DNA of 64,000 bases from Bacteroidia bacterium. Its GTDB lineage: Bacteria > Bacteroidota > Bacteroidia > 2-12-FULL-35-15. Made by a program: the position numbers and the translations under genes. The DNA lies in NCBI GenBank assembly GCA_039937835.1, contig JBDTFR010000022.1, positions 5,769-69,768 on the forward strand, given 5' to 3'. Positions 1 through 64,000 of this stretch are shown in pieces. Numbering within the stretch: the stretch's first letter is position 1; each line of letters starts with the position of its first letter. Under the pieces are notes generated by a model that had not been told where the DNA came from, did no database searches, and was given only the letters and a program-made list of their open reading frames with translations.

Positions 1-244
1 TTCATTTTGCGATGCAGAAGAAAAAGCATACTTGCGTGATATCGAAAAATTAATAGCTAAAAAAATTCCTGTCATAGAAAATCACCCTTTCCCATTGATG
101 GATAACAATCCCGTAAAAGCTCCAAAACAGCAGCAAGGAAGAAGACCAGAAAACCGAAGTAAAACGAGTGCTAGTCCTTCTAACGGCGGCGGTGGTGGTG
201 CGAAACGGAAAAAGTGGTTTGGTAAAACTAAAGCCGCTCGTTAA
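1..244 (+). CDS. 3' end (partial, continues upstream of window) of a DEAD-box ATP-dependent RNA helicase. Gly/Arg/Lys-rich C-terminal tail.
   Basis: Reading frame 2 is open from base 2 with no start in the window. The RGG/K-rich tail (PSNGGGGGAKRKKWFGKTKAAR) is typical of DEAD-box helicase C-terminal extensions. No helicase motifs are in the window, so the call is tentative. Confidence 0.4.
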   Translation, partial: SFCDAEEKAYLRDIEKLIAKKIPVIENHPFPLMDNNPVKAPKQQQGRRPENRSKTSASPSNGGGGGAKRKKWFGKTKAAR

Positions 245-266
245 TATTAGTATACGGAATAGTGCG

Positions 267-1010
267 CTAATTTTTTATTCCAATAACTGCCATCATTCTA
301 CCTGTTTTTCCGTTCTCTTTTCGATGCGAAAAAAATAAGTCATTGTTTGTAACTGTGCAGTAGACGGTAACTTCTATATTTTCTGGAAGCAAACCAAAAT
401 CAAGAAGTTGCAGTTTATTGGTGTTTTTTAAATCGACAAACCATTTTTGTTTTTCACTATTATAACGTTTGAATGTGTTACTGAAAAAAGTAGCGACCTC
501 CACGCCCACTTCAAAATTTTCGTAGCCAATACAAGCACCAATATAGGCTTTACAATCAGCTCCTTTTGTACCATAGTTTTCTTGCATGGTTTGCAAGGTG
601 TTTGTTACAATTTTTGCTACGGTTCCTTTCCACCCAGCATGTATGGCAGCCACTGCATTATTTTTTTCGTCGTAAATTAAAACAGGTGTGCAGTCGGCAA
701 TGGATACGACAGCAAACACATTTTTTTTATTGGTGACAATGGCGTCGTACCCTTCTACAATAGCAGGGGCATTGGCTACATACACTTTATTTCCATGAAC
801 TTGTTTACTTAAAACGAGTTGTTGTGTATTAATTCCTAATGCATCAAAAAACAGAGCTCTGTTTTTAATAACATTCTCTTTTTCATCGTTTACAGAAAGA
901 CCTAAATTCATATAATTAAATGGGGCTTGGCTAACGCCGCCCAGTCGAGTGCTTTGTACTGCAATAACAGTAGTAGAATTCATTACTTTTGGAAAAATAA
1001 TCATTAACAA
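267..1010 (-). CDS. pgeF: Peptidoglycan editing factor PgeF / YfiH (DUF152) family purine nucleoside phosphorylase / laccase-domain protein
   Basis: 247 aa. Conserved YfiH-family blocks: QVHGNKV, SIADCTPVL, AIHAGWKGT, ACIGYENFEVG. Confidence 0.8.
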   Translation of the reverse strand: MLMIIFPKVMNSTTVIAVQSTRLGGVSQAPFNYMNLGLSVNDEKENVIKNRALFFDALGINTQQLVLSKQVHGNKVYVANAPAIVEGYDAIVTNKKNVFAVVSIADCTPVLIYDEKNNAVAAIHAGWKGTVAKIVTNTLQTMQENYGTKGADCKAYIGACIGYENFEVGVEVATFFSNTFKRYNSEKQKWFVDLKNTNKLQLLDFGLLPENIEVTVYCTVTNNDLFFSHRKENGKTGRMMAVIGIKN

Positions 1011-1154
1011 ATATACTCATAAATAAAAGCAATAAGTTGATAACAGCGGTGTAAAGAGGTCTTTAAGAATATTTGCAGATAGAAGAAGAACAGGTTAATT
1101 TTTCGTTTCTTTGCAATGGTTTTTAAACAACAACAAAAATTAAAACGATTAAAA

Positions 1155-2468
1155 ATGAATGTTCTTATTCTGGGTTCTGGTGGTCGTGAGCACGCGTTTG
1201 CATGGAAATTAAAACAAAGCAAAAAACTAAAAAAATTATTTATAGCGCCTGGTAATGCAGGCACTGAAAGCTTGGGGATAAACATTCCGCTAACGGTTAT
1301 CGATTTTGAAGCCATTAAAAAAGCGGTGTTGCAAAATGCGATTGATATGGTAGTAGTGGGGCCAGAAGATCCTTTAGTAAATGGGATTCACGATTTTTTT
1401 TTAACGGATGATGCATTAAAATCAATTTCAGTTATCGGTCCTAAAAAAGATGGTGCTCAACTAGAAGGCAGCAAAGATTTTTCAAAGCAGTTCATGCTTC
1501 GACATAATATACCTACGGCTCGTTACCAAACTTTTACAAAAGAAACCTTACAAAATGGCTTTGCGTTTTTAGAAACATTAAATCCACCTTATGTTTTAAA
1601 GGCAGATGGCTTAGCTGCTGGCAAAGGGGTAATTATACCGAACACTCTTGCAGAAGCAAAAGCCGAATTAACTGAAATGTTAGCCCATGCTAAGTTTGGG
1701 AATGCCTCTACAAAAGTAGTGGTAGAAGAATTTTTGAAGGGTATTGAACTTTCTGTTTTTGTATTAACAGATGGAGAATCCTATAAAATACTTCCAGCGG
1801 CAAAAGATTACAAACGCATTGGAGAAGGCGATACAGGCTTAAATACTGGTGGTATGGGTGCTATTTCTCCCGTACCTTTTGCCAACGAAGCATTTATAAA
1901 AAAAGTAGAAGATCAGGTAATTATACCCACTATTAATGGCTTAAAAAAAGAAGGTATTTTATATAAAGGTTTTATTTTTATTGGATTGATGAATGTAAAT
2001 GAAGAACCATTTGTTATCGAATACAACGTAAGGATGGGCGACCCCGAGACAGAAACAGTGATACCCAGAATAAAGTCAGATTTATTAGATTTATTTGAAG
2101 GGGTAGCAAATTCTACATTGCATGAAAAGAAATTAGAGATAGATAATCGCGTTGTTACAACGGTAATGTTAGTTGCAGGTGGTTATCCTCAAGAGTATAA
2201 AAAAGGAGATGAAATAACGGGCTTAGAAAGTATTGAAGGCAGTATCATATTTCATGCAGGTACTTGCCAACAAATTAGTTCAACTAATCAACAATCCATT
2301 ACTACCAATGGTGGCCGAGTAGTCGCAGTTACTTCTTATGGAGATACCATGGAAGAGTCGTTAAAAAAATCTTTCGCAAACGCCGAACGCATTCAATACA
2401 AAAACAAATATTACAGAAAAGATATTGGACAAGACCTTGTGACGTACTTTAAAAAGGTGGTTGAATAG
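1155..2468 (+). CDS. purD: Phosphoribosylamine--glycine ligase (GAR synthetase)
   Basis: N-terminus MNVLILGSGGREHAFAWKL is the PurD signature. ATP-grasp fold, about 437 aa from the internal ATG at 1155. The ORF-track start at 1116 adds 13 non-conserved residues. Confidence 0.9.
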   Translation: MNVLILGSGGREHAFAWKLKQSKKLKKLFIAPGNAGTESLGINIPLTVIDFEAIKKAVLQNAIDMVVVGPEDPLVNGIHDFFLTDDALKSISVIGPKKDGAQLEGSKDFSKQFMLRHNIPTARYQTFTKETLQNGFAFLETLNPPYVLKADGLAAGKGVIIPNTLAEAKAELTEMLAHAKFGNASTKVVVEEFLKGIELSVFVLTDGESYKILPAAKDYKRIGEGDTGLNTGGMGAISPVPFANEAFIKKVEDQVIIPTINGLKKEGILYKGFIFIGLMNVNEEPFVIEYNVRMGDPETETVIPRIKSDLLDLFEGVANSTLHEKKLEIDNRVVTTVMLVAGGYPQEYKKGDEITGLESIEGSIIFHAGTCQQISSTNQQSITTNGGRVVAVTSYGDTMEESLKKSFANAERIQYKNKYYRKDIGQDLVTYFKKVVE

Positions 2469-2509
2469 AAAAAGGTGGGTATTGCTGAAAAAAATAGTAA
2501 AATAAAAAT

Positions 2510-2542
2510 CTCCAAAGCAAAAATTTGCCTTGGAGGTTTTTG
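2510..2542. terminator. Bidirectional rho-independent terminator between convergent purD and a small minus-strand ORF
   Basis: Perfect 12-bp stem CTCCAAAGCAAA / TTTGCCTTGGAG with a short loop. It is flanked by an A-run upstream and a T-run downstream. Confidence 0.6.
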
Positions 2543-2568
2543 TAAATGTCTCTTTGTAATTTTTGTAA

Positions 2569-2754
2569 TTATTTTAAAGTGCCATTTTCTTCGGCTTCTT
2601 TATTATATTTAGTTTGTTTTCTTAACCACACAATGATTAAACTAACTATTATTACCCAAAAAAATATGTTTGGTATATTCCCTAAAGCTTTAATTGGTCC
2701 AAATGATGATTCAAAAAGACGACCAATACCATTAAAAACATCTGTCATATTCAT
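2569..2754 (-). CDS. Small single-pass membrane protein (hypothetical, 61 aa)
   Basis: Clean hydrophobic helix (IFFWVIIVSLIIVWL) followed by a charged tail. It is convergent with purD and shares the bidirectional terminator. Preferred over the overlapping 84-aa plus-strand ORF, which looks like low-complexity junk. Confidence 0.35.
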   Translation of the reverse strand: MNMTDVFNGIGRLFESSFGPIKALGNIPNIFFWVIIVSLIIVWLRKQTKYNKEAEENGTLK

Positions 2755-2840
2755 GCTGCAAAAATTTATATATTATTTTCAAAAGTACAAATTTTATTAA
2801 CAAAGCATAAATTTTTAACTTATTTTTAAGCACATAAACT

Positions 2841-3830
2841 ATGCTGGTAAGTTTTTTTAAAACAAACAATGCTTCGGCATTTATTTTTATTCCCTTTATT
2901 GCTTTTGCAATATGGGCGTTCGGCTATTTATACCCCTCGCCATTAGTTGTCCACAATGGAATGCCGCTGTATGAATTTATGGCGCAATTAGTTAATCACA
3001 CCAACTGGTTTCCTATCACATTTGGTTTATTAATGATTATTGCGGAAGCTTTCTTATTAAACTTTATTATTAATGAAAACGAAATTTTAAATAGAAAGTT
3101 TTTTTTACCAGGCATTTTTTACATCCTTTTTATGAGTAGTAATAAAATGGGATTATGCTTACACCCTTTGATATTTGCGAACCTGTTTATTTTACTTGCT
3201 ATTCAAAGGCTGCTAAACTCTTACCGGAAAGACAATGCTTTCTCGCATGTATTTGATGCTGCTTTTTTATTTTCAATTGCATCGTTATTTTACTTACCAA
3301 GCCTTGTTTTTTTTCCTTTAATTGCAGTAGCCTTAATTTTATTACGTCCTTTTAATGTAAGAGAATGGCTTATTTCGTTAATAGGTATAGTAGTTCCATA
3401 CACTTTCATTATTACTTTTTATTTTGTAAAAAACATTAATTTCTATTCTATACTTAAAGAAAAATTTCAGTTAACTTTCCGCCAAGCCAACACCAGTATT
3501 GTTTTCTTTAACAATCCATATACCATTACTCTTTGTATCGGTGCAATTATTATTATACTATCCTTTGGCAAATTATTTAACAATATACAAACTGGGTCTC
3601 AAAAAGCTAAAAAAGGTACCTTATTACTACTTTGGCTGTTTGGCCTTTCCTTGTTTTCCATATTAATTACTACAAATTCACTCACTGATTATTTTGCAGC
3701 CATAGCCATACCTGCGGCGGTATTTTCAGCAAATTATGCTGGTAATGTAAAAAAACAATGGTGGATAGAGCTTTTATTTCTATTCTTTTTGCTTTCTATT
3801 TTTATAAATTTAGCCCTACACTACTTTTAA
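2841..3830 (+). CDS. Polytopic integral membrane protein, function unknown
   Basis: 329 aa with at least 8 hydrophobic helices and no recognisable catalytic motif. Confidence 0.55.
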   Translation: MLVSFFKTNNASAFIFIPFIAFAIWAFGYLYPSPLVVHNGMPLYEFMAQLVNHTNWFPITFGLLMIIAEAFLLNFIINENEILNRKFFLPGIFYILFMSSNKMGLCLHPLIFANLFILLAIQRLLNSYRKDNAFSHVFDAAFLFSIASLFYLPSLVFFPLIAVALILLRPFNVREWLISLIGIVVPYTFIITFYFVKNINFYSILKEKFQLTFRQANTSIVFFNNPYTITLCIGAIIIILSFGKLFNNIQTGSQKAKKGTLLLLWLFGLSLFSILITTNSLTDYFAAIAIPAAVFSANYAGNVKKQWWIELLFLFFLLSIFINLALHYF

Positions 3831-3897
3831 ACAATTGCGAATAATTTAAAACGGTTCGACAATAATTTTTTAACTTTACAATATAAAATAATTAGTC

Positions 3898-4596
3898 ATG
3901 AATAAATTTGGAGTTGTTGTTTTTCCTGGATCAAATTGCGATGAAGATATGGTTTACGTATTGCAAAATATCATGGGGCAGGAGGTTGTTAAATTATGGC
4001 ATAAAGATAAAGACTTACAAAATTGTGATTTTATTATTATTCCAGGAGGCTTTTCTTTTGGCGACTATTTGCGTTCAGGGGCCATTGCAAAATTTTCTCC
4101 CATTATGGAGAAAATAATTGAATACGCAAACAAGGGCGGTTATGTACTTGGCGTATGCAATGGTTTTCAGGTATTAACGGAAGCCGGTTTACTTCAGGGT
4201 GCATTACTGCACAACGAAGAGCGTAAATTTGTTTGTAAAAACACGTACATAAAAGCAGAACATACGGATACACTACTAACGGCAGAAGTGCCTTTAAACA
4301 AAGCATTAAAAATACCTGTTGCTCATGGCGAAGGGCGTTACTTTGCCGATGCTGAAACCTTAAAAGAAATGAATGACAACCATCAAATATTATTTAGATA
4401 TTGTGATGAGAACGGTAAGGTTACACCAGCTGCAAACCCGAATGGCGCTATTGATAATATTGCAGGGGTATGTAATGCGAATAAAAATGTATTTGGAATG
4501 ATGCCTCACCCTGAAAGGGCTACCGATGGCGACTTAACTAATATTGATGGTCGATGTATATTCGATTCAATATTAAGTTTAGTGAAACAACAATAA
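3898..4596 (+). CDS. purQ: Phosphoribosylformylglycinamidine synthase subunit PurQ (glutamine amidotransferase)
   Basis: VVVFPGSNCDED, GGFSFGDYL and the catalytic Cys in GVCNGFQVL. C-terminal MPHPER motif. 232 aa. Confidence 0.9.
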   Translation: MNKFGVVVFPGSNCDEDMVYVLQNIMGQEVVKLWHKDKDLQNCDFIIIPGGFSFGDYLRSGAIAKFSPIMEKIIEYANKGGYVLGVCNGFQVLTEAGLLQGALLHNEERKFVCKNTYIKAEHTDTLLTAEVPLNKALKIPVAHGEGRYFADAETLKEMNDNHQILFRYCDENGKVTPAANPNGAIDNIAGVCNANKNVFGMMPHPERATDGDLTNIDGRCIFDSILSLVKQQ

Positions 4597-4639
4597 AAGT
4601 AAAAGACAAGTTTTTTTTAATCTTTTAAATATTAAATCC

Positions 4640-5011
4640 ATGAGCTTTATAAATGAAGATAAGTTAACGGTTTCGATTAAAAAGAAAAACCTTTCATCAT
4701 TAATCGAATATTGCATCGAAAATAAAATAGATTTTACGTTAATGTCAAAATCTACCCATAGCGATGATTTTGAGATGGAATTTATGGTAAAGAACACGAA
4801 GAAAGCAATTGCGCTGGGCATGTGTTTAAAAGAACTTAAATTAGAGTTGAACGGTTTGAATGTAACACCAGTTGCGGCTATTAAGGCCAGTAAAAAACCT
4901 ACCGTTAGCAAAGAAAATGACGTTGCGAAACCTCAACGCATAGTTTCAGAAGGAGATGCAATAATGGCATTTAATGATGCCTTGCCATTTGATTTGGGGG
5001 CATCCAACTAG
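4640..5011 (+). CDS. Hypothetical protein (123 aa)
   Basis: ORF of moderate complexity directly after purQ. No recognisable motif. Confidence 0.4.
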   Translation: MSFINEDKLTVSIKKKNLSSLIEYCIENKIDFTLMSKSTHSDDFEMEFMVKNTKKAIALGMCLKELKLELNGLNVTPVAAIKASKKPTVSKENDVAKPQRIVSEGDAIMAFNDALPFDLGASN

Positions 5012-5447
5012 GGAAGTAATAAATTATTGTTATTTCCCGCGTTATTCCAGAAAACATCTTTTCCTCTCTTCATTTCATTGATCAATTCGAAAACAAGACG
5101 GAGTTGTTTGCTCCTAAAATAATTTGTGAACTAACAGAACAAGTGTATCTCAAAGTGAATAAATTTCGGAAAACAATTATTGAAGGTATTTTGCTTACGG
5201 GGTCAATACAAATATGATGCGCTCTGATTCGAATGCTTAGCTTCACCAAACATTATAGGTGATATTACAACAAAGTGCTAATTGAAGAAAGCTTTTAATT
5301 AGGAAAACTGACGTTGATTGTACTTTTAAAAGTAATTTAAACAACAAACTAGTTAATAAGGAATAAAAAAAATTGCTCGCTTAAAAAATTGTCATATTTT
5401 TACTTTCTATTAAGTCAAAAGGTTACAAAAAACAAAAAATATTTCAA

Positions 5448-6116
5448 ATGAAAAATAAAATCATTTACTTTAATTTAGGTGTTTTACTATGCGGAGCAAT
5501 CTTTATAGCAAGTTGCGCTAAACCGCCAGTTGTTCCCCCAAAACCTTCGGCTCCACCATTAACGTTTCACAATATAGTAGTTAGTGGATTATGTAAAGTA
5601 AATTTAGTAGCTGGTTCAACCAACGCTGTAAAATCTGCGGATGGCGCAATGGTACAAACGATTATAAATGGTACTCTTTTTCTTTCTGGAGCAGGTGTTG
5701 GTGAAATCGAAGTAATTGACGTAGATACTTTAGTTGCAAATGGTGTTACGAGCATTAATGCTAGTACAGCACTTAATTTAGATCGTGTTATTATCGTAGG
5801 AAACGGGGTTTCAACTATGACCTTAGATATTAATGCTGATTCAATCGAATTTATATCGAATGGAGTAGGGCCTTACACTTTAAAAGGAAACACACAAAAA
5901 TTACATTTGCACTCAAACGGAGCAGCGCTTGTAAGTGCTTATAATTTATTATCTAAAAATTGTATAACCTCTATATTAGGAATAGGGATTAGTGAGGTAT
6001 ATGCTACTGAAGAGCTAAAAGCAATCATTGCAGGTAATGGTACTATTTACTATAAAGGTGGAGCAGCGGTTACTAAACAGTTAATCGCTGGTGTAGGTAA
6101 AGTGTTAAAGAAATAA
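5448..6116 (+). CDS. Lipoprotein with DUF2807 / GIN-like putative adhesin head domain
   Basis: Signal peptide with lipobox (FIASCAK). Repetitive G/V/N-rich beta-strand pattern characteristic of DUF2807 proteins. Confidence 0.55.
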   Translation: MKNKIIYFNLGVLLCGAIFIASCAKPPVVPPKPSAPPLTFHNIVVSGLCKVNLVAGSTNAVKSADGAMVQTIINGTLFLSGAGVGEIEVIDVDTLVANGVTSINASTALNLDRVIIVGNGVSTMTLDINADSIEFISNGVGPYTLKGNTQKLHLHSNGAALVSAYNLLSKNCITSILGIGISEVYATEELKAIIAGNGTIYYKGGAAVTKQLIAGVGKVLKK

Positions 6117-6136
6117 AAATCAATTAAATTTTTTTT

Positions 6137-6164
6137 AAAAGCCCCGATTTAGGGGCTTTTTTAT
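6137..6164 (+). terminator. Rho-independent terminator after the lipoprotein gene
   Basis: AAAAGCCCC-GATTT-AGGGGCTTTTTT: GC stem plus U-tract. Confidence 0.7.
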
Positions 6165-6288
6165 TTAAATATCTCTCTGGTCAGCCTTTAAAAGAGGTTA
6201 AAATCAAACCATTATTAATTATAAAACCTGTGAATTTTAAGCATTAAATGTTCTAACAGGTATTGTTTTCTTTTTATAGATTTAACCT

Positions 6289-6296
6289 TTACTTTT
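6289..6296 (+). promoter_or_regulatory. Bacteroidota sigma-A -7 box (TAnnTTTG) upstream of pgk
   Basis: TACTTTTG lies 19 nt upstream of the pgk ATG and matches the Bacteroidota -7 consensus. Confidence 0.4.
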
Positions 6297-6314
6297 GCAG
6301 CTAAATAAATTATT

Positions 6315-7505
6315 ATGAAAACGGTTGATAATTACAATTTCAAAGGACAAAAAGTTTTAATACGAATTGATTTTAATGTACCATTAGATGCAAACTATAA
6401 CATAACAGATGATAGCCGTATGCAAGCGGCAGTGCCAACCATTAATAAAATTTTAAATGATGGCGGTGCTGTAATATTAATGTCTCATTTAGGAAGACCT
6501 AAAGAAGGGCCAGCAGAAAAATATTCATTAAAACATCTTGTCCCACATTTAACAAAACTGTTAAATAAACCAGTTGCTTTTGTTACAGATTGTATAGGAA
6601 TCGAGGCAATAAAAGCGGCAAATGAGTTAAAGCCAATGCAGGTTTTGTTATTAGAAAACTTACGTTTTCACAAACAAGAAGAAAAAGGAGATGTTGATTT
6701 TGCAAAAAAATTAGCAGCGCTAGGAACTTTTTATGTGAATGACGCCTTTGGTACCGCTCATAGAGCACATGCATCTACAGCTGTTATAGCACAGTTTTTT
6801 CCAGAAAATAAATGTTTTGGGTATGTAATGAGTGGTGAATTGAACAGTGTTAACAAAGTATTGAATAACACAGCAAAACCATTTACGGCAATAATGGGTG
6901 GAGCAAAAGTATCTGACAAAATTTTAATATTACAACAACTTATTAATAAAGCTGATAACATTATTATTGGCGGTGGTATGGCATTTACGTTTGTAAAAGC
7001 GCAAGGCGGAAAAATTGGGAAATCGCTTGTAGAAGAAGATAAATTAGAAACCGCACTTGCCATTTTAAAGGATGCTGAAAAAAAGGGTGTGAATATTTAT
7101 ATACCCGTTGATGCGATTGTGGCTGATAATTTTTCAAATGATGCGAATAAACTAACAGTAGCTATTAATGAAATTCCAGACGGTTGGATGGGTTTAGATA
7201 TTGGTCCCGAAACGGAGAAAACGTACGGGGAAGTGATAAAAAAATCCAATACTATTTTATGGAATGGCCCAATGGGGGTATTTGAAATGAGTTCTTTTGA
7301 GCACGGTACTAAAGCAGTTGCTGAAGCCATTGTGGAGGCCACTAAAAAGGGTGCTTATTCCTTAATTGGCGGTGGAGATTCTGTTGCAGCAATAAATAAA
7401 TATAAGTTAGCAAACCAAGTAAGTTATGTTTCTACTGGAGGAGGAGCCCTTTTAGAATATATTGAAAGTGGCAGTTTGCCTGGTGTGGAAGCAATAGGAA
7501 TATAG
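6315..7505 (+). CDS. pgk: Phosphoglycerate kinase
   Basis: 396 aa. [16 protein letters not shown] and GGGMAFTF motifs. Confidence 0.95.
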
Positions 7506-7565
7506 GCAAAATGCTTTACTAAATAGTAACGCGTTCATTTTTAATTTAATTTAATTCTATTGTAG

Positions 7566-8156
7566 TTACTGATAAAAATGCATTTCTTTTACATAATTCC
7601 ATACTGCTAGCGGCATAAAATAACGAACATCTTTTTTGTCTTTAATTGCATTGCGAATAAAAGTGGAGGAGATTTCTAATAACGGCGCATCCACCATTTT
7701 TACTTTAGGGTGTTTTTCTAATAATAACGCTTCACTTGTTGATGAAGCGTTATTATTAATTCGTGGGTATATGTACAATTCATGATGATTTAGTATTTCC
7801 TCATAATTTTTCCATTTATGAAAATTTTCAAGGTTGTCAGCACCCAAAATCAGGGTAAAATTTACATGCGGATATTTTTCTTTTAAATGAGCCAGCGTAT
7901 TAGTGGTGTAGGAGGGGCGCGAAATTTTAAATTCAATATCATTTGCCTTTAACTTTGGGTGATCATCAATGGCTAATCGCACTAACTGTAGCCGATGACG
8001 TTCATCTAGTAATGTTTTCTTTTTTTTAAGCGGGTTTTGAGGAGATACAATAAACCAAACCTCTTCCAGATCAGTAAAACTTAACATATAGTTGGCAAGT
8101 ACAAGGTGACCCACGTGTACTGGATTAAATGATCCAAAAAACAAACCAATTTTCAT
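7566..8156 (-). CDS. nadD: Nicotinate-nucleotide adenylyltransferase
   Basis: GLFFGSFNPVHVGH (HxGH nucleotidyltransferase motif) and ISSTFIRN near the C-terminus. 196 aa. Confidence 0.85.
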   Translation of the reverse strand: MKIGLFFGSFNPVHVGHLVLANYMLSFTDLEEVWFIVSPQNPLKKKKTLLDERHRLQLVRLAIDDHPKLKANDIEFKISRPSYTTNTLAHLKEKYPHVNFTLILGADNLENFHKWKNYEEILNHHELYIYPRINNNASSTSEALLLEKHPKVKMVDAPLLEISSTFIRNAIKDKKDVRYFMPLAVWNYVKEMHFYQ

Positions 8157-8512
8157 AGGAATAAAAAATACTATTAATTGACTATAAAAATAGAAAAAAC
8201 AATCGATTCTTTTTTATTATCATAGTAGTTAAGAGAGGTGATCAAAGAGGGACTAAATTTTTAAGGTAAGAAGTCATTTATTTAGATGCGAAGCAAATTT
8301 TCCAAAACTAGCAGTTTGAAAGAATTTAGATAATGAGAAACGAGAATACTTATTCATGCTTTGAAAATATATTTTTGTTCTTTTAAAGGAATACTAGCAT
8401 AAGCGTCCTCTGTTCGATATACTTAAATCGCTGAATATCAGTTTAATTATATTTATAAAAAGTTGCTTTAGATGAATAGTTAAATATTTCTTTTGTAATT
8501 ATATACATAACT

Positions 8513-8520
8513 ATATCTTT
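8513..8520 (+). promoter_or_regulatory. Bacteroidota -7 box (TATCTTTG) upstream of acpP
   Basis: TAnnTTTG match about 33 nt upstream of the acpP ATG, with TTG upstream at about 8493. Confidence 0.4.
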
Positions 8521-8552
8521 GCAGCAAAATTAACCTTTAAACGAATAAAAAA

Positions 8553-8789
8553 ATGTCAGATATTACAACAAAAGTAAAAGCAATTATTGTTGATAAATTA
8601 GGTGTTGATGAAAAAGAAGTGACTCCAACAGCGAGCTTTACAAATGATTTGGGAGCCGATTCATTAGATACGGTAGAATTAATCATGGAATTTGAAAAGG
8701 AATTTAATATTGCCATTCCTGACGATCAAGCAGAAAAGATTAGTACCGTAGGAGAAGCAATTAGTTACATTGAAGCAAACGCAAAATAA
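8553..8789 (+). CDS. acpP: Acyl carrier protein
   Basis: 78 aa with the [13 protein letters not shown] phosphopantetheine-attachment motif. Confidence 0.95.
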
Positions 8790-8805
8790 TTTCTAAAATA
8801 GTACA

Positions 8806-10062
8806 ATGAAGTTAAGACGAGTAGTAGTTACAGGTCTCGGTGCTATTACACCTATTGGTAACAATATCACTGATTATTGGAACAATTTAATACAAGGTGT
8901 TAGCGGTGCTGCACCTATTACTCGTTTTGACGCCTCTAAATTTAAAACTCGTTTTGCTTGTGAAGTAAAAGGATTTAATCCCGAAGATTATCTTGATCGT
9001 AAAGAAGCACGTAAAATAGATCCCTTTTCGCAATATGGGTTGTGTTCTGCTATTCAAGCAGTGCGTGATGCAGGACTTGATGGCGAAAATGCATTTGATC
9101 CAGACAGAGCTGGAGTTATATGGGGATCAGGTATTGGTGGCTTGCAAACCTTTCAAGATGAATGTTTTAATTTTGCAAAAGGAGATGGAACTCCTCGTTT
9201 TAACCCATTCTTTATTCCCAAAATGATCGCTGATATTTGTTCGGGTCACATCTCTATCATGTTTGGAATGCGAGGACCAAATTTTACAACGGTTTCTGCA
9301 TGTGCATCCTCAACCAACGCATTGATTGATGCTGCCACCTATATTAAATTAGGCAAGGCAGATATTATTGTTAGTGGAGGTTCTGAAGCTGCTGTTTGCG
9401 AAGCAGGTATTGGTGGATTTAATGCCATGCACGCACTCTCTACTCGTAATGACTCACCAGAAACAGCCTCACGTCCTTTTGATGTAGATCGTGATGGGTT
9501 TGTGCTGGGTGAAGGCGCTGGTGCATTAATATTAGAAGATTTAGATCATGCTTTAAAACGCGGAGCCAAAATTTATGCGGAAGTAGTGGGTGGTGGTATG
9601 ACGGCAGATGCAAACCACATTACAGCACCTCATCCGGAAGGGTTAGGAGCAATGAATGTAATGCGTAATGCCTTACAAGATGCAGGAATGACTCCCGATC
9701 AAATAGATTATGTGAATGTTCACGGAACATCTACTCCTTTAGGAGATGTGGCAGAAACAAAAGCTATATTAAAGGTGTTTGGAGACAATGCCTATAAATT
9801 AAATATAAGTTCTACTAAATCAATGACCGGCCATTTATTAGGAGCTGCTGGTGCCATTGAAACAATAGCAAGTATTTTAGCAGTGCAGAACAATATTATT
9901 CCTCCTACCATAAATAATTTTAATGTTGATCCCGCATTAGACAGCAAGCTTAATTTTACTTTTGGAAAAGCCCAAAAGCGGGAAGTACGTGCTGCTCTTA
10001 GCAATACATTTGGCTTTGGTGGTCATAACGCTTCCATTATTGTAAAAAAATATATTGCTTAA
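8806..10062 (+). CDS. fabF: 3-oxoacyl-ACP synthase II
   Basis: 418 aa. Active-site Cys in SACASS, HGTSTPLGD, and the GHLLGAAG / FGFGGHNAS C-terminal motifs. Confidence 0.95.
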   Translation: MKLRRVVVTGLGAITPIGNNITDYWNNLIQGVSGAAPITRFDASKFKTRFACEVKGFNPEDYLDRKEARKIDPFSQYGLCSAIQAVRDAGLDGENAFDPDRAGVIWGSGIGGLQTFQDECFNFAKGDGTPRFNPFFIPKMIADICSGHISIMFGMRGPNFTTVSACASSTNALIDAATYIKLGKADIIVSGGSEAAVCEAGIGGFNAMHALSTRNDSPETASRPFDVDRDGFVLGEGAGALILEDLDHALKRGAKIYAEVVGGGMTADANHITAPHPEGLGAMNVMRNALQDAGMTPDQIDYVNVHGTSTPLGDVAETKAILKVFGDNAYKLNISSTKSMTGHLLGAAGAIETIASILAVQNNIIPPTINNFNVDPALDSKLNFTFGKAQKREVRAALSNTFGFGGHNASIIVKKYIA

Positions 10063-10071
10063 TTAAACAAC

Positions 10072-10797
10072 TTGCAAAAGAATTTTTTTAAATCAATAAA
10101 AATTTTTCTTTCCCCTGACAAACCTTTATATCAATCCTTACACAATATTTTAGGTTTTTACCCTACTAACATTGAGCTGTATAAGTTAGCCCTACGACAC
10201 AGCTCCGCTGCTCAACCCATTAAAAAAGGAATAAAAAATAGTAATGAACGGCTCGAATTTTTGGGAGATTCGATCATTAGTACGATTATTGCAGAATATC
10301 TTTTTAAAAAATTTCCTTATAAAGATGAAGGTTTTTTAACAAAAACCAGATCTAAAATGGTGAGTCGGGCACAACACAATAAAATTGCTTTAAAACTAGG
10401 TTTAGATGAACTTTTGGAGGTAAACACTGATTTTATTGGAAGTAAAACAAGTTCTATTAATGGCGATAGTTACGAAGCCCTAATTGGTGCCATATACTTA
10501 GATAAAGGCTATTGTGCTGCACAAAACTATTTATTAAACCGTATTATTGATGTGCACATTGATATGCATGAGGTAGAAAACAAAGAGGTAGACTTTAAAA
10601 GTAAATTCATTGAGTGGGCTCAGAAAGAAAAAAAAGAATTTAATTATGAGTTAATAAATAATGAAAATGCAGATGATAAACAATATACCATCCGATTAAT
10701 GGTAGAAAATAAAGTACTGGGTTTCGCACAACACATTTCAAAAAAACGAGCAGAACAAATGGTTTCGGAGCAAGCTTGTAATGAATTAAGGATTTAA
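10072..10797 (+). CDS. rnc: Ribonuclease III
   Basis: ERLEFLGDS RNase III signature plus a C-terminal dsRBD. Confidence 0.9.
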   Translation: MQKNFFKSIKIFLSPDKPLYQSLHNILGFYPTNIELYKLALRHSSAAQPIKKGIKNSNERLEFLGDSIISTIIAEYLFKKFPYKDEGFLTKTRSKMVSRAQHNKIALKLGLDELLEVNTDFIGSKTSSINGDSYEALIGAIYLDKGYCAAQNYLLNRIIDVHIDMHEVENKEVDFKSKFIEWAQKEKKEFNYELINNENADDKQYTIRLMVENKVLGFAQHISKKRAEQMVSEQACNELRI

Positions 10798-10878
10798 CAA
10801 TATAAAAATAACGATCTTTTACTGTTTTTTCCTTAATAGATTCCTAATTTTACGGTTGTAAAAATTAATTAAATCGTT

Positions 10879-11367
10879 TTGAGTAAACATACACTTCAGG
10901 TAGAATACGATTTTGATTTTGTATTAATCGGCATTTCATCTCATGAAAAAGATTATCGTATATGTTGGGCGCTTAATAATAAACTGGGGTTTAAACTTAC
11001 TAAAACAAATTCACTTGAAATCAAAGGCAAAAAACAAGAAACCCCCTCCTATTTTTCTTTATACAGTTTCGATCATTCTGAGGCTTTTACAGAGTATAAT
11101 GTTATTGCCAACATAAGTGAGAATAAATTAGCTGTAATTAAACAGCACAATTTGTTTAACAATAAAGAGCTTAAACAGGAATATGTTGAAACGGAATTTT
11201 TGTTACCAGAACAAAAGCAGATGGATTATTTGTTTACTATCAAGGGTGAAATAACCGAATTAGAAATAAAGAAAATAATTAACGATATCAAAGAAATTGA
11301 TATTCTGCTTACCGCTGTTAGAATAGACGTTGCATCATTAAAGTCAAAACACAATTTAATTTTTTAA
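10879..11367 (+). CDS. IPExxxVDY-family protein (Bacteroidota-specific, function unknown)
   Basis: DFDFVLIGISS N-terminal block and LPEQKQMDY (an IPExxxVDY-like motif). It sits at the conserved position between rnc and pyk. Confidence 0.55.
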   Translation: MSKHTLQVEYDFDFVLIGISSHEKDYRICWALNNKLGFKLTKTNSLEIKGKKQETPSYFSLYSFDHSEAFTEYNVIANISENKLAVIKQHNLFNNKELKQEYVETEFLLPEQKQMDYLFTIKGEITELEIKKIINDIKEIDILLTAVRIDVASLKSKHNLIF

Positions 11368-11368
11368 T

Positions 11369-12805
11369 ATGAAAAGAACAAAAATAGTAGCCACCCTTGG
11401 GCCTGCTTCATCATCTTTAGAGGTGTTAGAAAAAATGATAATTGCTGGAGTAGATGTATGCCGCATTAATTTTTCGCACGGATCCTACGAAAACGTGGTA
11501 GAACAAATTAAAAATATTAGAATAATAAATAAAAAATTAGGTACTAACACGGCAATACTTGCAGACTTACAAGGTCCCAAATTACGCATTGGATCTGTTG
11601 AAAATAATAGTGTTACGCTGGTTGCTGGTAAAGATATAATTATTACTACGAAGGAGTGTTTAGGAACAGCAGATCGAGTATACATTACTTATCCAGAATT
11701 TCCGAAAGATGTTAAGGTTGGTGAAAGTATTTTAATAGACGATGGTAAACTATTATTAACGGTATCTGCAACAAATAAAGAGGACGAAGTAAAAGCTAAA
11801 ATTATGCACGGTGGTATTTTATCATCAAAAAAAGGCGTTAATCTTCCCAACACAAAAATTTCTTTACCTTGTTTAACAGAAAAAGATTTAAAAGATTTAG
11901 ATTTTGCATTGATACATAAAGTAGATTGGATAGGACTCTCCTTTGTGCGTTCTGCGGCAGATATCATAGAATTAAAAAATCTCATCAAAAAGTTTGATCA
12001 GCAAGTAAGAACTCGAGTGGTGGCAAAAATCGAAAAGCCAGAAGCGATATTAGAAATAGATGCAATTATTGAAGAAACAGATGCTCTAATGGTTGCGCGT
12101 GGGGATTTAGGGGTGGAGGTGCCCATGCAGGAAGTACCAGTTATTCAGAAAATGCTTGTAAAAAAATGTTTAGAGGCTTCTAAACCTGTTATTATTGCTA
12201 CGCAAATGATGGAAAGCATGATTGTAAACATAAGTCCTACGCGGGCAGAGGTTAACGACGTCGCTAATAGCGTAGTGGATGGTGCAGATGCCGTTATGTT
12301 AAGTGGCGAAACCTCTGTAGGAAATCATCCTGTAAAAGTAATAGAAGCGATGACTAAAATAATTCAATTTGTTGAATCAGAGTTGGATATTTACAATAGA
12401 GATTCTTTACCTGCACCCATGTTAGATTTAAAGAACGAGCGTTTTATTTCTGACTCGATTTGTTTTACAGCCTCTAAAATGGCGCAACGCACAGGTGCGG
12501 CAGCCATCGTAACCATGACCCATTCTGGCTACACGGCTATTAAACTATCGAGTAGCAGACCAAGGGCTAAAATATATGTGTTTACGGATAATCATCACAT
12601 TCTTACCACACTTAATTTAGTTTGGGGAGTAGAAGGGTTTTATTATGATAAAAATATAAGTACAGATCATACCATTGCTGATATTAAAGTAAGGTTAAAA
12701 AAAAGCGGAATGGTAAATACAAATGATCTTATTATAAATATAGCGAGTATTCCACTGGGAGAAAAAGGGATGTCAAATATGATAAAACTTAGTACGGTAG
12801 ATTAG
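11369..12805 (+). CDS. pyk: Pyruvate kinase
   Basis: 478 aa. KIVATLGP, MVARGDLGVE and the C-terminal allosteric domain. Confidence 0.95.
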   Translation: MKRTKIVATLGPASSSLEVLEKMIIAGVDVCRINFSHGSYENVVEQIKNIRIINKKLGTNTAILADLQGPKLRIGSVENNSVTLVAGKDIIITTKECLGTADRVYITYPEFPKDVKVGESILIDDGKLLLTVSATNKEDEVKAKIMHGGILSSKKGVNLPNTKISLPCLTEKDLKDLDFALIHKVDWIGLSFVRSAADIIELKNLIKKFDQQVRTRVVAKIEKPEAILEIDAIIEETDALMVARGDLGVEVPMQEVPVIQKMLVKKCLEASKPVIIATQMMESMIVNISPTRAEVNDVANSVVDGADAVMLSGETSVGNHPVKVIEAMTKIIQFVESELDIYNRDSLPAPMLDLKNERFISDSICFTASKMAQRTGAAAIVTMTHSGYTAIKLSSSRPRAKIYVFTDNHHILTTLNLVWGVEGFYYDKNISTDHTIADIKVRLKKSGMVNTNDLIINIASIPLGEKGMSNMIKLSTVD

Positions 12806-12808
12806 CTC

Positions 12809-13615
12809 ATGCCTTTCGCAGATTTTAGAAAAACAAAAATTAATTATACCGATTCTGGAAAAGGACGAGTAATTGTATTGTTGCATGGCTTTTTGGGTTC
12901 ACATGAAATATGGGCTGATTTTGCGAAAAAGTTATCAAAAAAATATCGAGTAATTATTATCGATCTATTAGGGCATGGAGCAACATCTACTATTGGGTAT
13001 TATCATAGTATGGAATTATTGGCGCAAAGTGTAAAAGCCGTGCTTGATAAAATAGGGGTAAGACGATATGTACTTGCTGGGCACTCCATGGGCGGATATG
13101 TTACACTTGCGTTCGCGGAATTATTTCCTGATAACATAAGTGGCTTGTGTTTATTTAATTCTACAGCCTATTCAGATACTGAAGAAAAAAAGAAAGATAG
13201 GGAACGAGCCGTTCGATTGGTTAAAAAAGGACATAAAAATTACCTATCAGAAGTTTTAGCTTCTTTATTTGCCGAAGAAAACAAAATAAAGTTTAAGTTC
13301 TGCATAGAAAAAGCAAAACGTATTGCATCTCAAATTTCGAGGCAAAGTATCATAAATAATTTAGAGGGGATGAAAGAGCGAAAAAGCCGTGATCTTATTT
13401 TAAGATTTGCCGACTATCCAATACTTTTTATTATCGGCAAAAAAGATACAGTAATCAATTATCAAACTATGTATCCTCAAATAGGCATATGTAAATTCCC
13501 TACAGTATTACTATTGGAAAATTCAGCACACATGAGTTTTTATGAATCACCAGAAGAAACTTTAAAGGAGTTAGAATTATTTTTAAGTAGGTGCTTTAAA
13601 AAGCTGTATTTGTGA
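12809..13615 (+). CDS. Alpha/beta-hydrolase fold protein
   Basis: HGFLGS oxyanion region and the GHSMGG nucleophile elbow. 268 aa. Confidence 0.75.
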   Translation: MPFADFRKTKINYTDSGKGRVIVLLHGFLGSHEIWADFAKKLSKKYRVIIIDLLGHGATSTIGYYHSMELLAQSVKAVLDKIGVRRYVLAGHSMGGYVTLAFAELFPDNISGLCLFNSTAYSDTEEKKKDRERAVRLVKKGHKNYLSEVLASLFAEENKIKFKFCIEKAKRIASQISRQSIINNLEGMKERKSRDLILRFADYPILFIIGKKDTVINYQTMYPQIGICKFPTVLLLENSAHMSFYESPEETLKELELFLSRCFKKLYL

Positions 13616-13695
13616 AATAAATGTTAATAAAAATTAATGAAAAGCGACTACAAATTTTATTAGCTTTGCAGCCTTAAAAGAGAATTTAAAAAAAA

Positions 13696-13763
13696 GTTTG
13701 AAAATTTGCTCATTAACCTAACAACATCCCCATGTGTCAATTAAATGCTGCAAATTCTCAAAC
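13696..13763. repeat. Repeat copy 1 hairpin (core 13714-13744)
   Basis: Arms GTTTGAAAATTTGC / GCAAATTCTCAAAC. Confidence 0.7.
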
Positions 13764-13936
13764 CTTTTTTATTTATTAAAGAAACAAACGTTTCTTTAGT
13801 ATTTCGATAGCAATATTAATACATAAATTGAGGTGTAAAAACCGCATTTAGTAAATGGCAAGGTATCTTTATTGAATGGTTGGAATTTAAACTTAAGTGG
13901 TAAAAACGGATAAGAAATGAACTAACTTAAAAAAAA

Positions 13937-14006
13937 GATCGGAGATTTTATATATTAACCTAACAACATCCCCATGTGCTAATTAATTATTTTAAAATCT
14001 CCGACC
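13937..14006. repeat. Repeat copy 2 hairpin (core 13955-13986)
   Basis: Arms GATCGGAGATTTTA / TAAAATCTCCGACC. The arm sequences differ from copy 1 but stay complementary. Confidence 0.7.
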
Positions 14007-14185
14007 TTTTCTAAACTAAAGAACAAAAAACCCTTTTTATTATTTCTACTGCAATATTAAGCTAAAAGTGAATAGATTAAATCGATCAATTAGTAGAAGG
14101 TAAGAAAATTTTATTGAGCGGTAGAAAACAAATGGTAAACGGTTTTGATGTAACTAAAAAAACGGAACTTCGTTTATAAAAAAAA

Positions 14186-14255
14186 GGTTCGAAAATTTAC
14201 TCATTAACCTAACAACATCCCCATGTGCCAATTAATTTTTGTAAACCTTCGACCC
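14186..14255. repeat. Repeat copy 3 hairpin (core 14204-14235)
   Basis: Arms GGTTCGAAAATTTAC / GTAAACCTTCGACCC, partly complementary. Confidence 0.65.
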
Positions 14256-14392
14256 TTTTTTCTTTTAAAGGAAGGTTGCCCTTCCCTTGTTTCGACAACA
14301 ATGATACGCAAGAAAGTGTTGTACAAATACCGCAAATGAGCCGATGGTGAGAGAATGTTATTAAACGGCAGTAAATTACCAGTAAGCGGCTT

Positions 14393-15142
14393 TTAAATAA
14401 GCGATAATTTTTCTAAAAATTCATTTTTATTTCTTCGAGATACCTCTACTTTAGAATCATCTGACATAACAACGTAACCACCTTCGCCTTTAATATACTT
14501 TTTTGCATGCACTAAATTTATTAGATGAGAGCGATGAACCCGAAAAAAATTATCTTCCGCAAACATTTGCTCATATTCCCCAAGAGTGCGAGAAGCAACT
14601 ATTTTTTTACCCGTTGTGAGGATGAAGAAAGTATAGTTACCATCTGAATCACAACGAATAATATCGGAAAGATTTATAAAAATTAATCCTTCCCCATCAG
14701 GAATCCCTACTTTTTTTAATTTATTTTCTGGACGAACGTTCGAAAGCAAGGCTTTAAACTGTTCATCAAAACCATTGCCTTTATTTAATTTTTTTTCTAG
14801 GCGGTTAACTGCCTCTACAAGTTCTTCAGGGTCTATTGGTTTTAATAGGTAATCAATAGCACTGAATTTAATGGCTTTAATGGCATAATGGTCATAAGCT
14901 GTAGTAAAAATAATACTAAACGTAATATCTTTAAATTTCTCTAATAAGTCAAATGCATTACCGTTGGGCATTTCTATATCTAGAAAAATTAAATCGGGCT
15001 TATGATTGGTAATGGCTTCAAAACCAGTTAACATAGAATCAGCTTTTGCTACAATTTGCAATTGTTTGCAATTTTTTTCAATCATTTTAGACAATGATTC
15101 TCTTGCTCCAGATTCATCATCTATAATTATGGTCTTTATCAT
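14393..15142 (-). CDS. LytTR-family two-component response regulator (REC + LytTR DNA-binding domain)
   Basis: N-terminal receiver (IIIDDE, phospho-acceptor Asp in LIFLDIEMP) and a C-terminal LytTR domain (FFRVHRSHLINL). Confidence 0.9.
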   Translation of the reverse strand: MIKTIIIDDESGARESLSKMIEKNCKQLQIVAKADSMLTGFEAITNHKPDLIFLDIEMPNGNAFDLLEKFKDITFSIIFTTAYDHYAIKAIKFSAIDYLLKPIDPEELVEAVNRLEKKLNKGNGFDEQFKALLSNVRPENKLKKVGIPDGEGLIFINLSDIIRCDSDGNYTFFILTTGKKIVASRTLGEYEQMFAEDNFFRVHRSHLINLVHAKKYIKGEGGYVVMSDDSKVEVSRRNKNEFLEKLSLI

Positions 15143-15156
15143 CTATTTTTTCAAAT

Positions 15157-18120
15157 TTAATTATCATCTACTTCAATCGGAATAACCAGCTGTACTTTTG
15201 TTCCAGCGGTGTTTCCGTTTATATATATATCTGTAATTTCTACATACAAGTTACTATTTAGGCTAGAGTTTAAAACATCCAAACGTTCTTGTGTGATGCT
15301 CATCCCCATGGATTTATGTTGTTGAACTCTATTTTTCTTAAATTCTTCTGCTTTTTTTCGCCCAATTCCATTGTCTTCAATAATACACAAAATTGTATCA
15401 CCTTGACGGTGTAAAGTTATGGTAATTTTACCAGATTCTTTTTTAGGTAGCAGACCGTGAATGATAGCGTTTTCAACATAAGGCTGAATGAGCATTGAAG
15501 GAATTCGGTCGTAATTTTGGTCAACCGTAGCGTCAACTATTATGGAGTATTGAAACTTATTTTCGAAACGCATAACTTCTAACTCCAAATATAGATTTAA
15601 AGCATTTATTTCTTCTGCTACTGGTATCATTTGCTGTTTGGAGTTATCCATTATTCTTCGCATTAGTTTTGCAAATTTTGATAGGTATTTTAGCGCCGCA
15701 TTGGTATCATTATTAGAAATATAATGCTGAATGGAGCTTAATGTATTAAAAATAAAATGAGGGTTCATTTGAGCTCGTAAGGCTTGCGACTCAATGTTAG
15801 CAATTTTTTTATTAAGTTCGGTTTTATTTTTTTCCCGTATTTTTATCTGTCGGATGCGGTATAAAGTAGAAAAGATAGCCGCAATTAAGATAAATGAAGC
15901 CGAGGAGATAATAAATAGCCATGTTTTCCAAAAAGGTTGATCAATGGTAAAACTATATGTTGCAGGCACTTTATTCCAAATACCCTCGTTATTTGAGCTA
16001 ATAACATTGAATGTATAGGAACCTGGAGGCAAATTAAAATATGTTACAGATCGTTCTTTAGACGGTAAAGACCAGTCTTTCTGAAATCCCTCCAAAATGT
16101 ATGAGTAAAGCACTTTATCAGGGTTTGTTAAGCAAATTCCGGAATATGCAAAAGTGATATTATTATCATTGTATTTTAAATGTGCATTATTTAGTAAAAG
16201 AGTATCTGTATACGACAAGAAAAAATCAGTGATACTTATCCTCGCTTCCGTTTTGTTTTCAATATATCCTTTCGGGTCGTATTTTATTAGCCCTTTTACA
16301 GTAGTAAACCAAATGGAGCCATCTTTTTCTAAAAAATGCCCTTCATTGCACTCTACCCCTAAAAATCCTTCTTGTTTCCCAAAAGGAATTATTTTTTTTT
16401 GACCAATTTTTTTAAATTCAGCTAAATTCAATTTATTAACTCCTTGATTGGTGCCAATCCACATTTCATTTTGTGTTTTACCAAAAGTTAAAGAGTAAAT
16501 TAAATCAGAACTCATGCCATCTGCTTGAGTAAAGCGGGTTGGTTTAATTTTTGAATTGTAGGGGTTCATCATCCATAATCCATCCAATGTTCCAAAATAT
16601 AAATTGCCTTCACTATCAACTAATGCTTGTAAAAAGGAGTCACTTTTTAGACCTAACTTTTCACTGCATTCAACAAACGTATTGCCATCGTATTTTATAA
16701 GTCCGCCTAAATAAGTACCAATCCATAATACACCTGTTGTATCTTCAACAAAACAAGCAGTAATAAAATTTTTAGATTTAGTTTTAAAAGTATAAGAGGT
16801 AAAATGATGGCCATCGTACTTGTAGATACATTCTTTGCCTCCAATCCAAATATTATTTTTAGAATCTTTATAAAAGCAATTTATAGACTTGGTAAAAACG
16901 TTTGTAGTGTCTACTTTCTTTATAAACTTTTTACGATTAAAAATGGTTAAGCCTTGGTCGGTAGCAAGCCACAATGAATCTGGAGAGTATTCATAAATAT
17001 TTCTTATTATTTTTGCTTTTAAGCCATTGTTGCTGCCATAAAATACAAATGTATCCTTCACAAATTTATATAATAAGCCTTCTTGTGAGCCTGCCCAAAG
17101 TGTATCTTTAGAATCACGCATTACGGAAGTCATGAAACCATAGCTTAGCCCATCCTTTGGCCCATAACTAATAAAGGGAGTTCCCCTGTATTTGAATAAA
17201 CCAGCTTTAGTGCCTAACCATATATTGTTTTCAAAATCTTCAAACAGGCAGTTAATGATATTGCTGTTAGGACCAAGTTTTATAGGGTATTTTTGAAAAC
17301 GATTATCATAATAACTTATTAACCCAGTAGAGGTGCCTAACCATACTCTGTTTTTGTAGTCTGTAATTACGGTTCGTATATCTACATCCATTAAGCCTTG
17401 CTGTTGTGCTAGCGTAGTAAATTTATTGTTTGCATATTTACATAGACCAGCCGCCGTTGCGATCCAAATATTTTGTTGACGATCTTGTGTTATTCCATTG
17501 ATGCTATTATTAGGTAAGCCGTCTGCAAGCAGATAGTTAGTAAAGCTGTTTCCATCGAATACGGTTATTCCCATATCGGTGCCAATCCATATTTTTCCAC
17601 TAACATCTACATAAAGACATTTAACATTATTGGAAATCATACCATCTTTTGTAGAAAAATTAATAAACGTACCACCAGTTAATTTACTTATACCTTTATT
17701 AGTTCCAAACCAAATATTCCCTCCTTTATCTTTTATACAGGCAGAAATGCTGTCACTTATAAGTCCATTCTTAGAAGTATAGTCTGTAAATTTTTTACCG
17801 TCGAATTTGTTTACTCCATTGATAGTACCTATCCATAAATTGCCTTTATTGTCTTGATTAATGCACGTTACGGAATGATTCAACAAACCATCTTCTGGAC
17901 TATAGTTTGTAAAAGAATGGCCATCGAATTTACTTAGTCCACCGTAACCCCCACTCCATAAATTCCCTTTATCATCTTGAAAAATGGTAGAAACGTATAC
18001 AAACGGTAAACCATCTTCTGCCGAATAATTTCGAAAATAATAGGATTGTGCTATAATTTTTTGAAACAATAATAGCTGTAAACCAATAAAAAGAAATATG
18101 AATTTATTTTTAATTTGCAT
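15157..18120 (-). CDS. Sensor histidine kinase: periplasmic two-component-regulator beta-propeller repeats + Y_Y_Y domain + TM + LytS/YehU-type His_kinase + HATPase
   Basis: 987 aa. Signal peptide, many repeats of the type GLxxxxVxxIxQDxxGNLWIGT, one TM helix, the MNPHFIFNTLSSI histidine-kinase box (PF06580 type that pairs with LytTR regulators), and an ATPase domain. Confidence 0.85.
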   Translation of the reverse strand: MQIKNKFIFLFIGLQLLLFQKIIAQSYYFRNYSAEDGLPFVYVSTIFQDDKGNLWSGGYGGLSKFDGHSFTNYSPEDGLLNHSVTCINQDNKGNLWIGTINGVNKFDGKKFTDYTSKNGLISDSISACIKDKGGNIWFGTNKGISKLTGGTFINFSTKDGMISNNVKCLYVDVSGKIWIGTDMGITVFDGNSFTNYLLADGLPNNSINGITQDRQQNIWIATAAGLCKYANNKFTTLAQQQGLMDVDIRTVITDYKNRVWLGTSTGLISYYDNRFQKYPIKLGPNSNIINCLFEDFENNIWLGTKAGLFKYRGTPFISYGPKDGLSYGFMTSVMRDSKDTLWAGSQEGLLYKFVKDTFVFYGSNNGLKAKIIRNIYEYSPDSLWLATDQGLTIFNRKKFIKKVDTTNVFTKSINCFYKDSKNNIWIGGKECIYKYDGHHFTSYTFKTKSKNFITACFVEDTTGVLWIGTYLGGLIKYDGNTFVECSEKLGLKSDSFLQALVDSEGNLYFGTLDGLWMMNPYNSKIKPTRFTQADGMSSDLIYSLTFGKTQNEMWIGTNQGVNKLNLAEFKKIGQKKIIPFGKQEGFLGVECNEGHFLEKDGSIWFTTVKGLIKYDPKGYIENKTEARISITDFFLSYTDTLLLNNAHLKYNDNNITFAYSGICLTNPDKVLYSYILEGFQKDWSLPSKERSVTYFNLPPGSYTFNVISSNNEGIWNKVPATYSFTIDQPFWKTWLFIISSASFILIAAIFSTLYRIRQIKIREKNKTELNKKIANIESQALRAQMNPHFIFNTLSSIQHYISNNDTNAALKYLSKFAKLMRRIMDNSKQQMIPVAEEINALNLYLELEVMRFENKFQYSIIVDATVDQNYDRIPSMLIQPYVENAIIHGLLPKKESGKITITLHRQGDTILCIIEDNGIGRKKAEEFKKNRVQQHKSMGMSITQERLDVLNSSLNSNLYVEITDIYINGNTAGTKVQLVIPIEVDDN

Positions 18121-19204
18121 CTAACAGATCGCCGTTTCCATTTTTATTTTTAAAAAAAGCATCCCAACCCTGAGCTACCAGTGGAAAGGAGGTTCCAGCA
18201 TTTGTAATTAAATTTACTCCATCTTTTATATTTGTAATATGTCCAATAACCGATATATCTGGATTTGCTTTTATTTTTGAAAAATCAGAAGCGTCAATCG
18301 TAAAAAGTAATTCATAGTCTTCTCCCCCGCTTAATGCACATAGGGTGGGGTCAAGGTTAAATTCGCGAGCCATGTTATAAGTAGAGGGGTCAATTGGAAT
18401 CTTTTCTTCATATAAACTACAACCTACTTCAGATTGTGTGGTCAAATGTAAAATTTCAGAAGCTAAACCATCTGATATATCAATCATCGAAGTAGGTTTT
18501 ACTTCTAATAATTTTAATAAAGGAGGAATGTCTTTACGCGCTTCTGGTTTTAATTGACGTTCTAGTATATAATCATTTCCTCCTAAGTCGGGCTGTACGT
18601 TTGGCGTTTCAATATATATTTGTTTTTCTCGCTCTAATAATTGTAACCCTACGTAAGCACCCCCCAAATCACCAGTAACACAAAGCAAGTTTCCTTCTTT
18701 AGCACCATTGCGATAAACAATATCTTTTTCATCTGCTTCACCAATTGCCGTAATGCTAATAACCAAACCCGATTTGGAAGTGGTGGTGTCTCCTCCAACA
18801 ATATCCACCTGATGTTTTTCACAGGCTAGTAACATTCCTGAATAGAGTTCTTCCATTGCTTCCACCGAAAAACGGTTAGATAAAGCAAAAGAAACCGTTA
18901 TTTGTTTAGGGATTGCATTCATAGCGTAAATATCTGATAAATTGACTGATACAGCCTTATATCCCAAATGTTTCAGAGGTACGTATGTTAAATCAAAGTG
19001 TACTCCTTCTACTAACATATCGGTAGTTATAACGGTTTGTTTGCCTTTATAGTCAATTACCGCAGCATCATCACCCACTCCTTTTAGGCTACTTTCATTT
19101 TTTAATTTTATAAATTGAGTCAGGTGTTTTATCAAACCAAACTCTCCTAAACTACTTAATTCTGTACGTGTTGTATTTTCTAGCATAAACGAATTTTGTT
19201 GCAA
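18110..19204 (-). CDS. thiL: Thiamine-monophosphate kinase
   Basis: ELSSLGEFGLI N-terminal block, AIR-synthase-like fold (GDDAAV, VGGDTT). Overlaps the kinase gene by 11 bp. Confidence 0.8.
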   Translation of the reverse strand: MQQNSFMLENTTRTELSSLGEFGLIKHLTQFIKLKNESSLKGVGDDAAVIDYKGKQTVITTDMLVEGVHFDLTYVPLKHLGYKAVSVNLSDIYAMNAIPKQITVSFALSNRFSVEAMEELYSGMLLACEKHQVDIVGGDTTTSKSGLVISITAIGEADEKDIVYRNGAKEGNLLCVTGDLGGAYVGLQLLEREKQIYIETPNVQPDLGGNDYILERQLKPEARKDIPPLLKLLEVKPTSMIDISDGLASEILHLTTQSEVGCSLYEEKIPIDPSTYNMAREFNLDPTLCALSGGEDYELLFTIDASDFSKIKANPDISVIGHITNIKDGVNLITNAGTSFPLVAQGWDAFFKNKNGNGDLLDAN

Positions 19205-19495
19205 AAATACTTTTTTAAAATGGATTATTAAATAAACGCTAATTATGGAGTAAGTAACTATAAAGGATGCTTCAAGAAATGAATTTATAAGCAGGTATTT
19301 TTTAACAGAATAATTCTTTTAGAATAGTAGTCAAGTATAAATTTATTTAGATGGCTACATAAATAATAATGGTTTATTGTAAAACAGCAGAGAGCAGTAA
19401 GCAGAATAGATTTCGTCTTATTTTTTATACTGTTCGATTTTTTTATAAGGTAAATTAGCTTTATCTTTACTTAAGTATAAACTAGCAAATACCAA

Positions 19496-20833
19496 ATGAA
19501 AATGATTAAAAAAAGCTACGTAACACTTTTTTTCTTAGCAGGGAGTTATTTTTTACAAGCTCAGATAACTACCTCAGAGGAACTGGTTAAGAGGTGCGGA
19601 ACCATGGAACACATGGAGTATTTGAAACAGCAAGATCCTACCTTAGAGAAACAATTAGAAGATTATGATAAAGTGCTTGACCAGTGGGTGGCAAAGCATC
19701 CCAGTGGCGATAAAAGTCGTGCAACAAGAATTATACCCATAGTGTTTCATATTGTTTACAATAAAGACGAAGAAAACATTTCTGATGCAAAAGTTTTATC
19801 ACAGTTAAAAGCGGTTAATGAAGATTTTTCTAGAACCAATGCAGATACAGCACTAACTCCTAAGGAATTTAAAAGCGTTGCGGGCAATCCAAATATCCAA
19901 TTTTGCTTAGCTACCATTGATCCTTCTGGAAAACCTACCACTGGAATTGATCGTGTAAAAACAAGCGCAACGGGATTTAGCACGGATGATAAAATAAAAT
20001 ATACGTCGAGTGGTGGTGCTGATGCGTGGGATGTAACAAAATATTATAATATATGGATTGGTAATTTAACGGGTGGGCTATTAGGTTATGGAGAATTTCC
20101 TACCAGCAGAGCTTCTAAAACGTATGGTTATGTTGGACTTTATAGGAGTACTGGTACTACTTCCGATGTAAAGGCACCTTACAATAAAGGCAGAACAACC
20201 ACCCATGAAATGGGGCACACGTTTAACTTAAGACATATTTGGGGCGATAACGGACAGTGCGGTGGGTCAGATAACGTGATTGATACTCCTCCACAAAAAG
20301 GCGGATCGAAATCCCCTGCTGGCTCTAATTTTGGTAAGCCTGTATATCCTTTAAATAAAGGTGCATGCACTCGACCAGATGGTGCTGGTGGAGCTAATGT
20401 AACTAATGTTAATGGTGATATGTTCATGAATTACATGGATTATTCAGATGATGATGTTATGAATATGTTTACTAAAGGACAAGTTGCTAGAATGGATGCT
20501 GTTATGAATAATGCGCCGTATAATAAGCTATTTCTTTCTAATGCTTGTGCTGTTGCCACTAACGTATCTGGTTTAACAAATGATTTATCTTTTAGTATTT
20601 ACCCTAACCCTAATGAAGGTAATTTTAATTTAATATTTAGCACCTCCGTTAAGGCGTCTTATAAAATAGAAATAAACAATGCCTTGGGTCAATTAGTTTA
20701 TAAAGAAGAATTGAAAGATTTTAATGGTGAATATTCACAAGCATTAAATGTTGCAAAATATGGTAAAGGTGTTTATACAGTGAGTATATTAAACAATCAA
20801 AACCAATCAGTAAAAAAATTAATGGTTTATTAA
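19496..20833 (+). CDS. Secreted M43-family (cytophagalysin/pappalysin-like) zinc metalloprotease with T9SS C-terminal sorting domain
   Basis: Signal peptide, HEMGHTFNLRH zinc-binding motif, and a C-terminal ~80-aa beta-sandwich ending KKLMVY, typical of Por/T9SS CTDs. Confidence 0.7.
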   Translation: MKMIKKSYVTLFFLAGSYFLQAQITTSEELVKRCGTMEHMEYLKQQDPTLEKQLEDYDKVLDQWVAKHPSGDKSRATRIIPIVFHIVYNKDEENISDAKVLSQLKAVNEDFSRTNADTALTPKEFKSVAGNPNIQFCLATIDPSGKPTTGIDRVKTSATGFSTDDKIKYTSSGGADAWDVTKYYNIWIGNLTGGLLGYGEFPTSRASKTYGYVGLYRSTGTTSDVKAPYNKGRTTTHEMGHTFNLRHIWGDNGQCGGSDNVIDTPPQKGGSKSPAGSNFGKPVYPLNKGACTRPDGAGGANVTNVNGDMFMNYMDYSDDDVMNMFTKGQVARMDAVMNNAPYNKLFLSNACAVATNVSGLTNDLSFSIYPNPNEGNFNLIFSTSVKASYKIEINNALGQLVYKEELKDFNGEYSQALNVAKYGKGVYTVSILNNQNQSVKKLMVY

Positions 20834-20851
20834 AACGAGTATTTTTAAATC

Positions 20852-20890
20852 GAGGGGCTATTTCTAATTTTAGAAATAGCCCCTCTTTAT
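20852..20890 (+). terminator. Rho-independent terminator after the protease gene
   Basis: Perfect 16-bp inverted repeat GAGGGGCTATTTCTAA / TTAGAAATAGCCCCTC followed by TTTAT. Confidence 0.7.
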
Positions 20891-21000
20891 TAAATATAAT
20901 AATTTAATAGTTCTGTTTGCCTTTTGTTTATTATATTACTGATATTTAATTATAATCAATCTAAATAGCTTTAGCGCAGTATTTATTAATCTTTTAAATA

Positions 21001-21008
21001 TTAAATTT
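21001..21008 (+). promoter_or_regulatory. Candidate -7 box (TAAATTTG) of the nuo operon promoter
   Basis: TAnnTTTG match about 47 nt upstream of nuoA. Confidence 0.3.
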
Positions 21009-21054
21009 GCATTCTAACCAAGCTTAAGAACTGGTAGATTTAATTTCTATTATT

Positions 21055-21432
21055 ATGTCCGCAGTCGTTTCAAGTACCCCTATAGATTTTTTACCCATCG
21101 TATTAATGTTTATTGTAGCCATGGGGTTTGTATTAACTACTTTGTTTGTAACACACAAATTAGGGCCTCAACGAAAATCAAAAATTAAAACAGATACCTT
21201 TGAGTGCGGTATTGAAGTTCAGGGAAACGCCCGTGTTCCCTTTTCTATAAAATATTTTTTAATAGCCATCTTATTTGTTTTATTTGATGTAGAAGTAATT
21301 TTTATGTACCCATGGGCCGTTAATTTTAAACATTTAGGAGTAAATGGGTTTTTAGGAATGTTAACGTTTGTGGCGTTTTTATTGGTAGGATTTTATTATA
21401 TAATTAAAAAAGGAGCATTAAAGTGGGAATAA
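21055..21432 (+). CDS. nuoA: NADH-quinone oxidoreductase subunit A
   Basis: 125 aa, 3 TM helices, FECG and PWA motifs. First gene of the nuoA-N cluster. Confidence 0.9.
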   Translation: MSAVVSSTPIDFLPIVLMFIVAMGFVLTTLFVTHKLGPQRKSKIKTDTFECGIEVQGNARVPFSIKYFLIAILFVLFDVEVIFMYPWAVNFKHLGVNGFLGMLTFVAFLLVGFYYIIKKGALKWE

Positions 21433-21486
21433 CTATTCACTAAAATATTCTGAAGAATATAATAAAGATGATTAAAAGAATTTAAA

Positions 21487-22044
21487 ATGAGTAAAATAGA
21501 AAAATCAAACATCGATATTATTTCTGCTCCAGCAGGAATAGAAGGACCAGGTTTTTTTGCAACCAGTATTGATAAAGTGGTTGGTATGGCACGTGCAAAT
21601 TCGTTATGGCCATTGCCGTTTGCGACTTCTTGTTGTGGAATAGAATTTATGTCAACCATGTCCTCTACCTATGATTTGGGTCGGTTTGGTTCAGAGCGGT
21701 TAAGTTTTTCACCTCGGCAAGCAGATTTGTTGATGGTGATGGGAACCATAGCCAAAAAAATGGGACCTATTTTGCGTCAAGTATATGAGCAAATGGCTGA
21801 ACCAAGATGGGTTTTGTCAATGGGTGCCTGTGCATCAAGTGGTGGTATTTTTGATACATACAGTGTATTGCAAGGCATAGATAGAATTATTCCAGTAGAT
21901 GTCTACGTTCCTGGATGCCCTCCTAGACCCGAACAAGTGTTGGACGGCATTATGCAAATACAAAGATTAGTAGAAACAGAATCGATCAGACGTAGAGACA
22001 CTCCACAATACAAGGAGATGCTTGCAAAATATAATATAGAGTAA
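21487..22044 (+). CDS. nuoB: NADH-quinone oxidoreductase subunit B
   Basis: CCGIEFM, GACASSGG and VPGCPP motifs (N2 cluster ligands). Confidence 0.95.
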   Translation: MSKIEKSNIDIISAPAGIEGPGFFATSIDKVVGMARANSLWPLPFATSCCGIEFMSTMSSTYDLGRFGSERLSFSPRQADLLMVMGTIAKKMGPILRQVYEQMAEPRWVLSMGACASSGGIFDTYSVLQGIDRIIPVDVYVPGCPPRPEQVLDGIMQIQRLVETESIRRRDTPQYKEMLAKYNIE

Positions 22045-22052
22045 CAAAGGTT

Positions 22053-22559
22053 ATGGATCAAACCCTTTTAGATACAGTAGGCGAAAAGTTAAAAAAAGAA
22101 TTTGGTGGTGGATTAGTTTCCTCAGAAATGCTTCGTGATTACCCAGTATTTACTGTACATAGAGAGATAATAGCAGAAGTTATAAAATTTCTTTATAACA
22201 ATGAAGAATTAGCATTTCAATACTTAACCACCCTTGCTGGGCTTCATTACCCAGACCATAAAGGGCAAGAGTTAGGGATTATGTACCAACTACATAATTT
22301 ACCAAAAAATTTACGCATTCGATTAAAAATATTTTTTAGTATTAATGACCCCTATGTTTCAACAATAACTCCTACTTTTAGTGCCGCAAATTGGATGGAA
22401 CGGGAAGCATTCGATTTCTATGGAATCATTTTTAAAGGTCATCCAAATTTAAAACGCATATTAAACGTAGAAGATATGACCTATCACCCCTTGCGCAAAG
22501 AATATCCATTAGAAGATGGCACAAGGGAAGATAAAGACGATAAAATGTTTGGAAGATAA
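22053..22559 (+). CDS. nuoC: NADH-quinone oxidoreductase subunit C
   Basis: 168 aa, ERE(A/V)FD(F/L)YGI motif. Separate from nuoD. Confidence 0.9.
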   Translation: MDQTLLDTVGEKLKKEFGGGLVSSEMLRDYPVFTVHREIIAEVIKFLYNNEELAFQYLTTLAGLHYPDHKGQELGIMYQLHNLPKNLRIRLKIFFSINDPYVSTITPTFSAANWMEREAFDFYGIIFKGHPNLKRILNVEDMTYHPLRKEYPLEDGTREDKDDKMFGR

Positions 22560-22589
22560 CATACACCAACAGTAGCGTATTATACAATA

Positions 22590-23843
22590 ATGAGCAAAGC
22601 AAATAAAATACAAAAGATAAAGAAAGATTCAAGTACTTCTACTCCTGCAACTATTCAGGATCAGGAAGAAAAGGAATATACAACTCTTAATCTTGGTCCT
22701 ACGCACCCAGCCACCCATGGTATTTTTCAGAATGTATTAAAAATGGATGGTGAAATTATCATGGATTCCGAATCCACTATTGGTTATATTCATCGTGCAT
22801 TTGAAAAAATTGCAGAACGCAGACCATTTTATCAAATTACGACGCTAACCGATCGAATGAACTATTGTTCATCTCCAATCAATAATTTAGCGTGGCACAT
22901 GACCGTTGAAAAACTTATGGAGATTGAATTGCCGAAACGAGTACAATATCTTCGCGTAATAATTATGGAGCTGGCCCGAATTACAGACCATGTAATCTGT
23001 AACAGTGTTATTGGCGTTGATACAGGCGCTATGACAGGCTTTTTATATATTTATCAAATGCGTGAGCGGGTTTATGATATTTATGAAGAAATTTGTGGAG
23101 CTCGCTTAACAACTAATTTGGGGCGTATTGGAGGTTTAGAAAGAGATTTTACTCCAAAAGTATGGAGCTTGTTGGATAAATTTTTAAAAGATTTTATTCC
23201 AGCATTAGACGAGTTTGAGGCACTTTTAGTACGCAATCGAATTTTTATGGATCGCACCATTAAATGCGGACCCATATCTGCTGAAAGAGCTTTAAATTAT
23301 AGTTTTTCAGGCCCTAATTTACGAGCAGCAGGCGTAGATTATGATGTTCGTGTAATGAATCCCTACTCCTCTTATGAAGAATTCGATTTTATAATACCTA
23401 TTGGAACAAATGGAGATACGTATGATCGTTTTATGGTTCGTCAACAAGAGATGAGAGAAAGCGTAAAGATTATTCATCAAGCCATAGAAAAGGTAACGAA
23501 AGAACCAGCAGGAATTTTTCATGCAGATGTTCCTGATTTCTTTTTACCTCCTAAAGAAGAAGTGTACAATAACATGGAAGCCTTAATTTATCATTTTAAA
23601 ATAGTGATGGGTGAAACTGAAATTCCTAAAGGAGAAGTATATCACGCGGTAGAAGGAGGAAACGGAGAACTAGGTTTTTATTTGATTAGCGATGGAGGCA
23701 GAACACCTTATCGTTTACACATGCGTAGACCTTGTTTTATTTATTACCAAGCATACAAAGAAATGATTAAAGGAAGTTACCTCTCAGATGCCATTCTTAC
23801 CATGAGTAGTATGAATGTAATTGCAGGAGAATTAGACGCGTAA
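22590..23843 (+). CDS. nuoD: NADH-quinone oxidoreductase subunit D
   Basis: 417 aa, 49-kDa subunit motifs (LNLGPTHPATHG, RITDHV, final LDA). Confidence 0.95.
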   Translation: MSKANKIQKIKKDSSTSTPATIQDQEEKEYTTLNLGPTHPATHGIFQNVLKMDGEIIMDSESTIGYIHRAFEKIAERRPFYQITTLTDRMNYCSSPINNLAWHMTVEKLMEIELPKRVQYLRVIIMELARITDHVICNSVIGVDTGAMTGFLYIYQMRERVYDIYEEICGARLTTNLGRIGGLERDFTPKVWSLLDKFLKDFIPALDEFEALLVRNRIFMDRTIKCGPISAERALNYSFSGPNLRAAGVDYDVRVMNPYSSYEEFDFIIPIGTNGDTYDRFMVRQQEMRESVKIIHQAIEKVTKEPAGIFHADVPDFFLPPKEEVYNNMEALIYHFKIVMGETEIPKGEVYHAVEGGNGELGFYLISDGGRTPYRLHMRRPCFIYYQAYKEMIKGSYLSDAILTMSSMNVIAGELDA

Positions 23844-23872
23844 AAAATTAAATTAATTTAAAAACAAAATAT

Positions 23873-24514
23873 ATGAAAACAACTTTAAAATTACTTGCCC
23901 TTATTTCCATTTTAACAATTACTTCATGCGGTGTTAAAGATGTAGTAATGAAACGAAAATACAATAAAGGGTATTATGTAGATATAAACAATAATAAACA
24001 AAAGGCGAATAAGAACAACATAGTAGAACAACCTGCTTCAGCTTCACCAATAACAAGTGTTAGCGAAGAGCAGAAATTAACATTCGAGATTGCTCAGCAA
24101 GAACAAAATCAAGTAACTGATGCAGATTTAACTGCTACCGCAGATAAGACCCATCCATATATTAAAACCAAAGCTCCTGTAGACTTTAGTACAAAAAAAA
24201 ATCAAAAAACCAATACAATAAAAACAGATTCGAAAAACAATACTGTTGTTGTAAAAGAAAATTTTAAAACAAAAATTTTAAAACGAATAGTAGGGAAAAA
24301 AATTCAATCAACTGCAAATAACAAAACTACTTCTGCAAATACTTTATTATTAGTTATTTTATCACTTTTCCCTATACTTGCACTAATAGCGATATACATC
24401 AAAGATGGCAATAGAATAACTACCAACTTTTGGGTAGATCTACTTTTACATTTCATATTTTTATATTGGCTATTTGCATTGCTAGTAGTATTAGATGTCA
24501 TTAATTTAGCTTAG
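23873..24514 (+). CDS. Lipoprotein / membrane protein of unknown function embedded in the nuo operon
   Basis: Signal peptide with lipobox (ILTITSCG), a K/T/N-rich low-complexity middle, and two C-terminal TM helices. Gaps to the flanking genes are 29 bp (nuoD) and 2 bp (nuoE). Confidence 0.55.
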   Translation: MKTTLKLLALISILTITSCGVKDVVMKRKYNKGYYVDINNNKQKANKNNIVEQPASASPITSVSEEQKLTFEIAQQEQNQVTDADLTATADKTHPYIKTKAPVDFSTKKNQKTNTIKTDSKNNTVVVKENFKTKILKRIVGKKIQSTANNKTTSANTLLLVILSLFPILALIAIYIKDGNRITTNFWVDLLLHFIFLYWLFALLVVLDVINLA

Positions 24515-24516
24515 AA

Positions 24517-25095
24517 ATGAATCAAGCCACTGACGGAAAGGAAAATAAAGGCAATACCATGCATATGATAGCATTTAACGGAGAAACGATGGAAGTCGTA
24601 AATAAAATTATTTCTCGTTATCCCGAAGGCAAACATAAATCTGCGTTAATACCCATTTTACATATTGCACAAGCAGAATTTGGTGGTTGGTTAAGTCCCG
24701 CAACAATGGATTACGTCGCATCGATCTTAAAGATTAAACCAGTGGAGGTGTATGAAGTAGCTTCCTTTTATTCCATGTATAATTTAAAACCCGTTGGTAA
24801 ATGTGTCTTAGATGTTTGTCGTACTTCTTCTTGTTGGGTGCGGGGAGCGGAGGATGTCATAAACCATTTAGAAAAGAGATTAGGCATTAAAGTAGGAGAA
24901 ACGACTGCTGATGGCATGTTTACTATTAAAACAGTAGAATGTTTAGGTAGTTGCGGAACAGCACCGATGATGCAAGTGGGCGCATCGTACCACGAAAATT
25001 TAACGCTTGAAAAAGTAGATGGCTTAATTGAAAACTATCGTAAAGAAGGAAAACAAAAAAGCTATACAGATTTAGATTATAAAAATACGTTATAA
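24517..25095 (+). CDS. nuoE: NADH-quinone oxidoreductase subunit E (2Fe-2S)
   Basis: Four cysteines of the thioredoxin-like [2Fe-2S] fold (CRTSSC ... CLGSCG). Confidence 0.9.
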   Translation: MNQATDGKENKGNTMHMIAFNGETMEVVNKIISRYPEGKHKSALIPILHIAQAEFGGWLSPATMDYVASILKIKPVEVYEVASFYSMYNLKPVGKCVLDVCRTSSCWVRGAEDVINHLEKRLGIKVGETTADGMFTIKTVECLGSCGTAPMMQVGASYHENLTLEKVDGLIENYRKEGKQKSYTDLDYKNTL

Positions 25096-25121
25096 CGCAA
25101 ATCCTTCTTTCTCTTTAGGAG

Positions 25122-26480
25122 ATGGTGGAGGTGAAGTATATGGGTAAAAAATTATTAATACATAACGTTAACATTCCTGAAATTGAAACGCTTGGAGTAT
25201 ATCGCCAACATGGTGGATATACTTCCGTTGAAAAAGCGTTAAAATCGATGACGCCCGCAGAGGTGGTGGAAGAGGTAAAAAAATCAGGCTTAAGAGGACG
25301 TGGTGGAGCAGGTTTCCCCACAGGAATGAAATGGAGTTTTCTTGCAAAACCAGAAGGCAAAGAGCGTTATCTTGTTTGCAATGCAGATGAATCGGAACCA
25401 GGAACCTTTAAAGATCGTTACTTGATGGAAAAAATTCCTCATGCATTGATTGAAGGAATGATTACTTCTAGCTTTGCATTAGGGGCAAAAACATCTTATA
25501 TCTATATACGTGGAGAATATTTTTATGTGGCGCGCATATTAGAAAAAGCGATTGAAGAGGCTTATGCTGCAGGCTTTTTAGGTAAAAATATTTTGGGTAC
25601 CGATTTTTCTCACGATTGTTATGTGCAAGTGGGTGCAGGTGCCTATATTTGTGGTGAAGAAACAGCACTATTAGAATCATTAGAAGGTAAACGAGGAAAT
25701 CCTCGTATTAAACCGCCATTCCCCGCAATAGCTGGTTTATATGGTTGCCCTACGGTAGTTAATAATGTAGAAACCATTGCAGCTGTTTGCCCTATTATAA
25801 ATATGGGTGGCGAAGAATATGCAAAAATTGGTATTGGTAGAAGCACGGGAACAAAACTCATCTCCGCATCAGGACATATTAATAAACCTGGCGTTTATGA
25901 AATTGAATTAGGTTTACCTGTTGAAGAATTTATTTATTCCGAAGAGTATTGTGGAGGAATTATAAACGGCAGAAAGTTAAAAGCTGTCGTAGCTGGTGGA
26001 TCATCTGTACCGATATTACCTGCAGAATTAATTTTAAAAAATGATAAAGGAGAACCTCGCTTAATGAGCTACGAATCATTAAGTGAAGGAGGCTTTGTAT
26101 CTGGTACGATGCTTGGCTCTGGCGGATTTATTGTATATGACGAAACCACGAGCATCGTGAAAAATTTATACACCTTCGCCCGATTTTATCATCACGAAAG
26201 TTGTGGACAATGTTCTCCTTGTCGCGAAGGAACTGGTTGGATGGATAAAATACTTCATAATATTTTAGAAGGACATGGGAAACCGTCGGATATAGATTTG
26301 CTGTGGGACGTGCAACGGAAGATAGAAGGAAATACTATTTGTCCACTAGGTGACGCTGCTGCATGGCCAGTAGCCAGTGCTATTCGTCATTTTCGTGCAG
26401 AATTTGAAGAGTACGTAAATCATTTTAAAAACATTAAAGAGGTGAAGCACTATTATAGTGTAAATAATATAAGTGTGTAA
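25122..26480 (+). CDS. nuoF: NADH-quinone oxidoreductase subunit F (FMN, NADH-binding, 4Fe-4S)
   Basis: GRGGAGFPTGMKW, the CNADESEPGTFKDR FMN site, and ESCGQCSPCREG. Confidence 0.95.
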   Translation: MVEVKYMGKKLLIHNVNIPEIETLGVYRQHGGYTSVEKALKSMTPAEVVEEVKKSGLRGRGGAGFPTGMKWSFLAKPEGKERYLVCNADESEPGTFKDRYLMEKIPHALIEGMITSSFALGAKTSYIYIRGEYFYVARILEKAIEEAYAAGFLGKNILGTDFSHDCYVQVGAGAYICGEETALLESLEGKRGNPRIKPPFPAIAGLYGCPTVVNNVETIAAVCPIINMGGEEYAKIGIGRSTGTKLISASGHINKPGVYEIELGLPVEEFIYSEEYCGGIINGRKLKAVVAGGSSVPILPAELILKNDKGEPRLMSYESLSEGGFVSGTMLGSGGFIVYDETTSIVKNLYTFARFYHHESCGQCSPCREGTGWMDKILHNILEGHGKPSDIDLLWDVQRKIEGNTICPLGDAAAWPVASAIRHFRAEFEEYVNHFKNIKEVKHYYSVNNISV

Positions 26481-26683
26481 GAGAAGAAACCCAAAAATCA
26501 GAAGAAAAAGAAGTGCAATACTTGATGTAGGTAATTGAAGAAGGTTGTGATTTGAATACGGATTTAATGAAAATTGATAAAAATGAATTACATGAAATTT
26601 CAAAAGTACTTGGTTAAATAATTATTAATTTAAAAAAATAATTTTAATCTTTTGAGTTTTGAATTTCAACTTTTGACTTAAAT

Positions 26684-27673
26684 ATGAAAGTAACAATAGA
26701 CGGACAAACCATTGAAGTGCCTGATGGAACAACCATTTTGCAAGCAGCAAGAATGATTGTTCAAGATTCAAATTATCAGGGCGCAAATGTTGCTCCTCCA
26801 GCAATGTGTTTTTATACAAGTTTAAAAACAAGTGGAGGTTATTGTCGTACCTGCATGGTAAAAGTTACACAAGGTTCTGAAAAAGATCCTCGTCCAATGC
26901 CGAAGCTTGTAGTTTCGTGCCGTACCACTGTAATGGATGGCATGGTGGTAGAAAACATTATGTCGCCCGATGTGTTAGAAGCACGTAAAGGAGTAGTAGA
27001 ATTTTTATTAATTAACCATCCTTTAGACTGCCCTATATGCGACCAAGCTGGAGAGTGCGATTTACAAAATTTATCGTATGAGCATGGATTGGCAAAAACG
27101 CGTTACGAATTTAGACGTAGAACATTTGCTTTAGTTGATATTGGTCCTTACATTAAGTTACACATGACCCGTTGTATACTTTGTTACCGTTGTGTAAAAG
27201 TGGCCGATCAAATTACAAACAATAGAGTTCACGGCGTGATGTATCGTGGTGATGTTTCTGAAATTACTACCTACATAGAGAAAGTGATTGATAATGATTT
27301 TTCGGGGAATGTGATTGATGTTTGCCCTGTTGGCGCATTAACAGACAGAACATACCGTTTCAAAAGTCGGGTATGGTTTTCAAAACCGATGGATGCTCAT
27401 CGCGACTGTAAGAAATGTTGCGGCAAAGTGGCATTATGGTTTAAAGGCGATGAAGTAATAAGAGTAACTGCTCGTAAAGATCAGTGGGGAGAAGTTTCAG
27501 AATGGATTTGTAACGAATGCCGTTTTGAGAAAAAGAAAATGGCTGATTGGGTAATTGAAAGACCAACACACATTGATAGGCATTCTGTTATTTCTGCTAA
27601 TCATTACGAAGTATTGGCTCAATTAAAACTAGATATTAGTAAACATCAAAATCAACTTAAAGATAAAAAATAA
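26684..27673 (+). CDS. nuoG: NADH-quinone oxidoreductase subunit G, short (~330 aa) Bacteroidota form
   Basis: N-terminal 2Fe-2S ferredoxin fold (CRTCMV), the His-ligated 4Fe-4S region (HPLDCPICDQAGECDLQ), and CILCYRCV. It lacks the molybdopterin-like C-terminal half. Confidence 0.85.
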   Translation: MKVTIDGQTIEVPDGTTILQAARMIVQDSNYQGANVAPPAMCFYTSLKTSGGYCRTCMVKVTQGSEKDPRPMPKLVVSCRTTVMDGMVVENIMSPDVLEARKGVVEFLLINHPLDCPICDQAGECDLQNLSYEHGLAKTRYEFRRRTFALVDIGPYIKLHMTRCILCYRCVKVADQITNNRVHGVMYRGDVSEITTYIEKVIDNDFSGNVIDVCPVGALTDRTYRFKSRVWFSKPMDAHRDCKKCCGKVALWFKGDEVIRVTARKDQWGEVSEWICNECRFEKKKMADWVIERPTHIDRHSVISANHYEVLAQLKLDISKHQNQLKDKK

Positions 27674-27727
27674 TTAAGTAAATTTTTCTAAACATCTGAA
27701 TCGAGAAGTTTGGGACTGTAATAAAAT

Positions 27728-28768
27728 ATGACAACAGACTATTTAATATATAAATCAATTTTGGTGGTAGTAATATTTTTAATTACGCTACTAATTGCCA
27801 TGTATAGCACTTACGCAGAACGTAAAGTTGCTGCATTTATTCAAGATAGGGTTGGACCAGATAGGGCAGGACCATTTGGTATTCTTCAACCTTTGGCAGA
27901 TGGAATTAAAATGTTTATGAAAGAAGAAATAATACCCAGCGCTTCTAACAAAGCATTGTTTATTATTGGCCCAGGGGTAGTCATGTTAACGGCTAGCATG
28001 ACGGGAGTGGTTATTCCATGGGGTCCGGCATTAGAAATTAATGGTACTAGCTATCCTTTACAAATTACAGATTTAAATATTGGGATTCTCTATCTGTTCG
28101 GTGTAATATCATTAGGAGTATATGGTATTATGATAGGTGGTTGGGCATCAAACAACAAATTCTCCTTACTAGGAGCGCTTCGTGCGTCGTCACAAATGAT
28201 TAGTTACGAAATAGCAATGGGCTTATCTATTATTGCATTGGTGATGACAACAGGTACCTTGAGCTTAGGCCAAATTGCTGCTCAACAAAATGGATGGCAT
28301 TGGAATGTGCTTATTCAACCATTAGGTTGTTTAATATTTATTATTTGCGCTTTTGCAGAAACCAACCGTGCGCCTTTTGATTTACCAGAATGCGAAACGG
28401 AATTAGTAGGAGGTTATCATACCGAATACAGTTCTATGAAATTGGGATTCTTTTTATTTGCTGAATACATTAACATGTTTATTTCTTCAGCAGTAATAGC
28501 AACATTTTATTTTGGTGGTTATAATATGCCATTTATTGGTCGTTTTGTGCAAGACCCAAATTGGCTAGCCAGTTTAGGCGTAGTGTTTATGTTTGCCAAA
28601 GTGTTTTTCTTTATTTTCTTTTTTATGTGGGTACGATGGACATTGCCTCGTTTTAGATACGATCAATTGATGAACTTAGGCTGGAAAATATTAATACCTT
28701 TGTCCATCTTAAATGTAATAATAACAGGTGCTTGGATGATGCGCCATGAACTAATAAATTTATTTTAG
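27728..28768 (+). CDS. nuoH: NADH-quinone oxidoreductase subunit H
   Basis: 346 aa polytopic protein. AERKVAAFIQDRVGP and ETNRAPFDLPE(C)E motifs. Confidence 0.95.
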   Translation: MTTDYLIYKSILVVVIFLITLLIAMYSTYAERKVAAFIQDRVGPDRAGPFGILQPLADGIKMFMKEEIIPSASNKALFIIGPGVVMLTASMTGVVIPWGPALEINGTSYPLQITDLNIGILYLFGVISLGVYGIMIGGWASNNKFSLLGALRASSQMISYEIAMGLSIIALVMTTGTLSLGQIAAQQNGWHWNVLIQPLGCLIFIICAFAETNRAPFDLPECETELVGGYHTEYSSMKLGFFLFAEYINMFISSAVIATFYFGGYNMPFIGRFVQDPNWLASLGVVFMFAKVFFFIFFFMWVRWTLPRFRYDQLMNLGWKILIPLSILNVIITGAWMMRHELINLF

Positions 28769-28780
28769 CGGCTTAGAATA

Positions 28781-29380
28781 ATGCAATTAACCAATAGATC
28801 AAAAGTAGTTGTTAAAAAAGATATGACCTTCCTAGAACGGTTATATCTACCTGCTATTTTTAGCGGAATGATAATTACCCTTAAACATCTTTTTAAAAAG
28901 TCGGTTACCATAAAATACCCAGAGCAAACACGACCATTCAGTAAAATCTACCGTGGACAACATGTATTAAAACGAGACGATGCAGGAGCAGAGCGTTGCA
29001 CGGCCTGCGGTTTATGTGCAGTTGCATGTCCAGCTGAAGCAATTACCATGACAGCAGCAGAACGTAAACCCGGTGAAGAACATTTATATAGGGAAGAAAA
29101 ATACGCTGCTGTATACGAAATAAATATGCTTCGTTGTATCTTTTGTGGCGATTGTGAAGAAGCTTGTCCTAAAGAAGCCATCTTCTTAACGGATAGAAAA
29201 GTAGATAGTCTTTATAAGCGTAATAAATTTATTTTTGGTAAAAGCATTTTAGTAGAGGGAATGGCAGAAGGAGAAAGGATTGATGTTTCAGCGCGCCAAA
29301 CACCTGAAGTTGCAGAGTTTAAGAAAAATAAAAATATGCAACACAATATATTGTTTGATAAAAAACAACTAAGGAAATAA
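28781..29380 (+). CDS. nuoI: NADH-quinone oxidoreductase subunit I (2x4Fe-4S)
   Basis: Two CxxCxxCxxxCP motifs (CTACGLCAVACP, CIFCGDCEEACP). The true start may be the internal ATG at 28823. Confidence 0.9.
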   Translation: MQLTNRSKVVVKKDMTFLERLYLPAIFSGMIITLKHLFKKSVTIKYPEQTRPFSKIYRGQHVLKRDDAGAERCTACGLCAVACPAEAITMTAAERKPGEEHLYREEKYAAVYEINMLRCIFCGDCEEACPKEAIFLTDRKVDSLYKRNKFIFGKSILVEGMAEGERIDVSARQTPEVAEFKKNKNMQHNILFDKKQLRK

Positions 29381-29427
29381 TTGATAAAGAGCAGTAAGCT
29401 ACTAATCAATAACCAGTAATAATTTAT

Positions 29428-29928
29428 ATGATCACAACATACCTATTCTACCTACTATCTTTTTTAGCGATCATGTTCGCGTTAATGGTAGTCCTTTCAA
29501 AAAACCCTATACACAGTGTATTGTATTTAGTTCTTACCTTTTTTACAATTGCAGGCCATTATGTTTTATTAAATGCACAATTTCTTGCCGCAGTTCATAT
29601 CATTGTATATGCAGGTGCTATTATGGTATTATTTCTTTTTATAATAATGCTTTTAAACTTAAATAAAGAAACAGAACCACATAAAAGTGTTTGGTTAAAA
29701 ACATCAGCAGCTATTGCTTCAGGTTTATTATTAGTAGTATTAGTAGGCTCTTTAAGAGGGGCAGCGGCTATTAATGTGACAACCCCCTTTAACACAAATA
29801 TTGGTTTAATAGAAAATTTAGGGAAAACATTATTTAATGAATTTTTATTGCCGTTTGAAGTCGTGTCTATACTATTGTTATCAGCCATGGTGGGTGCAGT
29901 AATGTTGGGTAAAAAAAGTATAAAATAA
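29428..29928 (+). CDS. nuoJ: NADH-quinone oxidoreductase subunit J
   Basis: 166 aa, 5 TM helices, at the nuoJ position. Confidence 0.85.
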   Translation: MITTYLFYLLSFLAIMFALMVVLSKNPIHSVLYLVLTFFTIAGHYVLLNAQFLAAVHIIVYAGAIMVLFLFIIMLLNLNKETEPHKSVWLKTSAAIASGLLLVVLVGSLRGAAAINVTTPFNTNIGLIENLGKTLFNEFLLPFEVVSILLLSAMVGAVMLGKKSIK

Positions 29929-29937
29929 AATTTAACT

Positions 29938-30255
29938 ATGTCAGCAATTCAAGTAATTCCTATCAATTGGTACCTTTTGTTAAGCACTGTGCTTTTTACA
30001 ATAGGTGTTTTAGGTGTTTTGTTTCGGCGCAATGCCATTATCATTTTTATGTCAATTGAATTAATGTTAAATGCCGTTAACTTATTACTGGTGGCATTTT
30101 CAAGCTACTTATCAGATAGTAAAGGACAAGTTTTTGTGTTTTTTATTATGGCAGTAGCAGCCGCTGAAGTGGCCGTAGGACTGGCTATTTTAATGATGGT
30201 GAATCGCAATACAAAATCATCTGACATTAATATATTGAATAAATTAAAATGGTAA
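29938..30255 (+). CDS. nuoK: NADH-quinone oxidoreductase subunit K
   Basis: 105 aa, 3 TM helices, [12 protein letters not shown] motif. Confidence 0.9.
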
Positions 30256-30308
30256 AAGAAAAGCGCAACGGAATAGGTTACACTTTTTTAATAGATAAAA
30301 AATAAAAT

Positions 30309-32207
30309 ATGATAAATTTAGTTTGGCTGGTTCCTCTTCTTCCCTTAATCGGATTTTTGATTATCGGTTTATTTGGGAAAAATCTTTCAAAAACAATGGC
30401 AGCATTCATTGGCTGTGGTTCAGTAATAATAGCATTTTTAATATCCGTTTTAATATTTGTAGAATTAACCGGTGACACACAAAAAACACACACCATCGAT
30501 TTATTTAGTTGGATTAGTTCGGGCAAACTCTCTATACCCTTCTCTTTTTTAATTGATCCATTGTCGTCTTTATTTTTATTAATTATTACGGGCATTGGTT
30601 CTTTAATCCACATTTATTCTGTAGGGTATATGCATACCGATGAAGGATTTTCTAGATTCTTCGCCTACCTAAACCTCTTTATATTATTTATGTTATTGCT
30701 TGTGTTAGGCTCTAATTACCTTATTATGTTTGTTGGTTGGGAAGGAGTGGGTTTATGCTCTTATTTACTAATTGGTTTTTGGTTTAAGAACATGGAATAT
30801 AACAATGCTGCTAAAAAGGCATTTATTATGAATCGTATTGGTGATTTTGGATTTATTTTAGGGGTTATTTTAATATACATCACCTTTGGTAGTATTTCAT
30901 TTCACGATGTGTTTACACAAGCAGGAAGTATGTCAAGTAATTCAACCACACTAATTACCATCACCTTATTATTATTTGTAGGGGCTATGGGTAAAAGTGC
31001 TCAATTGCCTTTGTATACTTGGTTGCCCGATGCGATGGCAGGTCCAACACCTGTATCTGCATTAATACATGCCGCTACCATGGTAACAGCAGGTATTTAC
31101 ATGATAGCACGATCTAATATTTTATTCACCTTAGCTCCCATTACAATGGAAGTAATTACAGTGATCGGTATTTGTACTGCTTTATTTGCTGCTACGATAG
31201 GCCTTGCACAAAATGATATTAAAAAGGTATTAGCGTATTCAACTGTTTCGCAATTGGGTTATATGTTTGTTGCTTTAGGAGTAGGTGCCTATACTGGAGC
31301 TGTATTCCACGTAATGACACATGCCTTTTTTAAAGCATTATTATTCTTAGGCGCAGGTAGTGTAATACATGCAATGGGTGGAGAACAAGACATTCGTAAA
31401 ATGGGTGGATTAAAAAAATACATTCCAATTACACATTTAACATTTTTAATAGGTACACTTGCAATTGTTGGTTTTCCAGGCTTCTCAGGTTTCTTTTCTA
31501 AAGATGAAATTTTAGCACATGCATTTGAAAAGAGCCCTTTCCTTTGGTTCATCGGTGTAGTAACGGCAGGTTTAACCACCTTTTATATGTTCCGCTTATA
31601 CTTTCTTACGTTTAAAACTTCTTTTAGAGGTACACAAGAACAAGAACATCATTTACATGAATCACCAAAAAGTATGACCATTCCATTAATAGTATTAGCA
31701 GTACTTTCGGCTATTGGTGGCTTTGTTGGTATTCCGGAAGTATTTGGAGGAGGTCACTTTTTAGAAGATTTTTTAAAACCTGTTTTTGCAGATTCTTCTT
31801 ATCGATTAATACATCACCTATCACATAGCACCGAATTAATATTGATGGCGGTAACCGTTTCCATTATGTTTATTTCACTTTATGCTGCATACAAAATGTA
31901 TGTGAAAGATAAAATAGTTCCAGTTGCTGAAGGCGAAAAATTAAGTCCGTTGCATCAGTTAGTTTATAAAAAATATTGGGTGGATGAGTTATATGAAAAC
32001 ATGATTACAAAACCATTAAACGCTATATCTACTGCATTTAGTAAATTTATAGACAATCAATTAATAGATGGTTTTGTAAATGGTATTGGCAGTGTTGTAA
32101 ATTGGGGCAGTCGCACCATTCGTCTTGCACAAACGGGTAACATTGGTTTTTATGTGTTTGTAATGGTTATTAGTATAGTAATTATTTTGTTTACCCAGTT
32201 AAGATAA
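30309..32207 (+). CDS. nuoL: NADH-quinone oxidoreductase subunit L
   Basis: 632 aa antiporter-like subunit. WLPDAMAGPTPVSALIHAATMV motif and a long C-terminal lateral helix. Confidence 0.95.
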   Translation: MINLVWLVPLLPLIGFLIIGLFGKNLSKTMAAFIGCGSVIIAFLISVLIFVELTGDTQKTHTIDLFSWISSGKLSIPFSFLIDPLSSLFLLIITGIGSLIHIYSVGYMHTDEGFSRFFAYLNLFILFMLLLVLGSNYLIMFVGWEGVGLCSYLLIGFWFKNMEYNNAAKKAFIMNRIGDFGFILGVILIYITFGSISFHDVFTQAGSMSSNSTTLITITLLLFVGAMGKSAQLPLYTWLPDAMAGPTPVSALIHAATMVTAGIYMIARSNILFTLAPITMEVITVIGICTALFAATIGLAQNDIKKVLAYSTVSQLGYMFVALGVGAYTGAVFHVMTHAFFKALLFLGAGSVIHAMGGEQDIRKMGGLKKYIPITHLTFLIGTLAIVGFPGFSGFFSKDEILAHAFEKSPFLWFIGVVTAGLTTFYMFRLYFLTFKTSFRGTQEQEHHLHESPKSMTIPLIVLAVLSAIGGFVGIPEVFGGGHFLEDFLKPVFADSSYRLIHHLSHSTELILMAVTVSIMFISLYAAYKMYVKDKIVPVAEGEKLSPLHQLVYKKYWVDELYENMITKPLNAISTAFSKFIDNQLIDGFVNGIGSVVNWGSRTIRLAQTGNIGFYVFVMVISIVIILFTQLR

Positions 32208-32239
32208 ACTTTGTTAGATAATAGAATTTAAATAAAAAT

Positions 32240-33703
32240 ATGATTACGGTACTCTTAATAGTTTTCCCTTTTATTGCGGCAATGCTGTTGTTATTAAGCA
32301 AAGGCGAACAAGTAAAAAAAATAGCGTTAGCGGCAGCTGTTATCGAATTTATTATCGCTCTTTTTGCGCTTAGTCAATTTCAATACACTGCACTTACTCA
32401 GTTTGAAGTAAGTTATAATTGGGTAAGATCATTAAACATTATGTTTCATGTAGGCATAGATGGTATTTCTATGTTAATGGTGTTGCTTACTACTTTTTTA
32501 GTTCCCATTATTATTCTTAGTTCATTTAAAACAGATTATAAAAACCCCTCTGTTTTTTATGCATTAATACTGTTTATGCAAATGGCTTTAATTGGCGTAT
32601 TTGTATCGCTTGATGGATTTTTGTTTTATATATTTTGGGAGTTGGCGCTTATTCCCATCTATTTTATTTGTTTATTATGGGGAGCAGAAAACCGTGTTAA
32701 AATTACCTTCAAGTTCTTTATATATACTACTGCTGGAAGTTTAATAATGTTGGGTGGGTTAATTTATCTCTACTTACACACACCAGGTAGCCATTCTTTT
32801 GCAGTTAACGCATTATATGAAGCGGGTAGAAGTTTAGATACACTTCATCAGAGTTATGTTTTTTGGGCAATGTTTATAGCGTTTGCGGTAAAGATGCCGG
32901 TGTTTCCATTTCATACATGGCAACCAGATACGTATACAACTGCACCAACGCAAGGAACCATGTTACTTTCGGGTATTATGTTAAAAATGGGAACGTACGG
33001 TTTAATCCGTTGGATCTTACCGCTTGTTCCTTTAGGAGTGGAGAAATGGGGACATACCGCAATTGTATTATCGGTAATCGGTATTGTGTACGCCTCTTGT
33101 ATAGCCATTGTGCAAAAAGATTTTAAACGTTTATTGGCTTATTCATCAATTGCCCACGTGGGTTTAATTGCAGCAGGTATTTTAGTAGTAAATGTACAAG
33201 GTGTACAAGGATCACTAATTCAAATGGTGAGCCACGGTGTAAATGTGGTAGGCCTTTTCTTTATTGTGGATATCATACAAAGCAGAACAACAAAAAGAGA
33301 TATTCCCTCATTAGGAGGAATCAGAAATTTAAACCCACAGTTTGCAGTATTATTTTTAATCATAGTAATGGGCAGTATTGCATTACCACTAACCAATGGA
33401 TTTGTTGGTGAGTTTTTAATGTTGAATGGAGTATATCAATACAGTGGTATAATCGCTGCATTCGCTGCATTAACAATGATTTTAAGTGCGGTGTATATGT
33501 TACGCAGTTATCAATTTATTATGTTAGGCCACAATACCGAGTTTACACAATCATTTGCGCCATTAGACGTAACTGAAAAAACGGTTTTATTTATTATTTG
33601 CATTGCGGTGATTGGTATTGGAGTTTATCCAAAACCATTATTAGACATGGTAGAACCATCTGTAATTAATTTATTAGACGGCATAAAAACGATAGCTAAA
33701 TAA
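32240..33703 (+). CDS. nuoM: NADH-quinone oxidoreductase subunit M
   Basis: 487 aa antiporter-like subunit (FHTWQPDTY, SIAHVG). Confidence 0.95.
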   Translation: MITVLLIVFPFIAAMLLLLSKGEQVKKIALAAAVIEFIIALFALSQFQYTALTQFEVSYNWVRSLNIMFHVGIDGISMLMVLLTTFLVPIIILSSFKTDYKNPSVFYALILFMQMALIGVFVSLDGFLFYIFWELALIPIYFICLLWGAENRVKITFKFFIYTTAGSLIMLGGLIYLYLHTPGSHSFAVNALYEAGRSLDTLHQSYVFWAMFIAFAVKMPVFPFHTWQPDTYTTAPTQGTMLLSGIMLKMGTYGLIRWILPLVPLGVEKWGHTAIVLSVIGIVYASCIAIVQKDFKRLLAYSSIAHVGLIAAGILVVNVQGVQGSLIQMVSHGVNVVGLFFIVDIIQSRTTKRDIPSLGGIRNLNPQFAVLFLIIVMGSIALPLTNGFVGEFLMLNGVYQYSGIIAAFAALTMILSAVYMLRSYQFIMLGHNTEFTQSFAPLDVTEKTVLFIICIAVIGIGVYPKPLLDMVEPSVINLLDGIKTIAK

Positions 33704-33773
33704 TACAAAAAGAAATTAAAAACATAATAGTGAAAAGCTCTTTATTAAATTAGGGTATACACATAACAAAAAT

Positions 33774-35141
33774 ATGAAAGCATTAGTATTACTTTCTTCC
33801 TTAGGTGTTGTTACATTACTTGCTGAAATTTTCAGTTTTAAAAAACGATTATACCCCTTTGTTCTATTAGGAATAATAGCCATTTTTATTGTAAATATTT
33901 TTGATTGGAACACCAATCAGTTGTATTTTAATATGCTGAGAACCGATAACTACGCTGTAGCATTTACAGGAGTAATTTTAGGCATTGGGTTTTTATGGTT
34001 TATGATGGCAGATGGTTTTTTTAAAGAAGAATCCAACCAAACAGATCATTACTCACTTATATTATTTGCTTTAGCTGGTGCCGTAATAATGGTTTCATAT
34101 ACCAATATGGCCATGTTGTTTTTAGGTATTGAAATTTTATCGATACCCATGTACATCTTATGTGGAAGTAATAAACTTGATTTATCATCCAACGAAGCGG
34201 CATTCAAATATTTAATAATGGGCGCATTTGCAACTGGATTTTTATTGTTTGGAATTACCTTAATATATGGCGCTACCGGTTCATTTGACTTAAAAGAAAT
34301 AGCAACAGCAGTGGCTTCACAAGCAACTGTTTCTCCTATTTTTTATGTAGGGGTTTTGTTAATGTTAACAGGATTGTCATTTAAAGTGTCGGCAGCGCCT
34401 TTTCATTTTTGGGCGCCAGATGTCTACCAAGGTGCACCAACAGTAATTACTGCATTTATGGCAACCATTGTGAAAATAGCAGGCTTTGGAGCATTTTTAA
34501 AACTGTTTTCAACTACATTTAATAATGCCCATGATACTTGGGGAACTACCATTTGGGTAATTGCTGCACTAAGCATGTTGGTGGGTAATATTACCGCTAT
34601 TTTTCAAACCAGTACCAAACGATTATTAGCCTATTCTAGCATTGCACATGCTGGTTATATTTTATTAGCATTGTTAGCGGGGAATAGTTTTTCTAGCAGC
34701 GCGGTATTGATGTACGCTACCGCATATTCTATTGGCTCTATTGCTACGTTTGGTATAGTTGATATAATTAGTAAAACAAGAGGAAGCGATGGCATTGATC
34801 ACTTTAATGGATTAGGTAAGTCAAACCCGTTTCTTGCATTTGTAATGGCGGTAGCCTTATTTTCATTAGCAGGTATACCACCAACAGCAGGCTTTTTTGC
34901 TAAATATTATATTTTTACTTCCGCATTTATGGCGGGTAATCCAGGCTTGGTATTAATAGCCATTATAGCCTCTTTAATTGGTATTTATTATTATTTTAAA
35001 ATAGTAATTGCCATGTATTTTAAGGAAGGCAATAAAGAACCCATTCAAGTACAGGCCAACCATAAAATACTCTTAATAATTATTGTCTTTGCCATTTTTG
35101 TACTGGGCTTATTTCCTGATTTAATTATTAGTTTGCTTTAA
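33774..35141 (+). CDS. nuoN: NADH-quinone oxidoreductase subunit N
   Basis: 455 aa antiporter-like subunit (FHFWAPDVYQGAP, SIAHAG). Confidence 0.95.
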   Translation: MKALVLLSSLGVVTLLAEIFSFKKRLYPFVLLGIIAIFIVNIFDWNTNQLYFNMLRTDNYAVAFTGVILGIGFLWFMMADGFFKEESNQTDHYSLILFALAGAVIMVSYTNMAMLFLGIEILSIPMYILCGSNKLDLSSNEAAFKYLIMGAFATGFLLFGITLIYGATGSFDLKEIATAVASQATVSPIFYVGVLLMLTGLSFKVSAAPFHFWAPDVYQGAPTVITAFMATIVKIAGFGAFLKLFSTTFNNAHDTWGTTIWVIAALSMLVGNITAIFQTSTKRLLAYSSIAHAGYILLALLAGNSFSSSAVLMYATAYSIGSIATFGIVDIISKTRGSDGIDHFNGLGKSNPFLAFVMAVALFSLAGIPPTAGFFAKYYIFTSAFMAGNPGLVLIAIIASLIGIYYYFKIVIAMYFKEGNKEPIQVQANHKILLIIIVFAIFVLGLFPDLIISLL

Positions 35142-35413
35142 AATATTCTTTTAGAATTAAATCTCATTTAAAACTGTTACTGAGAGGACGACGTTTTATA
35201 GCGGGATTTTTCTCAATTATTTTGAAACCCTAATGCGTTATTTGGACGTATATGCTGCTGTAAATAATAGTAAAGCAATTAGGTTCCGATTGAATTACGA
35301 ACTTTAGCCCAAGCACATCTGCGGTTTGTTGATTTTAGCATAACAGTATTTTTTATCCAATTCAAAAAGCCGAAATAGCAAAAAGGATTTATAATAAACA
35401 AAATTAGATTTAT

Positions 35414-36055
35414 ATGAAATACTTAAAATGTAATAATTGCGGACATCTAAATGAAGTTAAAACGGAGTATTTAATGCTATGCTCTAAATGCAATAAAAAG
35501 TTAGAGAATAATTATAGTGACTGGAAAAAAAGAAATTCGGACAAATCATTCGATGATTATAAGAATTTGATATGTACCACCGAGATAAATGAAGCGTCTC
35601 CAGTTAAGACGAAATCTAATAAAACAAAAGGATTAAAATACTGGATAGGTTTTGCGTTTATTTTTGCAATCTTTTATGCAGTAGGACAATTGGGTGGGGA
35701 GAAAATAGTTGGATTGTTTAGAAAGCCAGTATATGACAAGGCAATGATGAAAATAGCAAATGAGATAAATAAATCTTGCCCTGTTATGGTTGATAGTATT
35801 ACCAGATTAGATAATGCAGTGGCACTTCCAGGCAATGTATTTCAATATAATTACACAGGCATAAACATGGTGAAAGAATCTGTAGATATTGAAGCAATGA
35901 AAAATTATCTTGAACCAACTACTATAAATTTTGTAAAAACAAACCCTGATATGCAAATGGTGAGAGATAATAAGGTGACCGTAAATTATTATTATAAAGA
36001 CAAGAAAGGGGTATATTTATTTACAATTTCTGTTACGCCTGAGAAATACGAATGA
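35414..36055 (+). CDS. Hypothetical membrane-anchored protein with N-terminal zinc-ribbon (CxxC...CxxC)
   Basis: CNNCGH ... CSKCNKK zinc ribbon, one TM helix, then a ~110-aa extracytoplasmic domain. It is the first gene of the accessory islet after nuoN. Confidence 0.5.
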   Translation: MKYLKCNNCGHLNEVKTEYLMLCSKCNKKLENNYSDWKKRNSDKSFDDYKNLICTTEINEASPVKTKSNKTKGLKYWIGFAFIFAIFYAVGQLGGEKIVGLFRKPVYDKAMMKIANEINKSCPVMVDSITRLDNAVALPGNVFQYNYTGINMVKESVDIEAMKNYLEPTTINFVKTNPDMQMVRDNKVTVNYYYKDKKGVYLFTISVTPEKYE

Positions 36056-36292
36056 TAAGCATTTACTGGCAGCACACATAGTATAATGCATTTGACCTCA
36101 TTAGTTTTTCGAGGTTCGTAGTTCGAAAAAAGTCAGTTTAAATTGAAAGGAAAACCGCCTTGTAACCATTCGCGATACCATATCGTCATCCGTTGGTGGT
36201 AATTTTTAAAATTTCACATCTCTAAAAAAATCACTAAAACAATTTGAAATTAAGAACAAATTGTAATTATTTTGTATTAACAAACTAGCAGT

Positions 36293-36541
36293 ATGGAACT
36301 TTCAATTATAAACATAGGAAACTCGAAGGCAATTATACTTTCGAAAACAATTCTTGAGAAATATAGTATTACTGATAAAATAGAAATAATACTAGAAAAA
36401 GGGTATATCATTTTGAAACCCAAAACAGCGCCTCGTAAAGGTTGGGAAAAAGCATTCAAAATAATGCACGAAAAAGGTGATGACCAACTTTTAATGAATG
36501 ATATTTTTGAAGATGAAACTTTTGAAGAGTGGAATAAATAA
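36293..36541 (+). CDS. AbrB/MazE/SpoVT-family antitoxin (MazE-like)
   Basis: 82 aa. N-terminal swapped-hairpin block (GNSKAIILSKTILEKY) and an acidic C-terminus, followed within 10 nt by a PemK/MazF-homologous frame. Confidence 0.75.
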   Translation: MELSIINIGNSKAIILSKTILEKYSITDKIEIILEKGYIILKPKTAPRKGWEKAFKIMHEKGDDQLLMNDIFEDETFEEWNK

Positions 36542-36562
36542 ATCAATCAATATGAAATTGTA

Positions 36563-36859
36563 TTGGTTAATCTTGATCCAACGATAGGAAGCGAAATGAA
36601 AAAGATGAGACCTTGTGTTATAATATCACCAAATGAAATGAACAAATATTTACAAACCAACGTTGTAGCGGCAATGGCAAGTAGTTCGAAGCCATATCCT
36701 ACAAGAGTTGAAGTTAAACATAAAGGTACAAAAGGTTGGATAGCGATTAATCAAATTCGGACAATAGATAGATTAAGAATTGTAAAACGTTTTGAAATTT
36801 TAACCGAGAAGGAAATAGAGAAAGTAAAAGCAGTTATGAAAGAAACGTTTGTTGATTAA
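36563..36859 (+). CDS. PemK/MazF-family type II toxin (mRNA interferase); start codon uncertain
   Basis: LVNLDPTIGSEMKKMRPCVIISPNEMN is a canonical PemK N-terminus. Homology (YEIVLVNLDP) begins at 36551, directly after the antitoxin TAA (36539-41), in the same frame and with no in-frame ATG. Candidate starts are ATT 36557 or TTG 36563. Confidence 0.7.
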   Translation: MVNLDPTIGSEMKKMRPCVIISPNEMNKYLQTNVVAAMASSSKPYPTRVEVKHKGTKGWIAINQIRTIDRLRIVKRFEILTEKEIEKVKAVMKETFVD

Positions 36860-36905
36860 AAAATTTTGCCCAGAAGTGTTTATCGCCTACAGAGTTAAAA
36901 TGAAT

Positions 36906-36961
36906 TAAAAAAACATCAAATCATTTTGACTATCAGAAATTAACTATTATTATAATCAAAA
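36906..36961. promoter_or_regulatory. Perfect 15-bp inverted repeat (ATCAAATCATTTTGA ... TCAAAATGATTTGAT) with 26-bp AT-rich spacer upstream of the VF530 gene
   Basis: Both arms were read directly. It lies 22 nt upstream of the 36983 ATG. Confidence 0.45.
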
Positions 36962-36982
36962 TGATTTGATATTAAACAGCAA

Positions 36983-37228
36983 ATGGATAAAGATAATAGT
37001 CAACAAAAGGAACAAGTCAACAACCCCTTACATGGCTTGAAGCTGGCAACTATTGTAGAGGTGCTTGTGGAAAAGTATGGCTGGGAAAGTTTAGCAATGA
37101 AAATTAATATCAAATGTTTTAAAGACAACCCTTCCATTAAATCTAGCCTAACGTTTTTAAGAAAAACACCATGGGCAAGAGATAAAGTGGAACAGCTTTA
37201 TCTTAATTTAGAAAAGAAAAAGAAATAA
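36983..37228 (+). CDS. VF530 / DUF2132-family small DNA-binding protein
   Basis: 81 aa. The [41 protein letters not shown] block matches the VF530 family signature. Confidence 0.7.
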
Positions 37229-37755
37229 TACTGGATACGACAAATCTTACGTTGTGTTAAACGCAGTTAGCCAAATGCTAATAAAAATAATTACTACCAG
37301 GATTATAAATGAGGCAAAAAGTATATATTTTACTGGGTCGCCTTATCATTATTAAATTCTTGTTATTATAAACCATTCCTTGGTTACGCCGTAAATAAAA
37401 ATAGATTCAAAAAATTTAGTAAGGCAGAAAAAATTTCTGGATACAATTCTAACCCAGCCAAGGATTATAAGGTGACCCGATATGACTGGACAATATCACT
37501 TTTTCCAGACAAAAAAAGGATCTCTGGGAAAATGGATATTTGTTTCACTACTACAACTACTTAAAATGTATTGCTATTTGATCTTCAGAAAATTAAGAGG
37601 ATTTTTTCTTATGTGTGTTCAGAAGGTGAACCTCAAATTAATAGAACGCATTATTTTATATATTTGGAGATAACCGTATCTTAAATCACAACTCAATATA
37701 ACCAACTGTTAATACTTAAAGTGCCGTCTATTCGATTACTTGCAGCTATTTAGTT

Positions 37756-38403
37756 TTAATCTCCTATTTTTTCTAGCGCAGGAATATCGTCCATTTTTTC
37801 TAAACGCTCCGCCAGTTCTTTTTTAAAATCGATTAATTCATTTTCGGTCTTTACTAATTCCTTATATAGTTTTTCTTTACCAGTTTTTGTCTTTTCTATT
37901 TTACGCAAAATCTCATACACTTCTGCTTCCGCTTCCATTACCTGAAGCCGCTTATAATAGGTCAAACTTTCTGTCATGTGCGCCAATGCAATCATTGCTG
38001 TTAAAAATGGATGATTATTAGTAACGTTAACATCTTTTACCTTTCCATGTTCCAACTCCACTTTTAAAGCAAAAGCAAATTCTTTCATATTAAATTCTTC
38101 GTGTTTGCTTTTGGGATTTAAATATGCTTTAATGCACAACACATTATTCATGGTGGATAGATCCACATCAGTATCTATTTTTTGATTTAAGTCTTTGTAA
38201 ATAACATTTCTGATTGCTCTTGCTTCTTCGATTGTGGGATCATTCTTAGGGTTCTCAAAATCTCTTTTCGACCAATCCCAATTTTTTGGATGAACCGATT
38301 TAATATATTTTTCGCAGAAATCAGTAACATCATTTTTTAGACTTACTAATTCTCCATCGCGTTTGATGTAAACATCCTGATAATTTCCACTTTTTGTTGC
38401 CAT
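37756..38403 (-). CDS. Hypothetical protein (215 aa), coiled-coil C-terminus
   Basis: Intact ORF with an ELEHGK-containing central block and a K/E-rich C-terminal helix. No confident family assignment. Confidence 0.5.
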   Translation of the reverse strand: MATKSGNYQDVYIKRDGELVSLKNDVTDFCEKYIKSVHPKNWDWSKRDFENPKNDPTIEEARAIRNVIYKDLNQKIDTDVDLSTMNNVLCIKAYLNPKSKHEEFNMKEFAFALKVELEHGKVKDVNVTNNHPFLTAMIALAHMTESLTYYKRLQVMEAEAEVYEILRKIEKTKTGKEKLYKELVKTENELIDFKKELAERLEKMDDIPALEKIGD

Positions 38404-38479
38404 GTGTTTTTTTTATAAAGGTAAAATTTTAATTACGGTTTTTTAAGAAGTGTTACATCTTTGCCGACGGTACAATTTT

Positions 38480-38989
38480 TTAGTTTAACTCTAAAGTGTA
38501 CAACCAATATTTTTTACCAAACAAAGTAGGTATTTCTTTAAGAATTTTAAAGCCCATGTTTTCATAAATGTGTCTTGCCGCATCCATGAATTCTGAAGTG
38601 TATAATGCAATTGTCGCTTCCTTATTTTGTTTTGCAAAATCAATACACATGTTTGTAAGAGTTTTTGCAATACCTTGTCCCTGATAGTTGGGATTTACAC
38701 CAACCATTCTTATGTATGACCATTCTTTTTTGAAAAGCTCAGTTGGATTGCCGCTTGGGATTATATATGCTGACCCAACGATTTTGTTGTTTTGGATACA
38801 AACAAAACACATTGAAATTTTAAGAATATCAATTAACTTTTGCTTGTTATGCAAATTGCCGTTAAATATTGCCCAATTATCTGGGGTTAATATATTTTGA
38901 AATTGTCCATAAGAAATAATACCAAGATTTTGCAATTGATCTAAGTCATTAATTGTTCCAACGCGATATGTCAATTTCTTTTTTATCAT
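38480..38989 (-). CDS. GNAT-family N-acetyltransferase
   Basis: Acetyl-CoA-binding motif A (VNPNYQGQGIAKTL). Confidence 0.8.
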   Translation of the reverse strand: MIKKKLTYRVGTINDLDQLQNLGIISYGQFQNILTPDNWAIFNGNLHNKQKLIDILKISMCFVCIQNNKIVGSAYIIPSGNPTELFKKEWSYIRMVGVNPNYQGQGIAKTLTNMCIDFAKQNKEATIALYTSEFMDAARHIYENMGFKILKEIPTLFGKKYWLYTLELN

Positions 38990-39127
38990 GATGTCGATTT
39001 TATTTTCGATAGCTCAGCTCCTTGTTACTAGTTCTTAAATGTTAACAACAATACAATTATAATTTTACACTGCAAATTTTTCCTAATCAATTATAGCCAA
39101 GTTTTTCTTACGCATTTTAATTACATT

Positions 39128-40789
39128 TTACTCATCAACAAATTTAAACGCATCCCCATCAAACAATCCTTTATCACTCAACTTAATATGGGGTATTACC
39201 AACAATGCCATGAACGATAAAGTCATAAAAGGTGACTTTAAAGTAGCACCTAACTCTTCTTTTGCCATTTTATCAATAAGGGTATAGGCTTTTGCTACGC
39301 TGTAGCCATCTTCGTTACTCATTAAACCTGCAATGGGTAATGGCAATGCTTGTTGATTACTAATACTCACAGCACTAATGCCCCCTTTTTTTTCAATGAT
39401 CAAATTAACGGCCTTCATTAAACTTCCATCATCCGTTCCTACTGCTACTATATTATGACTATCATGTGCCACTGATGAGGCAATTGCTCCCTGTTTAATT
39501 CCAAAATTCTTAATAAAAGCTTTTGTTATCGGCGCATTGCTGTACCTGTTTACAACCACTATTTTTAAAATATCATTGGCCACATCTGCTACTATCTTAT
39601 TATTTTCAACTTTCGGTATGCCTATTATTTTATTGGTAATTAGCTGGCCATCTAATGCTTCAATAATCGGTATTTCTTTTTCTCCTTTATAATCTATTGA
39701 AAAATCAATCGCGCTTTTTTTAGTACAATTAAATTGATTAATTATTTCAGGTGGCGATGTATTAATTTTTGATTTACCAGCATCAGCAACTAGTTGACCA
39801 TTTATATAGGTTTGTTGTACGTTGAAATGAATAAGATCGTCCACTACAATAAAATCGGCAGGATCGCCCACTCTTAATAACCCCACATTTAATTTATAAT
39901 GTAGTACAGGGTTGATACAAGCGGCTTGCAATATTTTAAAAACATCAATGCCTTTTACAATGGCACGGGCACAAAGCTCATTAATATGCCCTTCTACTAA
40001 ACTATCTGGATGTTTATCATCACTACAAAACATCATATTATCAGAATGCTCGTGCATTAAATAAATTAAGGCATCAAAATTTTTAGCGGCACTGCCTTCT
40101 CTAATTAAAATTTTCATACCGTATTTTAATTTATCTAGTGCTTCTTCCGCTGTAAAGCATTCATGGTCAGTAGCGATAACTACTTGATCTACTTTCCCAG
40201 CTTGTATGTATTTTTTTGCTAAATCACCCATTAGCCCGGGTGCATGACCATCAATAGGCTTATTGTATTTTATGGCCGAGGCTATTTTCTTTATTACTTC
40301 CGCATCACCATTCAATACACCCGGAAAATTCATCACTTCAGTTAAATAAAAAATATCTTCATTTTGTAATAAGGTATTGATATAGGCAGCATTTAAATTT
40401 GCGCCAGCCGTTTCAAAAGTTGTAGCCGGAACGCAACTGGGTGCCCCAAAATAGAATTTAAAGGGTACTGTTTTTCCATTGGCGATCATAAATTTTATGC
40501 CTTCATCGCCACAAACGTTTGCTATTTCGTGAGGGTCGCTGATGGTAGCAACGGTACCATGTACTACTGCCAATTTTGCAAATTCTGCGGGCACCAGCAG
40601 TGCACTTTCTATATGAACATGGCTATCTATAAAGCCAGGCATTAGATAACTAACTTTTTCTGCTTCACTTTCGTTATAAGGGAGTGGCTGAATAGAAACT
40701 ATTTTTTTATTTTTTACTACTACTTCCGCATAAAATACCTTTTTGTTAAAAATATCAACTACATTCCCTTTTATATTCGTTACTTCCAT
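39128..40789 (-). CDS. ade: Adenine deaminase
   Basis: 553 aa amidohydrolase. The metal-binding [11 protein letters not shown] motif and overall length are typical of Ade. Confidence 0.85.
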
Positions 40790-41083
40790 AAGTATTGTTA
40801 TATTTAAAGATCAAAATTTAAACTCGCTATTAATTGATAAAAATATTACATTTGATTTATAAATAGCTAAAAAAAGTTCTAATTGAAATATTGATAATAA
40901 AAAGCAGGAAAAGGGCAGCAAGAAATAAGTAGTAATGAAGCGCATGTAATTTAAGGGTAAAAATAAAATAAACTACCTTATACGTTTAATGTTGTAAATT
41001 ATGAATATGGGAAGCGTGTTGGGAGACAATTTAAAACTAGAATAGGTTGATCTTTAAACGATACTTGAAATACAATAAAAATT

Positions 41084-42007
41084 ATGCAAGCAACAAAACA
41101 TATTTTATTGGTTAAACCCTCCAACTTTGCCTTTAACTCTGAAACAGCAGGTTCTAATGCTTTTCAGAATAATACCAATGAAAATAGTGAATCGATAAAT
41201 AAAAACGTTTCGAAAGAATTTGATGCATTTGCCAATACATTAAAATCAAAAGGGGTAAATGTTACGATAGTTGCAGATACCGCTCAACCTCCCAAACCAG
41301 ACGCTGTTTTTCCTAATAATTGGATTTCTTTTCATGAAGATGGAACCGTAGTGCTTTATCCGATGTTCGCGCCGAATAGAAGATTAGAAAGGCGTTACGA
41401 TATAATAGATTCATTAAAAGAAAGCTTTATTGTATCTACCATAATTGACTTCACGCAATACGAAACCAAAGATAGATTTTTAGAAGGCACCGGCAGTATA
41501 GTTTTTGATCACGAAAATAAAATAGCGTATGCGTGCATTTCACCACGTACCGATAAATTACTTTTTACTGATTTGTGTGGTTATTTACATTATACACCCA
41601 TCTGTTTTTCGGCATATGATAAAACAAAAAAGCAAATTTATCATACCAATGTAATGATGTGTATTGCAGAAAAATTTGCTGTAGTTTGCCTGGAAAGCAT
41701 CACCGACAAAAAAGAAAAAGAATTAGTTCTCAATTCTTTAAAAGCGAGTAAACACGAGGTAATAGAAATTACCATTGATCAAATGAATAATTTTGCTGGG
41801 AATATGCTTGCACTTCAAAACAATGATGATAAAAACATGTTAGTTTTATCACAAAGTGCTTATGATAGTTTAAATGCATCTCAAAAAATACTTATTGAGA
41901 AATATTGTCAATTAGTGCCGCTGGGCATAAAAACAATTGAAACAATAGGAGGTGGTAGTGCAAGGTGTATGATTGCTGAAGTGTTTCTTCCTCTTATTTT
42001 TGAATAG
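41084..42007 (+). CDS. Amidinotransferase-superfamily hydrolase (citrulline utilization hydrolase CtlX / arginine-deiminase-related)
   Basis: 307 aa ending in GGGSARCM (catalytic Cys of the pentein/amidinotransferase fold). Confidence 0.65.
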   Translation: MQATKHILLVKPSNFAFNSETAGSNAFQNNTNENSESINKNVSKEFDAFANTLKSKGVNVTIVADTAQPPKPDAVFPNNWISFHEDGTVVLYPMFAPNRRLERRYDIIDSLKESFIVSTIIDFTQYETKDRFLEGTGSIVFDHENKIAYACISPRTDKLLFTDLCGYLHYTPICFSAYDKTKKQIYHTNVMMCIAEKFAVVCLESITDKKEKELVLNSLKASKHEVIEITIDQMNNFAGNMLALQNNDDKNMLVLSQSAYDSLNASQKILIEKYCQLVPLGIKTIETIGGGSARCMIAEVFLPLIFE

Positions 42008-42017
42008 GTATATAGGT

Positions 42018-42371
42018 CTATTTATTCTCTTCTAATAATGCTATTACATTTTCAGTAGGTCGGCCAATCACCGCTTTATTGTCTTTTACTACAATTGGTC
42101 GCTCTATAAGAACGGGGTTTTCTGATAATACTTTTATCCATTCTAATTCTGTTAATTTTTTATCTGCAAATTTCTCTTTAAATAAATTTTCTTTTTTGCG
42201 AATAATTTCTTGCGCTTTAAGGCCTAATTTTTTTAATAAGTCTGTAATTTGTTTTTGACTTAGCGGTGTTTTTAAATATTCTATTGTTTCAAAAAGAATA
42301 GCTTTTTCTTTTAAAATTGCGTATGCTTCGCGACTTTTAGAACATCTGGAATTATGAATTATTTGTACCAT
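42018..42371 (-). CDS. ArsC/Spx/YffB-family protein (thioredoxin-fold arsenate-reductase-like)
   Basis: 117 aa. N-terminal IIHNSRCSKSR with the CxxS-type active-site cysteine. Confidence 0.75.
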   Translation of the reverse strand: MVQIIHNSRCSKSREAYAILKEKAILFETIEYLKTPLSQKQITDLLKKLGLKAQEIIRKKENLFKEKFADKKLTELEWIKVLSENPVLIERPIVVKDNKAVIGRPTENVIALLEENK

Positions 42372-42391
42372 TTTTATATTTTAAAAAAACA

Positions 42392-43481
42392 TTAACTATT
42401 TCCGTATTCCATTAAATACGCTTTTATAAAATCGTTCAAGTTACCATCCATTATAGCTTGTACGTTAGAGGTTTCGTAACCCGTGCGTATATCTTTTATT
42501 AATTTATAAGGATGAAAAACATAGTTTCTAATTTGTGAACCCCATTCAATTTTCTTTTTATTGCCTTCAATTGCAGCAATGGCCTCATTTTGTTTACGCA
42601 ATTCTACTTCAAACAATTGTGATTTTAAAAGCTTTATGGCATTCTCTTTATTTTGTAGTTGCGATCGCGATTCTTGGTTTTTAATAATAATACCCGATGG
42701 CTTGTGATATAGGCGTACTGCTGTTTCTACTTTATTTACATTTTGTCCACCAGCACCACCTGCCCTAAAGGTTTCAAATTCTAAATCTGCTGGGTTAACA
42801 TCAATTTCAATCGTATCATCAATCAATGGGTAAACATATACGGATGCGAATGAAGTATGTCTTTTTGCATTGGCATCAAAAGGTGAAATTCTTACCAAGC
42901 GATGTACTCCATTCTCTCCTTTTAAATATCCAAAAGCATAATCGCCTTCCATTTCAATGGTTACCGATTTTATACCTACCACATCACCATCCGAACGGTC
43001 TGTTTCTTTTACTTTATATCCATTTTTTTCGGCATACATCAGGTACATGCGCAACAGCATTTCTGCCCAGTCGCAGCTTTCGGTACCACCTGCCCCAGCA
43101 TTTATTTGAACTACACAACTTAAAATATCTTCTTTACCGCTGAGCATATTTTTAAACTCAACTTCTTCTAATAAAATTAAGGTAAGTTCAAATTGCTGTT
43201 GCACCTCTTCTTCCGTTGCTTCCGCTTGTTTATAAAAATCATAAAGCAAAGCAAGGTCATCCATATTGCTATTTAGTTTAGCAAATGATTGTGTCCAATT
43301 CTTTTTTATTTTGGTTTGTTTTAGAAGTTCTTCCGCTTTTTTAGGATCGTCCCAAAAATTAGGAGCAAGAGCTTTTTCTTCTTCTTCGGCTATTTCGCGT
43401 AATTTCTTATCGACGTCAAAGATGCCCCCTTAACGCATCAGTGCGCTCCCGAAGGTCTTTTAGTTGGTCTGTTGTAATCAT
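42392..43481 (-). CDS. prfB: Peptide chain release factor 2, expressed via programmed +1 ribosomal frameshift
   Basis: ORF0 (ATG at 43481): [21 protein letters not shown] then stop, ending in CTT TGA C. The +1 frame continues [24 protein letters not shown] and merges into the 290-aa track ORF, which has the SPF and GGQ motifs. An internal SD-like AGGGGG sits 3 nt before CTT. Confidence 0.9.
43415..43421 (-). other. prfB: prfB +1 frameshift site CUU UGA C (minus strand)
   Basis: Reverse complement of GTCAAAG at 43415-43421. It is preceded by the AGGGGG stimulatory SD-like element. Confidence 0.85.
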
Positions 43482-43624
43482 GCTGCAAAGTTAATAATTG
43501 AAACGGAATGATAGCGATTTTTAAAGTATTTTTGTAGAGGTAATGAAGTGTGCTGGTGCAGTTAATCCATTTCAACTTTAATTACTTTTTACTTTTAATA
43601 CTTCTTTTTTAAATCATACCATAT

Positions 43625-44104
43625 ATGGAAACCAATTATTTCAGAGTTAATAAAAAGGAATATTGCCACATTACAGATGATTTAGTATTTATAATTAACA
43701 GTAAAACCGTAAGTCGTGTACCATTAGAACATGAGCTAGATGAAAGCTGGGGTATTATAAGCGTTTTAAATTACTTGGTGTTTGCGTTTTTATTTATCTA
43801 TACGGCGTTGTCAATTACGCATTATCAATTCGATTTTTTTATTCACCCCATGAATTATGGTGCCATTATTTTATTGCTTATTGCATTTCACAGAGTAAAA
43901 GAAGGGTTTGCAAGTAGTAAAACACCAACCATTCAGCGAAGTAATATTAAATCGGTACACTTTAAATCTCCTAAATTTTCTTATCCCAGATTGATTATTT
44001 ATTTTAAAAATCCACAAAATAAAATAGTGAGAAGAGTTATTCCAATACTTTACAAACAAGAAGCCTTGCCACTATTAAAAGAAAAGGGATTAATTAATAG
44101 CTAA
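43625..44104 (+). CDS. Hypothetical membrane protein (159 aa)
   Basis: Two hydrophobic helices and a basic C-terminal domain. No recognisable motif. Confidence 0.45.
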   Translation: METNYFRVNKKEYCHITDDLVFIINSKTVSRVPLEHELDESWGIISVLNYLVFAFLFIYTALSITHYQFDFFIHPMNYGAIILLLIAFHRVKEGFASSKTPTIQRSNIKSVHFKSPKFSYPRLIIYFKNPQNKIVRRVIPILYKQEALPLLKEKGLINS

Positions 44105-44583
44105 TCTTCTGCTTTTAATACGTCCCAAATTAAACTTTGCTCAAAGCCTTTAGATGCAATGTATTGTACAATTTTATAGGTTCGTACGTGAGGTTTTCCT
44201 CCTTTTATTTCTTTCGATTTTTTTGCTGCAAGTTGTTTAATGGTTAGCAAATAATCATCTTCATTAATTTCTTGTAGCGCCTTTTTTATACAGTAGTCTG
44301 ATAGTTTACGTTTTTTTAATTCTAATTTTATTTTAATGCGACCCCATTTTTTAATTCTAAATTTTCCGCCAGCGTATGCCTTTGCAAATCGCTCTTCGTT
44401 TAAAAAATTAGTAGTAATTAAATCGGCAATAATATTTTCTACGGCATCGGTATATAAACCCCATTCATATAATTTATCACGCATTTCTTGTTGGCAGCGT
44501 TCTTGATACGCACAGGTGGCTTGTGCCTTTAACAAAGCTTGTGCAGGACTGAGTTTTTTTTTTGCTTTTTCCGCTACATCCAT
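44101..44583 (-). CDS. recX: Regulatory protein RecX
   Basis: 160 aa three-helix-repeat protein. The YAGGKFRIKKWGRIKIKLEL pattern is typical of RecX. Confidence 0.75.
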   Translation of the reverse strand: MDVAEKAKKKLSPAQALLKAQATCAYQERCQQEMRDKLYEWGLYTDAVENIIADLITTNFLNEERFAKAYAGGKFRIKKWGRIKIKLELKKRKLSDYCIKKALQEINEDDYLLTIKQLAAKKSKEIKGGKPHVRTYKIVQYIASKGFEQSLIWDVLKAED

Positions 44584-44669
44584 TTAGAAATCATTCTTTT
44601 TTATTTCCATCGATTTCTGTTATCCAAAATAAAACGAATCGGAACAATAGGTATTCTTATTTATTAACA

Positions 44670-45944
44670 TCAGTTATTCTTAACTACTAATTGAACGGTA
44701 TACCTGCTTTTTACTTCTAATAAAATTTGTTTACCAATGGTTACTCTGTCAATGGTTGCTTGATCGTAATAACGAATAGTAATTAGTTCTAGGTTTTCGT
44801 TATACAATACACGGTAGTCTTTTTGAAGAGTTTTTATTAACTCGGGTAATTTACGAGCATCATTATCAATGCTGATAGAAAAGCTAATCGCCGAGTTTTG
44901 CATTACATTTATTTTTACTTGATGCGCCGCAACTAATTTAAAAATATGACTAAAATTTTCCTCTACAATAAAAGAAAAATCTTTTGGAGAAATAGAAAGA
45001 AGTACTTGATTTACTTTAAAAATAAAACAAGGAATAGGTAAGTGCGCTTGCATCTCGTTTATTAATGTCCCTTTTTCATTGGGATGGATAAAGGATTTAA
45101 CATACAATGGTATTTTTTTATTTTGTAAAGGCTTAATAGTTTTGGGGTGAATTACCGTTGCTCCATAATAAGCTAATTCAATCGCATCCTGATAAGAAAG
45201 GTGATCTAATTTTACTGTTTCATCAAACCATTTTGGGTCCGCATTGAGTACACCGGGTACATCTTTCCAAATAACTACCTCTTTTGCATTGGTGGTATAA
45301 GCAAGAATAGCGGCGGTATAATCAGATCCTTCACGACCTAATGTGGTAGTAAAGTTTTCGGATGTACCACCTATAAAACCTTGTGTAATAAATAAAGTAG
45401 AAGCGCTATTTTTTGGCTCCGTTTCTTTAAAAAATTTGTTTACTAAAGTTTGAGTTAGCTCCCAATCTACTTTTCCTTCTCGATACGTATTATCAGTTTG
45501 AATAAAATCTCGAGCATCACACCATTGGCTGTTAATCCCTATTTCTAGCAGGTATGCGTTTACTATTTTAGTAGCAATAATCTCGCCCATGCAAACCACC
45601 TTATCGTATTCATAATTGTAGTTATCGGTAATTTCATCTTCAACGGCCCAGTGCAACTCAACAAGTGTATTCTCAATTTCATTATAAATAGGGTGTTGAG
45701 GTGATGGGAATAATTGCTTAATAATATCGAAATGATAGGATTTGAGTTCATCTAAAATTTGTTGGGGGTCTTCTTTTTTATAAAAAACAGCGTCTGCTAG
45801 TCGTTCTAACTTATCAGTAACTTTTCCCATAGCAGAAATTACTACGATGGTGTTTTCGGTAACAAACTCTTTTAAAATTGCTGCCACATTTTTTACTGCT
45901 GCTGAATCTTTTACCGATGCTCCTCCAAATTTAAATATCTTCAT
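44670..45944 (-). CDS. lysC: Aspartate kinase
   Basis: MKIFKFGGASV N-terminus (amino-acid kinase fold) and C-terminal ACT domains. 424 aa. Confidence 0.85.
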   Translation of the reverse strand: MKIFKFGGASVKDSAAVKNVAAILKEFVTENTIVVISAMGKVTDKLERLADAVFYKKEDPQQILDELKSYHFDIIKQLFPSPQHPIYNEIENTLVELHWAVEDEITDNYNYEYDKVVCMGEIIATKIVNAYLLEIGINSQWCDARDFIQTDNTYREGKVDWELTQTLVNKFFKETEPKNSASTLFITQGFIGGTSENFTTTLGREGSDYTAAILAYTTNAKEVVIWKDVPGVLNADPKWFDETVKLDHLSYQDAIELAYYGATVIHPKTIKPLQNKKIPLYVKSFIHPNEKGTLINEMQAHLPIPCFIFKVNQVLLSISPKDFSFIVEENFSHIFKLVAAHQVKINVMQNSAISFSISIDNDARKLPELIKTLQKDYRVLYNENLELITIRYYDQATIDRVTIGKQILLEVKSRYTVQLVVKNN

Positions 45945-45998
45945 TTATTGTATTTATTATTAAAAAAAATCACTAGCTGTTTTAATCTGCTTTAACAA

Positions 45999-46475
45999 CT
46001 AAAATTTACATTGTTGTATTTGTTCTCCCACTAGTTTACAATTAATCCATTTAGCATCAAAGTGGGTATTAAAACTTTTGTAAAAGTTAATCGCTGGTTC
46101 ATTCCAATCTAGTACTTGCCATTCCATGCGTTCCGCTTTTATTTCTTTGGCCACTTTTACCACTTCGTTGAATAATTTTTTACCTGTGCCGCATTTTCGA
46201 TGAGATTCGTTAACAATCAAATCTTCAAGGAACACACATTTACCTTTCCAAGTAGAATATTTAATGTAATATAAGGCAATGCCAATGATGCTCTGTTCTG
46301 ATTCTGCCACGAAAAAATAAAACAAGGGCTGCGTACCAAAGCCGTCTTTTTCAAGTTCATCAACGGTAACTGTTACTTCTTGTTCTGCCTTTTCATAACT
46401 CGCTAATTCTTTTATTAGCTGTAGCACTTGTGGCAAATCAGATTTTATGCCTTCTCGGATGTTAATTTTAGTCAT
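45999..46475 (-). CDS. GNAT-family N-acetyltransferase (diamine/spermidine acetyltransferase-like)
   Basis: HRKCGTGKKLF acetyl-CoA motif. The start is taken at MTKINIREG (46475) because the longer track ORF (to 46535) overlaps the upstream gene by 68 bp. Confidence 0.7.
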   Translation of the reverse strand: MTKINIREGIKSDLPQVLQLIKELASYEKAEQEVTVTVDELEKDGFGTQPLFYFFVAESEQSIIGIALYYIKYSTWKGKCVFLEDLIVNESHRKCGTGKKLFNEVVKVAKEIKAERMEWQVLDWNEPAINFYKSFNTHFDAKWINCKLVGEQIQQCKF

Positions 46476-47058
46476 TTTTAGTAATCGTTTCTGAAAGTTT
46501 TTGAATGCATTGTTCTCTAATTGCCCATACATCATTAAGGGTATAGTTAATCGAGGGATTTTTTTCTAACCAATCTGTTAATCGTTTTTTATGGTAATCT
46601 ACTTTAAAATCACTTATTTGATAAGGTTGTATAATTATTTCTTCCATTAAATCATTAACAAAATCGGCAGGTTTTGAAGCAATGGTTGTATAATCGAAAA
46701 TACAATTATTAAATTTCAAATAAGTGTGGGCTTCTGGAAAATAGGTTAATTTATTTTTTTGGAGTATTGCCGAAATTTTAGGCGTGTTTTTAGCACTCAT
46801 TTTAAATAAACCCAGCATTAAATCTAACCCTTCAAAATTGTTTTCAGCTGCCAATTCTTTTAATACAGCATGTTTTGTGCTACATGTGCCGCAATTATCT
46901 GTAAAAATGCTTGTTAAATCGTTTTTATTCGCATTTCTGCCGTAAGGTAATTGTTTTATAAATGTGGCTGCATCCTTAAAAGTATTAATATGCTGTTTCA
47001 AAAAGAGTATTGAAAGCGGTGCTGTTGAATTTATTGAAAAATGGGGTTGGTTATTCAT
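46468..47058 (-). CDS. Hypothetical protein (196 aa)
   Basis: Intact ORF with a Cys-containing block (DNCGTCSTKHAV). Unassigned. Confidence 0.5.
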   Translation of the reverse strand: MNNQPHFSINSTAPLSILFLKQHINTFKDAATFIKQLPYGRNANKNDLTSIFTDNCGTCSTKHAVLKELAAENNFEGLDLMLGLFKMSAKNTPKISAILQKNKLTYFPEAHTYLKFNNCIFDYTTIASKPADFVNDLMEEIIIQPYQISDFKVDYHKKRLTDWLEKNPSINYTLNDVWAIREQCIQKLSETITKND

Positions 47059-47149
47059 TTTGATGCATTTGCTAAAATTAGCAAGCTCAAAGATATTTAT
47101 TTCTTTGGCTTGACTTAAAAAGGTCTTTTGAAATAATATTCCGATATTT

Positions 47150-48196
47150 GTGAAAAATCAAAAAGCTATGGTTAAGGTAAAAACATTAGGTCAATTTATT
47201 ATTGAGAAGCAAGCGGATTTTCCATTTGCAAAAGGAGAATTATCTCGATTATTACGCGATATAGCTATTGCATCAAAAATTGTAAACCGAGAAGTAACCA
47301 AAGCTGGCTTAGCTGATATTTTAGGAGAGGCGGGAGAAATTAACATACAAGGAGAAAATGTTCAAAAATTGGATGTTTTTGCAAACGACCAATTTATTGC
47401 CGCATTAAGTATGGGTGGCGAATGTTGTGCCATTGCTTCAGAAGAAAATGAAGAAATTATTACCATTGAAAATGAAGTCTCTAAAAATGCGAGGTACATT
47501 GTGGCAATAGATCCATTAGATGGCTCTTCCAACATTGATGTAAATGTATCGGTAGGTACTATTTTCTCCATTTACCGCAGGATTTCTCTTTCGGGACCGG
47601 GTACTACCGAAGATTTTTTACAACGCGGTACCGAGCAAGTAGCGGCAGGCTATGTTATTTATGGTTCTTCTTGTATGATGGTATACACAACAGGTAAAGG
47701 AGTAAACGGTTTTACACTGGATCCTTCCATTGGAGAATTTTGTTTATCGCACCCAAATATGCAAACCCCTAAAATGGCTAAAACCTATTCCATTAACGAA
47801 GGTAATTATGTTCATTTTCCAGATGGAGTAAAAAAATACATTAAATATTGTCAAGAAGAAGACGAAGCAACTAATCGTCCATATTCATCTAGATATATTG
47901 GCTCTGGTGTTGCGGATATACATCGTAATTTAATTACGGGCGGCGTTTATATTTATCCTACTACATCCAAATCGCCAAAAGGCAAATTGCGCTTATTGTA
48001 TGAATGTAACCCATTGGCATTTATTTTAGAGCAAGCAGGTGGCAAAGCAACGGATGGTTTCAGAAGAATATTGGACATAGATATTAAAGAACTTCACCAA
48101 CGCACTCCCTTATTTATAGGTTCTGAAGAGATGGTAGACCAAGCATGTGAATTAATGAGAAAACATTCAACGATAACAGCATCAGAAAAAGTTTAA
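47150..48196 (+). CDS. fbp: Fructose-1,6-bisphosphatase class 1
   Basis: [13 protein letters not shown] metal-binding motif and the GKLRLLYE block. 348 aa. Confidence 0.9.
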
Positions 48197-48267
48197 TTTA
48201 AAAAAAAGCAACGTTCTGTTAATGAACACGAATAACAGATTATTGTAATTCTATTAGAACGGAATTC

Positions 48268-51200
48268 GTGACAATAACAAAAGAAGATATTTTAAAAAAT
48301 TTCGGCGAATCAAAAAACAATTCGGTGTTAATTCAGGAATTGAAGGGCAATGCTGTGCGCCTTCAATTAAAAGGGGTTATTGGTTCAAGCGCTTCTTTTA
48401 TTGCAGCTACTGCTTTTCAACACCTTCATAAAATTAATTTATTAATACTGGCAGACAAAGAAGAAGCTGCTTATGTTTTAAATGATTTAGAAAATATTTT
48501 AGGGGAAGAGCATGTTTTATTTTTTCCTGCCTCTTACCGAATGCCGTATGAGCACGAAGAAATTGACAATTCCAATATATTATTACGTGCCGAAGTATTA
48601 AATAAAATAAATACGGGTAAAAAGCATATTTGTATTGTAACTTACCCCGAAGCCTTAACTGAGAAGGTGGTTACCAAATCGCACTTAACTAAAAATACCT
48701 TAATACTTAATCAAGGAGAAAAAATCTCGATTGATTTTATTACGGACGTGCTTCTAGAATACGGATTTGAAAGGGTAGAATATGTAATAGAGCCTGGTCA
48801 ATTCTCACTAAGAGGCGGTATTGTCGATATCTTTTCATTCTCTAATGAATACCCTTATCGGATAGAATTTTTAGGAAATGAAGTAGAATCAATTCGTAGT
48901 TTTGATTGTACATCGCAACTCTCTATTAAAAAATTAACGTATTGTACCATCATTCCGAATGTACAAACGAAATTATTACAAGAGAGCCGACAAACATTTT
49001 TTGAATTTATTCCTGAAAATACCACCATTTGGTTTAAGCATTTTCAACTAACCATTGACCGCATAGAAAAAGCATTTGCACTTGCGGAAACCGCTTATTC
49101 AAAATTAAGTTCTGTTATTTCACAATTACCTCCAGAAGAGTTGTATGTACATAAAGATGTTTTTACAAAAGATGTTTTAAAATTTGCGTTGATAGAATTT
49201 GGAAACCATTTTTCATTAACACCTACAAAAACCATTGAGTATAATTTTTCACCACAACCTAACTTTAATAAAAATTTTAGTTACTTAAGGGACAATTTAA
49301 AAAGCAATATTAGAAATGGCTTAAAAAATGTTATTTTTTCTGATGCTGCAAAACAAATTGAGCGGCTCTATAAAATATTTGAAGACATTTCTCCTAACAA
49401 AGAAAATGATCCCGAACTTTTTTCACCCATACTTTTATCAATACACGAAGGGTTTATAGACAATGAGCTAAAAGTTGCTTGTTATACCGATCATCAAATA
49501 TTTAATCGCTATCATCGTTTCCGTTTAAAAAATTCATTTAATAAAAAAAATGAGGCGCTTACTCTAAAAGAGCTGAAAGGCTTAAATCCGGGAGATTACA
49601 TTACCCATATTGATTATGGTGTTGGAAGATACGGCGGCTTAGAAACCATTGAAGTAAATGGTAAAATGCAAGAAACCATTCGATTGGTTTATAAAGATTA
49701 TGATATTTTAAATATCAGTATTCATTCCCTACACCGCATTGCCAAATACTCCGGTAAAGAAGGCGCAGAGCCTAAAATTAATAAATTAGGAACCACTACT
49801 TGGGCTACGCTTAAACAAAAAACCAAGAAAAAGGTTAAAGAAATAGCCTATGACTTAATTCAATTATATGCGAAGCGAAAAGCATTAAAAGGCTTTCAAT
49901 TTGCGCCCGACACGTATTTACAAAATGAGCTAGAAGCTTCTTTCATTTATGAAGATACACCTGATCAAATAAAATCAACGGCAGATGTAAAAAAGGACAT
50001 GGAAAGCGAATTCCCTATGGATAGACTTATTTGTGGCGATGTGGGTTTCGGTAAAACAGAAGTAGCTATTCGTGCTGCTTTTAAAGCGGTATCAGATAGT
50101 AAGCAAGTGGCTATATTAGTACCAACTACTATTCTGGCTTTGCAACATTACAAATCTTTTAAAGAACGGTTTAAAGATTTCCCTTGCACGGTGGATTATA
50201 TAAACAGATATAAATCTGCCAAACAACAAAAAGAAACCATAGAGAAAGTAGCAAAAGGGGAGGTAGATATTTTAATCGGTACGCATGGTATTGTTGGTAA
50301 AGGAGTAAAGTTTAAAGATTTGGGTTTAATGATTATTGATGAAGAGCAAAAATTTGGAGTTTCTGTAAAAGATAAACTAAAGACATTCAAATCTAACATC
50401 GATACCTTAACCCTTACTGCTACGCCTATTCCTCGTACACTGCAATTTTCGATGATGGGTGCGAGAGATTTATCTGTTATTAATACACCGCCTCCTAATC
50501 GCTACCCTGTACAAACAGAATTACATACGTTTAATGAAGAAATAATTAGAGATGCGGTTTCGTTCGAGGTATCACGTGGCGGACAAGTTTTTTTTGTACA
50601 CAATCGGGTACAAAACATAGCTGAAGTTGCGGGTATGATTCAACGCTTATGTCCAGATGTACGTATAGCCATTGGCCATGGACAGCTAGAAGGCGATAAG
50701 CTAGAAAATGTGATGCTGGGTTTTGTGGAAGGCGAGTTTGATGTGTTGGTAGCCACCACTATTATTGAAGCGGGTTTAGATATTTCAAATGCCAATACCA
50801 TCATCATCAACCAAGCACACATGTTTGGTTTAAGTGATTTACACCAAATGCGCGGGCGTGTTGGGCGCTCTAATAAAAAAGCGTTTTGTTATCTATTAAC
50901 TACGCCAGTATCACTACTTACCAATGAAGCACGTAAACGGTTAAAAGCCATTGAAGAATTTTCTGACCTAGGTAGTGGTTTTAATATTGCGATGCGAGAT
51001 TTAGATATACGTGGCGCTGGTAATTTGTTAGGTGGAGAACAAAGTGGTTTTATAAATGAAATAGGTTTTGAAATGTATCAAAAAATATTGAATGAAGCCA
51101 TCTTAGAATTACGCATGGAGCATGAAGAACTAAGCCTTACGGATGTTGGCGGTGCTCATAAATTTACTGGTAATGTACATGCTACCTTTGTGAATGATTG

Positions 51201-51642
51201 TGCCATCGATACAGATATGGAAATATTGATACCAGATAGTTACGTAACCAACATTACAGAACGATTGAATTTATATCGCGAGTTAGATGATTCTACCAAC
51301 GAAGAGGAGCTAATGAATTTTGAAACTCAATTGCTTGATCGATTTGGGCCAGTTCCAGATCAGGCAAAAGAATTAATACACACTATTCGTTTACGTTGGA
51401 TAGCAATGGAATTAGGTTTTGAAAAACTATTACTAAAGAACAATAGACTGTTAGGATATTTTATTGCTAACCAAGAAGCAACCTATTATCAAAGCGAAGT
51501 ATTTACAAAAGTGTTAAAGTTTGTACAGCAAAATCAGCGTATCTGCAAAATGAAAGAAAATAATAAAAAGCTAACGCTTTCCTTCGAAAATATTACATCT
51601 ATTGATGATGCGATCAATGCATTAAAACCAATTCAGGGGTAG
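48268..51642 (+). CDS. mfd: Transcription-repair coupling factor
   Basis: 1124 aa. UvrB-homology N-terminus, CarD/RNAP-interacting domain, superfamily-2 helicase motifs (GDVGFGKTEVA, DEEQKFG), TRG motif. Confidence 0.95.
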   Translation: MTITKEDILKNFGESKNNSVLIQELKGNAVRLQLKGVIGSSASFIAATAFQHLHKINLLILADKEEAAYVLNDLENILGEEHVLFFPASYRMPYEHEEIDNSNILLRAEVLNKINTGKKHICIVTYPEALTEKVVTKSHLTKNTLILNQGEKISIDFITDVLLEYGFERVEYVIEPGQFSLRGGIVDIFSFSNEYPYRIEFLGNEVESIRSFDCTSQLSIKKLTYCTIIPNVQTKLLQESRQTFFEFIPENTTIWFKHFQLTIDRIEKAFALAETAYSKLSSVISQLPPEELYVHKDVFTKDVLKFALIEFGNHFSLTPTKTIEYNFSPQPNFNKNFSYLRDNLKSNIRNGLKNVIFSDAAKQIERLYKIFEDISPNKENDPELFSPILLSIHEGFIDNELKVACYTDHQIFNRYHRFRLKNSFNKKNEALTLKELKGLNPGDYITHIDYGVGRYGGLETIEVNGKMQETIRLVYKDYDILNISIHSLHRIAKYSGKEGAEPKINKLGTTTWATLKQKTKKKVKEIAYDLIQLYAKRKALKGFQFAPDTYLQNELEASFIYEDTPDQIKSTADVKKDMESEFPMDRLICGDVGFGKTEVAIRAAFKAVSDSKQVAILVPTTILALQHYKSFKERFKDFPCTVDYINRYKSAKQQKETIEKVAKGEVDILIGTHGIVGKGVKFKDLGLMIIDEEQKFGVSVKDKLKTFKSNIDTLTLTATPIPRTLQFSMMGARDLSVINTPPPNRYPVQTELHTFNEEIIRDAVSFEVSRGGQVFFVHNRVQNIAEVAGMIQRLCPDVRIAIGHGQLEGDKLENVMLGFVEGEFDVLVATTIIEAGLDISNANTIIINQAHMFGLSDLHQMRGRVGRSNKKAFCYLLTTPVSLLTNEARKRLKAIEEFSDLGSGFNIAMRDLDIRGAGNLLGGEQSGFINEIGFEMYQKILNEAILELRMEHEELSLTDVGGAHKFTGNVHATFVNDCAIDTDMEILIPDSYVTNITERLNLYRELDDSTNEEELMNFETQLLDRFGPVPDQAKELIHTIRLRWIAMELGFEKLLLKNNRLLGYFIANQEATYYQSEVFTKVLKFVQQNQRICKMKENNKKLTLSFENITSIDDAINALKPIQG

Positions 51643-52058
51643 TTTGTTCTATAAAAGAGATAAAACTAGTTAATTCATACAGTTGTTTAGAATGTCTAAT
51701 AAAGACACAAATTTTCTCAAATAGATTAAACATTAGTATTGGTGCGGCTGTAGTCCACGAAAAGAGCGAACCGCCAGTTTCGTAGCAATGAGGTATAAGG
51801 CTTTTGTGTGAAAAACGAAAGCTGGAGGTTGGTTTTTGCGATCGCTTTTTCCTTGTTACTTATTTTGGAGAATCAAAAGAAAGTAAAATCACAATGAAAT
51901 TTCTATTTATAGAGTAATTGAAAAATATAATCGAACTTAGGTAATTTGGGAATTTAAAAACTTCAACGTATTCTATTATTTCCAATTAAAAGCTCAACTC
52001 TAATTTTTAAACATCGCTAAAATAGTTACATTAGTATCTTAAAATTCAAAATTTTAAA

Positions 52059-53612
52059 ATGAAAAATTTAGAAGCATTTAAACAACAGCTTACCGAAGGT
52101 TATACCTTTAAAGGAGATTATATAACTATTGGAGGCGCTATTTATAATAATGAACCGCAACAAAATTGCTTCATAAATATTCCGTTAAAAACACTTAATC
52201 GGCATGGCTTAATAGCGGGCGCAACTGGTACAGGAAAAACAGTAACATTACAAATAATTGCAGAGCAGTTATCGGCAAAAGGTATCCCTGTGCTAATGAT
52301 GGATTTAAAAGGCGATTTAAGTGGCATAGCTGCCGCAGGTACACTCAATCCTAAAATAGAAGAACGTCACAATGAAATTGGTTTACCTTATACTACCCAA
52401 GCTACGCCTATTGAGTTACTTACTTTAAGTAGTGAAAAAGGTGCTAAATTACGTGCAACGGTTTCTGAGTTTGGCCCTGTATTATTTTCTAAAATATTAG
52501 ATTTAAATGATACGCAAGGAGGTATTGTTGCTATTGTTTTTAAATACGCAGATGATCACCAAATGCCGCTTTTAGATTTAAAAGATTTTAAAAGCATACT
52601 TCAATTTTTTACGAATAAAGGGAAAACAGATGTACAAAAAGAGTATGGAAATATTTCACTCGCCTCTATTTCAACCATATTAAGAAAGGTAATAGAATTA
52701 GAATCGCAAGGTGCGGAAGCATTTTTTGGTGAGCGCTCATTTGAGGTAACCGACTTAGTTCGAAAAGAAGGCGAAAAGGGCATCGTATCCATTGTGAGCC
52801 TTACGGATATTCAAGACAAGCCAAAATTATTTTCCACTTTTATGCTTTGCTTGTTGGCAGAAATTTACCACTCTTTTCCAGAAGCAGGCGATTTAGATAA
52901 ACCAAAACTTTGTGTGTTTATTGACGAGGCTCATTTAATTTTTAATGAGGCTCCTGCACCATTACTTAATCAAATAGAATCCATCATTAAATTAATTCGA
53001 TCAAAAGGCATTGGCATATTTTTCTGTACTCAAAATCCGTATGATATACCGGATGTAGTACTTTCTCAATTAGGTTTAAAAGTGCAACACGCCTTGCGCG
53101 CATTTACAGAAAAAGATAGGAAAGCCATTAAAAAAACAGCTGAAAATTATCCCATCTCTGAATTTTATAAAACCGATGAATTGCTTACTTCATTAGGAAT
53201 AGGACAAGCCATTGTAAGTATTTTAAATGAAAAGGGTATACCTACTCCATTGGCAGCAGTTCATTTGAGAGCGCCGATGAGTCGTATGGGTATTTTAACG
53301 GAAGAAGAAATTAAACAAGTTGTTTCTAAATCCACCATTTTAAATAAATACAATGAAGAGATAGATAGAGAAAGCGCCTACGAAATTTTAACTAAAAAAA
53401 TAACGCAAGCCTCAGAAAAAGTAGAAACCTCCCCAGAAAAAAGTAATAGCAAACAACCAGCTACTACAAAAGAAGAACCGAACCTGATAGAACAGTTATC
53501 AAAAAATACCATGGTGCGCCAAGTGGGTAGAACCGTTTTTAAGGAAGTTACAAGAGGTTTATTAGGCGTATTGGGATTAAAAGATAATTCTAAAAAGAAA
53601 GGTTGGTTTTAA
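52059..53612 (+). CDS. DUF853 / HerA-like (YjgR-type) P-loop NTPase
   Basis: Walker A GATGTGKT and the Walker B-like VFIDEAH. 517 aa, with a K/E-rich C-terminal tail. Confidence 0.7.
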   Translation: MKNLEAFKQQLTEGYTFKGDYITIGGAIYNNEPQQNCFINIPLKTLNRHGLIAGATGTGKTVTLQIIAEQLSAKGIPVLMMDLKGDLSGIAAAGTLNPKIEERHNEIGLPYTTQATPIELLTLSSEKGAKLRATVSEFGPVLFSKILDLNDTQGGIVAIVFKYADDHQMPLLDLKDFKSILQFFTNKGKTDVQKEYGNISLASISTILRKVIELESQGAEAFFGERSFEVTDLVRKEGEKGIVSIVSLTDIQDKPKLFSTFMLCLLAEIYHSFPEAGDLDKPKLCVFIDEAHLIFNEAPAPLLNQIESIIKLIRSKGIGIFFCTQNPYDIPDVVLSQLGLKVQHALRAFTEKDRKAIKKTAENYPISEFYKTDELLTSLGIGQAIVSILNEKGIPTPLAAVHLRAPMSRMGILTEEEIKQVVSKSTILNKYNEEIDRESAYEILTKKITQASEKVETSPEKSNSKQPATTKEEPNLIEQLSKNTMVRQVGRTVFKEVTRGLLGVLGLKDNSKKKGWF

Positions 53613-53641
53613 AATTGTATAACCTTTAAAAACAAACTAAT

Positions 53642-54151
53642 TTGAAAACGATATACTTTATTCGACACGCAAAATCAGATTGGTCAAACACGGGTCTAAC
53701 TGATTTTGATCGCCCTCTTAATCTGAGAGGTTATACGGATGCTCATAAAATGAGTTTATCTATGAAAGAGCAAGCTATTTTTCCAGAGTTGATTATTACG
53801 AGCCCCGCAATAAGAGCTATTAGTACGGCCATGATATTTGCGGAAAATTTAGATTTTAATTTTTCAAAAATAACAATCAATAAAAAATTATATGCGTCTA
53901 CAGTAAACGAGTATGTTGATTGTGTTAAAAAAATTAACAATCAGATTAACACCGCTTTTCTTTTTGGCCATAATCCAAGTATTAGTGATTGTGTAAATAG
54001 TTTTACCACTGCTTTTACAGGAGAGTTATCTACTTGTGCCATGGTGGGTTTAGAATTTAAAGTAGAAGACTGGGAAAATATATCCTCTAAAAATGGCTCG
54101 TTTAGCTATTACAATTATCCTAAAAAATTAATTAAAAAAGAAAATAGTTAA
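53642..54151 (+). CDS. sixA: Histidine-phosphatase-superfamily protein, SixA-like phosphohistidine phosphatase (TTG start)
   Basis: IYFIRHAKSDW (RHG-type catalytic His) and FGHNP. There is no in-frame ATG, so the ORF opens with TTG at 53642. Confidence 0.65.
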   Translation: MKTIYFIRHAKSDWSNTGLTDFDRPLNLRGYTDAHKMSLSMKEQAIFPELIITSPAIRAISTAMIFAENLDFNFSKITINKKLYASTVNEYVDCVKKINNQINTAFLFGHNPSISDCVNSFTTAFTGELSTCAMVGLEFKVEDWENISSKNGSFSYYNYPKKLIKKENS

Positions 54152-54265
54152 TTTTAAATAAATGTTAATTAATTGTTACCATTTATTTCAGTAAGATAAC
54201 AGAACCTTTATTTTCCTCATATTTGCAATCAATTAAAATAATTAAATCTCACATAAAATATAAAA

Positions 54266-54559
54266 ATGAGTAAGAAAGACCTCCGTAAAAAGTTAGAAAT
54301 AGAATTAATGAAAATTATCGAAAACTATTTAAACAAAAGTAATGAAGAAGTAGCAGGAAAAATTCGTAAAACCACCTATGAAGCTTCTAAAACAATTGCA
54401 AAAAAGTTTTATAAAACAATAAAGTCTGAGAAAGAAAAACAAACCACTGCCATTGTTTTAAAAAAGATAATTCCAGCTACATTAAAGAAAGTAACAAGAA
54501 AGGTGCCTGAGAAAATAACTAAAAAGCCAGTTGTAAAAGCAGCTATTAAGAAGAAATAA
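54266..54559 (+). CDS. Small lysine-rich basic protein (97 aa), possibly histone-H1-like nucleic-acid binder
   Basis: Extreme K/E/T composition with KK-rich repeats at the C-terminus. Lies between sixA and ppk. Confidence 0.45.
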   Translation: MSKKDLRKKLEIELMKIIENYLNKSNEEVAGKIRKTTYEASKTIAKKFYKTIKSEKEKQTTAIVLKKIIPATLKKVTRKVPEKITKKPVVKAAIKKK

Positions 54560-54584
54560 GAGTGTTGTTGTTAATTGCTGAAGT

Positions 54585-56633
54585 ATGATAAAAAAGAGAA
54601 TAGTTTTAATTAATCGTGAATTAAGTTGGTTGTCTTTTAATGAACGGGTATTACAAGAAGCGCAAGATGCAACAGTACCTTTAATTGAAAGAATAAAATT
54701 TTTAGCAATTTATTCAAATAATTTAGATGAGTTTTTTCGCGTTCGTGTAGCTACTCTTAAACGAGTAATAAAACTTCAAAAAAAAACGAAAAAGTTCCTC
54801 ACCGAAAACCCTCAACAATTACTTTATAAAATTCAGCGAGTAGTTATTGAGCAACAACAAAAGTTTGAAGATACCTATCAAAAACTTTTAAAAGAACTTG
54901 AAAAATTTTCTATTTCTATTATAAATGAAAAACAATTAAGTTCGGAGCAAGGTACATTCGTTACTCAATATTTCCGCGAACAAGTAATGCAGTTCTTGTT
55001 TCCAATAATGATGGAGAAAGAGACTCCTTCTCCTTATTTAAAAGATCATTCTGTTTATTTAGTAATTAAACTGGAATGTAATCGCAAGAAGAAAAAAACG
55101 AAATACGCATTGTTAGAAATATCCGTAGATCCGCTTTCTCGGTTTTTTGTTTTACCCAATAAAAATAAGCAAAGCTATATTATTTTGCTTGATGATGTTA
55201 TTCGGCATAACTTAAATCATGTATTTAGCAATTTTGACTATGATAATATTGAGGCCTATACCATTAAGTTAACTAGAGATGCTGAATTAGATATTGACAA
55301 CGACATCTCGAAAAGCTTTGTAGAAAAAATTTCTAAAGGACTTAAACAACGTAAAAAAGGTTCGGCCGTTAGGTTGGTATATGATCATGAAATACCATCT
55401 GAGATGTTAAGTTTTATTATGAAAAAACTTAATTTAGGCAAAGAAGATACTCCTATTCCCGGTGGACGATACCATAATTTTAAAGATTTTATTTCTTTCC
55501 CCAATATTGGTACACCAGCGTTAAGCTATCAAAAAACAATTCCGCTAAAACACCCTGATTTAAAAGATCAATCTACTTTATTTAAAGTCATCAAACAAAA
55601 AGATGTGTTGATTACTTACCCGTACCAAACGTTTGATCACGTGATCGATTTGTTGCGGGAGGCCTCCATTGATCCTAAAGTAAAAAGCATAAAAATTACC
55701 TTGTATCGCGTTGCTAGAAACTCAAGCATTGTAAAAGCATTAATTAATGCGATAAAAAATGGTAAACAAGTTACAGCAGTGGTAGAGTTACAAGCCCGTT
55801 TTGATGAAGAAGCAAATATGTATTGGGCAGGCAAACTGAAAGAGGAAGGAGCAACCGTTATTTATGGGGTACGAGGATTAAAGGTGCATTCTAAAATGTT
55901 CATCATTTCTCGTCAAGAAGGAAAAGAGCGAATCAATTACGTGCATGTAGGCACAGGCAATTTTAACGGAAAAACAGCACTTATCTATACCGATCATAGT
56001 CTACTCACTTGTGATAAACGGATTACCGGAGAAGTAGAGCGTGTATTTTCTTTTTATACCAATAATTTAAAAAAGGGAACCTATAAACATTTATTGGTTT
56101 CTCCTTTTTTTATGCGGAAAGAATTATTGAAACTTGTTAATAAAGAAATTGCCATAGCGAAAACGGGAAAGCCAGCTTCTATTATTTTAAAAATAAATAA
56201 TTTGGTAGATGAAGAAATGATAAAAAAATTATACGAAGCAAGTACAGCCGGTGTAAAAATAAAATTAATTATAAGAGGCATTTGTTCACTAGTGGCAGGT
56301 GTTAAGGGTTTAAGTGAAAACATTGAAGCCATAAGCATTGTAGATAAATTTTTAGAGCACAGTCGTTTTTTTATATTTCATAACGATGGAAAGGAAAAAT
56401 ATTTTTTATCTTCGGCAGATTGGATGGTACGTAGTTTAGACCATCGCTCTGAAGTGGCGGTTGCCATTTATGATAAAGGTATTCAACAACAACTGCGAAC
56501 TATTTTTGATGCGATGTGGGCAGATAATACAAAGGCAAGAATATTAGGGAGCGAACAAAAAAATGAATACCGAAAAACAAACACGAAAACAAAAATACGC
56601 GCACAAGAAGTTATTTATAATTTATTTCATTAA
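54585..56633 (+). CDS. ppk: Polyphosphate kinase 1
   Basis: 682 aa. N-terminal LINRELSWLSFNERVL, the autophosphorylated His region (KVHSKM), and two PLD-like C-terminal domains. Confidence 0.95.
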   Translation: MIKKRIVLINRELSWLSFNERVLQEAQDATVPLIERIKFLAIYSNNLDEFFRVRVATLKRVIKLQKKTKKFLTENPQQLLYKIQRVVIEQQQKFEDTYQKLLKELEKFSISIINEKQLSSEQGTFVTQYFREQVMQFLFPIMMEKETPSPYLKDHSVYLVIKLECNRKKKKTKYALLEISVDPLSRFFVLPNKNKQSYIILLDDVIRHNLNHVFSNFDYDNIEAYTIKLTRDAELDIDNDISKSFVEKISKGLKQRKKGSAVRLVYDHEIPSEMLSFIMKKLNLGKEDTPIPGGRYHNFKDFISFPNIGTPALSYQKTIPLKHPDLKDQSTLFKVIKQKDVLITYPYQTFDHVIDLLREASIDPKVKSIKITLYRVARNSSIVKALINAIKNGKQVTAVVELQARFDEEANMYWAGKLKEEGATVIYGVRGLKVHSKMFIISRQEGKERINYVHVGTGNFNGKTALIYTDHSLLTCDKRITGEVERVFSFYTNNLKKGTYKHLLVSPFFMRKELLKLVNKEIAIAKTGKPASIILKINNLVDEEMIKKLYEASTAGVKIKLIIRGICSLVAGVKGLSENIEAISIVDKFLEHSRFFIFHNDGKEKYFLSSADWMVRSLDHRSEVAVAIYDKGIQQQLRTIFDAMWADNTKARILGSEQKNEYRKTNTKTKIRAQEVIYNLFH

Positions 56634-56645
56634 ACATACTTACTA

Positions 56646-57548
56646 TTGAAATTTGCAGCAATTGACATTGGTTCTAATGCATTACGATTATTGTTTTGCA
56701 ATGTATATGAAGAGGGGAATGGTAGTGTTTCTTTTAAAAAAGCAGAACTTATTCGAATTCCTTTACGATTGGGAGAAGACTCATTTCTGTTCGGTAAAAT
56801 TTCAGAAGAAAAAACAGAGAAACTCATCGCTTCCATACAAGCATTTAAACAATTAATTAAAATTAATGAGCCGCACAGTTATAGAGCATGCGCTACTTCT
56901 GCCATGCGCGATGCGTCCAATGGATCTGATATTATAAAACGTATTTATGCAGAAACAGGAGTAACCATTGAATTGATAGATGGTAAAACAGAAGCGAGCA
57001 CCATTTATGCAAATCACATTGAAAAGGACTTAAATAGTAAAACAGCTTATTTGTATATTGATATCGGTGGAGGTAGCACGGAGCTTACTTTATTTCATAA
57101 AAAAGAAATAATAGTCTCTCAATCGTTTAATATTGGTACCATACGTATGTTGCACAATCAAATTGATAAAGAGCAATGGAGCGCTTTTAAAAACTGGGTT
57201 GAAAAGAATACAAAAGAGCATAAGCCTATTATAGCAGTGGGCTCAGGTGGCAATATTAATAAGCTTTTTAAAATGTCGGGTAAAAAGCCCAATAAAGCCA
57301 TTACCACCGTAAAGCTAAAAAGTTTGTATGAGCTATTGGCTTCCTACACGTATGAAGAACGCATTAAAATTTTAGCACTCAATCCCGATAGAGCAGATGT
57401 AATTATACCCGCCTCTAAAATTTTACTTACCATTTTAAAAAAAGCAAACATAGAAAAAACCATTGTGCCTCAAATTGGTTTGGCAGATGGAATTGTACAC
57501 CAACTTTATGAATCGTATTTGAAAGAAAAAGAATTGAAAGTGGTTTAA
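56646..57548 (+). CDS. ppx: Exopolyphosphatase / Ppx-GppA family phosphatase (TTG start)
   Basis: AAIDIGSNALRLL actin-like ATPase-fold N-terminus. 13 bp after the ppk stop. The ORF opens with TTG. Confidence 0.85.
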   Translation: MKFAAIDIGSNALRLLFCNVYEEGNGSVSFKKAELIRIPLRLGEDSFLFGKISEEKTEKLIASIQAFKQLIKINEPHSYRACATSAMRDASNGSDIIKRIYAETGVTIELIDGKTEASTIYANHIEKDLNSKTAYLYIDIGGGSTELTLFHKKEIIVSQSFNIGTIRMLHNQIDKEQWSAFKNWVEKNTKEHKPIIAVGSGGNINKLFKMSGKKPNKAITTVKLKSLYELLASYTYEERIKILALNPDRADVIIPASKILLTILKKANIEKTIVPQIGLADGIVHQLYESYLKEKELKVV

Positions 57549-57765
57549 ACTTTCTTTTGTTAGGGCTCAGTTATAAAAATATTAAAGCAATTAAATTAAG
57601 ATTGATTTACTAAATTTGAGGTAGAGATATAATGCGGGTATGTGTAATACATTTATTCGCATGTTATCGGCAACCCTATGACGTTTGAACAGACCAAACA
57701 AGTAAAGAAAAGAAAACACTTAACAACAGACAAAAAATATAACTTTAGCAAATAATTATACGACA

Positions 57766-59154
57766 ATGAAAATAAATTCATTTACAGCAGAAGGGGTTCA
57801 CGACTACTTAAAATTTGACATAAAGTTTTTTCCAGACTTGACTTTTCTTATAGGAATAAATGGTTCAGGTAAAACAAGTGCCCTCAAACTAATTTTGGGA
57901 TTAACATCACCTTCTTACCAATATTTAAATCAATTGAATTATCAGTTTTGCGAAGTTATTTGCAGTAGCAAAAAAGACGAAAAAGATATTGTTCTAAGAG
58001 CAGAACAAAATAAGGCAGACAACACATTTACATTCAGCATAACTCGGAATGGCATTAAGGTTAGTTCCGAACCAATAAAGAGGTTTTCTCGTGGTGAAAA
58101 TATTCAATATGACTTTGAGGAGTTATCGCAAATCGAACAAAGACACAAAGAATCATTTGATGAATTAGAGGTAACACGAAAAATAAGAGAATTAGCTACA
58201 CCTAAATTTTTGGGGTTAGACAGAAGAATCTATGAAGGAGTAAATGCTGACTTTAGATTTAGAAACAGGAGACATCAACAATTTATAAATCCTAAATACC
58301 GTAATAGGAGATATGACGGCTTTCCAGAGCCACAAGCAATTGATTTAAGTCTTGAAGAAGTTCAAATGTTTGTTTTTGATTTTATAAGACAAATTCCTCA
58401 ACAACAATTTCAAATAAGCGATGAATTCAAGGAAAAATTATTTAAGGAATCCTTTAAATTCTACGAAGACTCTACAGTTGGAAAAATCCCCCCCACATCA
58501 GAAATTATCGAAAGAAAAGAAAAGGTTCTAAAAGCAATAGAAGATTTAGGTATTAAATATATCAATTACTCAATTAACGATTTCTTTAGCAAGATTGAAA
58601 AGATTGCCAAGGAATTCGAAAAGATTGACAAAAAAGAAAAGGAAAATATGCTTTCTCCACAGTATCGTGAAATAATTAGTCAATGGTATCTAAATGGAAA
58701 CCAACTTAAACGAATTGATGATATTATTACTTATAGCCAAGAGTATCAAAAGAAAATTATAGAATTAAAGGCACCACTTAAGAAATTGGAAGAACTTACC
58801 TCAAACTTTTTAGGAGAAGGAAAAAAAGTTCTACGAACTGAAACCGATGGTGAATTAAAAATAAAGTTGAAGAATGGACATTCAGCAAATATTTATGAAT
58901 TGTCTTCAGGTGAAAAGCAAATTATTATAATGATTGCTCATTTAATTTTCGAAGAAGCACAGAAGACTTCGGGCATATTTATTATTGATGAGCCTGAACT
59001 TTCTTTACATATTGCTTGGCAAGAGATATTTGTTCAGTCAATAATGCAAGCAAGCCCTAACACACAATTTATTCTGGCGACACATTCTCCTTCAATTATT
59101 GCTAAAGTTGACAAGGAAAAACATTGCCAAGATTTAAACAAATTTAATTTCTAA
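57766..59154 (+). CDS. AAA15/AAA21-type ABC ATPase (SMC/RecF-like) of a two-gene defence module; AriA/OLD-ATPase-like
   Basis: Walker A GINGSGKTSALK at residue ~30. About 330 aa of helical/coiled-coil insertion, then the ABC signature LSSGEKQ, Walker B IFIIDEPELSLH, the D-loop and H-loop ATHSP. 462 aa. Confidence 0.8.
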   Translation: MKINSFTAEGVHDYLKFDIKFFPDLTFLIGINGSGKTSALKLILGLTSPSYQYLNQLNYQFCEVICSSKKDEKDIVLRAEQNKADNTFTFSITRNGIKVSSEPIKRFSRGENIQYDFEELSQIEQRHKESFDELEVTRKIRELATPKFLGLDRRIYEGVNADFRFRNRRHQQFINPKYRNRRYDGFPEPQAIDLSLEEVQMFVFDFIRQIPQQQFQISDEFKEKLFKESFKFYEDSTVGKIPPTSEIIERKEKVLKAIEDLGIKYINYSINDFFSKIEKIAKEFEKIDKKEKENMLSPQYREIISQWYLNGNQLKRIDDIITYSQEYQKKIIELKAPLKKLEELTSNFLGEGKKVLRTETDGELKIKLKNGHSANIYELSSGEKQIIIMIAHLIFEEAQKTSGIFIIDEPELSLHIAWQEIFVQSIMQASPNTQFILATHSPSIIAKVDKEKHCQDLNKFNF

Positions 59155-59157
59155 ATT

Positions 59158-59997
59158 ATGCTTGAATTAAGTGACGAGCCAAAAAGATTGGTATCAACAT
59201 TTTTGACTTACCGCAACGAAATTGATATTTATACCGAAGATGAATTGAAGGACAAAGAATTTTATAAAGTTCTTTTTAGCAGACTTCTTGAAAATAAAAT
59301 AAATATAAATGACATAACTCCTTTGGGAGCGAGAAAAAACGTAATAAAAAGATGTGAAACGGAACCGGATAATGGTAGGAAAAAGATATTTATTATTGAC
59401 GGTGATGTAACTATAATACACGGCAAAAACATTCCAGCTCTTAAAAATCTTTTCGTTTTAGACGCATATTGTATTGAGAATTTTGTTATTGACGAACAAA
59501 GCGTTCTTAATTTTATTTACTTGAATTGTGCCTCTAAACCAAAGGAAGAAATTGCGAACGAATTAAAATTTGAAAATTGGTTAAATGGCTATTCCAATAA
59601 TCTTGTTGACCTTTTTATTCATTTTGGTATAACTGATTTCTTTGGTGGGAAGTTCAAACTATTCAACGCACATAAATTTCACCCGAAGGAAAACTATTCC
59701 GAAGAAATAGTAGAACAAGACATTGTAAAATTGAAGGCTGAAATCTTACTTCTTACTACTCAAGAAAACTATGAACTCAAATATGAGGAGCTAAAAAATC
59801 AATGGACAAATTGTGTTTCAAGTTTAATGACAATTGTATCAGGTAAGGACTACTTAATTCCTATTTTATTATTTAAAACACAATGCTACAAAAAATCAAA
59901 AGCAATGCCGACAGTTGAAGAAGCTAAATTTATGCTCGCTCAAAATTGTAATCTTGACCGACTCTCAAAACTGAAAGAGGCAATTGAAGCACTTTGA
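59158..59997 (+). CDS. DUF4435/TOPRIM-like (OLD-family nuclease-like) partner of the ATPase; AriB-like effector candidate
   Basis: Starts 4 bp after the ATPase stop. Conserved acidic residues in the spacing expected for a TOPRIM fold: Glu in IDIYTEDE (about aa 25-28) and DxD in KIFIIDGD (about aa 78-82). 279 aa. The domain call was made by eye and was not confirmed with an HMM search. Confidence 0.55.
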   Translation: MLELSDEPKRLVSTFLTYRNEIDIYTEDELKDKEFYKVLFSRLLENKININDITPLGARKNVIKRCETEPDNGRKKIFIIDGDVTIIHGKNIPALKNLFVLDAYCIENFVIDEQSVLNFIYLNCASKPKEEIANELKFENWLNGYSNNLVDLFIHFGITDFFGGKFKLFNAHKFHPKENYSEEIVEQDIVKLKAEILLLTTQENYELKYEELKNQWTNCVSSLMTIVSGKDYLIPILLFKTQCYKKSKAMPTVEEAKFMLAQNCNLDRLSKLKEAIEAL

Positions 59998-60756
59998 ACG
60001 TAATAAACCAAATTAGGACTGATAGAAGGGCAGCCGATAACAGCACCTATAAAAAATTGGCGGTTCAGTGGTTAAATGAAGTTTTGTTCTTCGTATCAAG
60101 TTTAGTGGTGGCAGACAGTTTATTGCTTCGAAATCGCCAACTTCTTATAGCTGCCAAAACGTGTGTGTCTTGAATCAGCAACGCATCTGAGTTGTTGAAT
60201 GCTATTTAAAAGATGGAAGACAAAAATGTGAAGGATAAATAATGTAGTGGAGCTCAAGCGAAATGAGTGGCCGTGCAACCAAACAAATTTGAGTGGCCTT
60301 CCAAAGACGGCTGTCAAGAGCAGTCTTTAAACCACCTGATGCTGCATTAAGAGGAAACTATTTTTGTGGTGAACGATTAGGAAAAACAGGAACACGTATT
60401 CCTGTAGGTGCATATATAGGAGCTGAATAAAATGAACTACCTATTAAGCCTCGTAAGCGCAATAGACAGAGCCGAAAACAGATAGCTACGTTTGTATTTG
60501 TGATAAGGGTGTAATGGACGACTTGATTGCTGATTACATGGCTCTCGGGGTAAAGGTAGCAGGAACTATATACAGGCTTTTAAATGGAACAAGAGAAATC
60601 GATACTGCGCTATTAAATTGTAAAAAGGAGCTAGCCATACAATGGATGTATGAAGTATCGGTGGCAGACCAGCTTGTAGTAGTGATAAAGTTACTGAAAG
60701 GTAATGGAGCGAAGAGGCTGGCTAGTTTAACTTTATAAAATGCACAACCGAAAGGG

Positions 60757-61980
60757 ATGATTGATTATTATGAAGTAAAATCACAGCCAATCACCAGGCT
60801 AATGGTTTGGCAGGCATACAGGAAAGTTAGAGCCAACAAAGGAAGTGCTGGCATAGATAATATGAGTTGGGAGTATTTAGACAACAATCTAAACACTGAA
60901 TTATACAAACTATGGAACAGAATGACCTCAGGCAGCTACTTTCCTCAAGCCGTTAAAGAAGTTAGCATTAAGAAAACAGACGGAGGGGAAAGAAAACTAG
61001 GAATTCCTACCTTGCTGGACCGTATAGCACAAGAAGTGGTAAAATCATATTTAGAGCCATTAGTAGAACCAATATTTCATCACAGTAGCTTTGGTTATCG
61101 ACCTAAAAGAAGCAGTCATGATGCAATTGCTCAATCGTGCAAGAATTGTTTCGGACATGATTTTGTGATAGATCTAGACATCAAAAGTTTCTTCGACATG
61201 ATGGATCATGAATTGATGATAAAATCAGTTGCTAACTATTGCAAAGAAAAATGGGTAATACTATACATCACTAGATGGTTAAAAGCAGGTATAGTGCAAA
61301 AAGAGGTTGGCTACGTAGATAGGTTAACAGGTACTCCGCAAGGCGGCGTAATAAGCCCTTTAATAGCCAATTTGTTTATGCATATTAGTTTTGATAAATG
61401 GATGGATAAATATCATTCAGAAAAGCCATTCGAACGTTATGCAGATGATATAGTGGTGCATTGCAAAACAGAGAAACAAGCGCTATTTATGTTAAGACAA
61501 ATAGAGCAACGCTTGACAAAACGCAAACTAGAGTTGCATCCCATTAAAACAAAAATTGTTAACTTACGAGGATCTGCAGTTGCAAACTATAGTAAGTCTT
61601 ACGACTTTCTTGGGTTTACAATACAACCTCACTGGTGCAAGATTAAGGGCAAAGGGATGCTACTTCCAAGTATTTTTATAAGCAAGAAATCTGAAAAGCG
61701 AATATTGTACAAATTTAAATCTATGCAAATACACAAACGGCGCAAACCAATAGAATTGCTAGCAAAAGAATTACGGCCAATTGTTCAAGGCATCATCAAC
61801 TATTATGGTAAATTTTCGACAGGACATCTAAGATTTTTGTGCCATCAAATAAATGTGCGCTTACTTAAATGGGTGAAATGGGAAAAGGGACTATACAAGA
61901 TGAAAGCTTTACAATGGCTAAGAGGAAAATTTCAATCCAACCGAAAACTTTTCCCACACTGGTTATTGGTAAATCCATAA
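60757..61980 (+). CDS. ltrA: Group II intron reverse transcriptase/maturase (RT domains 0-7 + X/thumb, no En domain)
   Basis: 407 aa. RT motifs: QAYRKVRANKGSAGIDNMSWEY (RT0/1), FGYRPKRSSHDA (RT2), GTPQGGVISPLIANLFM (RT4), RYADDIVVH (the YADD catalytic box). The maturase X region ends the protein, with no HNH or Zn domain. Confidence 0.9.
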   Translation: MIDYYEVKSQPITRLMVWQAYRKVRANKGSAGIDNMSWEYLDNNLNTELYKLWNRMTSGSYFPQAVKEVSIKKTDGGERKLGIPTLLDRIAQEVVKSYLEPLVEPIFHHSSFGYRPKRSSHDAIAQSCKNCFGHDFVIDLDIKSFFDMMDHELMIKSVANYCKEKWVILYITRWLKAGIVQKEVGYVDRLTGTPQGGVISPLIANLFMHISFDKWMDKYHSEKPFERYADDIVVHCKTEKQALFMLRQIEQRLTKRKLELHPIKTKIVNLRGSAVANYSKSYDFLGFTIQPHWCKIKGKGMLLPSIFISKKSEKRILYKFKSMQIHKRRKPIELLAKELRPIVQGIINYYGKFSTGHLRFLCHQINVRLLKWVKWEKGLYKMKALQWLRGKFQSNRKLFPHWLLVNP

Positions 61981-62010
61981 CTAATAAATACATTCGTGAT
62001 TGAACTAGAA

Positions 62011-62044
62011 GAGCCGTGTGAAGGGAGACTTTCAAGCACGGTTC
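62011..62044 (+). ncRNA. Group II intron catalytic domain V
   Basis: 34-nt hairpin matching the DV consensus GAGCCGUAUGCGAUGAAAGUCGCACGUACGGUUC, including the AGC triad and the G-U pair. Confidence 0.85.
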
Positions 62045-62102
62045 CGTGGGAACGGAAGGGTGAAACTCCCTTGCGTGACCCGATTAGGGAGCAATATGTG
62101 AT

Positions 62103-62127
62103 GGTCTACACAAAAGACCTTTTTTTA
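62103..62127 (+). terminator. Rho-independent terminator immediately 3' of the intron
   Basis: GGTCT-ACACAAA-AGACC followed by TTTTTTT. Confidence 0.55.
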
Positions 62128-62163
62128 TTTGGAGATGGTTGTCTGATTAGTTAACTTTGTGCT

Positions 62164-62511
62164 GTGAGTTTCGAACGACAAGTAATAGCTTATAAAAAAT
62201 ATTTTCTAGACTTTTATAAGGAACAGTCTGGTAACGTTCAGGCGAAAATTGAGTGGACGTTGGAGTTAATAAGGGTAAATAAACAGATTCCTGAGAAATA
62301 TTTTAAACATATGGCCGGGACGAAAGGACTCTATGAAGTTAGAGTTGAAGTCGGAAGTAATATTTTTAGAATTTTTGCATTCTTCGATAAAGGGAATTTG
62401 GTTGTATTAGGGAACGCTTTTCAAAAGAAAACTCAAAAGACCCCTAAACTTGAAATTGAAAAGGCACTTAAAATAATGGAGGAATATAATTATGAAAAAA
62501 ATAGCAAGTAA
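62164..62511 (+). CDS. higB: HigB-like / Gp49 (PF05973-like) RelE/ParE-superfamily type II toxin (GTG start)
   Basis: GLYEVRVEVGSNIFRIFAFFDKGNLVVLGNAFQKKTQKTPKLEIEKALK is the hallmark block of the phage-related HigB/Gp49 toxin family. The ORF opens with GTG. Confidence 0.75.
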   Translation: MSFERQVIAYKKYFLDFYKEQSGNVQAKIEWTLELIRVNKQIPEKYFKHMAGTKGLYEVRVEVGSNIFRIFAFFDKGNLVVLGNAFQKKTQKTPKLEIEKALKIMEEYNYEKNSK

Positions 62512-62800
62512 AAATATCACGACCTTAGACGAGATTCTTGACAAGAAATACGGAAAGAAAGGCGCTCCGAAACGTGAAAAATGGGAACAAGAGTTTGAAG
62601 CATTTCGACTCGGTGCATTACTTGAAGAAGCGCGCTTGAAAATGGGTTTAACACAAGAGGAACTCGCTGAAAAATGTGGAACAAATAAATCATATATTTC
62701 CCGCATCGAGAATAATGCATCAGACATAAGACTTTCCACACTTATGAAAATTATTCAGCAAGGCCTCGGTGGTCATTTAAAGCTAACACTTCAACTTTAG
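62492..62800 (+). CDS. higA: XRE-family HTH antitoxin (HigA-like)
   Basis: Overlaps the toxin gene by 20 bp. HTH in LTQEELAEKCGTNKSYISRIENN. 102 aa. Toxin-first gene order, as in higBA. Confidence 0.75.
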   Translation: MKKIASKNITTLDEILDKKYGKKGAPKREKWEQEFEAFRLGALLEEARLKMGLTQEELAEKCGTNKSYISRIENNASDIRLSTLMKIIQQGLGGHLKLTLQL

Positions 62801-63022
62801 TTTAAAAATAGCACATACCCGTAGCATCGATTTTACATATTGGCGAGCTAATCGCTTCGTATGAAACTAATCAGTAAATTTGAATGCTGTGTTTAGTAGT
62901 AGACCTATTCCTAAAACACGCCACTATGCAAAGCCCAGTTCGTTCGGCGTAATAAAAAAACGAAACCCGAGAAATAGTTTGAGTATATACTATTAATATA
63001 TACCTTTGTAGAAAATAGCATT

Positions 63023-63253
63023 ATGAAAACTCTATCTTTAAAACTTGACGACAAGATTTTTGACGAGGCCGAGGAAATGACCTCGAAACTGAAACTCGCT
63101 AGAAACCGTTATATTAACGAGGCAGTTAATATATACAACCTGTTTAATAAAAAGAAACTTCTTAAAAATCAATTAATAAAAGAGTCCAAACTAACAAGTA
63201 AAGACTCCATGGATGTTCTGCGTGAATTTGAAAAATTAATAGATGGAGATTAA
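63023..63253 (+). CDS. Putative antitoxin (small, helical) of a MazEF/PemIK-like pair
   Basis: 76 aa. It overlaps the downstream PemK/MazF-family gene by 11 bp and is assigned by position and size only. Confidence 0.5.
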   Translation: MKTLSLKLDDKIFDEAEEMTSKLKLARNRYINEAVNIYNLFNKKKLLKNQLIKESKLTSKDSMDVLREFEKLIDGD

Positions 63254-63578
63254 GCAGTTTGATATTTGGCTTGCTGATCTAAATCCAGCTCGCGGAACAG
63301 AACCAGGAAAAACAAGACCCGTTGTAGTGGTTCAGACAAACTTACTTAATGAAATGCATCCATCTACAATAATTTGCCCGATTGCTTCAAAAGTAAATAA
63401 TGAAATTTTATTGTTGAGAGTTCATTTAAAGAAAAATCAGCTCGATAAACCAAGCGATATTCTTATTGATCAAATACGATCTATAGATAACAAAAGGTTG
63501 CTCAAGAGGCTTGGGAAATTAACAAAAGAGCAAGCTCAAACGCTAAAAACAAATATTAGAATTGTTCTAGACATTTAA
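63243..63578 (+). CDS. PemK/MazF-family type II toxin (mRNA interferase)
   Basis: IWLADLNPARGTEPGKTRPVVVVQ (PemK N-terminal signature) plus the downstream ICPIAS and LIDQIRSIDNKRL blocks. 111 aa. Confidence 0.8.
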   Translation: MEIKQFDIWLADLNPARGTEPGKTRPVVVVQTNLLNEMHPSTIICPIASKVNNEILLLRVHLKKNQLDKPSDILIDQIRSIDNKRLLKRLGKLTKEQAQTLKTNIRIVLDI

Positions 63579-63654
63579 ACACATGCCCTAACATCATTTA
63601 TAGCAGATGCCCTTCGGGACATACACCATACACTTACCGTTCAATACCATTAAA

Positions 63655-64000
63655 ATGAATTCAAACATAATCTATATAAAAAATATGGTTTGCCCACGTT
63701 GCATCGACGTGGTAAGAGATATTTGTGAAGAATTAAACATCTCTATAAAGAAAATTCAATTAGGTAAAATAGAAAGTACTTCAGAAATAAGTGATAATTT
63801 AAAATCTAAACTAAGTGATTACTTAACAGAAAGAGGATTCGAATTACTTCAAGATAAAAATCAAAAAATTATTGAAGAAATTAAAACGATAATCGTAACA
63901 CAAATACACCATTCTAAAGAACAGTTAGCCATTAACTTTTCGGCGCACCTTTCTGAAAAATTACATCAAGAATATTCATCACTTAGCCGTCTCTTTTCAT
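63655..64000 (+). CDS. 5' part (partial, runs off window) of an AraC-family transcriptional regulator with N-terminal MVCxRC-type ligand/metal-associated domain
   Basis: ATG at 63655 (MNSNIIYIKNMVCPRCIDVV...). The N-terminal module is common in Bacteroidota AraC/XylS regulators. The expected C-terminal HTH lies outside the window. Confidence 0.5.
   Translation, partial: MNSNIIYIKNMVCPRCIDVVRDICEELNISIKKIQLGKIESTSEISDNLKSKLSDYLTERGFELLQDKNQKIIEEIKTIIVTQIHHSKEQLAINFSAHLSEKLHQEYSSLSRLFS

What the first reader, a model, noticed from the sequence alone, without database searches (positions are those of the whole stretch)
60161..62100. Complete group IIC-like intron (RT/maturase without En domain) inserted just downstream of a hairpin, inside the defence island
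Seen: GTGTG 5' end, 4 nt after an inverted repeat (TGGCAG ... CTGCCA). A ~600-nt GC-rich structured leader follows, then a 407-aa RT with YADD and an X domain but no HNH. A textbook domain V sits 30 nt after the ORF stop. Total length is about 1.9 kb. Established: class C introns are about 1.9 kb, En-less, and target motifs after terminator-like stem-loops. The exact 3' splice site could not be fixed by eye. The 74-aa track ORF at 60514-60738 lies within domains I-III and is almost certainly not a gene. An intact intron implies a recently active retroelement and marks this locus as a hotspot.
Basis: partly seen in the sequence, partly recalled or inferred. Interest (0 to 1): 0.6.

Follow-up and report, generated by a model that had tools for sequence, protein, structure and literature searches.

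The report
Class D intron in attC-like site
The finding is a real, complete group II intron, but it is a class D (RmInt1-type) intron rather than a IIC one, and it sits in the recombination hairpin of an integron-like gene-cassette array, a target that essentially every copy of its large Bacteroidota lineage shares.

Summary
The intron is real and looks intact. It spans 60163-62084 (1,922 nt), starting 2 nt later than reported. It has a 5' GUGUG, a domain I match to Rfam RF01999, and a 407-aa RT/maturase with YADD and no endonuclease domain. Domain V is 62011-62044, the domain VI branch A is 62078, and the 3' end reads ...ACCCGAU.

The class call is wrong. Domain V is 34 nt with an AGC triad, and EBS1-IBS1 can form 6 bp. 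The RT is 44-46% identical to a published class D intron and only 32-36% identical to true IIC RTs.

The upstream "hairpin" is a conserved 138-nt imperfect hairpin with strong covariation, not a terminator. It follows cassette ORFs in tandem arrays. The sequence after each element (GT|TNNNNNNN) is the reverse complement of the 5' box (..NNNNNNNAAC) of the next element, which is the integron-cassette signature. Arrays begin next to a Xer/IntI-like recombinase that lacks the IntI insertion.

The lineage inserts at GT|T of these sites: 36 of 53 copies by the element model, and 16 of the other 17 also end in CGT. It lies in the sense orientation, unlike IIC-attC introns. The flanking cassettes are PARIS (AriA/AriB) upstream and a toxin-antitoxin pair downstream. 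The RT gene is already annotated at NCBI. I found no description of the target specificity.

The parts
57663..57672 (+). Start of cassette 1 (GT|TATCGGCA). It is the reverse complement of the 5' box of the cassette's own element at 60032-60041.
   Evidence: 9 of 10 match to the reverse complement of AGCCGATAAC. It lies about 115 nt after the ppx gene.
57766..59997 (+). Cargo of cassette 1: AriA-like AAA ATPase (57766-59154) and AriB-like DUF4435 protein (59158-59997), the gene pair of a PARIS-type defence system.
   Evidence: Pfam AAA_15/AAA_21 and DUF4435. PADLOC AriA 94 bits and AriB 71 bits.
60024..60162 (+). attC-like element: a 138-nt imperfect hairpin directly after the AriB stop codon. 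Its 5' box CCGATAAC is at 60034-60041. It ends in AAAACGT, and the 5' exon ends here.
   Evidence: CM R1 152 bits and R2 141.5 bits. Covariation: 89% of cells paired against 35-45% when partners are slid, and 21 of 24 pairs with compensatory changes.
60157..60162 (+). IBS1 (AAACGT), the last 6 nt of the 5' exon.
   Evidence: Complementary to the invariant EBS1. Occupied and empty sites all end (A/C)CGT.
60163..62084 (+). Complete group II intron, 1,922 nt, class D-type (IIB-like). 5' end GUGUGUCUUGAA, 3' end ...GUGACCCGAU.
60291..60409 (+). Domain I segment matching Rfam RF01999.
   Evidence: 68.6 bits against a gathering score of 36. The same family hits the published class D intron at 121 bits.
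60488..60493 (+). EBS1 (ACGUUU) in the hairpin loop UACGUUUG.
   Evidence: TTACGTTTG is invariant or nearly so in 26 aligned introns. The predicted hairpin presents it in the loop.
60514..60738 (+). 74-aa ORF inside the ribozyme (domains II-IV region). It is not a gene.
   Evidence: No Pfam hit. No conserved + strand ORF at this place in relatives. The aligned region has indels that are not multiples of three.
60757..61980 (+). Intron-encoded RT/maturase, 407 aa, with RT and X domains and no D/En domain. YADD codons at 61438-61449.
   Evidence: TIGR04416 380 bits. RVT_1 and GIIM. The start ATGATTGATTAT is conserved in relatives. 100% identical to an NCBI-annotated protein that starts at Met16.
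62011..62044 (+). Domain V: 34 nt, AGC triad, 5-bp distal stem, GAGA loop.
   Evidence: RF00029 alignment and fold.
62045..62084 (+). Domain VI with the bulged branch-point A at 62078 (position -7). The 3' end is AU.
   Evidence: RF00029 alignment. The MFE fold leaves G62077 and A62078 bulged.
62085..62943 (+). Cassette 2. It starts T|AGGGAGC, completing GT|T across the intron. It carries a Gp49/HigB-like toxin (62164-62511) and an HTH antitoxin (62492-62800), and ends with a degenerate element at 62808-62943.
   Evidence: Pfam Gp49 and HTH_3. CM R2 24.9 bits, E 0.003.
62103..62127 (+). Terminator-like hairpin plus a T run, 19 nt downstream of the intron.

Best explanation
Window 60163-62084 is an intact bacterial class D (RmInt1-type, IIB-like) group II intron retroelement.

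It belongs to a large Bacteroidota lineage that homes, in the sense orientation, into one position: between GT and T at the 3' end of a ~138-nt attC-like hairpin. That hairpin terminates each cassette of an integron-like gene-cassette array.

Shown by the sequence data:
- the intron anatomy;
- the affinity of its RT and RNA to class D;
- the hairpin's covariation;
- the tandem [ORF(s) + element] arrays;
- the circular-permutation signature of the cassettes;
- the start of arrays next to a Xer/IntI-like tyrosine recombinase;
- the near-exclusive presence of intron copies at these sites.

Inferred mechanism:
- The array is transcribed through the intron, and the RT/maturase is translated from the precursor.
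- The intron splices and rejoins ...AAAACGU|UAGGG.
- The resulting RNP reverse-splices into the top (cassette-sense) DNA strand. It finds the site through EBS1 pairing with the conserved unpaired tail AAA(A/C)CGT and through the first exon nucleotide T. The adjacent hairpin possibly contributes, either as a structure or as a marker of single-stranded DNA.
- Because the RT has no endonuclease, cDNA synthesis would be primed by nascent DNA at a replication fork, as established for RmInt1 and other En-less introns (PMC4424553).

At the DNA level the insertion splits the GTT box. It should therefore impair recombinase action at this junction, between the PARIS cassette and the toxin-antitoxin cassette.
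For: Intron:
- Rfam RF01999 and RF00029, TIGR04416 at 380 bits and the domain V/VI fold.

Boundaries:
- 26 relatives start GTGTG(T/A)C after CGT, and 34 empty sites read CGT|T.
- The sequence after the intron matches the next element's box 7/7 in L030, L005 and L053.

Class:
- The best plasmid hits are 43-47% identical.
- The top-ranked hit NC_013792.1 is listed as class D 'D152' in PMC3552965 Table S1.
- blastp scores are 340-345 bits to the class D group, 162-169 to class C, 163 to g3/F and 132 to g1. CL and ML RTs score 115 bits.
- RF01999 is shared with the class D anchor, whereas Ni.ha.I1 (g3/F) hits RF02003.
- The class D relatives have the same 34-nt AGC domain V.

Element:
- 12 of 24 pairs show compensatory changes in 12 sequences.
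- In 59 sequences, 89% of cells are paired and the covariation score is 0.646, against 0.05-0.10 with slid partners.
- There are 75 hits in the 80 intron loci, 74 of them on the intron's strand.

Arrays and cassette signature:
- ORFs end 2-30 nt before elements.
- 30 of 40 adjacent pairs reach at least 6/7 identity. Shuffled partners give 2.2 on average, with a maximum of 7 in 2,000 shuffles.

Recombinase:
- In loci fetched only through the recombinase, 18 of the 37 with at least 1.5 kb downstream carry elements downstream on the same strand. None of those 40 elements holds an intron.
- In 15 of 21 loci the first cassette start lies 22-212 nt after the recombinase stop codon.

Specificity:
- 36 of 53 intron 5' ends abut a model hit exactly, and 16 of the other 17 also end in CGT with element-like tails.
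Against: - No splicing, mobility or recombination was observed. Everything here is comparative.
- The class D assignment rests on one published anchor and on pairwise scores. Classes E, A and B were not compared directly, and 44-46% identity leaves room for a sister lineage.
- No EBS2-IBS2 pairing was found (best candidate in 11 of 26 sequences), although RmInt1-type introns have one.
- EBS1 and IBS1 are both invariant, so no covariation supports that pairing.
- The recombinase lacks the IntI-specific insertion: TIGR02249 scores 223 bits against a cutoff of 265, in two stretches.
- The window has no recombinase gene.
- Only one strong element and one degenerate element are present in the window.
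- The two strands of the element fold about equally well, so the active strand cannot be told.
- The elements used to build the model came from intron-bearing loci, which biases the model towards intron-associated variants.
Confidence: 0.8

Rival explanations
1. One reading: a group IIC (class C) intron that inserted after a terminator-like stem-loop, as IIC introns do, with little sequence specificity.
For: - The intron is En-less, about 1.9 kb, and lies a few nucleotides after a hairpin.
- The best solved-structure matches are IIC RTs (6ar1 at 161.8 bits, 7uim at 158 bits).
- The 3' end ACCCGAU matches 7 of 10 positions of the class C consensus CCUACYCGAU (PMC4028801).
- No EBS2-IBS2 pairing was detected.
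Against: - Domain V has AGC rather than CGC, and a 5-bp distal stem.
- EBS1-IBS1 can form up to 6 bp.
- The 5' end matches only 8 of the 13 specified positions of the class C consensus.
- The RT is 32-36% identical to IIC RTs but 44-46% identical to a published class D intron.
- The PDB holds no class D RT, which explains why IIC RTs come out as the best solved matches.
- The hairpin has no T run and spans 138 nt.
- Insertion is strictly site-specific, at CGT|T.
Confidence: 0.05
2. The 138-nt element is a transcribed RNA element that happens to be the intron's homing site, for example a 3'-UTR stabiliser, an attenuator or a small RNA. On this reading it is not a DNA recombination site, and the arrays arose by duplication.
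For: - The element always lies just after stop codons, on the coding strand.
- Covariation cannot distinguish RNA from single-stranded DNA (the same caveat is made in PMC5737381).
- The central loop is unusually conserved across families.
Against: - The 7-10 nt after one element match the reverse complement of the next element's 5' box in 30 of 40 cases. An RNA-only role does not explain this, whereas circular cassettes recombining at GTT predict it.
- Cassette contents are unrelated between neighbours.
- Arrays start at a fixed distance from a tyrosine recombinase gene.
- No Rfam family matches the element.
Confidence: 0.1
3. The element is part of the intron itself, as a 5' extension or leader, so the true intron starts near 60024.
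For: The element is directly upstream of the intron in most loci and is well conserved.
Against: - There are 34 intron-free copies in the intron loci and 40 of 40 intron-free copies next to recombinase genes.
- The closest introns (L001 and L004, about 80% DNA identity) lose similarity upstream of 60153-60158.
- A canonical GUGUG lies exactly at the junction.
Confidence: 0.01
4. The copy is a dead relic: it looks intact but no longer splices or moves.
For: - It is the only copy in the window.
- The nearest relative is 80% identical and sits in another genome.
- A terminator-like hairpin follows the intron.
Against: - The 407-aa ORF is uninterrupted, with YADD and the X domain.
- The window copy carries every ribozyme position that is invariant across the 26 aligned introns.
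- Domains V and VI and the EBS1-IBS1 pairing are intact.
Confidence: 0.15

Closest known systems
Bacterial class D group II introns (RmInt1 of Sinorhizobium meliloti; the Bacillus/Alkalihalophilus pseudofirmus pBpOF4-01 intron 'D152')
   Same: - The RT/maturase has no D/En domain and is about 410-420 aa, and the intron is about 1.87-1.92 kb.
- The RT is 44-46% identical to the published class D member and its kin.
- Both match Rfam RF01999 in domain I and have a 34-nt AGC domain V with a GAGA loop.
- Both start 5' GUGUG.
   Different: - RmInt1 homes into an insertion sequence (ISRm2011-2) and, from my own knowledge, uses EBS1, EBS2 and EBS3. Here no EBS2-IBS2 pairing was found.
- The target here is the single-stranded tail of a conserved hairpin recombination site.
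- This is a separate Bacteroidota clade, with 56-80% RT identity within it.
Group IIC-attC introns (S.ma.I2 of Serratia marcescens and relatives)
   Same: It is a dedicated intron lineage that inserts into the recombination hairpins of gene-cassette arrays, just 3' of the stem-loop on the strand it enters. It has no endonuclease (PMC3001079, PMC4424553).
   Different: - IIC-attC introns are a monophyletic subset of class C with IIC ribozymes. They insert into the bottom strand, opposite to cassette transcription (PMC3001079).
- This intron has a class D-type RT and ribozyme. It lies on the cassette-sense strand, so it can be spliced out of cassette transcripts.
UHB.I2, a IIB1/CL1 intron found right after an attC site in a hypersaline metagenome (PMC7923331)
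   Same: [quoted passage not shown]
   Different: UHB.I2 is a single case of another class (CL1), with poor exon conservation among its relatives. Here 52 of 53 examined copies of a whole lineage end on CGT at element-like sites, 36 of them at model hits.
Integron attC sites and cassette arrays (for example Vibrio VCRs in sedentary chromosomal integrons)
   Same: - Imperfect hairpins of about 125-138 nt, bounded by ...AAC and GTT... boxes.
- One hairpin after each cassette, in co-oriented tandem arrays.
- The cassette start is complementary to the 5' box of the cassette's own site.
- The cargo is rich in toxin-antitoxin and defence genes.
- A tyrosine recombinase sits at one end.
   Different: - The recombinase lacks the IntI-specific insertion (below the TIGR02249 cutoff), has a long N-terminal extension, and is co-oriented with the cassettes.
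- The central loop of the hairpin is conserved across bacterial families.
- IntegronFinder surveys report almost no integrons in Bacteroidetes (PMC9024848).

Membership tests
Group II intron (any class) | 5' GUGYG and 3' AY boundaries | tested here: met
   GUGUG at 60163-60167 and ...GAU at 62082-62084. The boundaries are fixed by 26 relatives, 34 empty sites and post-intron cassette starts.
Group II intron (any class) | Domain V hairpin with catalytic triad and 2-nt bulge; domain VI with a bulged A 7-8 nt from the 3' end | tested here: met
   RF00029 at 58.3 bits against a gathering score of 40. AGC triad. A62078 is bulged at position -7.
Group II intron (any class) | RT/maturase ORF in domain IV | tested here: met
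   TIGR04416 at 380 bits against a cutoff of 300. RVT_1 and GIIM.
Group II intron (any class) | EBS1-IBS1 pairing with the 5' exon | tested here: met
   ACGUUU (60488-60493) pairs with AAACGU (60157-60162), 6 bp. Both are invariant across the family, so conservation supports the pairing but covariation cannot.
Group II intron (any class) | Self- or maturase-assisted splicing and retromobility | not testable with these tools
   This needs RNA data or experiments.
Group IIC / bacterial class C | Domain V distal stem 2 bp shorter than in IIA/IIB, and CGC instead of AGC (PMC1702495) | tested here: not met
   Domain V is 34 nt with a 5-bp distal stem, a GAGA loop and AGC.
Group IIC / bacterial class C | IBS1-EBS1 of only 3-4 bp, and no EBS2 (PMC1702495) | tested here: inconclusive
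   EBS1-IBS1 can form 6 bp at AAAACGU sites, but only 3 contiguous bp at AAACCGU sites. No EBS2-IBS2 pairing was detected (at most 11 of 26 sequences).
Group IIC / bacterial class C | Class-specific ends 5' GUNYGCCNRGCAUGG and CCUACYCGAU 3' (PMC4028801) | tested here: not met
   5' GUGUGUCUUGAAUCA matches 8 of the 13 specified positions. 3' GUGACCCGAU matches 7 of 10.
Group IIC / bacterial class C | RT groups with class C RTs | tested here: not met
   36% and 32% identity (169 and 162 bits) to GsI-IIC and E.r. IIC, which are 46% identical to each other. Identity to the class D group is 44-46% (340-345 bits).
Group IIC-attC introns | Inserted in the bottom strand of attC, opposite to cassette transcription (PMC3001079) | tested here: not met
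   The intron is on the same strand as the flanking cassette ORFs and as all but one element-model hit (74 of 75) in the 80 intron loci.
Bacterial class D introns | RT closest to recognised class D members | tested here: met
   The top-ranked plasmid hit is the class D intron NC_013792.1 52005-50133C (PMC3552965 Table S1). It scores 46% and 340 bits, against at most 169 bits for classes C, g3/F, g1, CL and ML. Classes A, B and E were not compared.
Bacterial class D introns | RT-X protein without D/En domain; intron about 1.85-1.9 kb | tested here: met
   The RT is 407 aa with RVT_1 and GIIM only. The intron is 1,922 nt. Published class D examples are 1,865-1,904 nt with RTs of 410-430 aa.
Bacterial class D introns | Class D-specific C-terminal signature of the maturase, and tree placement with a full reference set | not tested
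   Reference alignments are not available in these tools.
Integron (attC sites, cassettes, IntI) | Imperfect hairpin sites bounded by ...AAC / GTT..., one per cassette, in co-oriented arrays | tested here: met
Integron (attC sites, cassettes, IntI) | Cassettes are circularly permuted units: the sequence after the GTT crossover pairs with the 5' box of the cassette's own site | tested here: met
   30 of 40 pairs reach at least 6/7 identity, against 2.2 expected and a maximum of 7 in 2,000 shuffles. In the window, 57663 GTTATCGGCA matches AGCCGATAAC at 60032-60041.
Integron (attC sites, cassettes, IntI) | IntI integrase with the integron-specific insertion in the catalytic domain | tested here: not met
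   The array-associated recombinase (L128:2076-3734) scores 223 bits on TIGR02249 against a cutoff of 265, in two stretches. The distance from KDR to HxLRH is 62-74 aa, against about 104 aa in IntI1 as I recall its sequence. It passes NF040815 at 222.8 against a cutoff of 220.
Integron (attC sites, cassettes, IntI) | Recombinase-catalysed excision and integration of cassettes through a folded single strand | not testable with these tools
   This needs experiments. Strand-specific folding energies were uninformative.

The most novel reading that the evidence does not exclude
Many Bacteroidota may carry a so far unrecognised integron-type gene-capture system. Its parts would be:
- a Xer/IntI-like tyrosine recombinase without the IntI insertion, co-oriented with the array;
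- an attI-like site 22-212 nt after the recombinase stop codon;
- attC-like hairpins of 125-138 nt;
- cassettes carrying defence systems such as PARIS, and toxin-antitoxin pairs.

A whole lineage of class D group II introns would then have specialised on the GT|T of these sites in the sense orientation. That would be an independent, convergent counterpart of the IIC-attC introns. Because it is spliced from cassette transcripts, it could also take part in building or fusing cassettes.
Probability: 0.45. Interest if true: 0.8.

Novelty: new variant of a known kind. Interest (0 to 1): 0.62.

Why it matters
Attachment of group II introns to integron recombination sites has been treated as a speciality of one IIC sub-lineage, always on the bottom strand. 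One paper reports isolated IIB cases.

Here a different class shows the same life-style across dozens of Bacteroidota genomes, on the opposite strand. This suggests that cassette hairpins are a recurrent safe harbour for endonuclease-less retroelements.

The work also exposes cassette arrays, with their recombinase and an attI-like site, in a phylum where integron surveys report almost none. Those arrays carry anti-phage systems.

For annotation, the practical lessons are:
- 'En-less, 1.9 kb, after a hairpin' does not mean IIC.
- The 138-nt element delimits mobile cassettes.
- The RT start codon in the public record is probably 15 codons too far downstream.

Tried and rejected
- Exact look-up of the annotated RT (P0001) in the contig index found nothing, so the rest of the source contig could not be read.
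- I looked for an integron integrase with an IntI1 sequence recalled from memory. There was no hit in the window. The hits in L018, L011 and L029 turned out to be Xer-like recombinases paired with IS91-family transposases. I dropped them as the array recombinase in favour of the L022-type enzyme.
- I suspected that the upstream element was a remnant of another intron copy, because its frame translation resembles that of 60600-60700. blastn found no significant similarity and the idea was abandoned.
- Rfam at a permissive threshold found no known family for the element. It is therefore not, for instance, the DUF1874 motif discussed as a possible attC in PMC5737381.
- I compared top- and bottom-strand folding energies and G-T against A-C mismatches to find the active strand. 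The result was not informative (-19.5 against -20.2 kcal/mol), and the pair counts are biased by how the model was built.
- A systematic search for an EBS2-IBS2 pairing gave no convincing candidate.
- The IIC-attC target-site papers PMC2714756 and PMC1871835 are not held. The exact IIC-attC insertion point could not be compared.
- Size alone could not separate IIC from class D, so I did not use it.
Full report
**What is at the coordinates**

A scan of the whole window against Rfam gives two hits above the gathering scores. RF01999 (group-II-D1D4-2) matches 60291-60409 at 68.6 bits. RF00029 (domains V and VI) matches 62009-62084 at 58.3 bits. Between them lies a 407-aa ORF, 60757-61980. It carries Pfam RVT_1 and GIIM and nothing else. 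It scores 380 bits on NCBIfam TIGR04416, 'group II intron reverse transcriptase/maturase', whose cutoff is 300. Retron and DRT models score 73 bits or less. The YADD codons are at 61438-61449, and domain V (62011-62044) begins 30 nt after the stop codon. A protein 100% identical but starting at Met16 is already annotated at NCBI as a group II intron RT from a Bacteroidia MAG, on a 75-kb contig. The intron is therefore real, and its protein is not new to the databases.

**Boundaries**

A search of one genome per species returned 80 related loci, nearly all Bacteroidota, with RTs 56-80% identical. Twenty-six full 5' regions all begin GTGTG(T/A)C, immediately after an exon that ends CGT. Empty target sites read ...(A/C)CGT|T.... 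The window reads CGTGTGTGTC, so the intron starts at 60163, not 60161.

At the 3' end, the RF00029 alignment and the fold leave A62078 bulged at position -7, and the intron ends ...ACCCGAU at 62084. In L030, L005 and L053 the eight bases after the equivalent position, prefixed by the exon's GT, match the next cassette's box 7 of 7. That fixes the 3' splice site independently. The intron is 1,922 nt long.

The 74-aa ORF at 60514-60738 has no family match and no conserved counterpart in relatives.

**Class**

PMC1702495 defines IIC ribozymes by four traits: a domain V whose distal stem is 2 bp shorter, CGC in place of AGC, an IBS1-EBS1 of 3-4 bp, and no EBS2.

- Here domain V is 34 nt, GAGCCGUG-U-GAAGG-GAGA-CUUUC-AAG-CACGGUUC, with AGC and a 5-bp distal stem.
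- The loop UACGUUUG (60487-60494) is invariant in the family. Its ACGUUU can pair with the last six exon bases, AAACGU.
- The class C boundary consensus in PMC4028801 is matched at 8 of 13 specified positions at the 5' end and 7 of 10 at the 3' end.
- The solved RTs that match best are IIC (6ar1 at 161.8 bits). However, the PDB has no class D, E or F representative.
- Against plasmid records the best matches are 43-47% identical.
- The top-ranked hit, NC_013792.1 at 50.1-52.0 kb, is listed as class D ('D152', 414 aa, 1,873 nt) in Table S1 of PMC3552965. That table also lists RmInt1 (419 aa, 1,884 nt) and three Bacteroidetes introns.

In direct blastp comparisons the window RT scores as follows:

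| Reference | Identity | Bits |
|---|---|---|
| Class D group (L081-L083) | 44-46% | 340-345 |
| GsI-IIC (class C) | 36% | 169 |
| E.r. IIC (class C) | 32% | 162 |
| Ni.ha.I1 (g3/F) | 30% | 163 |
| Sr.me.I2 (g1) | 29% | 132 |

The class D anchor and its kin hit the same Rfam family RF01999 at 113-121 bits, and they have the same 34-nt AGC domain V. Ni.ha.I1 hits RF02003 instead. I therefore file the intron as class D-type (IIB-like). One reservation remains: classes A, B and E were not compared, and no tree was built.

**The hairpin upstream is a conserved element, not a terminator**

blastn showed that 60030-60160 is conserved directly upstream of the intron in many genomes, and that it also occurs without an intron. 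An alignment of 12 copies folds into a long imperfect hairpin in which 12 of 24 pairs show compensatory changes.

A covariance model built from this alignment finds 75 copies in the 80 loci, 74 of them on the intron's strand. On 59 aligned copies, 89% of cells are paired, against 35-45% when partners are slid. Twenty-one of 24 pairs change on both sides, and the covariation score is 0.646 against 0.05-0.10. That alignment was fitted to the model, which favours the structure somewhat.

No Rfam family matches the element.

**The element delimits mobile cassettes**

Elements sit 2-30 nt after the stop codons of + strand ORFs and form tandem arrays of one to three ORFs plus an element. The bases that follow an element (GT|TAGCGGCT...) are the reverse complement of the 5' box (...AGCCGCTAAC) of the next element downstream.

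Over 40 adjacent pairs, 30 have at least 6 of 7 variable positions identical. Shuffled partners give 2.2 such pairs on average, and never more than 7 in 2,000 shuffles. This is what integron cassettes look like: a circular unit opened at the GTT of its recombination site.

In the window, cassette 1 starts at 57663 (GTTATCGGCA) and ends with the element whose box is AGCCGATAAC. It carries an AriA/AriB pair, that is, a PARIS-type defence system. Cassette 2 starts with the T at 62085, carries a Gp49/HigB-like toxin and an HTH antitoxin, and ends in a degenerate element at 62808-62943 (R2 24.9 bits, E 0.003). A MazE/MazF-like pair follows.

**A recombinase at the head of the arrays**

The window has no tyrosine recombinase. 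Upstream are ppx, ppk, a HerA-like gene and mfd. In L022, however, a Xer/IntI-like recombinase ends 22 nt before the first cassette start.

I used its C-terminal 157 residues to fetch 80 metagenomic loci. Eighteen of the 37 loci with at least 1.5 kb of downstream sequence have elements downstream on the same strand, up to five in a row. None of those 40 elements holds an intron. In 15 of 21 such loci, the first cassette start matches the first element's box at 9-10 of 10 positions and lies 22-212 nt after the recombinase stop. It is preceded by a non-hairpin sequence that often contains CGTATAYA.

A full-length example (553 aa) scores 223 bits on the integron-integrase model TIGR02249, below the 265 cutoff and in two stretches. 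It just passes NF040815, 'site-specific tyrosine recombinase/integron integrase'. It lacks the IntI-specific insertion. The arrays are therefore integron-like, not canonical integrons. IntegronFinder surveys report almost no integrons in Bacteroidetes, though a review lists the phylum among those with integrons.

**Target specificity and likely mechanism**

Of 53 intron 5' ends with enough upstream sequence, 36 abut a model hit exactly. Sixteen of the other 17 also end in CGT after element-like tails. The stem sequence varies and covaries among occupied sites, while the tail AAA(A/C)CGT and the +1 T are constant. No EBS2-IBS2 pairing was found.

The following steps are inferred, not shown:
- The intron is transcribed with the cassettes and splices out.
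- It then reverse-splices into the cassette-sense DNA strand at the unpaired tail, through EBS1 and the +1 base. The hairpin may mark or expose single-stranded DNA.
- Because the RT has no endonuclease, priming would come from replication, as described for En-less introns.

The insertion splits the GTT box, so it should interfere with recombination at this junction.

Known IIC-attC introns do the converse: they enter the bottom strand and oppose cassette transcription. One IIB1 intron in the sense orientation after an attC site has been reported. My literature searches found no description of a class D lineage with this target.

**Verdict**

As an object, the finding is an ordinary intron with an already-annotated RT. 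Its class was mis-assigned and its start was 2 nt off.

What makes it worth a second look is its setting. It marks an attC-like site of an integron-like cassette array in Bacteroidota, and it belongs to a class D lineage that appears dedicated to those sites. 'Recently active' and 'hotspot' are plausible but not demonstrated. The copy is intact, but it is single in the window.

Noticed in passing
window 57766-59997: The cassette upstream of the intron encodes an AriA-like ATPase and an AriB-like DUF4435 protein, a PARIS-type anti-phage system. A fused 684-aa AAA/DUF4435 protein is the first cassette of an unrelated array (L142:7152-9206).
   Followed up: partly
window 62808-62943: A degenerate copy of the 138-nt element lies right after the HTH antitoxin gene. 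Its 5' box reads TAGC instead of TAAC. It ends ...TTCGT|TCGGCG. It looks like a decaying cassette boundary.
   Followed up: partly
window 62103-62127: A terminator-like hairpin (GGTCT-ACACAAA-AGACC) plus T7 lies 19 nt after the 3' splice site, ahead of the toxin gene. It would stop read-through from the intron into cassette 2.
   Followed up: no
window 60757 vs 60802: The public annotation starts the RT at Met16 (392 aa). The upstream ATGATTGATTAT is conserved in all 26 aligned relatives, so the 407-aa form is more likely.
   Followed up: partly
L018:238-2091, L029:141-2065, L011:563-1504: Xer-like recombinase genes, paired with IS91-family transposase genes in L018 and probably L029, lie about 200 nt before an element, or before the intron's 5' end in L011. 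Elements in L018, L029, L002 and L010 share the 5' flank CCGAAGGTTTWGTTCAAC. The GTTC in the box might be an IS91-type target.
   Followed up: partly
L032:5345-6112: This looks like an ORF-less derivative of the same intron, about 770 nt. It has the 5' end, domain I pieces and domains V/VI, but no RT. It lies downstream of a full copy.
   Followed up: no
L022:476-497, L086, L100, L095, L128 and others: The sequence between the recombinase stop and the first cassette start often contains CGTATAYA a few bases before the GT|T junction. This is a candidate attI-like site. The window has a similar GCGGGTATGTGTAATAC stretch before 57663, although it has no recombinase gene.
   Followed up: partly
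L152 and L135: In two recombinase loci the elements lie on the opposite strand to the recombinase, and in L152 they lie on both sides of it. Not every array follows the co-oriented layout.
   Followed up: no
L020:1170-1245 and L014:23-99: A second domain V/VI lies upstream of the full intron in the same locus. Several intron copies can therefore occupy neighbouring cassette boundaries.
   Followed up: no
window 56904-57548: The ppx ORF as called (214 aa) matches only positions 67-281 of the Ppx-GppA profile. Either its start is upstream with a non-ATG codon, or the gene is truncated next to the array.
   Followed up: no
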